Part shown: one piece after another, positions 1 through 26,467 of the stretch
Position numbering within the stretch: position 1 is the stretch's first letter
Layout: each line of letters opens with the position of its first letter
Source: a virus
Taxonomy: Duplodnaviria; Heunggongvirae; Uroviricota; Caudoviricetes
IMG/VR virus record: IMGVR_UViG_2654588181_000005
Location: 1 to 26,467 of that record
Strand: one strand, 5' to 3'
Length of the DNA stretch: 26,467 nucleotides
The notes under the pieces: generated by a model
Told to the model about the DNA's origin: nothing
Database searches by the model: none
What the model saw: only the letters and a program-made list of their open reading frames with translations
Position numbers and translations under genes: made by a program

Positions 1-1236
1 CTACGATAACCGCGCATTCAACATGGCTATCTGTTCGTCGTTCATGTCATCAATCCACATACCGTAAATTTCATACACCATCTGCGCAGTTTCATGCCCC
101 ATTTGGCTGGCTATAAATGCCGGGTTCGCTCCTGCCGTCAACAGCCAGCAGGCAAAAGTATGCCGCGTATGGTACGGATTACGGCGGCGAATACCAGCAC
201 GTTTTACTGCTGCATTCCACCTTGCCCCCAAACTGCTTACCGAGTAATAAGGTTTCTGTTTTCCGTTACACACCCTTGGCATGAAAACAAAATGCAGTTT
301 TTGCTTTTCGGTTCTGCCGTACTCCCGATGATAAAAGGTGATTTCGCTTTTGCGATGATGCCCGGTCAGTTTGTATTGCTCCTTCAGTGCTTCAAGAGCA
401 GGCTGCAGTAATGTTACCGTCCGGATCCCGGCATTTGTTTTTGGGGGACCGAACATATCAAGTATCGTCAGGTTTCTTCTGACATTCACAATTCCCTTCT
501 CGAAATCCACATCCTCCCACGCCAGAGCTGCCAGTTCCCCGTGACGAAGCCCGGAGTAAACGGCAAATTTCCACAAGTTTTGGCTCTGTCCTTTTTCACT
601 TTCCATTAATGCATTGAATTCTGTTTTAGATAACGGGTCAGGCTTTATTCTGTTTCGCTGTAATTTTTTTACTCCTTCAAATGGTTTGGTTGATATAAAT
701 CCCGACTGATACGCAAAACGTAACAGCGAACAGAGCAGGGCGATATAGTTATCAACTGTGCGCACGGTTCTTCCTTTTTTGTTGGATCTTGGATTATCCA
801 GGTAAAGCGTTTCTCCATGCAGCAGTTCATTCCGGTAGTTTAAGATATCGCTATAACGAATATATGATATCGGGGTACTTTCACAAATTATTATTCTGAG
901 TGTTTTTAATTGTGATTTCGTTTTCTTCATTGTGTTTGTTGTTAACTCTGTCTCTTTAATTTTTGTCCAGATATCACAAAGCTCCCCGAACGTTTTTATG
1001 ACTCTCGTTGTCACCATTTTTGCCCCAGTGCTGGACTGGGGAAAACGTCTTAAATACTCAAATTCACCGGAGTTTATTTCATGAACTATCAGCGCTCTTA
1101 AATTTCCGGCCTTTTTAATATTACTGTTTGTAATCTCCCAGCCTTTTAATGTTTCCCGACATCGTTTTCCTCGAAACATGAACCAGATGCGAATGTTTCT
1201 ACCTCTAATCTCGACACCTGTTGGTAATTTAGACAT
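1..1236 (-). CDS. intR: Tyrosine site-specific integrase (Rac IntR-like)
   Basis: 411-aa ORF starting MSKLPTGVEIRGRNIRIWF, with C-terminal R..HTRHT..Y recombinase residues; first gene of the prophage with xis immediately upstream. Confidence 0.9.
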   Translation of the reverse strand: MSKLPTGVEIRGRNIRIWFMFRGKRCRETLKGWEITNSNIKKAGNLRALIVHEINSGEFEYLRRFPQSSTGAKMVTTRVIKTFGELCDIWTKIKETELTTNTMKKTKSQLKTLRIIICESTPISYIRYSDILNYRNELLHGETLYLDNPRSNKKGRTVRTVDNYIALLCSLLRFAYQSGFISTKPFEGVKKLQRNRIKPDPLSKTEFNALMESEKGQSQNLWKFAVYSGLRHGELAALAWEDVDFEKGIVNVRRNLTILDMFGPPKTNAGIRTVTLLQPALEALKEQYKLTGHHRKSEITFYHREYGRTEKQKLHFVFMPRVCNGKQKPYYSVSSLGARWNAAVKRAGIRRRNPYHTRHTFACWLLTAGANPAFIASQMGHETAQMVYEIYGMWIDDMNDEQIAMLNARLS

Positions 1237-1237
1237 A

Positions 1238-1453
1238 TCATGAGTCTTTGATAAACTGATTTATCTTTGGATAGTTGTACCAGATAATCCCTCGTTTGCT
1301 GTCTGGCTTACCTAAAGGAGATACTCGTTTGAAGTGGAAGCCCTCCACCCAACAGTTCTGGCGATATGCTTCAATTTGTCTGGCCCCCAGACCAGTGCGA
1401 AGCATCAGGCCGTATTCAACCATCCACTCTTCATTAAAGATTACTTGTGCCAT
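1238..1453 (-). CDS. ydaQ: Excisionase-like protein (YdaQ-like)
   Basis: 71 aa from [22 protein letters not shown] ribosome-binding site before the ATG at 1453; directly upstream of int. Confidence 0.7.
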
Positions 1454-1552
1454 CGCATCACCTCTGGCAGGCGCCAATGTTAGACTGAAATTGACGCCTG
1501 ATGTTGATTATTTATAATCAGCTATGAAGTTTTAATTTGAATACAATGCAAT

Positions 1553-1741
1553 TCACGAGGACTGAAGTTTCTCGCAATTAAAATTTATCAGTTTTACTTT
1601 CTGCTCTCTGGAAACGCCTGCTTCTTTTTTACCTGAGAGCATTTTTTCGCATTCTGATTTCGTTAGTTTAGATTTTGAATATCTTGTCCAGTTAGTAGGA
1701 GTGCCACCTTCCTTTTCAATTGTAGCGGTAATTTTATACAT
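1553..1741 (-). CDS. ydaC: Small Rac-type early protein (YdaC-like)
   Basis: 62 aa from MYKITATIEKEGG; GGAGG 6 nt before the ATG at 1741; start overlaps the lar stop by 8 nt. Confidence 0.6.
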   Translation of the reverse strand: MYKITATIEKEGGTPTNWTRYSKSKLTKSECEKMLSGKKEAGVSREQKVKLINFNCEKLQSS

Positions 1742-1940
1742 GAACGCCTCCATTAATATTTTCAGTGGTTCGTTTATTCCATCTTTCGAGCGCTTCTTTT
1801 TCACTTCCACCATAGCCAGTTCGGGATTCGCATCCGTTGCATTTTGCCCGGTAATATCCTGAAATGTCTTTCACCGTTACTGATGGACAACCACAAAACG
1901 GACATGGTTTAACATCGTCATATCTCAAAGTTTTTGTCAT
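1734..1940 (-). CDS. ralR: Restriction alleviation protein Lar/RalR
   Basis: MTKTLRYDDVKPCPFCGCPSVTVKDISGYYRAKCNGCESRTGYGG, a Cys-rich zinc-ribbon sequence recalled as Lar; sits upstream of recT as in Rac. Confidence 0.8.
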   Translation of the reverse strand: MTKTLRYDDVKPCPFCGCPSVTVKDISGYYRAKCNGCESRTGYGGSEKEALERWNKRTTENINGGVHV

Positions 1941-1984
1941 AAAAACTATCTCACGTTGGCGGTGCATTACACCGCCGGGCTGGA

Positions 1985-2818
1985 TTATTCTTCTGGATTA
2001 TCGATTACACTGTATTCCCCGGCTATAACCGATATGTCGTCTGGATTAATTGTTTCCACCTCTTTTCCATCCATCGATACTGCACGCTGGATTTCAATAG
2101 ATACCGGCAGATACTTGAACAGTTTTCGTATCACTGTCTTTTTGGCCATGTCTTCAAAGTGTTCATCCCAGATGGACGACGCCCCTTTTGACGCTGCGTT
2201 TTTTGCCGCCTTGCTGTGTGTGTCGCGAACTTTTTCTACCTGTTTGCGGGTCATGACTTCAAACTGCACTCCTCCGTCTTTCAGTTTTGCAACAGCATAG
2301 ACATGGGTTATAGGGGCATCTTCGTTTTCACCGGGACGATGAACCAGTTTTTCATCAAGGCCAAGTTCATAGCTGAATTCATCACATTCACGGACAACAC
2401 GAGCTGACAGACTGATGATTTGACCTGATCGACGGGCAAGGTCGATCATGCCGCGATAACCGATGATCAGCTGTACGTTCTTCTTACCGTTTTTTGCTTT
2501 TCCGTTGCCGAACGGTAGCAGATATGCATGACCGAGGGCGCTACCTGGCTCAAGTCCGAGCTGTGAACACTGTACGATGGCACCGATAAAACTCGTCGAG
2601 TCACAGTTTCTTAGTTCCGGTACTTTACGGATTTCTGTTGTAGCAATGCGGATCATGCGTTCCGCTGTCATGTGACGTGGCAGAGCTGCTGCCAGTTGCG
2701 CTTTCATTGCCGGGCTGTTAATCACGCACAGCACATCCTTATCGTTAACTGCTGCTGGTGCACGGTTTCCCTGAGTTTTTTGCAGATCGGCTTTTGCGAT
2801 AGGTGGTTGCTTAGTCAT
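1985..2818 (-). CDS. recT: RecT single-strand annealing protein
   Basis: Translation from [42 protein letters not shown] matches RecT as recalled; start overlaps the recE stop. Confidence 0.9.
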
Positions 2819-5462
2819 TTGCATACTCCTTAGCCCAGCGGGGCAGTGATAACGTCTTAATAGCTGGCCATTCATCGGTATTTAGGCAGTCAGCCAGGGT
2901 CCGCAGATTGCGGTGATATTCCTGCTGGCCTGCCAGTTTTGCTTCTTCGCCCATCATGAAAATCTCAACCGGATAACGTCCGCATTCAACAGTTGTGCTG
3001 GCAACCAGAAAAACGAAAGTTGGCTGCACACCAAACTGTGCTTCATAACCGTCACTGTAGAATGCATCCTGAACGTGATAGCGGTAGTCGTAATAAGCCG
3101 TTTTGAATCGTTGAATATCCGCTGTGGTTTTCACGTCCATGATCCAGTGAAATTCAGGAATAATTTTGTCCGGACGGCACCGACACAAAATTCCTGTTTC
3201 CGGATCTTCCCAGTAAATTGATGATTCAGCGTGTCCGGCGCTTTCAACAAGCCATTGCCCCAGCGGCAAAGCCATAACGCTTTGATACATGAGTTCAATT
3301 TTCCGGCCTTCTTCCGCAGTGATAACCGTTTTTCCTGTGCTTGCGCATTCCATCAGAAACGCTTTCTCTTCTTCTTTTCCGGCGTTTGTACGGCGGTTAA
3401 ATTCAGGTGCTACGATAAAGCGGTTACTGAATTCTTCCGGTTCAAGTACCCGGCAGTGGAAAGCGGTTCCTAAATCGAGCGTTTTTGTCTTTGTAGTGTC
3501 CACGGGGGCATTTTTACGCCACAAATACAGTGCCGGAGTATCAGCAATGTCATCGAGCTGAGACTTACTGACACCGGGACCCGCGTGGTAATTCTCATTC
3601 GAAATTCCGTAATAAATACCTGGCTCTATGTCTTCTACGATTACGGGATCTGCGACTTCGCCAGTTTCATCACTGCAATCGCGATGCGGATCGCTGCCAG
3701 CATTCTCATTGTGCGGATGTTCAGCGCCTTCCATTTCCTCCGGATCTTTTTCCTTAGCTTCAACCTGATTCTCTTCACCGAATGTTTCCTGGTATGTTGC
3801 GTCGCCCATCACCGCACCACAGTCAGGGCAGTTATCCCCGCCAGTCTGACCGCAGGCATTGCAGACTATTTCCGGTTCCTGTTGCACTACTGGCTCAGGT
3901 TGTTTCGCATCCGGGCTGATTTTTTCCGTTTCTGGCTGGTTCTGGTACACAGAATCGCGAGTCTGGATCCCCTTAACCCATTTCGGATCGTTCGGGTCGC
4001 TAATTCCGTCAACAAATTCACCACGTGATGCAGCAAGCAATTTATCGGCATCGACAGGATTTTTTGATGGAATGTTTTTCCGGGCTTCCTGGAGTTCTGC
4101 CCGCAGTTCCTGATATTTCGCATCAACAGAATTTACCTGTGACTGAGCATCCAGCGGCTGCGTGTTCTGATGATGTTCAGTTGCATTCGGTTCCACTGTT
4201 TCAGCCGTTGCCTGTTCATCTGCCATTGCGCCAGATGGTTGTGGTTTTTCTTCATCGTCCTGTTTTCCTTCTTCTGTTACTCGCTGCGGCATCGGGGCCG
4301 AGGAGCGACCGCAGGCAATATCCACGATTTCCGGATCAGGGTTGGCATGATCGGTTTCAGTCAGTACTTTGTTCAGATATTCAGTGACGTGTGCGGGGAT
4401 GACCTCGATCCCAATTGGTGCTTCTTTTACGGACGCAACCACGATGGCGCGGGAATAATCCAGCCCACCAGGCATGGTGATGAATTTGTCGCGGAAAACA
4501 GAAAAGGGTGGTTTATTTTCAGCGATAATTTCCTCGACACGTTTAGCGTGTGCCGGATGAAGGTTATAAATGTCCACGTCCATTGAACGAGCCAGTACGC
4601 CAGTGGCTACGTCGCGCGCCAGTGACGTCAGATCGTGAACGAAACCTTCGCCGCGATCGGTGAGGTTCCCGCCGCCAGCATTAGCGCCGGAAGCCGTGCG
4701 CGTGATGCGTGAAACACGATTTCCTTTTCGCCATTCTTTTGTCAGAAGACCGCGATCAATGTGTTCGGTATCCAGCCAGGCTGAAATGAAATTCTTAAAT
4801 TCATAGGGCTGATGTTTTTTCGTGATAGAGAACACTGCCTTAATTGCATCAGTCAGGCGGAGCAGGGCGGCATTATCCAGAGTTGTCGGTTCTGCCATGC
4901 TGCGTATGGCCAACAGCAGATTCTGGACATAGCTGTTTTCCTGATCCATCTCAAGAGCAGTAATGTGTTTGCGTTGTTCACGGGTGGCATGATGCAGGTA
5001 TTTCCGATCCCCGGCTGCATACGTAAAAATGTGCAGAAGACGCTGTGTGAACCGCAAAGTGGCTACAGAGACTTCGCAATCCTGGCAATCCTCGTGGGCG
5101 TCTGCCTGCGCGTTTTCTTCCTGGCCTCCCGCCAGTTCTTTGGTTTCTTGAGCATTATCCTGGTGGTGAACGTCGTCTGGCGCTGCTCCCGGTTTTAGTT
5201 CCCAGGTCATTGAGTCTTTGCTGAGTTGATAGCGTTCACTCCAGGTAAAATCGATCTCACCTTCAGGGGGAAGGTCATTAACGACAGGAAAATTCGTGGC
5301 AACAGGTTTAAAATAGCTGCTCAGTTTTTTACCTGACTTAACGAGCAGGTAGTCCAGAGTGGCACAGGTCGATTCAAAATCGTCGCTTGCCCACAGGACG
5401 ACGTCAGGTTCACCGGATGATTTTTTCGCTTTCCGTAACAGGAAGAGTGGTTTTGTGCTCAT
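2811..5462 (-). CDS. recE: RecE exonuclease VIII
   Basis: 883-aa ORF starting [47 protein letters not shown], typical of Rac RecE; adjacent to recT. Confidence 0.9.
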
Positions 5463-5563
5463 TGTTTTTTAACCTCAACTCAGATTAAAATTCGTTTTGT
5501 TCAGTGAATGATCTTGCCGGATACACACTGTTCATAGCCTGCGTATGGCGCAGGCTATTTCTT

Positions 5564-5839
5564 TCAGATTTCACCGCCTAATTTCATTGCAATCAGAGTT
5601 GCCAGAAATCCGGCTTTTTTTTCTGCGGGCAGATTCTTTCCGATGTGAACCAGGCACATTTTTGTGACACCTTCATCAAGTGTTTTTACGTTGCCTGATG
5701 GACCGTCGATATCAACCACAGTGAATGGGGTTTCTTTATTTTCTGTTTTAATCACGTAGCCAATACGCTTTCCTTCCAGATTAACCTCGTGAACAATGTC
5801 ATCGGTAGTTACAACAGTGGCTTCATAATTGGTAATCAT
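5564..5839 (-). CDS. racC: RacC
   Basis: 91 aa from MITNYEATVVTTDDIVHEVNLEGKRIGYVIKTENK; AGGAGA ribosome-binding site upstream of the ATG at 5839. Confidence 0.8.
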   Translation of the reverse strand: MITNYEATVVTTDDIVHEVNLEGKRIGYVIKTENKETPFTVVDIDGPSGNVKTLDEGVTKMCLVHIGKNLPAEKKAGFLATLIAMKLGGEI

Positions 5840-5913
5840 GTTTTTCTCCTTAATTAAGGTTGAGCGAATCCCTGCCATTGCTGGCATAAATTCAGTTTCG
5901 AATAGTCAGTTAA

Positions 5914-6084
5914 TTAAAGTTCGTGTGCCATCTGGTCTTTTTCGGCACAAATTTCACTACAATATTTTTTCATTTCCGTCGTTGGGATAACTCCACGCAT
6001 GAAATGAAGTGGTCTTTTAATACTTTTGCTTTCTTCAATTTCTTTATTGCAAAGGTGGTAAGCACATTTTATTTTCTTAGTCAT
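5914..6084 (-). CDS. ydaE: YdaE-like small Cys4 protein
   Basis: Hand-translated 56-aa ORF absent from the supplied track (below its length cutoff): [56 protein letters not shown]; its ATG overlaps the kilR TGA by 1 nt. Confidence 0.7.
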   Translation of the reverse strand: MTKKIKCAYHLCNKEIEESKSIKRPLHFMRGVIPTTEMKKYCSEICAEKDQMAHEL

Positions 6085-6305
6085 CACCATGACTCCGCCT
6101 TTACAGGTAAACCATCACGACCGAGGAAGACTTTAATCATGCAGTCAGTAATGCATGTTTTTGTAGTCAGGTTACGAATATAAAGTTTTCGCTTTTTAAT
6201 ATTGTTTGCCGAGGCAATATATGTCCGGCCTTCATGAAGAATATAGTCACCAGGAGTCACACACTGACGTGGTATTTCATCAGTTCCGAAGTGATGTGCA
6301 ATCAT
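6084..6305 (-). CDS. kilR: KilR cell-division inhibitor
   Basis: 73 aa from [51 protein letters not shown] ribosome-binding site before the ATG at 6305. Confidence 0.85.
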
Positions 6306-6725
6306 AATTATCTCCATTTTTACAAATGAACTTTGTTGATGCGGTGCCTAGTGCCTCCAGGTGACTGCAACCAGTTAACAATTACAGTCGGCTTTCCCAC
6401 CCAAACCAATAAGGACTAACATGACTTTTAACTGTGCCGCGTGCGCTTAGCCGCATTCACCGCATCACAAAATTCACTTTAAAAAGGGCGGACATCAGTC
6501 GAACTTCAAGAAAAAACTGATGCCGCCAAGACTACACACAGCAGTGTTGTTATCCACAACCGGAGGCGCACTCCCACCATTTAAATTTAACAGACAAGAC
6601 CGACTCTTTATGGATATCGGAAATGCGACTTCGTGTTGTGCCCGGTTTTATTTCACCACCTCCGGGCTTTGGTGGTTTCTGCTATACCCCTACAGCGAGA
6701 ATATTGAATTAATCCAAATAATGGA

Positions 6726-6878
6726 TTAGCAAGTATTTCTGGCAAGCCAGCGACGTGCGCCCGTTTCAGTTTTGAATGTCTTGCTTTTGGTATACGTCAT
6801 GGCGGTGAACGTTCCATCCTGGTTGGGGAACACGCCGCACACCAGGGATTCGTTATTGCCGAGGTCGATTTTTTGCAT
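6726..6878 (-). CDS. ydaF: Small Rac early protein (YdaF-like, 50 aa)
   Basis: Hand-translated: MQKIDLGNNESLVCGVFPNQDGTFTAMTYTKSKTFKTETGARRWLARNTC; symbol assigned from size and gene order. Confidence 0.55.
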   Translation of the reverse strand: MQKIDLGNNESLVCGVFPNQDGTFTAMTYTKSKTFKTETGARRWLARNTC

Positions 6879-6888
6879 TTTTCGCACC

Positions 6889-7023
6889 TCACATTTTGTT
6901 GTTGCGGATAGAGGCTTCTGCCTGCCAGAGATCCCAGTCGTTGCTGCGTAGAGCCTGTACAGCCTGGCTGTAAGTGATATCGCAACAATCCATCAAATAC
7001 TGAACTACTTCGTAATGCACCAT
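6889..7023 (-). CDS. ydaG: Small Rac early protein (YdaG-like, 44 aa)
   Basis: Hand-translated: MVHYEVVQYLMDCCDITYSQAVQALRSNDWDLWQAEASIRNNKM; symbol assigned from size and gene order. Confidence 0.55.
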   Translation of the reverse strand: MVHYEVVQYLMDCCDITYSQAVQALRSNDWDLWQAEASIRNNKM

Positions 7024-7192
7024 CTTATCTCTCCCCTTAACGCCGGGTGGCGGAACTAACTGCTGCACTGCAAAATTTGAATCCCGCCGTCATGTTCATA
7101 CGCCTCGGGCTGGCTACTTAACCCCTTACCACTGCCTGGTAACTCGAAGTATTGCCCGGCGTTCTGTGGGGCGGGGTGGGTGGTATGCTGGA

Positions 7193-7237
7193 ACTATAGG
7201 TAATGCCTAATTGATTGTCAATAGGCTATGCCTAATG
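7193..7237 (-). promoter_or_regulatory. Leftward early promoter (PL-like) with repressor-operator motifs
   Basis: On the minus strand: -35 TTGACA (7221..7216), 17-bp spacer, -10 TATAGT (7198..7193); ATGCCTAAT motif at 7203-7211 and 7228-7236; contains the 22-mer CATTAGGCATAGCCTATTGACA. Confidence 0.6.
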
Positions 7238-7330
7238 TTTTGGGTGTAACCTAATAGGTGATGGCGACAGGAGAAAGTGATGGGGGGTTAAATAACGGAA
7301 TCCAGGAGTTTTCCGTCAGACCATATAAGT

Positions 7331-7807
7331 TTAAGTTCCAGTTTTTGTGATGTTCTGGCTTTTCCGTTCAGATTCTAGAGCTTTCAGATACTTACCCACT
7401 TTCATTTCCATCGCTGCTATGTAGGCGCGAACATCGTGGTCAACCCAATCTGGTTCTGTAGCATTTCCAGATAACAGGAAAGCTACAATCGCTCTTATTT
7501 CATCAGAGGCTGCTTGATAAAGGTTGTTTATATCTAAAAGTTCACTTTTTGTATCTGAATTGGTGGGGGTTGGTATGGGGTATTCGTTAAGCCCCCAATG
7601 CTCTGGACCAACAACATCAGAAAAGAAACGCCATAATTCTGGAAGTTTATCTTTACTTATGGAGCCTTTCTTAATCCAGTCATAAATTGATGGTGGTTGG
7701 ATTTTGAAGTGGCGTGCGACCTCCGCCTTTGATTTGACGGATCCCGATGCGATTTTTTTGTTAATGGCCTGCTCTATCGCTCGGCCTAAGTCTTTACCAC
7801 TAAGCAT
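7331..7807 (-). CDS. racR: RacR prophage repressor
   Basis: 158 aa starting MLSGKDLGRAIEQAINKKIASGSVKSKAEVARHFKIQPPSIYDWIKKG (HTH); divergent from ydaS. Confidence 0.9.
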   Translation of the reverse strand: MLSGKDLGRAIEQAINKKIASGSVKSKAEVARHFKIQPPSIYDWIKKGSISKDKLPELWRFFSDVVGPEHWGLNEYPIPTPTNSDTKSELLDINNLYQAASDEIRAIVAFLLSGNATEPDWVDHDVRAYIAAMEMKVGKYLKALESERKSQNITKTGT

Positions 7808-7834
7808 TGCTTAATATTCTCCTATGCTCATTGC

Positions 7835-7906
7835 ATTAGGCAATCCCTACCTTTATCGCATTAGGCATAGCCTATTGACATTTATGTTAGGCGTCGCCTA
7901 ATATTT
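7835..7906 (+). promoter_or_regulatory. Rightward early promoter (PR-like) with operators in the racR-ydaS intergenic region
   Basis: -35 TTGACA 7875-7880, 18-bp spacer, -10 TAATAT 7899-7904; ATTAGGCA(A/T) copies at 7835-7843 and 7860-7868; perfect palindrome TTAGGCGTCGCCTAA at 7887-7901. Confidence 0.6.
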
Positions 7907-7930
7907 CTGTGTGTTTTTGGAGTTCATTCG

Positions 7931-8227
7931 ATGAAAAAAGAGAACTATTCATTCAAGCAAGCTTGTGCTGTTGTCGGTGGGCAATCAGCAATGGCTAGGC
8001 TTTTAGGTGTATCACCTCCAAGCGTAAATCAATGGATCAAAGGGGTACGTCAATTGCCTGCCGAGAGATGTCCAGCAATTGAACGAGCAACAAGAGGTGA
8101 GGTTCTGTGCGAAGAGCTTCGTCCTGATATTGACTGGTCATATTTACGACGTTCGGCATGTTGTTCGCAGAATATGTCAGTGAAGCAACTAAATGACAGT
8201 AACAAATCCTCATTTGATCATACCTGA
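7931..8227 (+). CDS. ydaS: YdaS, Cro-like HTH protein
   Basis: 98 aa starting MKKENYSFKQACAVVGGQSAMARLLGVSPPSVNQWIKGVRQLPAERC. Confidence 0.9.
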   Translation: MKKENYSFKQACAVVGGQSAMARLLGVSPPSVNQWIKGVRQLPAERCPAIERATRGEVLCEELRPDIDWSYLRRSACCSQNMSVKQLNDSNKSSFDHT

Positions 8228-8249
8228 AACATCAAGAGGCAAATGATTC

Positions 8250-8672
8250 ATGAAAATCAAGCATGAGCACATCGAATCAGTGTTGTTTGCCCTGGCAGCC
8301 GAAAAAGGGCAGGCATGGGTAGCCAATGCAATTACTGAAGAATATCTGCGCCAGGGGGGCGGCGAATTGCCCCTGGTTCCAGGCAAGGACTGGAACAATC
8401 AGCAGAATATCTATCACCGTTGGTTGAAAGGTGAAACGAAAACGCAAAGAGAAAAAATTCAGAAGCTGATCCCAGCAATTCTGGCAATCCTTCCGCGCGA
8501 GTTGCGTCACCGACTCTGCATCTTCGATACCCTGGAACGCCGTGCATTACTGGCGGCGCAAGAAGCGTTAAGTACGGCAATTGATGCGCATGATGATGCA
8601 GTCCAGGCCGTTTACCGGAAAGCGCATTTCAGCGGCGGTGGTTCGTCCGGCGATTCTGTTGTTGTTCATTAA
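8250..8672 (+). CDS. ydaT: YdaT, toxic Rac protein
   Basis: 140 aa starting MKIKHEHIESVLFALAAEKGQAWVANAITEEYLRQGGG; immediately downstream of ydaS. Confidence 0.85.
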   Translation: MKIKHEHIESVLFALAAEKGQAWVANAITEEYLRQGGGELPLVPGKDWNNQQNIYHRWLKGETKTQREKIQKLIPAILAILPRELRHRLCIFDTLERRALLAAQEALSTAIDAHDDAVQAVYRKAHFSGGGSSGDSVVVH

Positions 8673-8684
8673 GGTGATGTGGTG

Positions 8685-8981
8685 ATGGAAAAATATGAAC
8701 TGAAAAAATACCGACTTAAAACACTGGAAGGCGAAACATTGCTTCAGCGTATAGCCCGAAATGTTGCCTGGTATGCCATACGACTCTCTCTGCATCGCCA
8801 TCTTGTTAACGGGTATCCCTCGTCAACGCTGTTGTTCATCAATATCAAAGATAAAGAAAAAGCCGCAGAACACATTCGGTGGATGGAACTGGCGCAGGGA
8901 CAAGCTCTTGATATTGAGTATGGCGATGAGATCGACTACAGCAAAGCTCAACCGCTGCGCCACGTAATTTTTAGGGGGTGA
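8685..8981 (+). CDS. Hypothetical protein (98 aa), third gene of the ydaS-ydaT operon
   Basis: ATG at 8685, 13 nt after the ydaT stop; product MEKYELKKYRLKTLEGETLLQRIARNVAWYAIRL...; no family recognised. Confidence 0.5.
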   Translation: MEKYELKKYRLKTLEGETLLQRIARNVAWYAIRLSLHRHLVNGYPSSTLLFINIKDKEKAAEHIRWMELAQGQALDIEYGDEIDYSKAQPLRHVIFRG

Positions 8982-9233
8982 TTATGACATCTTTTCTTTT
9001 AGCTTTTGTAGGGCAACGATCAGTTCATCAATTTGGGTTGCATCCATTATCAACTCTAGTTTGTGATAAGCCCCGTAATTTAGCTCCTGTGTGTGGAATT
9101 CCTGGGCAAGTATTTTTACTCCTCCGCGATTGAGCATTCCTGAGGTGCTAAAAATTTTTGACTCGGTTCCAGTAATACTGTCCACCCAAAATTTTTGGGG
9201 GAATGGAGCAGACTTATCAAATGTAAAAGACAT
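8982..9233 (-). CDS. Hypothetical protein (83 aa), convergent with the upstream gene
   Basis: Strong AGGAGG ribosome-binding site about 6 nt before the ATG at 9233; product MSFTFDKSAPFPQKFWVDSITGTESKIF...; its stop codon directly abuts the stop of the 8685-8981 gene. Confidence 0.5.
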   Translation of the reverse strand: MSFTFDKSAPFPQKFWVDSITGTESKIFSTSGMLNRGGVKILAQEFHTQELNYGAYHKLELIMDATQIDELIVALQKLKEKMS

Positions 9234-9312
9234 GTCGAACCTCCTTTGGTTCTGTTGATTGGGGAATCACAGATTATATCCGGAGGAAGGTTCGACACCA
9301 GATGAGGCAATT

Positions 9313-10437
9313 ATGGTTAAGGCTAAAAATATGCCAAATCCCATGCCAAAAACTAAGGCAAACAATGAGCCTTATCGCAAGGTAAAAATAACGATATGGG
9401 ATGATCCCAAATTTAGGGCGTTATCTCCTCTGCCTCCAAGTGGACAGAGTTTGTTTATTTATCTGCTGACCAGTCCATTTACCGGGATTATTCCTGGGTT
9501 GTTTAAAGCCGGGCGGGCAGCAATGGCTGAAGAGTTGGGGTGGGATATCGAAGCCTTTGACTTAGCCTTAGGCGAAGCCATGAATCTTGGCATGGTGAAA
9601 GCAGATATCAAAGCCAGAGTTTTTTGGCTCCCGAATGCTGCGAAACACAATCCGCCAAACTCGATAAATGTCATTAAATCCTGGGCAAAGGCATTCGCTT
9701 TAATTCCTGATTGTCCTCTCAAATGGGAGGCCAGGGAATCGCTGAGAGCCGCGTCCTATGGGGTTTCTGAGGCTTTGGGGATGGCATTCGATAAGGCAAT
9801 CCCTTTGCCTGAGGATAAGCCTAAGGATAAGGCTAACGCTTTGTCATGCGGTATCCAGATAACAGATAACAGATATATAAACCCCACACATAACGCGCGC
9901 GTGCGCGAGAGTGCTCCGGCCAGTGAGGCAAATGGCGTGCCGTTGCAGACAGCGGAACCTGATTACCTGGAAGGCCTGAACGAACCCATCGGGAAATTTC
10001 CGATGACTGATGGCTGGCATCCGTCGCTGGATTTTCGACGGCGGGCAGCTCTGTGGGGAGTGGCTCTGCCGGAGCCGGAATTTACACCAGCTGAACTTGC
10101 CGCCTTCCGGGACTACTGGGCAGCGGAGGGGAAAGTTTTCACGCAGGTTCAGTGGGAGCAGAAATTCGCCCGTCACGTAAATCACGTCAGGGCGCAGGTT
10201 AAACCAGTCAGCAAGGGGGTGAACCATGCAGCAGCACCAGGTGGCACCGCATCACGGGCAGTTCAGGAAATTCGGGCAGCACGTGAGCAGTGGGAACGTG
10301 AAAACGGATTTATCAGCGACGGAAACGGCCTGGAAGTTGTGGGAACTCATGGGGGAGGTTTATTCGAACCGCTGGACCCAGAAGAACGGGGCCGCACCTT
10401 CGAAGCTCTGGATTGCACAGATTGGTGCGATGACTGA
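9313..10437 (+). CDS. Putative replication initiation/primosomal protein (occupies the YdaU/O position)
   Basis: 374 aa from [38 protein letters not shown] 5 nt upstream of the ATG; first gene after the immunity region. The track's start at 9259 is a TTG without a ribosome-binding site. Confidence 0.5.
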
Positions 10438-10891
10438 GCAGCAAATCCGACAGGTCTGCCGCCAGTGCATGGACCGCTGCCGGACGGGTGAAACATGGCC
10501 TCCGGACCTGGCTGAGTTTGTGGCGCTGATTTCGGAAAGCGGGGCCAATCCATTCGGTCTGACGGTGGATGCTGTGATGGAGGAGTACCGACGCTGGCGC
10601 AACAAGTCCTGGCGATACGACGGAAGCGATAAATACCCGTGGTCTCAGCCTGTGCTGTATCACATTTGCCTCGAGATGCGTTCAAAGGGGATTGAGCGCC
10701 AGATGACCGAAGGGGAGTTAAAACGACTTGCAGAACGGCAACTGGCGAAATGGGCAAAGCATGTTGGTGACGGCTTCAGCGTTCCGCCCGTACGGCGGCA
10801 ACTGGCAGCACCAGAACGCCCGTCGGGGCCAACACCAATTGAGTTGCTGAAACAGGAATATGAACGCCGGAAAGCGGCTGGTTTTGTTTGA
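10430..10891 (+). CDS. Hypothetical replication-region protein (153 aa)
   Basis: ATG at 10430 overlaps the upstream TGA by 8 nt (translational coupling); product [34 protein letters not shown]...; no Walker A motif, so not a DnaC-like loader. Confidence 0.45.
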
Positions 10892-10924
10892 GTTGATAAG
10901 TAATTTTACCGGGAGCAAATTTTA

Positions 10925-11686
10925 ATGGAGACTGTTTTTGACGCACTGAAAGCAATGGGAAAAGCCACGTCGGTAGAACTCGCTGCGCGACTTGATATCA
11001 GTCGTGAAGAGGTACTGAACGAGCTGTGGGAACTGAAAAAGGCTGGTTTCGTTGATAAAAGCGTATACACCTGGCGTGTGGCTGATAACAACGTTCAGCA
11101 GGAACAGCCAGAGCAGGCAGAACTGCCGGAAGAAACCACCACAGCAACAGTAGCGAAAATCTCAGAGTGCGATTTAACCGCGACGATTGAACAACGCGGA
11201 CCACAAACGGCTGATGAGCTGGCTACATTGTTTGGTACCACATCACGCAAAGTGGCTTCAACGCTGGCAATGGCAATCAGCAAAGGTCGTCTGATTCGCG
11301 TAAATCAGGGCGGTAAATTTCGTTACTGCATACCGGGCGATAATTTACCAGCAGAGCCGAAAGCAGCATCGGTAGCGGAAACTGATGGTAAGGCTTTTCC
11401 TCAGCCCGCAGGTGTTGCGTTACCAGTACAGGAGGCTGCAACACAGGAAGAAATTAAAACAGATACTGTAGCGGACATTGTGCAGTCGTTGCCATCGTTT
11501 ACCGAAACGCGGGCGGATGATTTGATTTTGCCATCGCTGCATCTGGCAAACCGCAAACTGCGTCGGGCGAAAAGCCATGTCCAGAAGTGGGAGCGTGTCT
11601 GCGCCGCGCTGCGGGAGTTGAACAAGCACCGGGATATTGTTCGCCAGATTACTGATTCTTCCCGCTGTGTTGTATCGGAAAAGTGA
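10925..11686 (+). CDS. Conserved lambdoid-prophage protein (DUF1627-like, as recalled)
   Basis: 253 aa from [46 protein letters not shown], a winged-helix-like N-terminus. Confidence 0.55.
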
Positions 11687-11701
11687 TTGCCGGAGGCGCT
11701 T

Positions 11702-12124
11702 ATGGCAAAAGTATTTACACAAGAAGAGCGGGAAAAAATTAAGGGGCAGGTTGTTGAACTCGTGCGCCAGAATGGGCGCGAGACGTTACGACAACTTGAA
11801 GCTAAGACAGGTGCGACAAGATATTTAATGAGCGTTCTCGCCAGAGAGCTGGTTGCCAGTGGCGATGTATATAACTCCGGCTACGGGCTATTTCCCTCTG
11901 AACAGGCTCGTAAGGACTGGCAAAACGCCCGCAAAAAACTATCGAGGGCAAAGGTGAAGAAACCTGCTGTAGTTGATCCGGACCTTATCTGGTCATTACC
12001 AGACGGAGAAATACGCCGCTATGACAGGCGTCTGAATATAATCTGTCGCGAGTGCCGGAAGAGCGAAGTCATGCAGCGTGTACTGGCGTTCTATCAGGGT
12101 AATTTTCAGGATGTGCTGTTGTGA
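11702..12124 (+). CDS. Hypothetical phage protein (140 aa)
   Basis: GGAGG before the ATG at 11702; product MAKVFTQEEREKIKGQVVELVRQNGRETLRQLEAKTGATRYLMSVLAREL. Confidence 0.5.
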   Translation: MAKVFTQEEREKIKGQVVELVRQNGRETLRQLEAKTGATRYLMSVLARELVASGDVYNSGYGLFPSEQARKDWQNARKKLSRAKVKKPAVVDPDLIWSLPDGEIRRYDRRLNIICRECRKSEVMQRVLAFYQGNFQDVLL

Positions 12125-12228
12125 GCCAAATTAACAATCAGGGAACTGCGTGAACTGAAAGAGAAATCATAATCCAAATCTGAATAATTAAATTTAGCAC
12201 TGTAAATAAAATTTAATCCTTAACCGGA

Positions 12229-12239
12229 GGGGGGGGGGG
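12229..12239. repeat. Homopolymeric G11 tract in an intergenic region
   Basis: Eleven consecutive G at 12229-12239, 47 nt upstream of the ATG at 12286; followed by a GCCC-GAAA-GGGC mini-hairpin. Confidence 0.95.
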
Positions 12240-12285
12240 CACCCTCAAAATATTAGGAGGCGGCCCGAAAGGGCGGTAATGAAAA

Positions 12286-12789
12286 ATGACTGAATTAACC
12301 AAAAAGCAATTAATCGAAGAAGCTAAATTAAAAATAGCGATTGAGAAATGCCACCCCAATTCAGGGATGGCATGGGTAGAGGGCGAATTATTCAAAATTG
12401 CTCTGGCATCTCTGGAAGCAGAGCCAGTTGGTGATTTTTATGAATACAAACCGGATGACTGGTATCAGCGTTCGGCTGGAGATAAAGCGCCAAAAAGGAC
12501 GCCATCCTATGCCGTTTTTCCAGCGCCCGTAGTGCCGGAAGAAATGGATTTGCTTACATGCCATCTCGATGGTGTAACTGAAACATATGCTGAGGGATGG
12601 AACGCTTGCCGCGCTGCCCTGCTTCAGGGCAAAGGGGAGCCCGGGAAACAAGTTCGCGAATTGACAATGCTGGTTAAACAATTGGTTAGTCAACTTAAGA
12701 AAGCGAAACCGGGCTGCAAATTGCCGGATAAAGTGATGGACTACCTGGAGCGAAGCGGACTTATAAGCGTGGAGGATGTTTTACGATGA
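12286..12789 (+). CDS. Hypothetical phage protein (167 aa)
   Basis: Product MTELTKKQLIEEAKLKIAIEKCHPNSGMAWVEGELFKIALASLEAEPVGDFYEYKPDDWYQ...EGWNACRAALLQ; family not confidently recognised. Confidence 0.55.
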   Translation: MTELTKKQLIEEAKLKIAIEKCHPNSGMAWVEGELFKIALASLEAEPVGDFYEYKPDDWYQRSAGDKAPKRTPSYAVFPAPVVPEEMDLLTCHLDGVTETYAEGWNACRAALLQGKGEPGKQVRELTMLVKQLVSQLKKAKPGCKLPDKVMDYLERSGLISVEDVLR

Positions 12790-12869
12790 CCTGGTCTGAA
12801 GCATTCACAACGGTAGGAATTGCGATGGCGGTGGCGCTGGTGGTGTATTCGATTTGCCGCTGGGGTTGA
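12786..12869 (+). CDS. Putative small hydrophobic peptide (27 aa)
   Basis: ATGA start/stop overlap with the upstream gene; product MTWSEAFTTVGIAMAVALVVYSICRWG resembles a single transmembrane helix; followed by a terminator. Confidence 0.3.
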   Translation: MTWSEAFTTVGIAMAVALVVYSICRWG

Positions 12870-12882
12870 TAATACTAAATAA

Positions 12883-12901
12883 CCAGCCCTTATGGGGCTG
12901 G
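12883..12901. terminator. Bidirectional intrinsic terminator between convergent genes
   Basis: CCAGCCC-ttatg-GGGCTGG hairpin, flanked by a T-rich run on the minus-strand side and a weaker one on the plus-strand side. Confidence 0.6.
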
Positions 12902-12909
12902 CTAATCAT

Positions 12910-13683
12910 TTAGAACTGTTCATTGCCATCGAGGTTAGGTAGCATAATTTTTTCAATCAAGGCGAGAGCCTTTTTGTCCCGGTCAGCGAAGTATTTCGGG
13001 GCATATTGCGGCAACCAAATATTGTTAAAATGTTCTTTGAAATCTGCTAAATATTCATTTGGGTACAGCCTTGCAGGGTATACGCGACCATCGGGATATT
13101 CATGGTCATAGGTAGGGAATGTTTTGGGTTCTACGTTTCTATTATCTCTTAACCATTGTGAAAATACTCTTCCTTGTGAAATGTCAGGAACCATTTTTTC
13201 TGGGAGTGTGTACCCTGCTTGTTCAAGAGGTGCAACCAAGTTGAATGTCAGTTCATTAAGAATAGAAAAGTGCGTGTGAGGAATTCTACTACGATTAACC
13301 ATGTACCGTTTTAAATGTACAGGCATTTCTGCTGTAGTTCTTTCCCCTGACATCCATTCACGAACCCATCTTGAAACCTGGACTGCAAATTTGGGCGATA
13401 GCCACTGCGCTAGATTAATAGCGATGTCAGGATGCACCCATGTCCCTTGGTTTTCAGGTCTTCCACCTTTAAATGATTGAATTAACTCCGATATGGGAAT
13501 TCCCATATCGCGTGATAATTCGTCAAAAAACTCTTGAGTAGTTTTGAGTCTAGTGTAATCAGAGAGCAGTTTGCCCGCAGTTCTACACATTGATGTGGCG
13601 TTTATGTAACCATCTTTGGCACGTAAATGTATTATTTCGCCGTCAATTTCACGAGAAATCAAAGATAATTGAAAGGATGTCAT
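12910..13683 (-). CDS. KilA-N domain protein
   Basis: 257 aa; N-terminus IHLRAKDGYINATSMCRTAGKLLSDYTRLKTTQEFFDEL...HPDIAINLAQWLSPKFAVQVSRWV is a classic KilA-N/APSES-type domain; GAGGA ribosome-binding site; C-terminal ~130 aa of unknown function. Confidence 0.75.
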   Translation of the reverse strand: MTSFQLSLISREIDGEIIHLRAKDGYINATSMCRTAGKLLSDYTRLKTTQEFFDELSRDMGIPISELIQSFKGGRPENQGTWVHPDIAINLAQWLSPKFAVQVSRWVREWMSGERTTAEMPVHLKRYMVNRSRIPHTHFSILNELTFNLVAPLEQAGYTLPEKMVPDISQGRVFSQWLRDNRNVEPKTFPTYDHEYPDGRVYPARLYPNEYLADFKEHFNNIWLPQYAPKYFADRDKKALALIEKIMLPNLDGNEQF

Positions 13684-14205
13684 TGAAAATTCCTCAAGTT
13701 GGAGAGTTCTGGAACATTAAGGCGAGGTGGCCGTAATGCACCATCTGTAATCTTTTGATACTGACGTAATCGGGCCTGATGTGCAACGCCTTGCAAGTAT
13801 GTAACTCATTGAAAACGATCATTTTTATCTATTGACATCAAATGGCAAACTGTCATTGTGCGGCTATGGCAAGTGGCAAATGCTTATAAATCATATGGAT
13901 ATAAATAGTACAGAAAGAGTTGTTTTCTCTAGGATATGAGTATACGCCCAATGCTGATTGGTTGAATTTTGTTCTTGTTTTAAAGGGTAAGAGTTTAAAG
14001 TGTTGGCAGTGATGTATTGGATAGTTAGAATTGCTGTGGGTGCTTGAGGCTATCTGCCTCGGGCATGATCACCAAAGGTAGATAGAGAAAAGCCCCAGTT
14101 AACATTACGCGTCCTGCAAGACGTTTAACATTAATCTGAGGCCATATCTATGCGACACATAGAGATTAGCCTCTTACGGACCGAAAGGTCAAGGAGAAGC
14201 AGGCT

Positions 14206-14361
14206 ATGAAGCAGCAAAAGGCGATGTTAATCGCCCTGATCGTCATCTGTTTAACCGTCATAGTGACGGCACTGGTAACGAGGAAAGACCTCTGTGAGGT
14301 ACGAATCCGAACCGGGCAGACGGAGGTCGCTGTCTTCACAGCTTACGAACCTGAGGAGTAA
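14206..14361 (+). CDS. hokD: Hok/Gef-family type I toxin (HokD/RelF-like)
   Basis: 51-aa product MKQQKAMLIALIVICLTVIVTALVTRKDLCEVRIRTGQTEVAVFTAYEPEE; a short upstream ORF (14150-14209) ends overlapping the hok ATG, mok-like. Confidence 0.85.
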   Translation: MKQQKAMLIALIVICLTVIVTALVTRKDLCEVRIRTGQTEVAVFTAYEPEE

Positions 14362-14368
14362 GAGACCG

Positions 14369-14390
14369 GGCGAGGGAGAAATCCCTCGCC
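14369..14390 (+). promoter_or_regulatory. Stable stem-loop in the hok 3' region
   Basis: GGCGAGGGA-GAAA-TCCCTCGCC, a 9-bp stem with GNRA loop, 8 nt after the hok stop; no U-tract follows, so not a classic terminator. Confidence 0.5.
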
Positions 14391-14827
14391 ACCTCTGATG
14401 TATTATGCATCCTCAACGCACCCACACTTAACCAGCTTTGGCGGGTTTATTTTATCTGTAAATATTTTTATAAAAATAATGCCCACGCACAGCATAAAAC
14501 AAAAAGTATTACAGATAAAAAAGGAGCGTAATGTGCAGATTTGTTGTTTTCCATATTTACTCACCTTAATATGATTAATCCTGATAGGGTTGTTATTTCA
14601 GTGGTTTTCAAATGAGATATTATGGTGATCTGGTAGATTTGCATAACATTAAAATTTAATTTGTTTAACCGCTTTTAATAATAAGCGTTGTTTTTATCCC
14701 AGCAATCTGTTGTTTGGTTTTTATTCCATCAATGTGGGGGCTTTACACTGGAGCCAGTTTATTTATACTTCATTCGTCAGCCTGAACAACTGGCATCTGC
14801 TGCACTGCGCCATCGAGAGATTGAGAA

Positions 14828-15427
14828 ATGGCGCATATACAACTGGTCAAACAAACTTCTTCTGGTTTACTTCTCCCGGCGACGCCGGAGAGTTGCGATT
14901 TTCTGCATCAAATCAAAATAGGTGAGTGGATACACGCAGACTTTAAGCGTGTGCGTAACTACGCATTCCACAAGCGTTTTTTCAAACTCCTGCAACTGGG
15001 TTTCGATTACTGGACTCCGGTCGGTGGGGCGATCACGCCTCGCGAACGAAAACTGGTGTCCGGTTTCGTTGATTACCTGTGTGAATCAGTAGGCCGGGAA
15101 CATACGCCAGCTCTGAGCGAAGCCGCAGAGCAATATCTGAATACAGTTGCGACACACAGAACCCGTGATACGGCATTGCTAAAGTTGTTTGAGGCTTTCC
15201 GCGAGTGGGTAACCATTCAGGCCGGATTTTACACCGAGCATATTTATCCGGACGGTAGTCGTGGGCGTCGGGCGAAATCCATCGCGTTTGCGAATATGGA
15301 CGAAACCGAGTTTCAGCAGGTTTATAAATCTGTACTGAATGTGCTGTGGAACTGGATTCTGTTCCGTAAATTTTCCTCTCCGGAACAAGTCGAAAATGTG
15401 GCCGCGCAGCTACTGGAGTTTGCGTAA
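14828..15427 (+). CDS. Conserved lambdoid late-regulatory-region protein (DUF1367-like, as recalled)
   Basis: 199 aa starting MAHIQLVKQTSSGLLLPATPESCDFLHQIKIGEWIHADFKRVRNYAFHKRFF. Confidence 0.55.
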   Translation: MAHIQLVKQTSSGLLLPATPESCDFLHQIKIGEWIHADFKRVRNYAFHKRFFKLLQLGFDYWTPVGGAITPRERKLVSGFVDYLCESVGREHTPALSEAAEQYLNTVATHRTRDTALLKLFEAFREWVTIQAGFYTEHIYPDGSRGRRAKSIAFANMDETEFQQVYKSVLNVLWNWILFRKFSSPEQVENVAAQLLEFA

Positions 15428-15717
15428 TGGTGGATTTACGTAAAGCGGCGCGGGGCCAGATGTGCCAGGTCAGAATCCCTGGCTACTGCAATCACAATCC
15501 CGAAACTTCTGTGCTGGCGCATTACAGGTTGGCGGGAACGTGCGGAACGGCGATAAAGCCACACGATATGCAGGCAGCGATTGCCTGTAGCTCGTGCCAC
15601 GATTTAATCGACGGGCGGGTAAAAACAAGCGATTACACCAAAGAAGAATTACGCCTGATGCATGCAGAAGGTGTTTTTCGCACGCAAGAAATCTGGAGAA
15701 AGGAAGGTTATTTATGA
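15427..15717 (+). CDS. YbcO-like putative nuclease (DUF1364-like, as recalled)
   Basis: 96 aa with Cys/His clusters (CQVRIPGYCNH...CSSCHDL); start overlaps the upstream stop by 1 nt, as in nin-region operons. Confidence 0.55.
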   Translation: MVDLRKAARGQMCQVRIPGYCNHNPETSVLAHYRLAGTCGTAIKPHDMQAAIACSSCHDLIDGRVKTSDYTKEELRLMHAEGVFRTQEIWRKEGYL

Positions 15718-16037
15718 TTTACCCAACAAATACAGGCAAAAGCGGGGAACACCTTCGTCTCACCACGCTGGAAAGTGTCTGGATTCAGGGAAAACTGCGC
15801 ATGTGGGGGCGCTGGTCGTATATTGGCGGCGGTAAGACGGGGAATATGTTCAACCAGTTGTTGGCCTCTAAAAAGCTGACAAAAACGGCAATTAACGAGG
15901 CGCTCCGGAGGATGAAAAAAGCAGGTCTGAACAAGTCTGAACTTGAGGCTTTTTTGCGGGATATGATTAACGGTAAGCAAAAGAGCTGGCTGGCGCATTG
16001 TACTGATGCAGAGGCGTTATATCCCCGGCGTTTATGA
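15714..16037 (+). CDS. Possible antiterminator Q-like protein N-terminal part (frame-disrupted?)
   Basis: ATGA overlap with the upstream gene; GGAAGG ribosome-binding site; LRMWGRWSYIGGG resembles the LERWGAWAAN motif of QuuD-type Q proteins; the ORF ends at 16037 while a second frame continues from 16006. Confidence 0.35.
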   Translation: MIYPTNTGKSGEHLRLTTLESVWIQGKLRMWGRWSYIGGGKTGNMFNQLLASKKLTKTAINEALRRMKKAGLNKSELEAFLRDMINGKQKSWLAHCTDAEALYPRRL

Positions 16038-16425
16038 CAACCTTGAGCGCCTCGCGAAATTATGCCGTCCGCGTCTGGGCAGCCAGGGAATTTTTATGGA
16101 AGACGCCGCGATGGGGGCAATCCTCAACCAGAAGGCGGAAACCGAAGGCTGGGATATGACGCCGATTAAATCGGCACTAACCAGCAAGGGCAAAGACGAA
16201 CGGGCGGTGATGGCATCCAGCTACCACTATCAGGGGATGTGCAAAATCGTCCGGGAGGCTTACGACAAGACCGTTTCATTCAAGCGCACCACCGCAAACC
16301 ACCTCATAAAACAAATCGCCGGATTCCACCTGGCGGATAAAGACGCGCATAAACGTGCTGATGACCTTTTCGATTGTTACACCTATGGATTGATCATCGC
16401 GCACGGTAATTACGCGGAGTTGTAA
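16006..16425 (+). CDS. Hypothetical ORF (139 aa), possibly the downstream half of a frameshifted gene or a nuclease-fold remnant
   Basis: Overlaps the previous ORF by 32 nt in a different frame; C-terminus HKRADDLFDCYTYGLIIAHG resembles the terminal acidic motif of RNase H-fold nucleases; no convincing ribosome-binding site at 16006. Confidence 0.3.
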   Translation: MQRRYIPGVYDNLERLAKLCRPRLGSQGIFMEDAAMGAILNQKAETEGWDMTPIKSALTSKGKDERAVMASSYHYQGMCKIVREAYDKTVSFKRTTANHLIKQIAGFHLADKDAHKRADDLFDCYTYGLIIAHGNYAEL

Positions 16426-16543
16426 AAATCAGGATATTTTTGATGGCAGAGATCGAGATTACTGGCGGCCTCGGTTCAGCACTGATGCATATTCTTGAGG
16501 CTGAAGAAATTCAGCCGGGAGAGGCGATATCAGATGTGGTGAT

Positions 16544-16756
16544 GTGGTTAAACTGCCGGAGGGGCTATATTCTGGCGCTGCGTCGATTGTGATGGCTAAT
16601 ACAACGGTACCCAGCGTTATCGCAAAAAATTCGACCACGTTCACCGGGAAATTTCTTGTGAAATCAGTCAGACACATTGGTTCGTATCTGCCAGCCGATG
16701 GCGATGCCTGGGTGACGGTATTTGAGGCATATGCTGAGAACTGGGCGAGGGTGTAA
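16544..16756 (+). CDS. Small hypothetical ORF upstream of the baseplate spike gene
   Basis: Its stop overlaps the ATG of the next gene (TAATG coupling); start is ambiguous (GTG at 16544 or ATG at 16592); overlaps a second small frame at 16443-16602. Confidence 0.3.
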   Translation: MVKLPEGLYSGAASIVMANTTVPSVIAKNSTTFTGKFLVKSVRHIGSYLPADGDAWVTVFEAYAENWARV

Positions 16757-17469
16757 TGTCAAACGCTCAAAAATTACCGTTTCTCCGAACACTGTCGGAG
16801 ATGATGACCAGTTCTGGTAACCAGCAAGCCGAGCTTAAAGGCCGCGAATTGCCCTGCCATGTTGTCGATATCTGCGGGCAAATAGTGACAGTTCAGTTTG
16901 ATATGCTGCCGGAGGGGATCAACTTCCCGCAGATAACAATCCCTGTCGCCACATTCCCGTATATCCGTTACCCGATACAGCCGGGCGATCGAGGAGTAAC
17001 AATTGCCGCTGATGTATCACTGCGCGGTGTGTCCGGATTGGGAACCGGTATGGCAACGCTTTCTTACTCGATGTCGCTCACTCCCCTGTTTTTCGTGCCA
17101 TTGGCAAACAAGGAGTGGTCCGACGAAGATCCGCAAAAAATCGTTTTGTACGGTCCGGATGGCGCGATCCTCAAAACAGAGGACGGCAGTAGCTCGGTAA
17201 TGGTGGCTCTGGAAGAAATCAGGCAAAAGTCGAAAGCTGTTTACCTCGAGGCCGAAGATATTTTCCTGAACGGGAAAATTCACCTCAATGGACCGATCGT
17301 CCAGGACAAAGCCCAGATGAAGGATACAACCGCTTCGCTGATTGGTCCTCTTAATGTCGAGATGGATGCAGTTATCAACGGCGTGAGCGTCAGCGGCCAC
17401 AGCCACGATGTGACTGGTGTTCAAAGCGGCAGCAGCACGATTACGTCGAAGAAACCAAATCCTGGTTAA
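16756..17469 (+). CDS. Baseplate central spike protein (P2 gpV-like)
   Basis: 237 aa; HxH motif (SGHSHDVTG) near the C-terminus as in spike apex domains; first gene of a V-W-J-I-H-G ordered module. Confidence 0.55.
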   Translation: MSNAQKLPFLRTLSEMMTSSGNQQAELKGRELPCHVVDICGQIVTVQFDMLPEGINFPQITIPVATFPYIRYPIQPGDRGVTIAADVSLRGVSGLGTGMATLSYSMSLTPLFFVPLANKEWSDEDPQKIVLYGPDGAILKTEDGSSSVMVALEEIRQKSKAVYLEAEDIFLNGKIHLNGPIVQDKAQMKDTTASLIGPLNVEMDAVINGVSVSGHSHDVTGVQSGSSTITSKKPNPG

Positions 17470-17507
17470 TACCGGTTCATTTCACTTTAAATTCTGACCA
17501 TAAAACG

Positions 17508-17545
17508 AAAACCCCGACTGTTGGCCCAGTCGGGGTTTTCTGTTT
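17508..17545 (+). terminator. Intrinsic terminator inside the baseplate cluster
   Basis: AAAACCCCGACTG-ttggcc-CAGTCGGGGTTTT, a perfect 9-bp GC-rich stem with A/U extension, followed by TTTTCTGTTT. Confidence 0.7.
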
Positions 17546-17623
17546 CTCACCTTGAATACGCAAGGGATGATTACGTATGTTTGGAGGTCTTCCGTGATTA
17601 ATTTTAGCGGAGGAGACTGGATT

Positions 17624-26446: not shown

Positions 26447-26467
26447 CAAAAGAGTGGGTTATCGTAG

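Follow-up and report, generated by a model that had tools for sequence, protein, structure and literature searches.

The racR region of the prophage analysed here very probably forms a pair of operator-promoter modules of the lambda type (OL/PL and OR/PR), by which a single repressor, RacR, would shut both early operons; the left half of this pair is predicted from sequence. An OL/OR-like arrangement had been proposed in a preliminary description of this DNA and is supported on the right by experiments published for E. coli K-12, and on the left by the match to the operator consensus, by conservation and by the position of the putative module at the edge of an exchangeable cassette. The DNA analysed (the window, 26,467 nucleotides in full) is a lambdoid prophage of the Rac type, with ttcA as its site of integration. 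Region 7000-8300 matches E. coli strain EC11 at 100% identity and other Rac prophages at about 98%. The order of genes is as originally described, with the leftward arm consisting of ydaG, ydaF, kilR, ydaE, a racC-like gene, recE, recT, ralR, xisR and intR. The product of ydaS matches the P22_Cro and YdaS families. The genes that frame the region are as follows.

7331-7807, minus strand: racR, the repressor gene (158 aa).
7931-8227, plus strand: ydaS, a Cro-like rightward early gene.
8250-8672, plus strand: ydaT, a CII-like rightward early gene.
6889-7023, minus strand: ydaG, first gene of the leftward operon (from the list of open reading frames and the RefSeq annotation for the identical strain).
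7024-7188, minus strand: untranslated leader of the leftward operon, 165 nt, common to at least four immunity types.

Flanking racR is a 22-nt element, CATTAGGCATAGCCTATTGACA, found on the plus strand at 7859-7880 and as its exact reverse complement at 7216-7237, with no mismatches in either copy, as had been claimed. A repeat search recovers the same inverted pair (22 nt, 100% complementary, 621 nt between the arms). No further match with up to three mismatches occurs in the window, and none was found in 100 dinucleotide-preserving shuffles. Each copy consists of a 13-bp palindrome, TAGGC-N3-GCCTA, followed directly by TTGACA, and a promoter scan of both strands identified this terminal TTGACA as the -35 element of an outward-facing promoter on either side, again as first described. 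The palindrome TTAGGCGTCGCCTAA noticed over the rightward promoter is also present; located at 7887-7901, it fills the spacer and covers the first three nucleotides of the -10 element. The additional copies of ATTAGGCAT reported at the same time were retained in part: one more exact copy lies at 7203-7211 on the minus strand, and positions 7835-7843 read ATTAGGCAA instead.

The right-hand module corresponds to a promoter and operators already known from K-12. The genes racR (minus strand) and ydaS (plus strand) are divergent and 123 bp apart, with four operator-like sites between them or over the racR start, and the module comprises the following features.

7859-7880, plus strand: right 22-mer, consisting of operator TAGGCATAGCCTA (7862-7874) and the PydaST -35 (7875-7880).
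7875-7904, plus strand: PR (PydaST), with -35 TTGACA at 7875-7880, an 18-nt spacer and -10 TAATAT at 7899-7904.
7888-7900: published operator O1, TAGGCGTCGCCTA, over the PydaST spacer and -10.
7837-7849: operator TAGGCAATCCCTA, whose counterpart in other genera bears the PR -35.
7801-7813: published operator O3, TAAGCATTGCTTA, on the racR start codon; a weaker site.

PR has 10 of 12 consensus matches, which places it joint third in the first 12 kb of the window. Read on the plus strand, the layout is TAGGCATAGCCTA-TTGACA-tttatgt-TAGGCGTCGCCTAatat, with the two operators spaced 26 bp apart. In K-12, primer extension and mutagenesis of the -10 defined a single promoter for ydaS-ydaT with -35 TTGACA and -10 TAATAT (PMC9638921), and this assignment of the -35 is experimentally confirmed (PMC9638921; PMC11879457). 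DNase I footprinting of RacR gave the consensus (T/A)TAGGC-N3-GCCTA(T/A), with O1 protected at the lowest RacR concentration and hence occupied first (PMC9638921), and EMSA together with ChIP-qPCR showed binding of RacR to the 123-bp racR-ydaS intergenic region (PMC5700373). The right 22-mer is thus one published RacR operator joined to the mapped PydaST -35. The fragments used for RacR binding extended from -186 to +85 relative to the racR start (PMC9638921) and therefore end 85 bp into racR, so that the left module lies outside them.

The operator motif is strongly clustered. At up to one mismatch, TAGGC-N3-GCCTA occurs five times in the 26,467-nt window, compared with 0.42 sites expected by chance, and five sites were not reached in any of 100 shuffles. 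All five near-perfect sites fall into two clusters, one on the right (7837, 7862 and 7888) and a second beyond the far end of racR, consisting of 7197-7209 with one mismatch and 7222-7234 with none. These left sites agree with the RacR operator consensus derived from footprints (PMC9638921), and their motif is identical to that of the published operators O1-O3/O4 (PMC9638921, PMC5700373, PMC11014345). The left module and its surroundings contain the following predicted features.

7216-7237, minus strand: left 22-mer, the exact reverse complement of 7859-7880, consisting of OL2 and the PL -35.
7222-7234: OL2, TAGGCTATGCCTA, with no mismatches to TAGGC-N3-GCCTA, adjoining the PL -35.
7197-7209: OL1, TAGGTAATGCCTA, with one mismatch, spanning the PL spacer and running into the -10.
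7241-7253: candidate weak OL3, TGGGTGTAACCTA, with three mismatches, 19 bp past OL2 (low confidence).
7193-7221, minus strand: predicted leftward promoter PL, with -35 TTGACA at 7221-7216, a 17-nt spacer and -10 TATAGT at 7198-7193.
7293-7318, minus strand: hairpin from folding, 13 nt past the racR stop and followed by UUUAA (low confidence).

With its flanks OL2 reads ATAGGCTATGCCTAAT, a perfect core with A/T on both sides, and its position is conserved in 10 non-redundant loci. OL1 with its flanks (ATAGGTAATGCCTAAT) agrees at 9 of 10 core positions, with the half-site TAGGT mismatched, and lies 25 bp from OL2, as in other loci. The candidate OL3 is degenerate and kept only within the E. coli Rac lineage. 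The predicted PL has 11 of 12 matches to the sigma-70 consensus in the promoter scan and ranks joint first in the first 12 kb of the window, tying with an 11/12 site at 1491-1518. On the minus strand the layout is TAGGCATAGCCTA-TTGACA-atcaat-TAGGCATTACCTAtagt, and in left and right modules alike the last two bases of the second operator start the -10 hexamer.

The hairpin at 7293-7318 might weakly terminate the racR transcript before OL/PL is reached, an assignment of low confidence. By eye, its stem is also present in an 86%-identical prophage (L002), with one G-C pair more; the terminator scan did not flag it. The same scan flagged 7222-7234 and 7884-7904 on the plus strand, both of which are the operators themselves and were rejected as terminators; for 7222-7234, moreover, the plus strand is not the sense strand of racR.

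The exact identity of the two 22-mers is strain-specific and incidental, and the common operator-promoter design is the real feature, since K-12 MG1655 shows 21/22 identity. There the left 22-mer is the same as in the window and the right one differs by a C in place of T within the N3 spacer, which is not contacted, so that the longest exact inverted repeat is 14 nt. In other genera, OR comprises a site over the ATG of the repressor gene, then TAGGCAATTCCTA fused to TTGAC, then a -10-proximal site. In E. coli Rac, TAGGCAATCCCTA is retained in OR with no -35 fused to it, and OR contains one more unit of 25 bp, TAGGCATAGCCTA-TTGACA. This extra unit has the widespread OL2-type sequence, and the 22/22 identity therefore probably arose when OL2 with its -35 was copied into OR.

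Comparison with other bacteria shows that the module follows the DNA-binding domain. The 75 N-terminal residues of RacR are almost invariant in homologues of 50-60% overall identity. In a set of 18 genome loci that encode a RacR-type DNA-binding domain, 14 have an operator pair, 24-25 bp apart, downstream of the repressor gene, four of these 14 being near-identical E. coli-type Rac copies (one from a contaminated MAG). In the remaining 4 of 18, the 2.5 kb searched held no left module. An alignment of ten non-redundant loci on the first site shows a common 44-nt module, T-TAGGC-N3-GCCTA-TTGACA-N5-T-TAGGC-N3-GCCTA-nTAT, in Escherichia, Mixta, Morganella, Proteus, Erwinia, an uncultured proteobacterium, Achromobacter and Pigmentiphaga. 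Conservation over these ten loci is 1.50 bits per column in the module versus 0.34-0.50 in its flanks, which are unrelated between lineages, and the promoter hexamers are conserved to the same degree as the operators. In the complete Klebsiella phage KpF5, the repressor gene is followed by a moron gene, then by a clear intrinsic terminator and then by the module. A scan of IMG/VR viral contigs with the operator/-35 fusion TAGGCNNNGCCTATTGACA returned at least 120 loci, and among the IMG/VR matches listed two outward-facing full modules flank the repressor gene in 84 of 120. The modules in these listed loci are mostly 627-629 bp apart, with distances of up to 2.2 kb where the repressor gene precedes extra genes.

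Two further features link the sites on either side of the repressor gene to its product. With the most divergent DNA-binding domains (43-45% identity), the modules on either side of the gene alike have GCCTT for GCCTA in the -10-proximal site and a spacing of 24 bp, a pattern that is read here as left-right covariation. In Betaproteobacteria, the RacR-type DNA-binding domain is fused to Peptidase_S24, which identifies these members as CI/LexA-type repressors, and the layout is unchanged.

These comparisons bear on the idea that the left copy is a functionless relic of duplication or recombination, with the leftward genes switched on by YdaS/YdaT or from another promoter. The perfect 22-nt identity suggests recent copying, the OR of E. 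coli carries an extra unit of OL2 type, and YdaT is a known activator (PMC11879457). However, the position, spacing and sequence of the module are kept in lineages with dissimilar flanks, and OL and OR change together in the lineages that diverge most, making a relic highly improbable. A YdaT box is also absent near the left module. A scan for this box located the published one at 8243-8260 and returned none near 7190-7260, with a total count not above chance, and YdaT-dependent activation of the left promoter was rejected on this result.

A separate line of evidence comes from the leader of the leftward operon. Window positions 7032-7188 recur in thousands of E. coli prophages that lack racR. 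The Rac leader was aligned with those of the L003 immunity type (phage Tritos), phage Evi, which has operators of the CP-933P/PaaR2 type, and phage 640R1, which has a DicA-like repressor. In all three comparisons homology sets in at about 7188, a few bases past the predicted PL -10 in the direction of transcription, and each of the four cassettes brings its own sigma-70-like promoter directly upstream of the common leader. Each of those examined (Rac, L003, Evi and 640R1) also has its own operator motif both at PL and in the repressor/cro intergenic region. One of these types, that of CP-933P, has a PL and OL1-3 verified in reporter assays (PMC8630535). As the homology begins at about 7188, leftward transcription is predicted to start at about 7186-7189 (K-12 coordinates about 1,419,619-1,419,622), and the putative operator-promoter at 7193-7237 is placed at the exact left edge of the exchangeable immunity cassette.

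Structured RNA was also considered for the leader. At gathering score, Rfam matched in the whole window only RalA (1557-1735) and sok (14038-14208), with nothing in the leader or the racR flanks, and at a permissive E-value no match to the leader or the flanks of racR was obtained in 6700-8300. The leader folded as a single sequence gave z = -1.55, and an alignment fold of seven leaders, one of them from an Actinobacillus phage, yielded one compensatory pair and a covariation term of +0.8. A structured RNA in the leader is thus not supported by the single-sequence fold or by covariation.

In K-12, depletion of RacR raises expression of ydaG, ydaF, kilR, ydaE, racC, recE/T, ralR, xisR and intR 40- to 100-fold or more (PMC6765115; PMC11014345; bioRxiv 10.64898/2026.09.06.749655). 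The leftward genes are also induced when transcription of racR is blocked near its start (PMC6765115; PMC11014345), and since induction persists under this block, read-through from racR is an unlikely source of the leftward transcripts. This result helps to assess the suggestion that the left sites do bind RacR but serve as loop anchors that reinforce repression at OR and autoregulation of racR, or as a roadblock to racR read-through into kilR, with the hexamers at 7193-7221 not forming an active promoter. Transcription of racR runs towards the left module with only a weak hairpin in between, which fits a roadblock, and the RacR octamer is compatible with bridging. The roadblock version conflicts with the persistence of leftward expression when racR transcription is blocked at its start, and plain anchors would need neither the TTGACA nor the -10, which are conserved together with the operators from Gamma- to Betaproteobacteria. 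Moreover, all four immunity cassettes put a promoter at the same point before the common leader. Such an auxiliary role in place of a promoter is therefore considered unlikely.

Silencing of the predicted PL by RacR itself has good support from the sequence, from comparative genomics and from the published derepression data. The order within the module (operator, TTGACA, 6-7 nt, then a second operator that extends two bases into the -10) is such that RacR dimers on both operators would cover the flank of the -35, the spacer and the -10, and would thereby exclude RNA polymerase. On the right, published experiments show that RacR silences PydaST, the promoter of ydaS-ydaT and the replication genes. 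RacR dimers on OL1 and OL2 would occlude the predicted PL on the left as they do on the right. When RacR falls, PL would fire through the 165-nt leader into ydaG-ydaF-kilR-ydaE-racC-recET-ralR-xisR-intR. The weak hairpin at 7293-7318 and RacR bound at OL may plausibly also limit read-through from racR, and part of the leftward derepression could be indirect, through YdaS or YdaT.

Involvement of YdaS at the left operators has to be weighed in its own right, as they might be mainly YdaS sites that damp leftward transcription after induction. The Cro-type protein of lambda and of CP-933P binds the operators of the repressor, including those at PL (PMC8630535), and YdaS represses its own promoter but not racR (PMC9638921). 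Against a main role for YdaS, the consensus that the left sites fit was drawn from RacR footprints, and lysogens without detectable YdaS keep the leftward operon silent (PMC5700373; PMC9638921). A principal function as YdaS sites is accordingly very unlikely. Use of the sites by YdaS is compatible with their use by RacR and would most likely be an addition to the OL/PL-OR/PR reading, not an alternative to it; that YdaS also uses the left sites is probable and plausible.

The presence of operators on both sides of racR also bears on the oligomeric state of the repressor. RacR is an octamer in solution according to size-exclusion chromatography, and its authors proposed that four dimers occupy the four repeats of the racR-ydaS intergenic region, a model in which OL is not needed (PMC11014345). 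Alternatively, a pair of RacR dimers at OL could associate with a pair at OR and loop out the 640-690 bp that include racR; the centre-to-centre distances are 640 bp (OL2-OR2) and 691 bp. RacR may thus be a looping octamer, enclosing racR by means of one pair of dimers on OL1/OL2 and another pair on the PydaST operators, and OL would then be required for full silencing of ydaST and autoregulation of racR, not only for PL. This proposal is tentative and somewhat doubtful. The sequence lends it no specific support, because OL-OR distances across loci range from 579 to 2204 bp without a conserved helical phase, although phase carries no information for loops this long. If it were true, the published model of an octamer on the intergenic repeats would need revision and, taken with a module conserved from Enterobacterales to Betaproteobacteria under swapped C-terminal domains (an S24 protease or the domain of RacR type), RacR would exemplify a compact, portable switch distinct from that of lambda.

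Within the OL/PL-OR/PR reading, the closest parallel is the switch of lambda (CI, Cro). As in lambda, early promoters point outward on both sides of the repressor gene; palindromic operators of a single motif, 24-26 bp apart, overlap the -35 and -10 of both promoters; an operator lies at or near the start codon of the repressor gene, the repressor transcript is leaderless and the repressor is octameric. The leftward genes likewise include kil, recombination functions and xis/int, and the betaproteobacterial relatives of RacR carry an S24 self-cleavage domain as CI does. In contrast to lambda, the Rac operator is TAGGC-N3-GCCTA (13 bp), OL has two good sites instead of three, OR in E. coli Rac has four, the OL-OR distance is 0.64-0.69 kb as opposed to 2.3-2.4 kb, an N/nut system is not recognised in Rac, and YdaS leaves racR unrepressed (PMC9638921). 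RacR itself probably does not self-cleave, since its C-terminal domain is not of the S24 type. It has been named among the short non-cleavable lambdoid repressors of the Gifsy/DicA/RacR group, which are inactivated by antirepressors (PMC3121763). RacR resembles this group in its length, the repressors being about 150 aa, and in silencing recET orthologues in the lysogen (PMC3121763), but an antirepressor is not known for Rac.

A second parallel is the prophage CP-933P of E. coli O157:H7 (PaaR2/YdaS/YdaT; PMC8630535), which belongs to the same lambdoid family and shares the ydaS/ydaT partners and an octameric repressor. Its promoters PR933P, PRM933P and PL933P (with OL1-3) have been described, the hexamers of PL being identical to those of PR, and reporter assays placed operators on both sides (PMC8630535). 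Phage Evi has operators of this type ahead of the leader found in Rac. The CP-933P repressor and operators (GTTTAGTAA-type, 18 bp) are unrelated to those of Rac, and, unlike in Rac, a toxin-antitoxin pair follows the repressor gene. From its sequence, the left half of the Rac switch is best classed with lambda OL/PL and with PL933P of CP-933P, as the expected partner of the known right half. In a full-text search of the RacR literature no operator or promoter downstream of racR was described, although an older description is possible, and the left operator-promoter of Rac is apparently undescribed, its right counterpart being already published.

Few transcription factors are essential in E. 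coli K-12, and RacR is one of them; several recent papers have analysed its operators, on the right-hand side only. With an operator-promoter on the left as well, the activation of the entire leftward arm as RacR falls would be directly explained. This arm holds the cell-division inhibitor kilR, the recombineering genes recET, the ralR toxin and the prophage-excising xis/int genes. The left site is also a defined target for mutations that would separate the effects of the left arm from the toxicity of ydaST, and its operators offer an alternative reading of the RacR octamer. Current understanding is not overturned by this finding; it would complete the lambda-like picture that specialists have assumed. 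The annotation of prophage switches may also gain from it, given that a single DNA-binding domain, its operator and a fused promoter layout persist in two classes of proteobacteria with the C-terminal domain swapped.

Leftward of racR, three features lie on the minus strand.

7293-7318, minus strand: hairpin of 8 pairs, beginning 13 nt beyond the racR stop codon and followed by UUUAA
7024-7188, minus strand: untranslated leader of 165 nt, from the predicted PL start to ydaG
6889-7023, minus strand: ydaG, encoding the 44-aa YdaG protein

The hairpin is kept in an 86%-identical prophage, which adds one further G-C pair, and it may act as a weak terminator parting racR from PL. The leader is 85-100% conserved across prophages representing four or more immunity types and also in phages Evi and Tritos, is conserved at 76% in an Actinobacillus phage, and is present in the majority of the 3781 E. 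coli genomes matching the query. It has a C-rich 5' end and contains the invariant GAACATGACGGC, where an 18-codon ORF is possible. The leader matched no Rfam family, and covariation gave no support for structure within it; a role in Rho loading or antitermination is conceivable, as speculation. Some genome annotations give ydaG a longer form (GTG start, 59 aa, 7068-6889), and YdaG has a sub-threshold match to the UBA-like domain PF14555 (E = 3.9e-4; 20.6 bits, cut-off 21.8).

A near-perfect YdaT box, TTGATTATTTATAATCAG, with one mismatch, lies at 1491-1521, where it shares bases with a promoter-like site that scores 11/12 (TTGACG and TATAAT, 16-nt spacer). This site is directly upstream of the RalA antitoxin sRNA (1557-1735), with ralR and xisR nearby, and might be a promoter controlled by the CII-like protein YdaT. 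The total number of YdaT boxes across the window is not above chance. Two other small RNAs are listed below.

14038-14208: sok antitoxin RNA (Rfam RF01794, 101 bits)
906-1003 of the K-12 locus (K-12 1418405-1418502), leftward strand: KilS small RNA, between kilR and sieB, from the K-12 RefSeq annotation

The sok RNA adjoins a Hok/Gef family gene within the prophage. For KilS, no paper was found in the searchable literature; unlike K-12, the prophage studied here lacks sieB at the corresponding position.

On the other side of racR, E. coli Rac-type right regions (window 7837-7880 compared with loci L008-L013) have four operator sites because they carry one additional 25-bp operator/-35 unit, which is missing in Mixta, Morganella, Proteus, Erwinia and Betaproteobacteria. 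The older -35-bearing right site, TAGGCAATCCCTA, is now without TTGAC in the E. coli Rac-type. E. coli-type operators and a 99% identical racR also occur on contig JARKOR010000130.1 (5.2 kb). It was binned as 'Candidatus Nanosynbacter', but almost certainly represents E. coli DNA contaminating that metagenome-assembled genome.

Proteins of Achromobacter and Pectobacterium, and some of E. coli, join the N-terminal DNA-binding domain of RacR to Peptidase_S24, the LexA/CI-type self-cleavage domain.

2501-3598 of locus L014, 2501-3601 of locus L017, and proteins P0103, P0105, P0113 and P0120: RacR-domain/Peptidase_S24 fusions

The operators that go with these fusions are again TAGGC-N3-GCCTA, as for RacR. 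Since the fusions share both the DNA-binding domain and these operators, the C-terminal domain of enterobacterial RacR appears to have been swapped onto a CI-type switch.

Follow-up and report, generated by a model that had tools for sequence, protein, structure and literature searches.

A portable hairpin element heads a swappable, backward-pointing gene slot in Rac-type prophages and may give rise to an antisense RNA

The window analysed here, a stretch of 26,467 nucleotides, is an E. coli lambdoid prophage of the Rac type in which two small convergent genes and an inverted repeat lie between a cII-like gene and the replication genes. What is this repeat, and to which of its neighbours does it belong? 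A preliminary description had taken it for a ribosome-binding region shared by the minus-strand gene and the replication gene. Our analysis shows that positions 8673-9312 are a mobile accessory cassette made of three parts: two genes, ORF98 and ORF83, and a 67-nt element. The cassette occupies an insertion slot whose left border is ydaT, the functional analogue of lambda cII and the last gene before the cassette, and whose right border is the replication initiation gene.

8250..8672, plus strand: ydaT (Pfam YdaT_toxin, 3.9e-11; PHROG 163, 'CII-like')
8685..8981, plus strand: ORF98, 98 aa, basic (pI 9.2), in the rightward early operon; partner gene of ORF83
8982..9233, minus strand: ORF83, 83 aa, the leftward 'cargo' gene, ATG at 9233-9231
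9234..9300, plus strand: structured RNA element, a rod-like hairpin with an ACCA tail, whose basal stem is the inverted repeat of the preliminary description
9313..10437, plus strand: replication initiation gene with a DnaT-like domain (PHROG 1408 over residues 20-355; Pfam DnaT, 1.8e-17)

The slot is empty in the Rac prophage of K-12, where the ydaT stop is followed by 12 nt and then by the ydaU start, and in other prophages it is filled by alternative cassettes. The cassette of the window precedes DnaT-type, ydaU/ydaV-type and other replication modules, and in ydaU-type relatives the module exchange falls exactly at ATG 9313. In O/P-type phages the same cassette is placed between cro and cII. 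The repeat is not a property of the replication gene, because it moves with the leftward gene, cro-cII cassettes included, and the idea of a ribosome-binding region shared with the replication genes has to be abandoned. An origin or ssi signal of the replication genes was likewise rejected, since the element follows the cargo and not the replication module. Nor does the repeat hold both Shine-Dalgarno sequences, as had been proposed: its plus-strand GGAGG (9282-9286) sits 26 nt from the ATG of the replication gene, and relatives keep the same GGAGG or GGGGG though their next rightward start codon is some 30-60 nt off. The replication gene has a likelier site of its own.

9304..9307, plus strand: GAGG, likely Shine-Dalgarno sequence of the replication gene, 5 nt before ATG 9313

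ORF98 and ORF83 are real genes and their pairing is conserved. The preliminary description rightly recognised an 83-aa minus-strand gene with a strong AGGAGG site (ORF 8982-9233, with AGGAGG, the reverse complement of 9240-9245, 6 nt upstream of the ATG) whose stop codon touches that of its neighbour: the TGA of ORF98 (8979-8981) adjoins TTA at 8982-8984, which is TAA on the minus strand, the boundary being 8981|8982. Both genes are under purifying selection (dN/dS of 0.09-0.14 for ORF98 and 0.20-0.34 for ORF83), and identical E. coli genomes annotate them as hypothetical proteins. The abutting stops are kept in L005, L008, L027, L029 and L031, which represent E. coli, Citrobacter and three more distant lineages, and the geometry of the pair is retained in relatives down to 54% identity (range 54-100%). 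The convergent pair is thus a genuine conserved two-gene module. ORF98 carries two conserved motifs, ET[LMV][LIV]QRIARN[VI]AW[YH]A[IL]R and a C-terminal HVIFRG, and this QRIARN...HVIFRG partner was found only beside ORF83-family genes. Terminator-like sites were absent from 8673-9233 on either strand, and from the minus strand of 7200-9233. With no such site at their junction or within either gene, transcription of the rightward early operon can arrive at the replication genes only by crossing ORF83, and the antisense overlap of the pair, which had been suspected from the touching stops, follows from this architecture.

The products offer few clues to their function. That neither protein belongs to a recognised family was borne out by sequence searches of Pfam, PHROGs, NCBIfam, PADLOC and PDB, which returned no family or structure match for either. 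The ORF83 family is small, with 11 clusters among 5.8 billion proteins and five further distant relatives. A full-library profile search yielded 9 proteins with E of at most 0.001, namely these five distant relatives, all small and new (P0018-P0022), a truncated relative that was already known (P0010) and three chance matches in large repetitive proteins. Species-representative genomes contained no detectable relative, and an alignment that took in all distant ORF83 members proved too heterogeneous to start a scan from. AlphaFold2 models built from the shallow family alignments were unusable for both proteins (pLDDT of 50 for ORF83 and 43 for ORF98). Membership of ORF83 in the BssS family (PF13991), suggested by a shared architecture, was rejected: hmmscan gave no Pfam match for 8 family members at E up to 10, and hhalign against 15 BssS-family cargo proteins gave a probability of 0.8%.

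Two small prophage genes that strictly co-occur, one encoding a basic and the other a mildly acidic protein, could form a toxin-antitoxin or abortive-infection pair, and opposite regulation in lysogeny and lysis would suit self-immunity. This reading has little probability. Neither protein matches a known toxin-antitoxin or defence family in Pfam, NCBIfam or PDB, the single PADLOC match (14.6 bits to a 583-position model) is at chance level, the genes are convergent and not co-directional, which is atypical of type II systems, and the most distant ORF83 relative lacks an ORF98 partner.

The inverted repeat exists and is imperfect, as the preliminary description stated, with ends one position away from where that description had put them: GTCGAACCTCC at 9234-9244 pairs with GAAGGTTCGAC at 9286-9296 at 10 of 11 positions, and GGAGG at 9282-9286 provides an alternative register. 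Taken alone, a repeat of 11 nt is unremarkable, as the window holds 42 such repeats (at most one mismatch, spacer of 20-80 nt) vs 5-22 in mononucleotide shuffles. Its significance comes from the whole hairpin, its conservation and its covariation in relatives. On the plus strand the element forms a nearly continuous rod of 25 bp with one bulge and an internal loop (minimum free energy of -31.7 kcal/mol, z = -4.8). It occurs once in the window, where it scores 87.7 bits with a covariance model. The minus strand folds at -23.5 kcal/mol (z = -3.5).

9234..9249, plus strand: 5' strands of P1 (9234-9242) and P2 (9243-9249), complementary to the Shine-Dalgarno sequence and spacer of ORF83
9251..9273, plus strand: inner hairpin P3, in which 9251-9255 and 9257-9260 pair with 9265-9273 around the loop GGGG (9261-9264)
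9280..9296, plus strand: 3' strands of P2 (9280-9286) and P1 (9288-9296) with bulged A9287; includes GGAGG
9297..9300, plus strand: single-stranded ACCA tail directly after the stem

Since RNAalifold recovered only a partial structure from the raw MAFFT alignment, we used a hand-set structure and a covariance-model alignment. Among 49 distinct copies, 91.4% of cells pair, vs at most 56% in slid controls; over the pairing analyses together the figures are 90-91% vs at most 59%. Changes on both sides affect 11 pairs: six of the nine in P3, which reads TTGATT-GGGG-AATCA in the window (one of its pairs is UA in 19 copies, GC in 15 and AU in 9), and others in P1 (UA, UG or CG at the second pair) and P2 (CG, UG or UA). 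None of 500 shuffles reached the observed values, a control that overstates significance in related sequences, so that the slid-partner control and the excess of G·U over A·C among mismatches (158 vs 19) are the stronger arguments. Moreover, the plus strand folds better than the minus strand in 48 of 48 distinct variants (mean of -30.8 vs -21.9 kcal/mol, with 3.3 vs 0.4 G·U pairs). The comparison of copies shows that an RNA structure exists and that its pairing is selected on the plus strand, which is the transcript antisense to ORF83. A smaller hairpin at 9237-9252 (5 bp), flagged as terminator-like, was discarded: it is broken in five variants with C at column 23, and these covary as C:G within the long structure.

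Could the element lack any RNA function and be a linker at module boundaries, kept uniform by homologous recombination, with ORF98 and ORF83 as mere adjacent morons? Identity among relatives does end exactly at the element borders, 9226 and 9316, and the repeat is kept in related prophages more strongly than the flanking coding DNA, which is the conservation that the preliminary description had asked for. We nevertheless regard a linker as very improbable. Diverged copies keep their pairing through two-sided changes and G·U pairs, a copy without cargo has decayed, and ORF98 and ORF83 co-occur strictly, with abutting stops across 54-100% identity.

Symmetric half-site changes in a DNA operator for a dimeric or tetrameric regulator, such as YdaT, would also produce covariation. 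The inner hairpin (9255-9269) contains the half-sites of the published YdaT box, TTGATT-N6-AATCAA, and lies just downstream of the leftward -10 hexamer; the ATG of ydaT is covered by a true N6 box (8243-8260). YdaT forms tetramers that can hold a pair of duplexes (PMC9986795). An operator is still distinctly unlikely, because the half-sites in the element are spaced by N4 [TTGATT-N4-AATCA(C)] and not by N6, and the sequence is TCGATT-GGG-AACCA in the copy of the CP-933P type, the prophage that served to define the YdaT box. The asymmetry between G·T and A·C cells (the 158 and 19 above), which extends to the inner hairpin, is not what a DNA palindrome would produce. The same type of element is also found with different YdaT and immunity types.

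The element is widespread. It is present in 633 of 5,426 E. coli genomes, or about one in nine complete genomes, including those of the O157:H7 Sakai type. Across Rac-like prophages of E. coli and relatives it heads a swappable accessory slot that points backward, against the operon. The cargo falls into at least five multi-member families (12 when separated by BLAST), which include BssS-family and ECs1072-family proteins, with leftward products of 70-157 aa. A leftward start codon always adjoins the element directly, and the next rightward one lies 12 to about 60 nt away. In L011, which has no leftward gene, it has decayed (48.6 bits) and lost ACCA; in L028 the cargo-adjacent copy (32 bits) lacks CCA, and an intact second copy at the same locus has no adjoining start codon. 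A loose pattern for the element gave mostly chance matches in GC-rich genomes when run on genome contigs, and the covariance model confirmed only those in Izhakiella australiensis and Xenorhabdus budapestensis. Neither K-12 Rac nor the chromosomal bssS locus carries the element, and K-12 data sets are therefore uninformative on it. In O157 Sakai-type prophages the element also heads the cargo gene ECs1072, for which a lysogen microarray detected growth-phase regulation (PMC2241611). The preliminary description mentioned neither the many unrelated genes headed by the element nor the conserved leftward -10 hexamer in the spacer of the repeat.

9271..9278, minus strand: predicted leftward -10 hexamer for ORF83, TAATCT (9276 to 9271), overlapping a perfect TATAAT (9278 to 9273)
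9240..9245, minus strand: Shine-Dalgarno sequence of ORF83, AGGAGG, invariant in relatives, where it is partly fixed by the search pattern

The predicted -10 hexamer, the ribosome-binding site and the N-CCA that follows the stem are all conserved among the copies. The hexamer reads TAnnnT in 48 of 49 copies, with T1, A2 and T6 invariant and the inner bases variable; it lies 36-39 nt from the ATG and is preceded by an extended TGn in 13 of 49. The leftward -35 is weak, matching three of six positions at best in most copies. Because the left arm of the hairpin includes AGGAGG and its spacer, one might suppose that the structure acts in the leftward mRNA, hiding the Shine-Dalgarno sequence of ORF83 as a thermosensor or a factor-dependent leader. 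The minus strand does still fold, and a sigma-70-like site on it, TTGGCA-16-CATAAT (9337-9310), could start a transcript with both arms. Yet this site is in the replaceable replication module and is not common to relatives, and transcripts from TAnnnT, which lies inside the hairpin, would be without the upstream arm. The minus strand also folds worse in all 48 variants, with A·C where the plus strand has G·U, and this makes a role in the leftward mRNA very unlikely.

What might the plus-strand hairpin do? The bases around its ends match the sequence determinants of RNase P substrates described in PMC11143913, with U9233 at -1, G9234:C9296 as the first pair, a 9-bp P1 stacked on a 7-bp P2, and A9297-C-C-A9300. 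Natural substrates of the enzyme include the phage C4 antisense RNA and the phage M3 RNA (reviewed in PMC11143913). Across the 49 copies, position -1 is T in 49, +1 is G in 47 and the stem-closing base is C in 49, and the N-CCA columns read A in 47 (U in two), C in 48, C in 46 and A in 49, followed by a free base (A in 24, G in 14, T in 6); 43 of these copies were gathered with a pattern fixing TCGAACCTCC and GGTTCGRCAC, where invariance is not independent evidence. The conserved CACCA is partly explicable by its overlap with the leftward -35 region (TGGTG on the minus strand). The U at -1 doubles as the A of the ORF83 start codon.

Known classes of RNA do not account for the element. ARAGORN found no tRNA gene, and an intrinsic terminator was discarded, the long hairpin being followed by ACCAGAUGAGG and not by a U tract. 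At gathering thresholds, Rfam models matched only RalA and sok in the whole window, and at E up to 10 the region 9180-9360 gave only snoR16 and Pseudomon-1, at chance level, and no C4. Searches of the literature on the sequence, on ECs1072 and on prophage sRNA catalogues (EcOnc, svsR, Pas) found no description of the element.

The hairpin could be the site of another nuclease, of the RNase III type known from the lambda N leader and the T7 early genes, or a 5' stem that protects mRNA, in which case ACCA would be incidental and no discrete antisense RNA would be made. The near-continuous rod of 25 bp, interrupted by a bulge and an internal loop, is of a type that RNase III cleaves, and both the strong structural selection on the plus strand and the position between transcription units of one operon would suit such a site. 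This explanation, which we think unlikely, leaves unaccounted for the conservation of N-CCA after the stem when the next base varies freely, as well as the constant abutment to a leftward start codon and the decay where there is none. The variable distance to the next rightward start codon also fits poorly with RNase III processing or a 5' stem.

We thus return to antisense control. It is plausible, and we propose it tentatively from the arrangement of the sequences, that the cargo is expressed in the lysogen and that the early lytic transcript yields a structured antisense or processing RNA that silences or insulates it. For ORF83, we infer transcription patterns, RNase P cleavage, antisense silencing and an interaction with ORF98 as follows. 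As DNA and as minus-strand RNA, the element would supply a -10 hexamer, a leader of about 30 nt and AGGAGG, and ORF83 could therefore be expressed in the lysogen in the manner of a moron. ORF98, as a gene of the rightward early operon, would be expressed only once the prophage repressor has ceased to act. Upon induction or infection, the early transcript would run antisense through ORF83, and the 67-nt element within it would fold, its 5' half being antisense to the ribosome-binding site of ORF83. The hairpin would then be excised, with RNase P as the likeliest enzyme and U9233|G9234 as the cut site, and might persist as a stable antisense RNA directed at the leader of ORF83. A further possible role is to punctuate the transcript, parting the replication mRNA from the sense/antisense duplex. 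ORF98, present in the lytic mode only, may act on or with ORF83.

Several phage systems share parts of this arrangement. In C4 of P1 and P7, the 5' end is made by RNase P. Like the RNA proposed for the element, C4 is a small structured phage RNA within a longer operon transcript, without a promoter of its own, in which a terminal stem followed by CCA resembles a tRNA acceptor and which is complementary to a ribosome-binding region; further details are reportedly to be found in Citron & Schuster 1990 and Hartmann et al. 1995. In contrast to C4, which has a downstream target in the same transcript (icd/ant), the element faces a gene on the opposite strand, and it has no match to the Rfam C4 model. 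The sar RNA of P22 immI has its own promoter, is transcribed opposite to the operon and overlaps the ant ribosome-binding site. The likeness lies in a cis antisense RNA over the ribosome-binding site of a gene silenced at one stage, with convergent transcription. Unlike in P22, the antisense RNA here would be the main early operon transcript and the silenced gene a swappable cargo, and the two show no sequence similarity.

The predicted leftward promoter recalls the cII-dependent leftward promoters and lambda pO/oop, which also lies just after the cII-type gene, at the border of the replication genes, and converges on the early right operon. A hexamer of this kind is present here at the sequence level (TAnnnT, minus strand 9271-9278). 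However, oop is a non-coding RNA of 77 nt with its own intrinsic terminator overlapping the 3' end of cII, whereas the leftward transcript here would encode ORF83 and the selected structure is on the other strand. Hairpin substrates of RNase P (the 4.5S precursor, acceptor/T-stem models, M3 RNA) have in common with the element a rod, a G:C first pair, U at -1 and RCCA; they differ in their canonical 12-bp stack, where the element has 9 + 7 bp with a bulge and a cleavage that is predicted. Lambdoid morons (Juhala et al. 2000) are also promoter-bearing extra genes between otherwise adjacent genes, presumably expressed from the prophage, and the adjacency of ydaT and ydaU in K-12 Rac, with the slot filled elsewhere, fits such an insertion. 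Classic morons differ in having their own terminator and in lying mostly in the late region, whereas here the stops abut with no terminator-like hairpin, and a leader and structure common to many unrelated early-operon cargo genes are oriented against the operon.

Overall, the element places differing small genes within the most studied regulatory region of lambdoid phages, where annotation often misses or mis-frames them, and its covariance model provides a simple handle on a hidden class of prophage cargo presumably expressed in lysogens. It may represent a new family of phage regulatory RNAs, a tRNA-acceptor-like hairpin excised by RNase P that would serve the cargo families of Enterobacterales prophages as a portable 'lysogeny-only' switch, one strand carrying the promoter and ribosome-binding site of the cargo gene and the other its processed antisense silencer, ORF83 being here one half of a lysogenic/lytic antagonist pair with ORF98; we advance this fuller reading with considerable doubt. 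The strict co-occurrence of ORF98 and ORF83 and their opposite transcriptional logic do point to such an antagonism. The element may add to the natural RNase P substrates other than tRNA and to the types of antisense control known in phages. As a single DNA segment in which one strand provides a promoter and ribosome-binding site and the other encodes an RNA structure under selection, it offers a testable case.

The window is an E. coli prophage, lambdoid and of Rac type; the region studied here is 100% identical in E. coli strains C7, C3 and others. Between ydaT and the replication genes lies a slot occupied by two small genes, here called ORF98 and ORF83.

Features of the early region
7331-7807, minus strand, repressor
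7875-7904, early promoter TTGACA-18-TAATAT, in agreement with published K-12 Rac and CP-933P
7931-8227, plus strand, YdaS/Cro
8243-8260, YdaT box TGATTCATGAAAATCAA (other strand TTGATT-N6-AATCAA) over the ydaT start codon, in agreement with published K-12 Rac and CP-933P
8250-8672, plus strand, YdaT, functional analogue of cII
8685-8981, plus strand, ORF98 (98 aa)
8982-9233, minus strand, ORF83 (83 aa)
from ATG 9313, plus strand, replication gene with a DnaT domain
after that gene, lambda-P-like loader

PGAP starts the DnaT-domain gene at 9523 (locus L001: 3924) in the identical E. coli genomes; the start at ATG 9313, which lengthens the protein by 70 aa, is backed by PHROG 1408 coverage, ydaU-type relatives and one phage annotation. 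A loosened YdaT-box pattern has three matches in the window, against 0.26 expected by chance, and a further TTGATT-N6-AATCA (1504-1520) precedes the RalA sRNA gene by about 40 nt. Both RalA (1557-1735), which serves as antitoxin in the type I system RalR/RalA, and sok, of a hok/sok-type locus (14038-14208), reach the Rfam gathering score.

The preliminary description had claimed a convergent abutting pair next to an inverted repeat, and was largely right as a whole. ORF83 has AGGAGG 6 nt ahead of its ATG, its TAA (8984-8982) directly adjoins the ORF98 stop codon TGA (8979-8981), and GTCGAACCTCC (9234-9244) matches the reverse complement of GAAGGTTCGAC (9286-9296) at 10 of 11 positions. The repeat does not, as was thought, hold both Shine-Dalgarno sites: its GGAGG (9282-9286) lies 26 nt from ATG 9313, and the replication gene probably has its own, GAGG, at 9304-9307. 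In a single sequence the bare repeat is within chance (42 comparable pairs in the window, 5-22 in shuffles). Its conservation in related prophages is borne out by alignments with relatives whose coding DNA is about 20% diverged: hardly any position changes in the stretch that begins at the start codon of ORF83 and runs to about 9303.

This stretch contains an element of 67 nt (9234-9300), of which the repeat is the basal stem, and which folds on the plus strand with -31.7 kcal/mol (z = -4.8).

Parts of the element in the plus-strand fold
9234-9242 with 9288-9296, plus strand, stem P1
9287, plus strand, bulged A
9243-9249 with 9280-9286, plus strand, stem P2
9251-9260 with 9265-9273, plus strand, inner hairpin with loop GGGG
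9274-9279, plus strand, internal loop
3' end of the element, plus strand, free tail ACCA

The element is an RNA structure of the plus strand. The plus-strand fold beats that of the minus strand in all 48 variants (means -30.8 and -21.9 kcal/mol), with 3.3 G·U pairs per fold against 0.4. When 16 diverse copies are aligned with MAFFT, pairing covers 90% of cells, and at most 59% once the partners are slid. For 49 distinct copies aligned with a covariance model the figures are 91.4% and at most 55.5%, and both-sided changes occur at 11 pairs (65 cells); none of 500 shuffles reaches the observed values. The second pair of P1 occurs as U:A, U·G and C:G. A model-fitted alignment of this kind is biased toward the structure, and the copies are related to one another; the weight rests on the slid controls and on the asymmetry between strands. 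Minus-strand RNA and a pure DNA palindrome are excluded as the selected object by the non-Watson-Crick cells, 158 of which are G·U and 19 A·C. A minus-strand hairpin hiding the ribosome-binding site of ORF83 is an unlikely rival. The repeat might also be a protein operator, as the inner hairpin carries YdaT-box half-sites (TTGATT-GGGG-AATCA, 9255-9269), but these are spaced by N4 instead of the N6 of the YdaT box, and the CP-933P-type copy lacks them.

The cassette formed by ORF98, ORF83 and the element is mobile. The whole of it is present in 19 of 5,426 complete E. coli genomes. It stands ahead of replication modules of DnaT type, ydaU/ydaV type and others, and two O/P-type phages have it between cro and cII; the slot of K-12 Rac is empty, with a ydaT-ydaU gap of 12 nt. 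The element itself is common to prophages with wholly different slot genes. With a 95-nt query it turns up in 633 of the 5,426 E. coli genomes, and with a pattern scan in at least 119 IMG/VR contigs (at least 48 distinct variants). Citrobacter, Izhakiella and Xenorhabdus have copies too, confirmed by the covariance model. That the element is a recombination linker without RNA function is an unlikely rival reading; the paired changes and G·U pairs of diverged copies speak against it. Only two deposited phage genomes contain the element. The records PP818812.1 ("Actinobacillus phage vB_Apl-pPE4", L009), 99-100% identical to the window across 9226-9400, and OM284015.1 ("Elizabethkingia phage EKP1", L151) both have Enterobacteriaceae-typical Rac-like early regions, and their host labels look doubtful.

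The minus strand carries the expression signals of a cargo gene. In 139 of 144 instances CAT, a start codon when read leftward, stands just before the element. The leftward cargo genes fall into 12 BLAST-separated families, five with several members.

Cargo of the element
ORF83 family
ECs1072 family (NF033230)
another family, of 151-155 aa
family of 92-99 aa
BssS-family proteins (PF13991)
singletons

ECs1072 was seen as a regulated transcript in a microarray study of O157 Sakai (PMC2241611). BssS-family cargo ("biofilm regulator") occurs at L045, L075, L099 and L103, and no such element precedes the bssS gene in the K-12 chromosome; a suspected relationship of ORF83 to this family was tested and rejected. 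Several cargo ORFs are unannotated or overlapped by opposite-strand calls. At L003 (3093-3726), L004 and L151 (2225-2503), PGAP or the depositors call overlapping plus-strand ORFs in place of leftward ORFs of 151 aa and 92 aa, which begin at the CAT of the element and whose lengths are constant over many distinct variants. The internal loop holds a putative -10 hexamer, a minus-strand TAnnnT in 48 of 49 copies (T1, A2 and T6 invariant), 36-39 nt from the cargo ATG; its sequence in the window is TAATCT, with a perfect TATAAT overlapping it. An extended TGn occurs in 13 of the 49 copies, and the -35 is weak. L011, which lacks a leftward gene, has a degenerate copy that lost ACCA. L028 is outside what our model explains: of its two copies (1253-1323 and 1625-1699), the one adjoining the start of the cargo gene scores 32 bits, is degenerate and lacks CCA, and the intact one, at 82 bits, is placed after the stop of that gene and before ydaT, where no start codon adjoins it.

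ORF98 and ORF83 are real genes forming one module. As the preliminary description supposed, neither belongs to a known family: sequence searches of Pfam, PHROGs, NCBIfam, PADLOC and PDB were empty, and 5.8 billion proteins hold only 11 clusters of ORF83 and six of ORF98. AlphaFold2 models are of low confidence (pLDDT 50 for ORF83, 43 for ORF98). Against Citrobacter and metagenomic copies, dN/dS is 0.09-0.14 for ORF98 and 0.20-0.34 for ORF83. Between the same locus pairs the dS of ORF83 (0.27-0.41) is two to four times below that of ORF98 (0.52-1.26), which suggests either extra constraint on the DNA or RNA of ORF83 or later exchange of its half of the cassette. A full-library profile search added five distant ORF83 relatives (35-57% identity), three with a convergent partner and abutting stops, one overlapping its partner by 21 nt, and the most distant without partner. 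The motif ET[LMV][LIV]QRIARN[VI]AW[YH]A[IL]R and the HVIFRG at the C-terminus are common to these partners and ORF98. In some 140 loci headed by the element, ORF98-type genes occur only beside ORF83-family genes, nearly always with zero gap. This strict linkage is most simply read as ORF98 being a modulator of ORF83; an unlikely rival reading is a toxin-antitoxin pair. The ORF98 family is consistently basic and the ORF83 family neutral to acidic.

The antisense interplay proposed earlier is reasonable. In a lysogen, the early rightward promoter would be repressed and ORF83 transcribed from its own promoter; as no terminator was found between the convergent genes, its transcript would continue antisense into ORF98. 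Upon induction, the early transcript would have to cross ORF83 in antisense on its way to the replication genes, and the hairpin would form in this transcript; ORF98 would be produced in lytic mode only. RNase P may then free the hairpin by cutting at U9233|G9234, giving a stable RNA antisense to the ORF83 leader; the hairpin may also punctuate the transcript, freeing the downstream mRNA from the sense/antisense duplex. The E. coli enzyme recognizes U-1, G+1:C72 and the RCCA-P15 interaction, and its substrates include hairpin model substrates, phage M3 RNA and the P1/P7 C4 antisense RNA (PMC11143913). The element shows these determinants, from which we infer its cleavage: in the 49 copies, position -1 is always U, +1 is G in 47 with a partner C in 49, and after the stem come A (47; U in two), then C, C and A (46-49) and a free base, although part of this constancy is imposed by the search pattern and U(-1) doubles as the A of the start codon. 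The hairpin could alternatively be a processing site of the RNase III type.

The element had no Rfam match, and no description of it was found in the searchable literature. Its closest counterparts in kind are phage antisense RNAs of the C4/sar type and RNase P substrates of hairpin form, but it is a member of none of the curated families. Behind the repeat stands a strand-specific RNA structure, widespread and so far absent from catalogues, that is joined to a putative promoter and a ribosome-binding site; these are portable and serve prophage cargo genes.

Follow-up and report, generated by a model that had tools for sequence, protein, structure and literature searches.

The abortive-infection protein BstA of the Salmonella prophage BTP1 and its homologues BstA-Ec and BstA-Kp (Owen et al. 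2021, PMC8585504) are each encoded by a single prophage-borne gene with its own terminator. The canonical position for such a gene is directly downstream of the repressor gene cI (PMC8585504), and the family carries an aba self-immunity element that spans about -29 to +34 relative to the start codon. Also relevant are the type I loci hok/sok of plasmid R1, hokW/mokW/sokW of phage 933W and hokD (relF) of the Qin prophage in K-12, as well as the Ea22/Ead-like and DUF551-associated mosaic proteins encoded in the early-left regions of lambdoid phages.

The window analysed here, a stretch of 26,467 nucleotides, is a Rac-family lambdoid prophage whose nearest relative resides in E. coli A17 (99.7%). 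We consider it likely that a segment of this prophage, running from a DUF977 gene to the hok/NinB-like module, is cargo at a recombinational hot spot, and that this cargo comprises the gene pair orf167 and orf27, a BstA-family cassette and a hok/mok/sok locus.

Position and composition of the segment

The 2.7 kb segment is located between a DUF977 (Ren-like) gene and a block of DUF1367, YbcO and DUF1133 genes, which corresponds to the nin-equivalent position (Table 1). Pfam and phrog matches for the flanking genes agree with a preliminary description of this DNA, which had placed the segment ahead of a DUF1367-like/YbcO-like/Q block. The same description had named the last replication-region gene as the left-hand neighbour. 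The adjoining DUF977 gene is Ren-like rather than a replication gene proper. Every element that had been listed was found at its stated coordinates, as were the mixed orientation and the AT-rich spacers, whose GC contents of 41%, 38% and 34% compare with 50-52% in the flanks and 42.4% for the region overall.

The promoter-like site in the last of these spacers (TTTACA-16-TATACT) matches the consensus at 10 of 12 positions and is kept in all five of the aligned prophages. This spacer is linked to hok in CFT073 (as far as 14803) and to DUF1367 elsewhere (from 14430 or 14467). No RNA besides the hok/sok leader was detected by an Rfam E-value scan of positions 12000-15000.

Table 1. Features of the segment and its flanks, in coordinates of the window
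Feature	Position	Strand	Details
DUF977/Ren-like gene, left anchor of the slot	11687-12124	+	Pfam DUF977 E 3.8e-31; phrog_142 'Ren-like exclusion protein' E 5.5e-48
AT-rich leader of orf167, 41% GC	12125-12285	+	G11 run at 12229-12239
orf167, 167 aa, mosaic Ea22/DUF551-associated prophage protein	12286-12789	+	phrog_660 (unknown function) E 6e-51
orf27, 27-codon single-pass membrane micro-ORF, MTWSEAFTTVGIAMAVALVVYSICRWG	12786-12869	+	ATG overlaps orf167 stop (ATGA)
BstA-family cassette (gene with its terminator and 335 bp upstream)	12866-14018	-	1,153 bp, 39.7% GC
Intrinsic-terminator hairpin of the bstA-like gene	12880-12904	-	10-pair stem, then UUUAGUAUUA; separates orf27 from the convergent bstA-like gene
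bstA-like gene, 257 aa	12910-13683	-	KilA-N/APSES DNA-binding N-domain (Pfam PF04383, E 4e-27) and BstA-type C-terminal domain
Region 5' of the bstA-like gene, 38% GC	13684-14018	-	promoter-like site 13848-13821, TTGCCA-16-AAAAAT, 9/12
hok promoter-like site	14003-14031	+	TTGGCA-17-TAGAAT, 10/12
Full-length hok mRNA	14038-14455	+	fbi ~14410-14422; terminator hairpin and T-run ~14430-14455
Sok antisense RNA, coordinates approximate	14088-14157	-	mapped by alignment from the annotated sokW of 933W
mok-like uORF, 19 codons	14150-14209	+	TGA stop overlaps hok ATG
hok CDS, 51 aa, intact	14206-14361	+	Pfam HOK_GEF PF01848, E 1.2e-23
AT-rich spacer, 34% GC	14456-14827	+	promoter-like site at 14742-14769, upstream of DUF1367
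DUF1367 (NinB/Orf-like), start of the conserved right-hand module	14828-15427	+	Pfam DUF1367 E 7e-97; phrog_319 NinB/Orf
YbcO	15427-15717		Pfam E 3e-45
DUF1133 (Q-like)	from 15714		Pfam E 3e-64

The BstA-like gene and its cassette

The gene convergent with orf27, earlier noted as a KilA-N gene, can be assigned more precisely on the basis of sequence comparison, and is probably a distant BstA-family abortive-infection homologue. RefSeq names it only 'KilA-N domain-containing protein', including in many human clinical isolates. The C-terminal domain aligns with residues ~156-307 of BstA-BTP1 (BLASTP 32% identity over 142 aa, E 3e-16), whereas overall identity is ~25% and the protein is 50 residues shorter than the 307 aa of BstA-BTP1. 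A structure model supports a KilA-N/APSES DNA-binding fold for the N-terminal domain. The PADLOC BstA model matches with an E of 3e-21, over 43% of the model length only; because this match is confined to the C-terminal domain, standard defence finders may miss the subfamily represented here.

That subfamily is separate from BstA-BTP1 and is highly conserved, with members 50-60% identical across very distant phyla and often located outside obvious prophages. Conservation and locations of this kind would also be compatible with a role outside phage defence. When ORFs were clustered around 75 loci across bacteria, no recurrent neighbour emerged as a conserved partner gene, and the largest neighbour group was an IS1595-type transposase (10 of the 75 loci); the ORF caller was crude and gave spurious ORFs in high-GC genomes, and only the negative outcome of this survey is used.

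The KilA-N protein could instead be a regulator of the phage's own development, for instance an antirepressor or a Roi/Ant-like DNA-binding protein, with no part in defence. We judge this to be unlikely, given that the protein and the experimentally characterised BstA both match phrog_6287 over their full lengths, and that the alignment of its C-terminal domain with BstA-BTP1 includes invariant residues common to both. The absence of a conserved phage partner gene and the placement of the gene in a self-contained, reverse-oriented cassette also argue against a regulator. Moreover, an 86%-identical homologue in phage PhiR5_2 lies, like BstA of BTP1, directly downstream of cI, a site of lysogen-expressed defence genes. 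The gene described here is likewise prophage-borne, yet it is convergent with the early operon in the nin-equivalent slot and does not follow racR, whereas BstA-BTP1 is encoded behind the repressor.

The probable BstA-family gene is carried by a cassette that, with an intrinsic terminator and an AT-rich upstream region belonging to it, would form a self-contained unit. Composition profiling of the kind proposed in the preliminary description sets the cassette apart, with a GC3 of 0.35 and a GC content about 10 points below that of the flanks. Alignment to other prophages, also proposed there, locates its boundaries: in an O157:H7 prophage that lacks the cassette, position 12865 is joined to 14019 with 22 bp between them, and in 933W orf27 is followed by hok in the same order with the cassette missing. 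The cassette was found in 117 E. coli genomes and is 99.8-99.9% identical in the great majority; its flanks differ by 7-10% in the prophage of strain 7/2 (L003), the sole prophage that was compared base by base.

The hairpin at the end of the gene had been described as a bidirectional terminator. On the minus strand this holds, as the stem, the U-rich tail and a pattern scan agree. The plus strand points to termination only faintly, with a fold z-score of -1.5 and no U-tract, the stem being followed by CUAAUCAUUUAG. Promoters within the cassette are consensus matches only.

By analogy with the family, an aba-like self-immunity element would be expected at ~13650-13712. A repeat search around the start codon identified no such element and no CCCGCC-type terminal repeats, and the only short repeats present are two copies of TTTCAAT around the ATG and CAAATGGCAAA / CAAGTGGCAAA upstream; no counterpart of aba could be recognised at this gene. 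Similarly, the aligned upstream regions of five Enterobacterales orthologues revealed no conserved or BTP1-like element. A non-conserved upstream region is what is expected for cognate aba elements, and it proves nothing.

By homology, we infer that the BstA-like protein would be expressed in the lysogen and would act in defence. The resident prophage would escape its action through a cognate DNA element near the 5' end of the gene or, alternatively, because early-operon transcription runs through the gene in antisense once the prophage is induced.

The orf167-orf27 pair and the hok locus

No match to orf167 was found in Pfam, NCBIfam or PADLOC. Beyond its phrog_660 assignment, the protein has partial matches to eight further phrogs, each over different segments, and its 2,055 homologues, mainly from Escherichia and Shigella, include many that are fused to DUF551. 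Its N-terminal, middle and C-terminal segments are each common with different members of the Ea22/Ead-like and DUF551-associated mosaic proteins. In contrast to these families, however, orf167 itself lacks a Pfam domain, and the orf167-orf27 pair belongs to the early-right operon, where it follows the replication genes. The pair has the sense orientation and is probably transcribed by read-through from the early rightward operon.

The preliminary description had paired the 167-aa gene with a coupled 27-aa hydrophobic peptide, and comparative evidence bears this out. An orf27 of exactly 27 codons, with the same ATGA overlap, follows different upstream genes in 933W, 19-1-2, JLK-2012, ArgO145 and an O157 prophage; in 933W, ArgO145, JLK-2012 and others, it is the terminal gene behind Ea22/Ead-like and DUF551-type genes. 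The sequence is present in dozens of Stx and lambdoid phages at 78-86% nucleotide identity. Substitutions counted by codon position (for example 4/2/11 and 4/4/13) are biased towards the third position, and the other frames contain stops. Judged by this sequence conservation, orf27 is a real conserved micro-gene that is translationally coupled to orf167, and its clear coding conservation makes it a concrete candidate for small-protein studies, whatever function the pair may have. Annotation is absent from most of the records inspected, the only exception being a frameshifted 36-aa version in vB_EcoS-689R5. Cluster membership had also suggested that orf27 is a C-terminal extension of DUF551 proteins, but this proved to be a clustering artefact, as the peptide is missing from the 121-aa DUF551 sequences.

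The leader of orf167 (12168-12284) recurs 5' of another gene, encoding a DUF7167 protein, in CFT073. It includes the G11 tract that had been noted previously, which is present in the window and is not conserved: the same site reads G8CTG in two relatives (L001 and L003) and G7CTG in a third (L002). A run of 11 G residues located 46 nt upstream of the orf167 start, with G-tract lengths of 7, 8 and 11 among close relatives, could be viewed as a slipped-strand switch for phase variation of orf167 and orf27. We regard this as very improbable and have dropped it as unsupported, given that two neighbouring substitutions (CT to GG, 12237-12238), with no change in length, separate G11 from the common G8CTG. 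The comparison yielded only three alleles, the tract lies in non-coding DNA, a pattern scan found no promoter hexamers flanking it, and the run may be a sequencing or assembly error of the type that occurs in homopolymer contexts. We find no support for G11 as a functional feature.

The hok toxin gene, also noted previously, belongs to a type I locus that, as read from its sequence and folds, is complete, from the promoter through the mok-like uORF, Sok and the fbi-tac closure to the terminator. Apart from the uORF, these elements are also those of the known loci of R1, 933W and Qin. The Rfam RF01794 sok/hok-leader model scores 101 bits at 14038-14208 (gathering threshold 59). In both the MFE and centroid folds of the full-length mRNA, nucleotides 1-11 (GGGUGCUUGAG) pair with the 3' CUCAACGCACCC, giving the fbi-tac closure, and the fold is more stable than any of 100 shuffled sequences (z = -8.5). 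The Sok RNA, complementary to the start region of mok, is predicted to fold into a 5' tail, a long hairpin and UUUU (-26.7 kcal/mol, z = -4.3), and a promoter-like TTGACC-N18-TAATCT can be read from the minus strand at ~14165-14195. The encoded protein is identical to WP_000813254.1, which is annotated as HokD in A17, whereas strain 7/2 carries a truncated copy of 41 aa. The terminator stem departs from the consensus by two substitutions and carries a mismatch relative to it.

Some differences from the known loci are apparent. In 933W and BLR(DE3), as well as in SW07091, mok is in frame with hok through a net 1-nt difference, and in the first two it constitutes an N-terminal extension of hok, whereas here it is a short uORF, a version that is shared with CFT073. 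The hokD gene of K-12 matches only from position 14192 onward, such that the upstream leader in the window has no counterpart in the match. By analogy, the stable hok mRNA would be kept closed by fbi-tac pairing, and the unstable Sok RNA would block the mok-like uORF, to which translation of hok would be coupled. If transcription stopped or the element were lost, the cell would be killed, which would favour retention of the prophage and possibly phage exclusion.

Probable exchange of the slot contents, and related systems

The whole block is present in ~101 of 5,426 complete E. coli genomes and in 3 of 50,697 phage records. Its parts also occur independently of one another: 4,826 genomes and ~80 phages contain the hok module, and many Stx phages contain orf27. 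Between the same flanks, BLR(DE3) has an empty site, and other prophages hold different cargoes: AbiH with a 463-aa partner (PADLOC AbiH 1.7e-27); a PD-Lambda-2_C-like gene with an sce7726 gene and an orphan methyltransferase; and a DUF262/NsnA-like gene, an Sll1717 ATPase (PDC-M36A), DUF5677, a hydrolase and QueH. Several of these alternatives match PADLOC defence models. This survey is a sample of 60 rows chosen for spread and approximately 12 inspected loci, rather than a census.

Given these observations, we place almost no credence in the view that the segment is a conserved, integrated part of the early operon, equivalent to core nin-like genes. It is true that orf167 and orf27 are co-oriented with this operon, that hok occupies the same position in most related prophages, and that a tract of ~2.4 kb is nearly identical in at least 100 genomes. 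However, more than 98% of E. coli genomes lack the block even though its flanks are common, the same interval is elsewhere empty or filled by one of at least eight unrelated cargoes, and the GC content falls by 10 points. Rather than a syntenic block conserved without compositional shift, the interval is thus a variable slot with a rare and compositionally distinct occupant.

How this exchangeable cargo moves is suggested by the prophage of strain 7/2, which is 99.5% identical to the window over 11915-14294, with 90% identity on the left side of this tract and 70% on its right side. The left-hand recombination endpoint, at ~11915, falls inside the DUF977 gene. A tract of such identity in an otherwise 90%-identical prophage points to recombination inside the two anchors, DUF977 and hok, as the means of exchange, and this pair of sequences appears to carry the signature of homologous recombination in flanking genes rather than of discrete insertion events. 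The hok module extends over 14026-14448 or 14026-14803 among mosaic prophages, and homology to other hok loci begins at 14019-14026, such that the mosaic joint falls between the -35 and -10 hexamers of the hok promoter. We view hok less as a stacked insertion than as a quasi-fixed right-hand anchor. The preliminary description had read the segment as stacked moron insertions; this reading is supported by the variable slot, the rarity of the block and the shift in GC, with the refinement that, in the one pair compared base by base, exchange does not resemble discrete insertions. In our model, the slot contents are accessory, at least two units would serve the lysogen rather than phage growth, and cargo would pass between prophages by homologous recombination in DUF977 and hok.

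A wider reading is that, in Rac-type prophages and their lambdoid relatives, the interval from DUF977 to hok is an uncatalogued defence hot spot with hok/sok as a fixed anchor, and that the BstA-like subfamily is a distinct branch. Taken jointly, we hold these proposals only tentatively and consider them somewhat doubtful. If they are true, orf167 with orf27, DUF5677, the 463-aa partner of AbiH and the alpha/beta hydrolase would become candidate anti-phage or phage-competition genes. In 933W-type phages, orf27 is located directly against the hok promoter and could therefore be functionally tied to hok. The BstA-like subfamily, whose members in hosts as distant as E. coli, CPR bacteria and Chloroflexi are 50-60% identical, may be much more widespread than the BstA proteins tested so far. 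The exchangeable slot with conserved anchors defined here could be mined systematically for prophage-borne defence genes. Current concepts are unchanged by these findings, which add members and one location to known categories. We found no description of the DUF977-hok slot in the searchable literature, which is no proof of novelty.

The slot most closely resembles a system reported in 2022 (PMC9122126), in which a fixed site between conserved phage genes likewise holds many alternative accessory or defence genes. These share with the present cargo a lower GC content, promoters and terminators of their own, and exchange via conserved flanks. The two differ in phage family and in anchors, which here are DUF977/Ren-like and hok/DUF1367. 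If the DUF977-to-hok interval is indeed a defence hot spot, it would be comparable to those of P2 and P4.

The slot and its exchangeable cargo

The prophage in the window belongs to the Rac family of lambdoid prophages. Its close relative in E. coli A17, which is 99.7% identical over the studied region, adjoins ttcA and carries intR, xisR, ralR, recET, kilR, racR and ydaS/T, and the window encodes the RalA antitoxin sRNA (Rfam RF02694, 218 bits). RalR/RalA is thus a second type I toxin-antitoxin system of this prophage, beside hok/sok. The studied block is flanked on the left by O-like, P-like, DUF1627 and DUF977 genes and on the right by DUF1367, YbcO and DUF1133 genes. PHROGs names DUF977 a ‘Ren-like exclusion protein’ and DUF1367 ‘NinB/Orf’, and DUF1133 is annotated as antiterminator Q in one phage record. 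In lambda, ninA is preceded by ren and followed by ninB. The block, lying after a Ren-like and before a NinB-like gene, is therefore at the lambda ninA position, and the ‘nin-equivalent’ placement of the preliminary description was a fair one.

All elements listed in that description (ORFs, hairpin, G run and hok) are present, and their coordinates are collected below with those of other features.

Coordinates of features in the block and elsewhere in the window
Feature	Position	Strand	Remarks
RalA sRNA	1557-1735		
G11 run	12229-12239		
orf167	12286-12789		167 aa
orf27	12786-12869		27 aa; ATGA overlap with orf167
bstA-like cassette	12866-14018		gene, its terminator and its upstream region
Hairpin	12880-12904		
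bstA-like (KilA-N) ORF	12910-13683	-	257 aa; convergent
hok promoter-like site	14003-14031		TTGGCA-17-TAGAAT
Sok	~14157-14088	antisense	
mok-like uORF	14150-14209		19 codons
hok	14206-14361		
Shine-Dalgarno sequence and short ORF in spacer after hok	~14523-14570		12 codons
Promoter-like site upstream of DUF1367	14742-14769		TTTACA-16-TATACT
Deletion junction	16018-16020		
HSDR_N ORF	18234-19409	+	391 aa

The interpretation of the block as an accessory island of morons is borne out by its rarity, alternative cargo, sharp breakpoints, cassette conservation and composition. The whole block occurs in only 3 of 50,697 phage records and approximately 101 of 5,426 E. coli genomes, whereas the hok module by itself is found in 4,826 E. 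coli genomes. Alternative cargo was surveyed in a spread sample of matches to positions 11300-15800. The slot is empty in BLR(DE3), where DUF977 is followed directly by hok, and in SW07091 it holds a reverse-oriented AbiH gene and a gene for a 463-aa protein, followed by hok, DUF1367, DUF1364 and DUF1133. Strain 2014C-3599 carries an sce7726 gene together with genes for a methyltransferase and a ‘beta’ protein (PD-Lambda-2_C, E 2e-41), and hok is followed there by a Doc toxin; MB06171 carries a DUF262 protein (NsnA / PD-T4-2-like) and YA-1 an Sll1717 ATPase. Further cargoes include DUF5677, an alpha/beta hydrolase and QueH. That the block is instead a conserved part of the phage core is effectively excluded, given that it is rare and that the same flanks are found empty or with other cargo.

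Alignment of the insertion boundaries, as the preliminary description had proposed, gave clear junctions. An O157 prophage joins window position 12865 to 14019, thereby defining a BstA cassette of 1,153 bp; of the 117 genomes that carry this cassette, the large majority have it at 99.8-99.9% identity. Homology of the hok module begins inside the hok promoter, between its -35 and -10 elements (14019-14026), and stops at 14448 or 14803. Identity between the window and the strain 7/2 prophage is 90% up to 11914, 99.5% over 11915-14294 and 70% beyond, which is what a recent homologous-recombination event with ends inside DUF977 and hok would leave behind. Where the block has its common form (~100 genomes; strain 7/2 and phage vB_EcoS-666R9 were inspected), window 14376-14466 is replaced just after hok by 888 bp (L003, the strain 7/2 prophage, 5245-6133; L001, the phage, 8245-9133) that carry a reverse-oriented DUF1971 gene. 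Here, on the right side of hok, lies a second exchange point.

The expected compositional shift is also present: the cassette has 39.7% GC and a GC3 of 0.35, against 50-52% GC in the backbone and the genes flanking the block, and the spacers noted as AT-rich have 41% (12125-12285), 38% (13684-14037) and 34% (14456-14827) GC. Two smaller claims held in part. The hairpin described as a bidirectional terminator qualifies as an intrinsic terminator on the minus strand but not on the plus strand, and the G11 run exists but is not conserved, its counterparts in relatives being G8CTG or G7CTG. A phase-variable tract is effectively excluded: the run is unconserved, and what separates it from the common form is a pair of neighbouring substitutions and not slippage.

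In the spacer after hok, a strong Shine-Dalgarno sequence, AAGGAGCG, precedes a short ORF, MCRFVVFHIYSP. Both the Shine-Dalgarno and the start are kept in diverged prophages, and the ORF has 9 codons in strain 7/2. The promoter-like site upstream of DUF1367, kept in all five aligned prophages, suggests an independent promoter for the NinB-like/YbcO/Q-like operon.

The bstA-like gene

Over its full length the KilA-N protein matches the PHROGs family phrog_6287 (‘BstA abortive infection system, replication inhibitor’; E 2.7e-89), to which BstA of Salmonella phage BTP1, a protein characterised by experiment, also belongs (E 2e-150). The PADLOC BstA model covers residues 119-238 (E 3e-21), a direct BLASTP comparison with BstA-BTP1 finds 32% identity in the C-terminal domain (E 3e-16), and a 15-sequence alignment including BstA-BTP1 has 25 invariant positions across both domains. 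BstA is made constitutively from the prophage, gathers at foreign phage DNA that is being replicated and aborts the infection, and aba, a cognate 63-bp DNA element spanning the start codon, protects the prophage that hosts it (Owen et al., PMC8585504). BstA homologues usually lie just downstream of the repressor (PMC8585504). Consistent with this placement, the homologue in phage PhiR5_2, 86% identical to the window protein, is immediately downstream of cI. An aba-like element was sought near the bstA-like gene and not found.

The main rival reading, in which the KilA-N protein acts as a regulator or antirepressor and not in defence, seems to us unlikely beside these family matches. BstA-Ec, which has been tested experimentally, is 41.7% identical to BstA-BTP1 and so far closer to it than is the window protein. 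The bstA-like subfamily (2,651 matches) remains 50-60% identical from Enterobacterales to Verrucomicrobiota, Planctomycetes, Chloroflexi (Dehalococcoidia), Nitrospirota, Spirochaetes and CPR bacteria, a conservation that is unusually high for a mobile defence gene. Among 80 loci from genome contigs (L015-L094), neighbours were tallied in 75; no conserved neighbour gene was found in these, and an IS1595-type transposase lies within a few genes in 10.

The hok locus and its companions

All canonical parts are present in the hok locus. The leader fits Rfam RF01794 (101 bits) over the stretch between its predicted +1 and the AUG of hok, and the TGA stop of the mok-like uORF overlaps the hok ATG. 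Antisense Sok was placed by mapping the annotated sokW of 933W, and its predicted fold is a tail, a long hairpin and UUUU (z = -4.3). The 418-nt hok mRNA is predicted, at minimum energy (z = -8.5), to fold with its 3' fbi element paired to the extreme 5' end. The terminator has one stem mismatch to the consensus. Hok is intact and identical to RefSeq HokD; in the strain 7/2 prophage it is shortened to 41 aa. Two mok configurations occur in hok loci that are otherwise 90-93% identical: an in-frame N-terminal extension of Hok in 933W (L008, 2738-2950), BLR(DE3) and SW07091, and the stop-start uORF in the window and CFT073. The difference accompanies a change in the adjacent GAAA-loop hairpin (GACC...GGUC versus GCC...GGC).

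To the left, orf167 has no match in Pfam, NCBIfam or PADLOC. It matches phrog_660 and, over separate segments, eight other phrogs, and its 2,055 homologues come chiefly from Escherichia/Shigella prophages, DUF551 being fused to many of them. It is typical of the Ea22-like mosaic proteins. Counterparts of orf27 share 78-86% nucleotide identity with it and are found in numerous Stx and lambdoid phages, 933W and VT2-Sakai among them. The ATGA overlap and the length of exactly 27 codons are constant while the upstream gene varies; in 933W and an O157:H7 prophage orf27 immediately precedes the hok promoter. Its substitutions show third-position bias, replacements are conservative and hydrophobic, and the other frames are blocked by stops. 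By these comparisons, orf27 is a genuine conserved, seldom annotated, single-pass membrane micro-gene.

Elsewhere, approximately 7.1 kb of the A17 prophage (L002, 17895-25015) are absent from the window. At the junction, the DUF1133 (Q-like) gene breaks off after ~103 codons and runs on into internal sequence of the large-terminase region. Since the lost stretch takes in the remainder of Q, ParB, the lysis genes and the small terminase, the prophage is probably defective. The HSDR_N ORF (type I restriction domain, Pfam E 5.6e-14), between tail and baseplate genes in a 33-37% GC stretch (18000-19400), is a candidate further low-GC moron or defence gene. Positions 24400-26221 comprise a 25-27% GC stretch and then a 442-aa YadA-like trimeric autotransporter adhesin ORF with YadA head, stalk and anchor domains.

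Interpretation and relation to known systems

The block is most likely a cargo slot with functions that benefit the lysogen. One unit would be the bstA-type abortive-infection gene. Another, hok/sok, would serve as an addiction and exclusion module and also as the right-hand recombination anchor, and a third would comprise the Ea22-like gene and its coupled membrane micro-protein. Judged by homology, the bstA-like cassette would be expressed in the lysogen, active in defence and self-immune. The convergent arrangement invites the speculation that antiterminated early transcription could cross the bstA-like gene antisense during induction.

A limited search of the searchable literature found no description of the slot, the BstA-like subfamily or orf27. 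The components are all of known kinds, namely the BstA family, hok/sok, Ea22-like mosaics and prophage moron or defence hot spots.

Follow-up and report, generated by a model that had tools for sequence, protein, structure and literature searches.

Phase variation through homopolymeric tracts is described for the poly-C/G tracts of Bordetella pertussis and the promoter tracts of Neisseria meningitidis (PMC1891110, PMC6389960, PMC5084427). A contingency locus of this class carries a tract of hypermutable length (about 7–9 or more G/C residues), lies in frame within an open reading frame (ORF) or between the −35 and −10 elements of a promoter, and differs in length among close isolates. Kunkel and Soni reportedly described transient-misalignment ('dislocation') mutagenesis, which acts where homopolymer runs end, in 1988. 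Its hallmark is that a base adjacent to a run is replaced by the base of which the run consists. Comparative work on HK97/HK022 and HK620 is said to have identified conserved gene-boundary ('linker') sequences in mosaic lambdoid phages. Genes 38 and 25 of phage T4 use split initiation, in which the Shine-Dalgarno (SD) sequence lies 22–27 nt from the start codon and a stable hairpin between the two reduces the effective spacing to 5–11 nt, as was shown experimentally (Nivinskas et al. 1999; Malys and Nivinskas 2009; reviewed in PMC3014915).

The locus described here is a run of eleven G residues in a 26,467-nt stretch of viral DNA (IMG/VR record IMGVR_UViG_2654588181_000005), the whole of which is referred to as the window. 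The run resembles the phase-variable tracts only in its instability, and is a hypermutable simple repeat. As in Bordetella and Neisseria, a long G/C run is present near the 5' end of a gene, its length differs between near-identical isolates, and slipped-strand mispairing is the obvious source of alleles that differ by one base. In contrast to those tracts, the E. coli tract lies neither in an ORF nor between a −35 and a −10 element and has no known expression phenotype; the host is mismatch-repair-proficient and the alleles are stable within clones; run-extending substitutions are found as well as length changes; and the run is a recent derivative of non-repetitive sequence rather than a conserved design feature.

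The window represents a Rac-like lambdoid prophage of Escherichia coli that is defective. Positions 5166–16020 are 99.78% identical over 10.9 kb to the prophage located beside ttcA in E. coli A17. The A17 prophage carries intR, xisR, ralR, recT, recE, kilR, racR and ydaS/ydaT, together with DnaT-like and P-like replication genes and DUF1627 and DUF977 genes. Approximately 7.1 kb of the A17 prophage is missing from the window, where a Q-like DUF1133 gene is joined near position 16018 to the 3' end of the terminase gene (16018–16520). The missing segment includes the rest of the Q-like gene, the lysis genes, a ParB-like gene, the small terminase and most of the large terminase, and this loss indicates that the prophage is defective. 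The only Rfam matches across the window were RalA, the antitoxin sRNA of RalR (1557–1735; 218 bits), and sok (14038–14208; 101 bits), the latter beside a hok-type ORF, and the prophage thus has two type I toxin-antitoxin loci. The right arm also contains two cargo-like genes of low GC content (0.34–0.38), at 18234–19409 and 24893–26221, which encode a 391-aa protein with a type I restriction HSDR_N domain and a 442-aa YadA-like trimeric autotransporter adhesin, respectively.

The G11 run (GGGGGGGGGGG) occupies positions 12229–12239 on the plus strand, with CCGGA on its 5' side and CACCCTC on its 3' side. The last G is 47 nt upstream of the A of the ATG at 12286 (46 nt in between), and the position given in the first-pass annotation was thereby confirmed in the sequence. 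The run is the sole homopolymer of nine or more bases in the 26.5-kb window. A run of G11 or C11 was present in only one of 100 dinucleotide-preserving shuffles (mean of 0.02 per shuffle), and since shuffling almost never produces such a run, it is not a chance feature. The second-longest homopolymer is a T8 run at 5615–5622, within a racC-like ORF (5564–5887, minus strand); A17 has T7 at this site and its gene is annotated as frameshifted, which represents a second homopolymer length difference between near-identical prophages.

The run is present in a 161-nt gap (12125–12285) between a DUF977/Ren-like gene, which ends at 12124, and a gene encoding a 167-aa protein, both on the plus strand. 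The tract is intergenic and in no reading frame, and the gap is AT-rich on the 5' side of the tract. A consensus scan found no terminator-like site between the DUF977 gene and the tract. As no terminator follows the upstream early-operon genes, the tract would most simply be part of a read-through intercistronic leader in the early-right polycistronic RNA. The 167-aa gene (12286–12789, plus strand) is an accessory gene of the early-right block and belongs to phrog_660, a family of unknown function; no match to its product was found among Pfam, NCBIfam, PADLOC or PDB sequences, and 236 index blocks list the identical protein. An ORF for a 27-aa hydrophobic peptide (MTWSEAFTTVGIAMAVALVVYSICRWG; 12786–12869, plus strand) overlaps the stop codon of the 167-aa gene through ATGA. 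Relatives with DNA identity as low as 90% retain the peptide ORF, in which S/P and TT/VA variants are seen; in one related locus (L153) it is annotated as a 27-aa gene. A GC-rich stem-loop at 12880–12904, scored as a terminator on the minus strand, separates these two genes from a convergent KilA-N/BstA-like gene (12910–13683, minus strand). The KilA-N protein matched phrog_6287 (2.7e-89) and PADLOC BstA (3e-21), identical proteins carry the Pfam domain BstA_C, and 5,882 index blocks list the exact protein sequence. BstA proteins are encoded by prophages and act in defence through abortive infection (PMC8585504).

The homologous segment was present in 107 of 5,426 complete E. coli genomes, and three alleles covered all 107: G7CTG in 10, G8CTG in 85 and G9CTG in 12. 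These counts were obtained with exact 89–91-nt queries after the subtraction of approximately 18 partial matches. Two of the 12 G9 genomes had an A>G change within CACCCTC. The same alleles were found at 17 IMG/VR loci (G7CTG at seven, G8CTG at eight, G9CTG at two) and on five metagenome contigs (one, three and one, respectively). A pure G run was absent from the 107 complete genomes, the 17 IMG/VR loci and the five metagenome contigs, and the window has GGG in place of the CTG of all of these. The lineage-specific pattern had no match in a collection holding one genome per species, and that sampling accounts for the null result. Alleles were shared within clones: three ST2747 genomes have G7, KN12-1 and KN13-4 have G9, and a large near-identical set has G8. 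This clone-wide sharing argues against very fast switching.

The closest relatives were defined as the contigs encoding exactly the 167-aa, DUF977 and KilA-N proteins of the window, and were compared over window positions 10816–13694 (2.88 kb). Outside the tract, L150 and L168 had no differences from the window and carried G7CTG, L151 had one difference and carried G7CTG, L164 had one difference and carried G8CTG, L152 had one difference and carried G8TG, and L165 had no differences and carried a pure G10; the window, as the reference, carries a pure G11. A further contig, L166, also has G8TG, in a background in which the upstream flank is recombinant. Five alleles (G7CTG, G8CTG, G8TG, G10 and G11) are therefore found within near-identical DNA with 0–1 SNP per 2.88 kb, and at least four events fall inside 11 nt, as against three SNPs across approximately 2,870 nt. 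The site is hypervariable and mutates far faster than its surroundings. The first-pass annotation had described the tract as prone to slipped-strand mispairing, and had suggested that its length be compared between isolates. Instability of the tract was borne out both by these prophages and by the G7/G8/G9 split over the 107 genomes, and the length was found to vary between isolates rather than to be invariant. Both the G11 of the window and the G7–G10 runs of its relatives are of the hypermutable length typical of contingency loci, and the tract differs in length among close isolates, with sequencing error possible for single alleles.

The exact length in the window could be a sequencing or assembly artefact, the true state being G7CTG (as in L150 and L168) or G10 (as in L165), with the two substitutions and/or the extra G arising from base-calling errors at the homopolymer. 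We regard this as unlikely, although well short of negligible. Over the 2.88 kb compared, the tract alone distinguishes the window from L150 and L168, through two substitutions and one insertion. Pure G11 was found in the window only, with none in the 107 complete genomes, the 17 IMG/VR loci, the five metagenome contigs or approximately 20 looked-up contigs. The window and A17 differ by just two indels over 10.9 kb, both of them homopolymeric, and the 2.07-Mb length of the G10 contig suggests a long-read assembly, in which homopolymer errors are common. However, intermediates are present in independent assemblies, namely G8TG in L152 (a 227-kb contig) and in the recombinant L166, and pure G10 in L165; these form a coherent mutational series with the window, and run-extending substitutions are a known, genuine class of mutation. 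While part of the allele differences may be sequencing errors rather than mutations, we took the allele series across these assemblies to be mostly real. An artefact in the window would in any case be compatible with a mutational hot spot, which concerns the site and not a single allele.

The first-pass annotation had further proposed that the tract could vary promoter spacing or 5' UTR structure, as a phase-variation-like switch for the downstream gene and its coupled peptide. An effect on promoter spacing would require the tract to separate the −35 element from the −10 element of the promoter that drives the 167-aa gene, with promoter strength differing between G10, G11 and G12. The AT-rich sequence 5' of the tract is in keeping with such a promoter, as is the moron-like layout of a gene pair followed by a stem-loop. 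However, the consensus scan found no promoter-like site in 12125–12285 at the threshold of the tool, and no −35/−10 pair spanning 12229–12239 was found even at a lax 7/12 matches with spacers of 15–19. All weak candidates in the lax scan were clear of the tract, lying upstream of 12213 on the plus strand and downstream of 12249 on the minus strand, and the tract flanks (CCGGAG and CACCCTC) are unlike promoter hexamers. With the tract neither in frame in an ORF nor placed between a −35 and a −10 element, the position typical of a contingency locus is not found here. A promoter-spacing role, which would require a sigma-70-like pair straddling the tract, was not borne out and is extremely improbable. 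The broader proposal of a phase-variation-like switch is likewise not supported, as there is no straddling promoter and the natural alleles differing by one base are predicted to fold alike.

Between approximately 12168 and the start codon, the gap corresponds to a conserved ~110-nt leader module that precedes at least five unrelated small genes in many enterobacterial prophages. Phages of the Rac, Stx-converting, mEp460 and P1-like types carry the module, as does one deposited under the name of an Actinobacillus phage. A pattern scan of IMG/VR gave more than 140 copies, a lower bound from the matches listed, and the module was also seen in L018–L140. Among 5,426 complete E. coli genomes, 934 (~17%) have a match of at least approximately 84% identity across 90 nt. 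The consensus sequence, CTGAATAATTAAATTTAGCACTGTAAATAAAATTTAATCCTTAACCGGAGGGATTTCTGCACCCTCAGAACATCAGGAGGCCGCCCGAAAGGGCGGTAATGAAA-ATG, is always oriented toward the start codon and is followed by at least five unrelated N-termini (MRKFKI, MTELTK/MAELTK, MVTLFR/MTTLFR, IIME and MQEIKE). At the position of the run, the module family has GGGATTTCTG in 85 copies, TGGATTTCTG in 15 and GGGATTCCTG in 13 among the matches listed. The G-run lineage also differs from the family by a change of CAGAACATCAGG to CAAAATATTAGG and by a hairpin arm changed from CCGCCC to CGGCCC. Rfam 15 gave no match at 12000–13000 up to E = 10 except chance miRNA matches at the terminator. Literature text searched with the module sequence strings returned just unrelated primer matches, and the literature on lambdoid boundary sequences yielded nothing specific to the module.

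Two parts and a junction make up the module in the window. Part A (12168–12230, plus strand) is an AT-rich linker with stops in all frames that ends in AATCCTTAACCGGAGG, the junction remnant CACCCTCAAAATATT (12240–12254, plus strand) includes a CCCTC capable of pairing with either the G run or GAGGG, and part B consists of an AGGAGG SD sequence (12255–12260, plus strand), a hairpin and the start codon. The predicted GNRA-loop hairpin of part B, GCGGCCC-GAAA-GGGCGGU (12260–12277, plus strand), is weakened by a G.G mismatch. A 70-aa ORF (MLNTQKTINAEKYNEWVKKF...SYHND; MLNTQK start) is flanked by parts A and B in three other loci (L019 2510–2816; L024 230–530; L034 2373–2655, minus strand). In these loci part A is the ribosome-binding site of the 70-aa gene, with GGAGG-TATATCT-ATG, and part B follows the stop codon of that gene. 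The GGAGG of part A, a working SD of the 70-aa gene in other phages, is an orphan in the window, where its G residues merge into the run, and the run aligns with the SD-to-start spacer of the 70-aa ORF. Because the halves flank that gene elsewhere, we read the composite module as a deletion scar: it would consist of two ribosome-binding units fused by loss of the 70-aa gene, an interpretation built on short alignments. A covariance-model search of 0.93 Mb of loci found no full copies of the module that were more divergent, and revealed separate half-modules, which prompted the deletion-scar interpretation. The conservation of the composite module (88% mean column identity) exceeds the expectation for junk sequence, which weighs against a neutral relic, although recent horizontal spread could explain it. 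As with the lambdoid linkers, a short and highly conserved intergenic sequence is common to phages with differing flanking genes, and the module occurs in both nin-type and ea-type accessory regions. It differs from those linkers in being readable as two ribosome-binding cassettes fused by gene deletion.

Part B looks like a split initiation region of the T4 gene 38/25 type. The SD at 12255–12260 lies 25 nt 5' of the ATG at 12286 when measured linearly, beyond a limit of approximately 15 nt, and the predicted hairpin would give an effective spacing within the approximately 5–11 nt range. Across the family, the linear SD-to-AUG spacing of 22–27 nt is too long, and becomes 6–9 nt with the hairpin formed. 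The module shares with the T4 genes an AGGAGG followed by a 16–18-nt GNRA hairpin, and the start codon lies 6–9 nt (6, 7 or 9) past the 3' arm in 127 of the 136 copies among the matches listed. The hairpin loop is GAAA, and sometimes GGCA. The predicted stability was −11.2 kcal/mol (z −2.3) for the hairpin of the window and −15.5 kcal/mol (z −3.8) for the consensus CCGCCC-GAAA-GGGCGG. In the covariation analysis 95.9% of cells were paired, with changes that were mostly one-sided (G-U) and one double change; this was no better than column shuffles, in a test that had no power, and the outer leader helices were invariant across module copies. In contrast to the T4 regions, the module belongs to a different phage group (lambdoid and P1-like prophages), a single cassette is placed before many unrelated genes, the hairpin in the lineage of the window is mismatched, and the G run lies outside the unit, 16 nt 5' of the SD. 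A four-codon mini-ORF (ATG AAA AAT GAC TGA; 12279–12293, plus strand) overlaps the main start, beginning 2 nt past the hairpin and stopping just beyond the main ATG. Translational coupling between this mini-ORF and the main ORF is conceivable, as is mere coincidence.

The effect of the tract on the leader RNA was predicted with a transcript covering window positions 12125–12330 (−161 to +45 from the start codon). The G7CTG, G8CTG and G9CTG alleles had the same predicted minimum-energy fold, with a mean unpaired probability of the SD of 0.34, 0.36 and 0.37, respectively. In the predicted fold of these alleles, a helix between GGGGCUG and the lineage-specific CGGCCC encloses the SD. Thermodynamic prediction for the pure G10, G11 and G12 alleles removed this helix and raised the unpaired probability to 0.50–0.53. 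The fold predictions are of modest reliability; the common variation of one base is probably silent, and a plausible effect is confined to the CTG>GGG change. The ViennaRNA G-quadruplex option drew a two-tetrad form for both G8CTG and G11, and a G-quadruplex was discarded as a candidate since it did not discriminate between them.

These predictions bear on translational phase variation, in which altered length or composition of the tract would refold the leader transcript or generate an SD that acts as a decoy or standby site (GGAGGGGG...), such that the 167-aa gene and its coupled 27-aa peptide would be switched between levels heritably and reversibly. The tract is hypervariable among near-identical prophages, and the hairpin arm specific to the G-tract lineage (CCGCCC>CGGCCC) is complementary to GGGGCUG, giving the predicted alternative helix around the SD. 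Loss of this helix in the pure-G alleles would raise the predicted SD accessibility from 0.35 to 0.53, and a G8 replacement has arisen independently in L078. Against this, the common natural alleles (G7, G8 and G9 with CTG) are predicted to be equivalent, and the alleles are stable within clones, including those of ST2747, the KN12-1 and KN13-4 pair and the many near-identical G8 genomes. The leader of the window folded no better than shuffled sequence (z −0.63), and the covariation was not significant. Active mismatch repair in E. coli keeps slippage rates at G7–G9 low. The odds of a true contingency switch are lowered by this repair, by the location of the gene in an early operon of the prophage, for which repression would be expected in lysogens, and by the prophage being defective. 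Translational phase variation is, on balance, improbable. A related proposal is a long shot, namely that the ~110-nt leader is an undescribed cis-acting translational control cassette of lambdoid/P1-like prophage accessory genes, in which the poly-G makes a mutable tuner; run length and the CTG>GGG change would shift the balance between an SD-sequestering and an SD-exposing fold.

With moderate confidence, we favour the explanation of a lineage-specific and self-extending mutational hot spot, probably neutral or nearly so, in a non-coding relic of an intercistronic leader. The run is a derived, lineage-specific state, and other homologues of the 167-aa gene (with MTELTK/MAELTK starts) have the normal module. 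In the sub-lineage of the window, the 10 nt 3' of the orphan SD (GGGATTTCTG in the wider family) would have given rise to G7–9CTG, and the former SD-to-start spacer of a lost gene would be a natural place for relaxed constraint. The G7–9 runs would slip by one base, and their 3' neighbours would be converted to G (C>G, then T>G), lengthening the run in the pattern of transient-misalignment mutagenesis. The series G7CTG, G8TG, G10 and G11 would then comprise two run-extending substitutions and one single-base slip. The alleles themselves are observed; we infer their order and the mechanism. The process would accelerate once begun, because longer runs slip more. The likeness to dislocation mutagenesis is that a run-adjacent base becomes the base of the run (G7-C>G8, then G8-T-G>G10); the difference is that the process is deduced here from an allele series across assemblies, which sequencing error could mimic. 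Quasi-palindrome correction was considered as a source of the CTG>GGG change and rejected on inspection, as templating by the right arm CACCCTC would yield GAGGGTG and not extra G residues.

Under the hot-spot explanation, the downstream SD and hairpin would serve the 167-aa gene. As the run lies outside both a promoter spacer and a reading frame, and these downstream elements would serve the gene, length changes are expected to have little effect on its expression. The pure-G alleles could be functionally different from the CTG alleles, since loss of the CTG raises the predicted SD accessibility and abolishes the GGGGCUG:CGGCCC helix. In L078 (10027–10106, minus strand), an independent pure G8 replaces GGGATTTCTG upstream of a different gene (MRKFKI...), in a module whose hairpin is CUGUCC-GGCA-GGGCGG. 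This second all-G replacement hints that G-richness may be favoured rather than accidental.

If the alleles changed expression, this would be an unusual E. coli repeat switch, and its target would be a prophage gene that neighbours a BstA-like defence gene. Were the leader a tunable cassette, it would provide heritable and reversible expression variation of the 167-aa gene and its coupled membrane peptide, and would add to the few instances in which phase variation in E. coli is mediated by a repeat. The analysis also yielded, as a by-product, an unannotated and very widespread candidate hairpin-bridged ribosome-binding cassette that is absent from Rfam and is arguably more interesting than the run. 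If the run is a hot spot only, it would represent a small natural case of run lengthening through conversion of neighbouring bases, and a caution that homopolymer alleles in prophage intergenic DNA, which vary among genomes that are otherwise identical, should be read neither as phylogenetic signal nor as regulation.

What the first reader, a model, noticed from the sequence alone, without database searches (positions are those of the whole stretch)
12910..13683. KilA-N domain gene oriented against the early operon
The minus-strand 257-aa protein pairs a KilA-N DNA-binding-type N-terminal domain with a C-terminal region of unknown function and ends at a hairpin shared with the convergent plus-strand genes. 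It could be an anti-repressor-like regulator or a superinfection-exclusion factor.
Basis: partly seen in the sequence, partly recalled or inferred. Interest (0 to 1): 0.5.

Follow-up and report, generated by a model that had tools for sequence, protein, structure and literature searches.

The report
BstA-like phage-defence gene in Rac prophage
The minus-strand gene is real and encodes a two-domain protein (KilA-N DNA-binding domain plus the C-terminal domain of the BstA abortive-infection proteins), so it is most likely a prophage-borne anti-phage defence gene of a known family, sitting in an unusual place in a Rac-like E. coli prophage.

Summary
A 257-aa ORF at 12910-13683 (-) has a strong KilA-N N-domain (Pfam E=4e-27). 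It ends 6 nt from a GC-rich hairpin (12880-12904) shared with the convergent plus-strand genes.

The "C-terminal region of unknown function" is the BstA-like C-terminal domain (PF26567). It matches PADLOC BstA at E=3e-21 and PHROG 6287 "BstA abortive infection system" over the full length at E=3e-89. A profile-profile comparison with the BstA-BTP1 C-domain gives 98.4% probability.

The window is a Rac-like lambdoid prophage at ttcA. The gene sits in a ~1.16-kb low-GC cassette between the replication/Ren-like module and sok/hokD-ninB. This is not the canonical bstA slot downstream of the repressor. Alleles with 81-86% aa identity (and a ~77% nt E. coli allele) do occupy that cI-N slot.

Its N-domain is a canonical KilA-N. 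It is not detectably homologous to the N-domain of the tested BstA proteins, and no member of this subfamily has been tested. No aba-like self-immunity element could be recognised.

Verdict: an untested member of the BstA family in a non-canonical locus. The antirepressor reading is unsupported; the "exclusion" reading is roughly right in spirit. Interest is modest.

The parts
12910..13683 (-). CDS, 257 aa, 30 kDa: KilA-N + BstA-like C-terminal domain protein (bstA-like gene)
   Evidence: ORF listed. PHROG 6287 'BstA abortive infection system, replication inhibitor' matches aa 1-254 at E=2.7e-89. The identical protein is seen on >=1000 public contigs and named only 'KilA-N domain-containing protein'.
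13348..13644 (-). N-terminal KilA-N DNA-binding domain (aa 14-112)
12931..13329 (-). BstA-like C-terminal domain (aa ~119-251), presumed effector domain
   Evidence: PADLOC BstA matches aa 119-238 at E=3.2e-21. BLASTP to BstA-BTP1 aligns aa 125-251 at 32% identity, E=3e-16. hhalign of the C-domains gives prob 98.4%, E=1e-14. Precomputed Pfam PF26567 is shared with the BstA-BTP1 family. Residues invariant across both subfamilies: R126 N130 P135 F139 S140 E144 D167 S169 G171 W177 H194 Y207 P208 F215 Y231. The AF2 C-domain model has pLDDT 92.7 but no solved or viral structural relative.
12880..12904 (.). GC-rich hairpin between the two convergent transcription units; intrinsic terminator for the minus-strand gene, possibly bidirectional
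   Evidence: Terminator scan. RNA folds at -18.7 and -16.0 kcal/mol, z -4.3 and -3.4.
13691..13695 (-). Shine-Dalgarno GAGGA, 7 nt upstream of the ATG
   Evidence: Read directly from the sequence.
13821..13848 (-). Only sigma-70-like promoter match upstream of the gene (TTGCCA-16-AAAAAT, 9/12); weak and unverified
   Evidence: The number of promoter-like sites in the region is not above the shuffles, so this is a candidate only.
13843..13879 (+). Cluster of three TGGCAA hexamers overlapping the promoter-like site; unexplained, possibly an operator or protein-binding array
   Evidence: 29 copies on both strands in 26.5 kb, three of them within 37 bp here.
13650..13712 (-). Stretch positionally equivalent to the BTP1 aba element (-29..+34 around the start codon); no sequence evidence that it is one
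   Evidence: Position taken by analogy with Owen et al.. No terminal direct repeat comparable to CCCGCC...CCCGCC was found.
12866..14025 (.). ~1.16-kb low-GC cassette (terminator + gene + 340-bp upstream region) specific to this prophage lineage
   Evidence: The left flank 12700-12865 is shared with ArgO145/Stx phages. The right flank from ~14002-14026 is the widespread sok/hokD locus. The cassette with both flanks is present in 117 of 5426 complete E. coli genomes. GC is 39.7% against 45.6% for the window and ~50% for adjacent genes.

Best explanation
The gene encodes a BstA-family abortive-infection protein carried as a moron by a Rac-like lambdoid prophage.

**Proposed working, inferred from characterised homologues:**
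- The protein is made in the lysogen from its own promoter.
- When a foreign phage starts to replicate, the KilA-N domain takes the protein to DNA. The conserved C-terminal BstA domain then blocks phage DNA replication.
- The infected cell dies without releasing progeny, and the lysogen population is protected.

**Self-immunity.** A prophage carrying such a gene must spare itself. By analogy a cognate, allele-specific DNA element (aba) in or next to the 5' end of the gene should neutralise the protein on the replicating prophage. A further possibility is particular to this locus. Read-through of the rightward early/replication operon into the antisense strand of the gene could turn it down during lytic growth.

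**Shown here:**
- the gene and its two domains;
- homology of the C-domain to BstA;
- the prophage context and the cassette boundaries;
- the canonical cI-N position of close alleles.

**Inferred:** expression in lysogeny, the defence phenotype, the replication block, the existence and position of an aba element, and transcriptional interference.
For: - **Family matches.** Full-length match to PHROG 6287 (BstA) at E=2.7e-89. PADLOC BstA model on the C-domain at E=3.2e-21.
- **Shared Pfam domain.** PF26567, which UniRef names 'BstA-like C-terminal domain', is carried by both this family and the BstA-BTP1 family.
- **Direct comparison with BstA-BTP1.** BLASTP gives 32% identity over aa 125-251, E=3e-16. 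Whole-protein hhalign gives 97.4%, E=1.5e-11. The C-domain alone gives 98.4%, E=1e-14.
- **Architecture.** The overall layout is the same as BstA: an N-terminal KilA-N(-like) DNA-binding domain, a flexible linker and a C-domain (paper).
- **Context.** The gene is prophage-borne.
- **Close alleles in the bstA slot.** Three alleles lie immediately downstream of and co-oriented with cI, between cI and N. They are the 86% aa allele in phage PhiR5_2, the 81% aa allele in Proteus phage vB_BPM-V3 and the ~77% nt allele in E. coli O111:NM. That is the signature position of bstA. Five of 39 same-strand upstream neighbours in a species-wide survey are S24+HTH repressors.
- **Moron features.** Low-GC cassette with its own terminator.
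Against: - **No experimental test.** No member of this canonical-KilA-N subfamily has been tested. The three tested BstA proteins (BTP1, Kp, Ec) are ~300-aa BTP1-type proteins.
- **N-domains unrelated at profile level.** The N-domain is not detectably homologous to the BstA-BTP1 N-domain (hhalign prob 0.7%). BTP1-type proteins do not hit Pfam KilA-N. Sensing or targeting could therefore differ.
- **Modest C-domain identity.** It is only ~25-32%.
- **PADLOC coverage.** The PADLOC model is matched over only 43% of its length. A DefenseFinder census of E. coli reported bstA only in prophages at the tRNA-Arg hotspot (PMC10121019), so standard tools seem not to call this gene.
- **Different wiring.** The gene is not downstream of the repressor racR (7331-7807). 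Its promoter is only a weak consensus match.
- **No aba signal.** No aba-like repeat was found.
- **Non-prophage relatives.** Many distant family members sit in settings with no obvious prophage, next to housekeeping genes or transposases.
- **No fold clue.** The C-domain fold has no informative structural relative.
Confidence: 0.6

Rival explanations
1. It is an antirepressor or other transcriptional regulator of the prophage's own lysis-lysogeny switch. The KilA-N domain binds DNA or the RacR repressor and promotes or modulates induction.
For: KilA-N/Bro-N domains occur in phage antirepressors and regulators. PHROG 129 'transcriptional regulator' matches the N-domain at E=9e-25. The gene has its own regulatory region containing a cluster of repeated hexamers.
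Against: The PHROG 129 match covers only aa 13-118. No ANT or KilA-C domain is found. The C-domain is the BstA domain. Close alleles sit in the lysogenically expressed cI operon, which is the wrong place for an inducer of lytic growth.
Confidence: 0.1
2. It acts on the prophage's or the host's own DNA transactions, for example as a replication or recombination accessory or a Kil-like host toxin. Any defence would be incidental.
For: It lies next to the replication/Ren-like module and the nin recombination genes. BstA homologues co-localise with replicating DNA. Many family members are outside prophages.
Against: It is antisense to the replication operon and sits on a separate low-GC cassette that is absent from most related prophages. 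It is therefore dispensable for the phage cycle. Its homology is to a demonstrated defence protein.
Confidence: 0.12
3. It is a BstA-type effector domain re-wired to a different sensor. It would be a defence protein with target range, trigger and self-immunity unlike BstA: no aba element, and control purely by convergent transcription or by a DNA site such as the TGGCAA cluster.
For: The N-domains of the two subfamilies are not detectably related, while the C-domains are. The locus differs from the canonical one. No aba-like repeat straddles the start codon. There is a hexamer cluster in the upstream region.
Against: aba elements are allele-specific and cannot be recognised by sequence, so their absence cannot be shown. 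Alleles with 81-86% aa identity do sit in the canonical slot, which argues for the same biology.
Confidence: 0.15

Closest known systems
BstA-aba abortive-infection system of Salmonella prophage BTP1, with BstA-Kp and BstA-Ec (Owen et al. 2021, Cell Host Microbe, PMC8585504)
   Same: - Homologous C-terminal domain (PF26567), with a shared set of invariant residues.
- N-terminal KilA-N-type DNA-binding domain followed by a linker.
- Single-gene, prophage-borne moron with its own Rho-independent terminator.
- Close alleles of this gene occupy the same cI-N slot.
   Different: - 257 aa rather than ~300 aa.
- The N-domain is a canonical Pfam KilA-N with no detectable profile similarity to the BTP1-type N-domain.
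- Here the gene lies between the replication/Ren-like module and sok/hokD, antisense to the early-right operon. It is therefore not driven by the repressor promoter.
- There is no CCCGCC-type repeat around the start codon.
- The subfamily is untested. [quoted passage not shown]
KilA-N / Bro-N antirepressors and regulators (P1 KilA, Ant-type proteins; PHROG 129)
   Same: N-terminal KilA-N fold.
   Different: The C-terminal domain is unrelated: no ANT or KilA-C domain is present.
Lambda RexAB, SieB and Ren (lysogen-expressed exclusion functions of lambdoid phages)
   Same: A prophage-encoded function expected to protect the lysogen against other phages. The close alleles occupy the same cI-N hotspot as rexAB and sieB. 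A Ren-like gene lies two genes upstream here.
   Different: There is no sequence or fold relation. This is a soluble single protein, not a membrane channel or sensor pair.

Membership tests
BstA abortive-infection family | C-terminal BstA domain (PF26567) homologous to that of BstA-BTP1 | tested here: met
BstA abortive-infection family | N-terminal KilA-N(-like) putative DNA-binding domain, with a two-domain layout | tested here: met
BstA abortive-infection family | N-domain homologous to the N-domain of the experimentally characterised BstA proteins | tested here: not met
   hhalign of the N-domain profiles gives prob 0.7%, E=0.087. None of 40 BTP1-type proteins hits Pfam KilA-N.
BstA abortive-infection family | Encoded on a prophage | tested here: met
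   Rac-like prophage at ttcA with integrase, recET, racR, replication, nin, lysis and terminase genes.
BstA abortive-infection family | Located immediately downstream of, and co-oriented with, the prophage repressor (frequent in the family, not universal) | tested here: not met
   In the window racR is at 7331-7807 and the gene is 5 kb away on a separate cassette. The feature is met by the 77-86% alleles.
BstA abortive-infection family | [quoted passage not shown] | tested here: inconclusive
   No terminal direct repeat straddles the ATG. The 5' end is not exceptionally diverged between alleles: 0.67 against 0.76 overall. aba elements are allele-specific and not recognisable by sequence.
BstA abortive-infection family | Abortive-infection phenotype with a block of phage DNA replication | not testable with these tools
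   Requires plaque, survival and replication assays.
BstA abortive-infection family | Recognised over most of its length by curated defence-system HMMs | tested here: inconclusive
   The PADLOC BstA model is matched over positions 148-272 of 292 only. PHROG 6287 is matched over its full length. The published DefenseFinder census did not report bstA at Rac/ttcA.
KilA-N antirepressors (Ant / KilA type) | C-terminal ANT (PF03374) or KilA-C domain | tested here: not met
   No such Pfam match at E<=1.
Superinfection-exclusion membrane proteins (SieB, Sie, Imm type) | Membrane-anchored protein blocking DNA entry | tested here: not met
   No hydrophobic segment: maximum 19-residue Kyte-Doolittle mean 0.64. 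The AF2 model is a confident globular two-domain protein.

The most novel reading that the evidence does not exclude
The canonical-KilA-N + BstA_C proteins may form a functionally distinct defence subfamily. The BstA effector domain would be coupled to a different DNA sensor.

In this Rac-type cassette, self-immunity would not come from a start-codon-spanning aba. It would come from the locus architecture instead:
- convergent read-through from the early-right/replication operon silences the gene during lytic growth; and/or
- the upstream TGGCAA cluster acts as the decoy or operator DNA.
Probability: 0.15. Interest if true: 0.55.

Novelty: new member of a known kind. Interest (0 to 1): 0.3.

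Why it matters
- **Undercounted defence genes.** If the protein defends as BstA does, about 2% of complete E. coli genomes (117 of 5426) carry a defence gene that is annotated only as "KilA-N domain-containing protein". A further ~0.5% carry the cI-linked allele. At least one published DefenseFinder census seems to have missed the Rac-borne copy. The BstA family would then be larger and more modular than counted.
- **A natural experiment.** This locus has a BstA-type gene uncoupled from the repressor promoter and placed antisense to the lytic operon. That could help separate the contributions of expression control and of the aba DNA element to self-immunity.
- **Limits.** The mechanism of BstA itself is unknown. 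The invariant residue set shared by the two subfamilies (R126, N130, E144, D167, S169, H194 and others) gives mutagenesis targets. None of this is a surprise for the field.

Tried and rejected
- **aba-like signature.** I searched -70..+70 around the start codon in the window and in eight close homologues. Only chance-level 5-7-mers turned up. The BTP1 aba itself was recovered in L003 as a control.
- **Hyper-divergent 5' end.** I tested whether the 5' end differs unusually between the window allele and the 76% alleles, as allele-specific aba would predict. It is 0.67 identical against 0.76 overall, and other segments are equally low, so the test is uninformative.
- **Upstream alignment.** Aligning the upstream regions of the window, PhiR5_2 and the Proteus phage showed no conservation.
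- **Fold of the C-domain.**
  - Foldseek against BFVD: nothing below E=0.19.
  - Profile against PDB sequences: nothing.
  - The afdb50 library was unavailable.
- **Other architectures of the C-domain.** A C-domain profile found only PF26567 alone or KilA-N+PF26567, with no further N-domain partners.
- **Literature.** PF26567 appears in no paper. No mechanistic follow-up of BstA and no tested KilA-N+BstA_C protein was found.
- **Inducibility.** I hoped the three "phage" records with an identical gene would show that the prophage is inducible. They are PHASTER predictions from genome assemblies, not isolated phages. Inducibility is therefore not shown.
- **NCBIfam.** No match.
- **Promoter.** The promoter scan is not enriched over shuffles, so the promoter remains unassigned.

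Full report
**1. Observation**

The ORF is real. It runs 12910..13683 on the minus strand, starts with ATG and encodes 257 aa. A GAGGA Shine-Dalgarno lies 7 nt upstream of the ATG.

- Pfam KilA-N (PF04383) matches aa 14-112 at E=4.3e-27, 94.5 bits against a gathering score of 23.8.
- An AlphaFold2 model built on 41 homologues has mean pLDDT 91. It shows two well-defined domains joined by a low-confidence linker at aa 113-120.
- The hairpin at 12880-12904 lies 6 nt past the stop codon of this gene. It also lies 11 nt past the stop of a 27-aa plus-strand ORF (12786-12869), which overlaps the end of the 167-aa phrog_660 gene.
- As RNA the hairpin folds at -18.7 kcal/mol on the minus strand (z=-4.3, U-rich tail) and -16.0 on the plus strand (z=-3.4).

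All neighbouring genes are on the plus strand.

**2. What the window is**

A 99.8%-identical stretch in E. coli A17 is annotated by RefSeq. It reads, in order:
- ttcA | intR, xisR, ralR, recT, recE, kilR, ydaF, racR, ydaS, ydaT;
- replication proteins, DUF1627, DUF977, a hypothetical protein;
- the KilA-N protein (minus strand);
- hokD, DUF1367 (NinB), DUF1364, a Q-like gene, lysis genes and terminase.

This is a Rac-type lambdoid prophage at ttcA. Other searches agree:
- Rfam finds RalA (1557-1735) and sok (14038-14208).
- PHROGs call the DUF977 gene "Ren-like exclusion protein" and 14828-15427 NinB.

The gene therefore sits at the ren/nin junction, antisense to the early-right operon.

**3. 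What the C-terminal half is**

It is not an orphan region.
- PHROG 6287, "BstA abortive infection system, replication inhibitor", matches aa 1-254 at E=2.7e-89.
- The PADLOC BstA model matches aa 119-238 at E=3.2e-21.
- In the 5.8-billion-protein collection all close homologues carry precomputed PF04383+PF26567.
- Homologues of the type protein BstA-BTP1 carry PF26567 alone. UniRef names PF26567 carriers "BstA-like C-terminal domain-containing protein". The local Pfam copy lacks PF26567.
- BLASTP against BstA-BTP1 (NC_042346) aligns aa 125-251 with 164-302 at 32% identity, E=3e-16.
- Profile-profile comparison of the two families gives 97.4% probability, E=1.5e-11.

Split by domain, the C-domains are clearly related (98.4%, E=1e-14). 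The N-domains are not detectably related (0.7%, E=0.087). None of 40 BTP1-type proteins hits Pfam KilA-N.

A joint C-domain alignment shows residues that are invariant across both subfamilies:
- R126, N130, P135, F139, S140, E144;
- D167, S169, G171, W177, H194;
- Y207, P208, F215, Y231.

**4. What is known about the family**

This section draws on Owen et al. 2021 (PMC8585504).
- BstA proteins are prophage-encoded and constitutively expressed in lysogens.
- They co-localise with replicating phage DNA, prevent phage DNA replication and act by abortive infection.
- The carrying prophage escapes through aba, a 63-bp DNA element. It spans 29 bp upstream and the first 34 bp of bstA, is flanked by a CCCGCC direct repeat, and is specific for its cognate BstA.
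- bstA typically lies just downstream of the prophage repressor, between cI and N.
- The authors noted a small group of homologues that matched only the C-terminal region.
- Their Table S1 shows that the tested BstA-Ec is 897 nt, so it is BTP1-type. The C-terminal-only hits include a Hafnia alvei entry. Hafnia carries an 81% homologue of the present protein (L008).

The present subfamily was therefore glimpsed but never tested. No later mechanistic work or test of a KilA-N+BstA_C protein was found.

**5. Genomic wiring**

The closest non-identical alleles are in the canonical bstA slot. In each case the gene lies directly after, and co-oriented with, an S24/HTH cI-type repressor and before N:
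- phage PhiR5_2, 86% aa;
- Proteus phage vB_BPM-V3, 81% aa;
- an E. coli O111:NM prophage, ~77% nt.

In a survey of 80 species genomes, 5 of 39 same-strand upstream neighbours are S24+HTH repressors. Many other loci show no obvious prophage context. The family reaches well beyond Proteobacteria.

In E. coli, 147 of 5426 complete genomes carry the gene. Of these, 117 have this allele, always with the same flanks.

The cassette boundaries were defined by flank homology:
- 12700-12865 is shared with ArgO145/Stx2a phages.
- sok/hokD homology resumes at ~14002-14026.

That leaves a ~1.16-kb cassette of 39.7% GC, against ~50% in the adjacent genes. The same slot varies between phages:
- ArgO145 holds a convergent toxin-antitoxin pair there.
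- Other Rac-like or Stx-like prophages hold only small plus-strand genes.

The gene is thus a moron that has moved from the cI-N hotspot to the ren/nin hotspot. It needs its own promoter. Only a weak sigma-70 match exists (13848..13821, 9/12), and promoter-like sites are not enriched in the region. Three TGGCAA hexamers cluster within 37 bp over that site. This is unexplained.

**6. Self-immunity element**

- The BTP1 aba was recovered at its expected place as a control.
- Around the start codon of the window gene and of eight close homologues, only chance-level 5-7-mers straddle the ATG.
- Upstream regions are not conserved between alleles.
- The first 36 nt are 0.67 identical between alleles, against 0.76 overall. 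That is not exceptional.

aba elements are allele-specific and defined only functionally, so this point is inconclusive. The three GenBank "phage" records carrying an identical gene are PHASTER predictions, not induced phages. Inducibility of this prophage is therefore not shown.

**7. Interpretation**

*Best explanation (0.6).* This is a BstA-family abortive-infection protein. It would be expressed in the lysogen and use its KilA-N domain to reach DNA. Its conserved C-domain would block replication of superinfecting phages. A cognate DNA element would spare the prophage, possibly together with convergent read-through from the early operon. Everything about phenotype and mechanism is inferred from homologues that share only the C-domain at about 30% identity.

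*Rivals.*
- Antirepressor or regulator (0.1). Only the KilA-N domain supports this. There is no ANT or KilA-C domain, and close alleles sit in the lysogenic cI operon.
- A role in the phage's or host's own DNA transactions (0.12).
- A re-wired defence protein with a different sensor and different self-immunity (0.15).

The protein is soluble, and its relatives act by abortive infection.

**8. Novelty and score**

The family, the domain architecture (in Pfam and PHROGs) and the biology are known. What is new:
- This is an untested subfamily with a canonical KilA-N domain in place of the BTP1-type N-domain.
- It is a relocated, repressor-independent, antisense cassette.
- A published DefenseFinder census reported bstA in E. 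coli only at the tRNA-Arg hotspot, so it appears to have missed this one.

I file it as a new member of a known kind, with variant features. Interest is 0.3.

Noticed in passing
window 13843-13879 (+): Three TGGCAA hexamers lie within 37 bp (13843, 13867, 13874). They overlap the only promoter-like site upstream of the gene. The whole 26.5-kb window has 29 copies on both strands. This could be an operator, a protein-binding array or chance.
   Followed up: partly
window 12786-12869 (+): A 27-aa strongly hydrophobic ORF (MTWSEAFTTVGIAMAVALVVYSICRWG; Kyte-Doolittle 19-mer 2.1) overlaps the stop of the 167-aa phrog_660 gene in an ATGA arrangement. It ends 11 nt before the shared terminator. The segment is conserved in ArgO145/Stx2a phages. 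It has no PHROG match.
   Followed up: partly
window 14038-14361 (+): sok antisense-RNA/hok leader (Rfam RF01794, 101 bits) and a hokD-type toxin ORF (14206-14361). This is a type I toxin-antitoxin locus immediately next to the cassette. Its homology is present in 3938 of 5426 E. coli genomes.
   Followed up: partly
window 1557-1735 (+): RalA antitoxin sRNA (Rfam RF02694, 218 bits), opposite the ralR toxin gene of the Rac-type early-left region.
   Followed up: no
window 11687-12124 (+): The DUF977 gene matches PHROG 142 'Ren-like exclusion protein' at E=5.5e-48. It is a second possible exclusion or defence function, two genes upstream of the cassette.
   Followed up: no
L087 (phage ArgO145) 3295-3806: At the position equivalent to the cassette, just after the shared left flank, ArgO145 carries a convergent toxin-antitoxin pair. 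This suggests the ren/nin junction is a slot for antisense accessory cassettes.
   Followed up: partly
proteins P0262, P0264, P0266, P0277 and others: Stand-alone PF26567 (BstA-like C-domain) proteins of 123-200 aa with no N-terminal domain exist in metagenomes. Some may be fragments, but several lie on contigs longer than 10 kb.
   Followed up: no
L006-L085: Homologues with 50-60% identity occur in Verrucomicrobiota, Planctomycetota, Myxococcota, Nitrospirota, Armatimonadota and CPR bacteria (Gracilibacteria, Peribacteraceae). Many are next to housekeeping genes or transposases rather than prophage genes. Conservation is unusually high for a phage moron.
   Followed up: partly
window 13694-13822 (-): A 42-aa ORF ends 10 nt upstream of the gene's ATG, and a similar ORF is annotated in one PHASTER-derived record. 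It has no PHROG match and is probably not a gene. A 10-nt direct repeat TTTTCAATGA occurs at its 5' part (13806-13815) and at the start codon of the main gene (13680-13689).
   Followed up: partly

Follow-up and report, generated by a model that had tools for sequence, protein, structure and literature searches.

The DNA surrounding the locus described here is a Rac-like lambdoid prophage of E. coli with intR, xisR, ralR, recT, recE, kilR, racR and ydaS/T, and it further carries replication, nin-like, lysis and terminase genes. The window, i.e. the whole stretch of DNA that was analysed, comprises 26,467 nt. A gene for a Hok-type toxin is flanked by a KilA-N gene and a DUF1367 gene in the nin-like, early-right part of the prophage. 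An earlier description derived from the letters of the DNA (the sequence-only reading) had proposed a hok-family type I toxin locus embedded in a prophage, and the gene set around the locus agrees with this placement. The features of the locus are as follows (window positions; + and - denote the strand).

14003-14031, +: putative promoter of the hok mRNA (-35 TTGGCA at 14003-14008, 17-nt spacer, -10 TAGAAT at 14026-14031)
14038-14453, +: predicted full-length hok mRNA of ~415 nt with the 5' end GGGUGCUUGAGG, placed by the start of the Rfam sok model and the limits of homology
14038-14049, +: tac (translational activator element), forming the 5' terminus of the mRNA; its predicted partner is fbi in the full-length mRNA and ucb after truncation
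14090-14098, +: ucb, the anti-Shine-Dalgarno element of mok, AAGCCCCAG, predicted to pair with the mok Shine-Dalgarno sequence in the full-length and with tac in the truncated mRNA
14156->14088, -: candidate Sok-like antisense antitoxin RNA of 69 nt, collinear with the sokW misc_RNA of AP000422 and NC_000924
14137-14140, +: mok Shine-Dalgarno sequence GAGG, 9 nt 5' of the ATG at 14150, sequestered by ucb in the predicted full-length fold
14150 (ATG) to 14207-14209 (TGA), +: mok leader ORF of 19 codons, with its stop TGA and the hok ATG overlapping in the sequence ATGA
14163-14192, -: putative Sok promoter (-35 TTGACC at 14192-14187, 18 nt, -10 TAATCT at 14168-14163)
14206-14361, +: hok toxin gene, 51 aa, with the Shine-Dalgarno sequence GGAG at 14193-14196 and a Pfam HOK_GEF match
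14369-14390, +: 9-bp GAAA-loop hairpin, GGCGAGGGA-GAAA-TCCCTCGCC, predicted to protect the 3' end of the processed hok mRNA
14411-14423, +: fbi (fold-back inhibitory element), CCTCAACGCACCC, the complement of tac, from which only C14417 bulges out
14430-14453, +: putative intrinsic terminator for the hok mRNA, in which AACCAGC-TTTG-GCGGGTT, a hairpin in the minimum free energy (MFE) fold, precedes a T-rich run

The ORF at 14206-14361 is translated into MKQQKAMLIALIVICLTVIVTALVTRKDLCEVRIRTGQTEVAVFTAYEPEE (51 aa). In a profile search, this protein matches Pfam PF01848 (HOK_GEF) over profile positions 1-42/42 with E=1.2e-23 and 82.9 bits at a cut-off of 22 bits, confirming the Hok/Gef-family toxin that had been recognized by eye. 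Members of this family are small peptides of ~50 aa whose transmembrane helix is N-terminal. It is 100% identical to HokD of E. coli K-12, 92% identical to HokW and 43% identical to Hok of plasmid R1. Alignment with these three proteins leaves C15, T25-R26-K27, L29-C30-E31, R33, R35, G37, E40-V41-A42, F44 and Y47-E48 invariant; the family core shared with R1 Hok consists of two Cys, the TRK motif and LCE.R.R.G..EVA.F. The RefSeq annotation of the coding sequence is hokD (WP_000813254.1), without mok and without sok. Owing to its identity to K-12 HokD and its similarity to HokW, the protein would be expected to be toxic via membrane damage. K-12 HokD (RelF) is reportedly toxic when over-expressed. 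[quoted passage not shown]

Upstream of hok, the mok leader ORF encodes MRHIEISLLRTERSRRSRL and is shorter than the 20-aa minimum of the program-made ORF list. As previously noted from the letters, it ends on the hok start, which it overlaps as a leader ORF in the manner of hok loci. Its Shine-Dalgarno motif GAGG is the same as the one that is essential in R1 (PMC9841398). The position of the mok start codon is kept in 26 out of 27 homologues. It precedes the hok ATG by 56, 57 or 58 nt, so that the mok frame varies among loci. Most relatives have a mok of 68-70 codons, compared to 19 in the window. The short 19-codon form recurs in loci of E. coli, E. ruysiae, E. whittamii and Erwinia, beside in-frame and +1-frame forms. 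In the homologue set, it is the position of mok that matters and not its peptide or reading frame, which supports the already accepted view that mok acts purely by translational coupling. Translation of mok and hok would be coupled at the present copy as well.

The putative hok promoter has 10/12 matches in a sigma-70 consensus scan. Its -10 box is almost invariant in the 27 homologues, and the -35 box lies outside the conserved cassette in many loci. Homology to other loci begins at 14026 or 14038 and ends at 14423-14452. The predicted full-length mRNA folds with an MFE of -162.6 kcal/mol (z = -7.6), and its leader (14038-14208) matches the Rfam family RF01794 (sok) with 101 bits over model positions 1-157/157, where the gathering score is 59 bits. 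Two controls, hokW-sokW of Sp5 (113.5 bits) and an R1-type hok/sok locus (87.2 bits), were also found on the hok-sense strand, whereas a search of a relBE-hokD-type locus (L009) gave no sok match. That the match on the + strand contradicts an antisense RNA was considered and rejected: RF01794 is built in hok sense and ends in the hok AUG, and the strand is a property of the model because R1 and Sp5 also match on the hok strand. The terminator stem has one A.G mismatch, whereas relatives have a perfect ACCCGC-TTCG-GCGGGT stem and a T run.

Neither this terminator nor the Sok promoter was called by the generic terminator and sigma-70 consensus scans, respectively; both were located through homology and folding instead. 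The silence of such generic scans is no evidence of absence. The -10 box of the putative Sok promoter, TAATCT, agrees with the consensus at 3/6 positions and aligns column for column with the sokW -10 box TAACCT, which was inactivated experimentally by Takada et al. with primers YO-421/422 (PMC8621323). The -35 box and the GTAAGAGGC spacer are conserved in the 27 homologues. On the + strand, the promoter includes dcb at about 14170-14173. In the alignment, the annotated sokW misc_RNA of VT2-Sakai and 933W corresponds to 14156->14088 of the window. The predicted 69-nt RNA begins with a tail that is complementary to the region of the mok start, continues with a long terminator hairpin and ends in UUUU; it folds at -25.8 kcal/mol (z = -4.6). 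The sequence-only reading had demanded an antisense Sok-like RNA near the 5' end for a functional locus; this predicted promoter and RNA supply a candidate. Transcription, instability and RNase III-dependent neutralization of the toxin have been shown for sokW (PMC8621323), and by analogy Sok would be transcribed here, be unstable and neutralize Hok via RNase III cleavage. A YUNR U-turn motif was not convincingly identified by eye in the Sok target loop.

Folding of the mRNA reproduces, at the level of prediction, the published structural switch that accompanies truncation of the full-length form. The pairing of tac (14038-14049) with fbi (14411-14423) is present in both the MFE and the centroid fold, and the full-length MFE fold also contains the pairing of ucb with the mok Shine-Dalgarno sequence. 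Truncated mRNAs fold into tac/ucb together with a pairing of the mok Shine-Dalgarno sequence and dcb, or into a metastable tac hairpin. The outcome depends on the chosen 3' end: tac/ucb is obtained with ends at 14396, 14400 and 14405, the metastable hairpin with 14392. The same tac/fbi, ucb and dcb switch has been described for R1 (PMC9841398), and folding of the R1 and Sp5 controls recovered these pairings including tac/fbi. Among 77 tested pairs, 87.4% are paired in the 27 homologues, compared to 37-46% in slid controls; double changes occur at 21 pairs, a number reached by 0/500 shuffles. The tac/fbi helix is 95.1% paired. Its covariation support is one compensatory pair (GC->AU, in 4 sequences) because tac and fbi are almost invariant. 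The 9-bp hairpin at 14369-14390 (helices 9 and 10), which had been recognized earlier as a stem-loop with a GNRA loop following hok, is 94-98% paired with compensatory changes and is predicted to end the processed (truncated) hok mRNA. The role of the corresponding 3' stem in R1 has been described (PMC9841398).

The Hok, Rfam and fold signals are each far beyond chance. Sequence elements, homology, and predicted alternative folds together with their conservation are all observed at the locus, and positions 14003-14453 very probably form an intact hok/sok-family type I toxin-antitoxin cassette of the prophage type (hokW-sokW or full-length hokD). The sequence-only reading had put forward alignment to hok/sok and hokD loci as a check; homology and folding located both the Sok promoter and the fold-back elements of the mRNA. 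The interval of 14100-14400 originally assigned to the locus lies inside the cassette, but it cuts off the promoter and tac (14003-14049) on one side and fbi and the terminator (14411-14453) on the other.

A mechanism can be proposed for the cassette on the basis of the R1 and hokW paradigms. A constitutive promoter would give rise to a stable mRNA of ~415 nt, closed into a loop by pairing of tac at the 5' end with fbi at the 3' end. In the closed mRNA, the mok Shine-Dalgarno sequence would be buried by ucb, so that neither ribosomes nor Sok could act. Slow trimming of the 3' end to the GAAA hairpin would remove fbi, tac would then pair with ucb, and the mok Shine-Dalgarno sequence and the Sok target would be exposed. 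The unstable 69-nt Sok from the opposite strand would pair over the mok start, and the duplex would be cut by RNase III. Once Sok is gone, be it by loss of the element or by prophage induction as shown for sokW, the 19-codon mok would be translated; ribosomes would terminate on the hok AUG (AUGA) and re-initiate, producing the 51-aa Hok and damage to the inner membrane. Transcription, processing, toxicity and biological role of the cassette would follow its characterized relatives.

The closest experimentally characterized relative is hokW-sokW (with mokW) of the Stx2 prophage Sp5/VT2-Sakai and phage 933W, which shares ~90% DNA identity across 14026-14435. [quoted passage not shown] Both copies are found in lambdoid prophages and have in common tac, ucb, the mok start, the layout of the Sok promoter, the extent of Sok, the 3' hairpin and fbi. 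They differ in mok: mokW is in frame with hokW and comprises 70 codons, yielding an N-terminally extended Hok, whereas the mok of the window lies in another frame and stops after 19 codons on the hok ATG because of a 2-nt deletion and a 1-nt insertion relative to mokW. Further differences concern the Sok promoter (TTGACC-18-TAATCT in the window, TTGCCT-17-TAACCT for sokW), the length of Sok (69 nt and 71 nt, respectively), the C-terminal residues of the toxin (TAYEPEE and VDYESEK) and the location, as the Sp5 copy is near the end of the record beside a ygiW/ydeI-like gene and the window copy between the KilA-N and DUF1367 genes. Rac-type phages of the same phage type (MN652886 'Escherichia phage Rac' and KU052037 Rac-SA53) are 91.5-92.3% identical at the DNA level and already have mok and hok annotated. 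Their mok has 68 codons in the +1 frame, and their flanking genes differ, with rem downstream. The plasmid R1 hok/sok locus (parB) has the same tac/fbi, ucb/mok Shine-Dalgarno and tac/ucb pairings, Sok over the mok start and the 3' hairpin, and it matches the same Rfam family. However, its Hok is only 43% identical, its mok has 70 codons in the +1 frame, and it is plasmid-borne with demonstrated post-segregational killing. A blastn search of plasmids at a distant setting found no DNA similarity to R1-type hok/sok; the R1-type locus was obtained by tblastn with the R1 Hok peptide.

The name hokD and the identical 51-aa protein suggest another reading, in which the gene is an orphan toxin of the hokD (relF) type with no antisense RNA to control it, comparable to the hokD in the relBE-hokD operon of the Qin prophage in K-12. 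The RefSeq annotation with hokD as the only coding sequence would fit this reading as well. Alignment to K-12 hokD refutes it: the two loci are nearly identical from the hok Shine-Dalgarno sequence through fbi and the terminator (about 14193-14450), but only there. In K-12, relBE is located immediately 5' of hokD and relE takes the place of the leader, so that the promoter, tac, ucb, the mok start and the Sok gene have been lost; the window has all of these, with the whole leader and the Sok promoter, and the relBE-type locus L009 is the one that gave no sok match. An orphan toxin is accordingly regarded as extremely improbable, and the window copy is a complete cassette of the ancestral (hokW-sokW) type rather than the decapitated K-12 form that the name implies.

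Structural intactness is no proof of activity, since chromosomal hok loci tested earlier (hokA, hokB and hokC) gave no post-segregational killing (summarized in preprint 10.1101/2025.08.07.668861). The cassette could likewise be complete in structure yet functionally silent, a hitch-hiking relic like the K-12 chromosomal hok loci, and the terminator mismatch and the 19-codon Mok (68-70 codons in most relatives) point in this direction. Nevertheless, every element known as a target of inactivating events is intact in the window, in contrast to loci such as L018, which lacks fbi, L008, in which promoter and tac are disrupted, and K-12 hokD without its whole leader. A near-identical mok/Sok core in 777 records (at least 99% identity) and the identity of the toxin to K-12 HokD, with its reported toxicity, also argue against silence. 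So does the activity of the 90%-identical hokW-sokW (PMC8621323). A silent relic is therefore considered unlikely. For an active cassette, help with lysis or its timing after induction, or stabilization of the prophage, is the most likely role. Abortive-infection defence of the lysogen as the main role, in place of prophage maintenance or lysis help, is conceivable but doubtful. R1 hok/sok reportedly excludes phage T4, and further toxin modules (ralR/RalA, kilR, ydaS/T) are present in the prophage studied here. Genes of the hok type are ~4-fold enriched in prophages, and a defence role has been proposed (preprint 10.1101/2025.08.07.668861). The same preprint, however, reports that hok is not enriched beside defence systems, and the only experimental study of the closest relative points to lysis and phage release after induction (PMC8621323); the sequence itself does not distinguish between defence, maintenance and lysis. 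Only tentatively can it be suggested that the 19-codon Mok ending on the hok AUG (AUGA) is a distinct stop-start re-initiation mode of control instead of a neutral frame variant, and that the cassette in Rac-like prophages is a lysis-timing or anti-phage device instead of an addiction module.

The AT-rich upstream spacer of ~500 bp described in the sequence-only reading (13684-14205, 522 bp, 41% GC) is intergenic only in its part at 13684-14002 (319 bp, 38% GC compared to 46% in the window); the 168 bp next to hok (14038-14205, 48% GC) belong to the leader of the hok mRNA. The three TGGCAA(A/G) repeats reported there were found at 13843, 13867 and 13874, and the accompanying TTGACA is located at 13832-13837, not at 13831-13836. 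It is very unlikely that these motifs are a regulatory part of the hok locus, such as operators or an extra promoter. The three copies lie on the same strand within 38 bp, a clustering that was as tight in 0/400 Markov simulations, and each reads TTGCCA on the minus strand, with 5/6 matches to the -35 consensus. However, the cassette homology elsewhere begins at 14026 or 14038, ~150 bp downstream of the repeats, which travel with the KilA-N gene module. The whole window has 14 TGGCAA(A/G) occurrences with 12.2 expected by chance, as well as 9 comparable 6-mer triples. With the look-elsewhere effect taken into account, the cluster exceeds chance only weakly. Conservation of the spacer is uninformative because relatives are 97% identical across it. 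In the consensus scan, the TTGACA at 13832 has no acceptable -10 box downstream, and the only promoter-like match that uses a repeat runs leftward toward kilA-N (13848->13821). A sigma-54 -24/-12 reading of the repeats was rejected by eye for unfit spacing. The repeats are real but, judged by the cassette boundaries and the weak statistics, they are not part of the cassette, and no role can be demonstrated for them.

The hok/sok-type cassette is among the commonest elements in E. coli: a match to part of the surrounding 1-kb region is present in 4741 of 5426 complete genomes, and the mok/Sok core is matched in the 777 records mentioned above. Public genomes already have the toxin gene annotated, and the locus, although complete, is an ordinary representative of a known, very common element. 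Beyond annotation, the matter is small; to the RefSeq hokD coding sequence can now be added mok, Sok, both promoters and tac/ucb/dcb/fbi. The same prophage has further toxin modules, namely ralR/RalA, kilR and ydaS/T. With ralR/RalA and the cassette, two type I toxin-antitoxin systems are found in one Rac-like prophage.

The hok/sok-family locus at 14003-14453 is real, and the sequence-only reading interpreted it correctly. The element was known before and is extremely widespread: RefSeq lists the toxin gene, records of related phages name mok, hok and sok, and the closest relative, hokW-sokW of the prophage Sp5, has been characterised experimentally. The assignment of the 51-aa ORF (peptide MKQQKAMLIALIVICLTVIVTALVTRKDLCEVRIRTGQTEVAVFTAYEPEE) to the Hok/Gef family is confirmed by a match to Pfam HOK_GEF from end to end of the profile (E = 1.2e-23; score 82.9 bits, cut-off 22). 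Its sequence identity is 100% with K-12 HokD, 92% with HokW and 43% with Hok of plasmid R1. Its Tyr47 codon (context UACGAA, window 14344-14349) is invariant in 27 of 27 aligned homologues; TadA A-to-I editing that changes the Tyr47 position to Cys has been reported for the hokC, hokD and hokE mRNAs (preprint 10.1101/2025.08.07.668861). The elements of the cassette are as follows.

14003 (+), TTGGCA, -35 of the hok promoter, 17 nt before the -10
14026-14031 (+), TAGAAT, -10 of the hok promoter
14038-14049 (+), tac, the mRNA 5' end element
14090-14098 (+), ucb, the mok anti-SD
14137-14140 (+), GAGG, mok SD
14150-14209 (+), mok, leader ORF of 19 codons
14206-14361 (+), hok
14369-14390 (+), stem-loop with GAAA loop
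14411-14423 (+), fbi, the 3' fold-back inhibitory element
14430-14453 (+), hok terminator
14192-14187 (-), TTGACC, -35 of the Sok promoter, 18 nt before the -10
14168-14163 (-), TAATCT, -10 of the Sok promoter, followed by a G at 14156
14156-14088 (-), putative Sok RNA, 69 nt

The hok promoter matches the consensus at 10 of 12 positions, and its location places the mRNA start at ~14038, where the Rfam model RF01794 ("sok") and the homology between loci also begin. This model is covered entirely by 14038-14208 (101 bits, gathering score 59). On the hok strand of the controls, it scored 113.5 bits for the validated Sp5 hokW-sokW and 87.2 bits for R1-type hok/sok, and gave no match on a relBE-hokD-type locus. 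The strand of the match reflects the model's own hok-sense orientation: from mRNA +1 to the hok AUG it follows the toxin leader, and Sok is encoded on the strand opposite to its matches, an orientation that can mislead automated annotation.

For the full-length mRNA (14038-14452), both the minimum-energy and the centroid fold pair tac (14038-14048) with fbi (14412-14423) and the mok SD with ucb (14092-14098), at -162.6 kcal/mol vs -118.5 +/- 5.8 in shuffles (z = -7.6). If the mRNA is shortened to end at 14396-14405, a little beyond the GAAA hairpin, the predicted partner of tac (14038-14045) is ucb (14090-14096), with U14041 bulged; in the folds ending at 14396 and at 14405, dcb (14170-14173) is the alternative partner of the mok SD. 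In the predicted fold ending at 14392, tac lies in a local "metastable" hairpin with 14057-14066. These predicted folds are those of the published R1 scheme, in which tac/fbi and SD/ucb pair in the full-length RNA, tac/ucb and SD/dcb in the truncated RNA, and tac forms a metastable hairpin in the nascent RNA (PMC9841398). The 5'-3' clamp was also recovered in the R1-type and Sp5 controls by the same folding procedure. The mRNA fold-back elements that the sequence-only reading had proposed to look for are present in these predicted folds, and the 9-bp GNRA stem-loop it described after hok is present as GGCGAGGGA-GAAA-TCCCTCGCC.

A scan of species-representative genomes yielded 53 loci. The alignment with the window used 26 of them, all distinct and full-length, with identities of 68-92% in the aligned blastn segments. 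The 77 regulatory pairs of the window's fold are standard pairs in 87.4% of cells, compared to 37-46% with partners slid by 1-3 columns. Changes on both sides occur at 21 pairs vs 10.9 +/- 1.9 in shuffles, a number reached by 0 of 500 shuffles. The tac/fbi helix is 95% paired across homologues and so conserved that it offers a single compensatory pair (14049-14411, GC to AU, in four Kluyvera-group and related loci). Degenerate copies occur in the same set, one lacking fbi (L018) and one with scrambled promoter and tac (L008), and in K-12 hokD everything upstream of ~14193 is replaced by relE; the window copy is free of these lesions. Homology to most other loci begins at 14026 (-10) or 14038 (+1), and the hok -35 varies by context (TTGGCA in the window, TTTGCG in Sp5). 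The recombination boundary of the mobile cassette lies between -35 and -10 of the hok promoter (14002-14038).

A candidate for the Sok-like antisense gene, which a functional locus would need, was located by alignment with hokW-sokW as a promoter and a 69-nt RNA. In a three-way alignment, its -10 shares columns with the sokW TAACCT. According to primers YO-421/YO-422 compared with the Sp5 sequence, the "pro-less" sokW mutant swaps exactly this octamer (sense TAGGTTAG to CCGGCTCG), and HokW toxicity is released in this mutant (Takada et al., PMC8621323). The 69-nt span corresponds to the annotated sokW (533 to 463 in retrieved locus L002). In its predicted fold, a long hairpin (14143-14092) and UUUU follow a 13-nt 5' tail that can pair with the complementary mok start (-25.8 kcal/mol, z = -4.6). 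The -35 (TTGACC or TTGCC), the spacer segment GTAAGAGGC and a TAAYCT-like -10 are retained across 27 homologues.

The short ORF seen to end on the hok start is mok, two bases of whose TGA are shared with the hok ATG. In 26 of 27 loci its start codon keeps the same position. Counted start to start, the hok ATG follows at 56, 57 or 58 nt, which brings all three frames relative to hok into use (L002, L004, L017, L019 and L054 are among the loci showing this variation).

In frame with hok: 69-70 codons, an extended Hok; example mokW
+1 frame: 55-69 codons; examples R1 and Rac 442/2
+2 frame: 19 codons, ending AUGA; the window, E. ruysiae, E. whittamii and one Erwinia locus

With the start fixed and every frame used, what is conserved is translation as far as hok and not the Mok peptide. 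At an identity of at least 99%, 777 E. coli records contain the window's 91-nt mok/Sok core, and this form is therefore common. When mok of R1 is given a premature stop ahead of hok, Hok is no longer made (PMC9841398 Table 1). A ribosome on the window's mok would still reach the hok AUG, which makes coupling of Hok translation to mok by termination and re-initiation plausible.

The 1-kb region that surrounds the locus is found along its whole length (100%) in the E. coli strain A17 chromosome (NZ_CP028757.1), at 99.9% identity; window coordinates equal those of this comparison's locus L001 minus 301. The A17 annotation places a Rac-like lambdoid prophage around the locus, which bears out the proposed prophage location. 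The genes ahead of hokD are intR, xisR, ralR, recT, recE (pseudogene), kilR, racR, ydaS/ydaT, replication genes and a KilA-N gene (A17 annotation; Pfam). The KilA-N gene is followed by hokD, DUF1367, DUF1364 (Pfam YbcO), DUF1133, holins and endolysin, and terminase and head genes. DNA searches found the 14026-14452 block in 110 records of phages, most of them Escherichia or Stx-converting phages, and in 589 records of plasmids, P1-like ones among them; of 5426 complete E. coli genomes, 4741 have a match to some part of the 1-kb region. The 14026-14452 block carries the annotations mokW, hokW and "SokW antisense RNA" in VT2-Sakai (Sp5) and 933W, and mok and hok in Rac-type phages. Near-identical E. 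coli-type hok (93-100%) also occurs on 275-2995 bp contigs assigned to unrelated genera, namely Acinetobacter idrijaensis (L020), Xanthomonas pisi (L025) and a Candidatus Scatousia MAG (L058), and in the phage record PP818812 (Actinobacillus phage vB_Apl-pPE4); contamination or a wrong assignment is more likely here than a true host range.

The mechanism proposed for the window cassette is carried over by analogy from R1 and hokW-sokW. In the latter, sokW RNA is lost after mitomycin C in a RecA-dependent manner, HokW builds up in the inner membrane ~1 h ahead of endolysin, and in its absence growth arrest comes later and phage release falls by half when hokW-sokW has been deleted (PMC8621323). 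By comparison with this closest relative, the window cassette most likely acts as a lysis helper or in another prophage-linked role; prophage stabilisation or abortive-infection defence may be its role instead. A recent survey found hok ~4-fold enriched in prophages (preprint 10.1101/2025.08.07.668861).

Upstream of the cassette, the three TGGCAA(A/G) copies were found at 13843, 13867 and 13874. The TTGACA near them is present at 13832-13837, one base off the position first given, and the spacer, described as ~500 bp and AT-rich, comprises 319 bp of intergenic sequence at 38% GC and 168 nt of hok leader at 48% GC. The repeats precede the hok -35 by ~125-160 bp and are not part of the block shared between contexts, which begins at 14026 or 14038; they are always found with the KilA-N gene. 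Statistical support for the cluster is mixed. The motif is not enriched window-wide (14 observed vs 12.2 expected); a tight triple of this particular motif arose in 0 of 400 simulations, and a triple of any 6-mer in the 319-bp spacer in 1.25% of simulations, with nine such triples in the real window. Relatives are 97% identical in the spacer, so conservation is uninformative on the repeats. On the minus strand each repeat reads TTGCCA, and TTGCCA (13848-13843) with AAAAAT (13826-13821) forms a 9/12 promoter-like site directed at kilA-N, which is a lead only. The spacer also holds an 11-nt direct repeat (CAAATGGCAAA / CAAGTGGCAAA, at 13839 and 13870) and a tandem 15-mer (CAAATGCTTATAAAT / CATATGGATATAAAT, 13877-13906).

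Downstream, the terminator stem contains an A.G mismatch (ACCAGC-TTTG-GCGGGT), whereas relatives are perfect (ACCCGC-TTCG-GCGGGT); some read-through toward DUF1367 could result. The interval up to DUF1367 (14453-14827) is 375 bp of non-coding sequence at 34% GC with two terminator-like sites (14670-14687, 14739-14755) and promoter-like sites; a small hypothetical ORF takes its place in some relatives (L060 and L061).

Elsewhere in the prophage, the matching RefSeq record gives recE (2393-5464, -) as a pseudogene interrupted by a stop, which makes the prophage less than fully intact. Together, ralR (RefSeq) and the RalA sRNA (1071-1265, - / 1557-1735, +) form a second type I toxin-antitoxin system, RalA being a full-length Rfam match (218 bits, gathering score 170); kilR and ydaS/ydaT are present too. 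The gene after the large terminase is usually portal. Here, the 478-aa product encoded directly after it (23566-25002, +) carries the RefSeq name "anti-CBASS protein Acb1 family protein", which may deserve checking.
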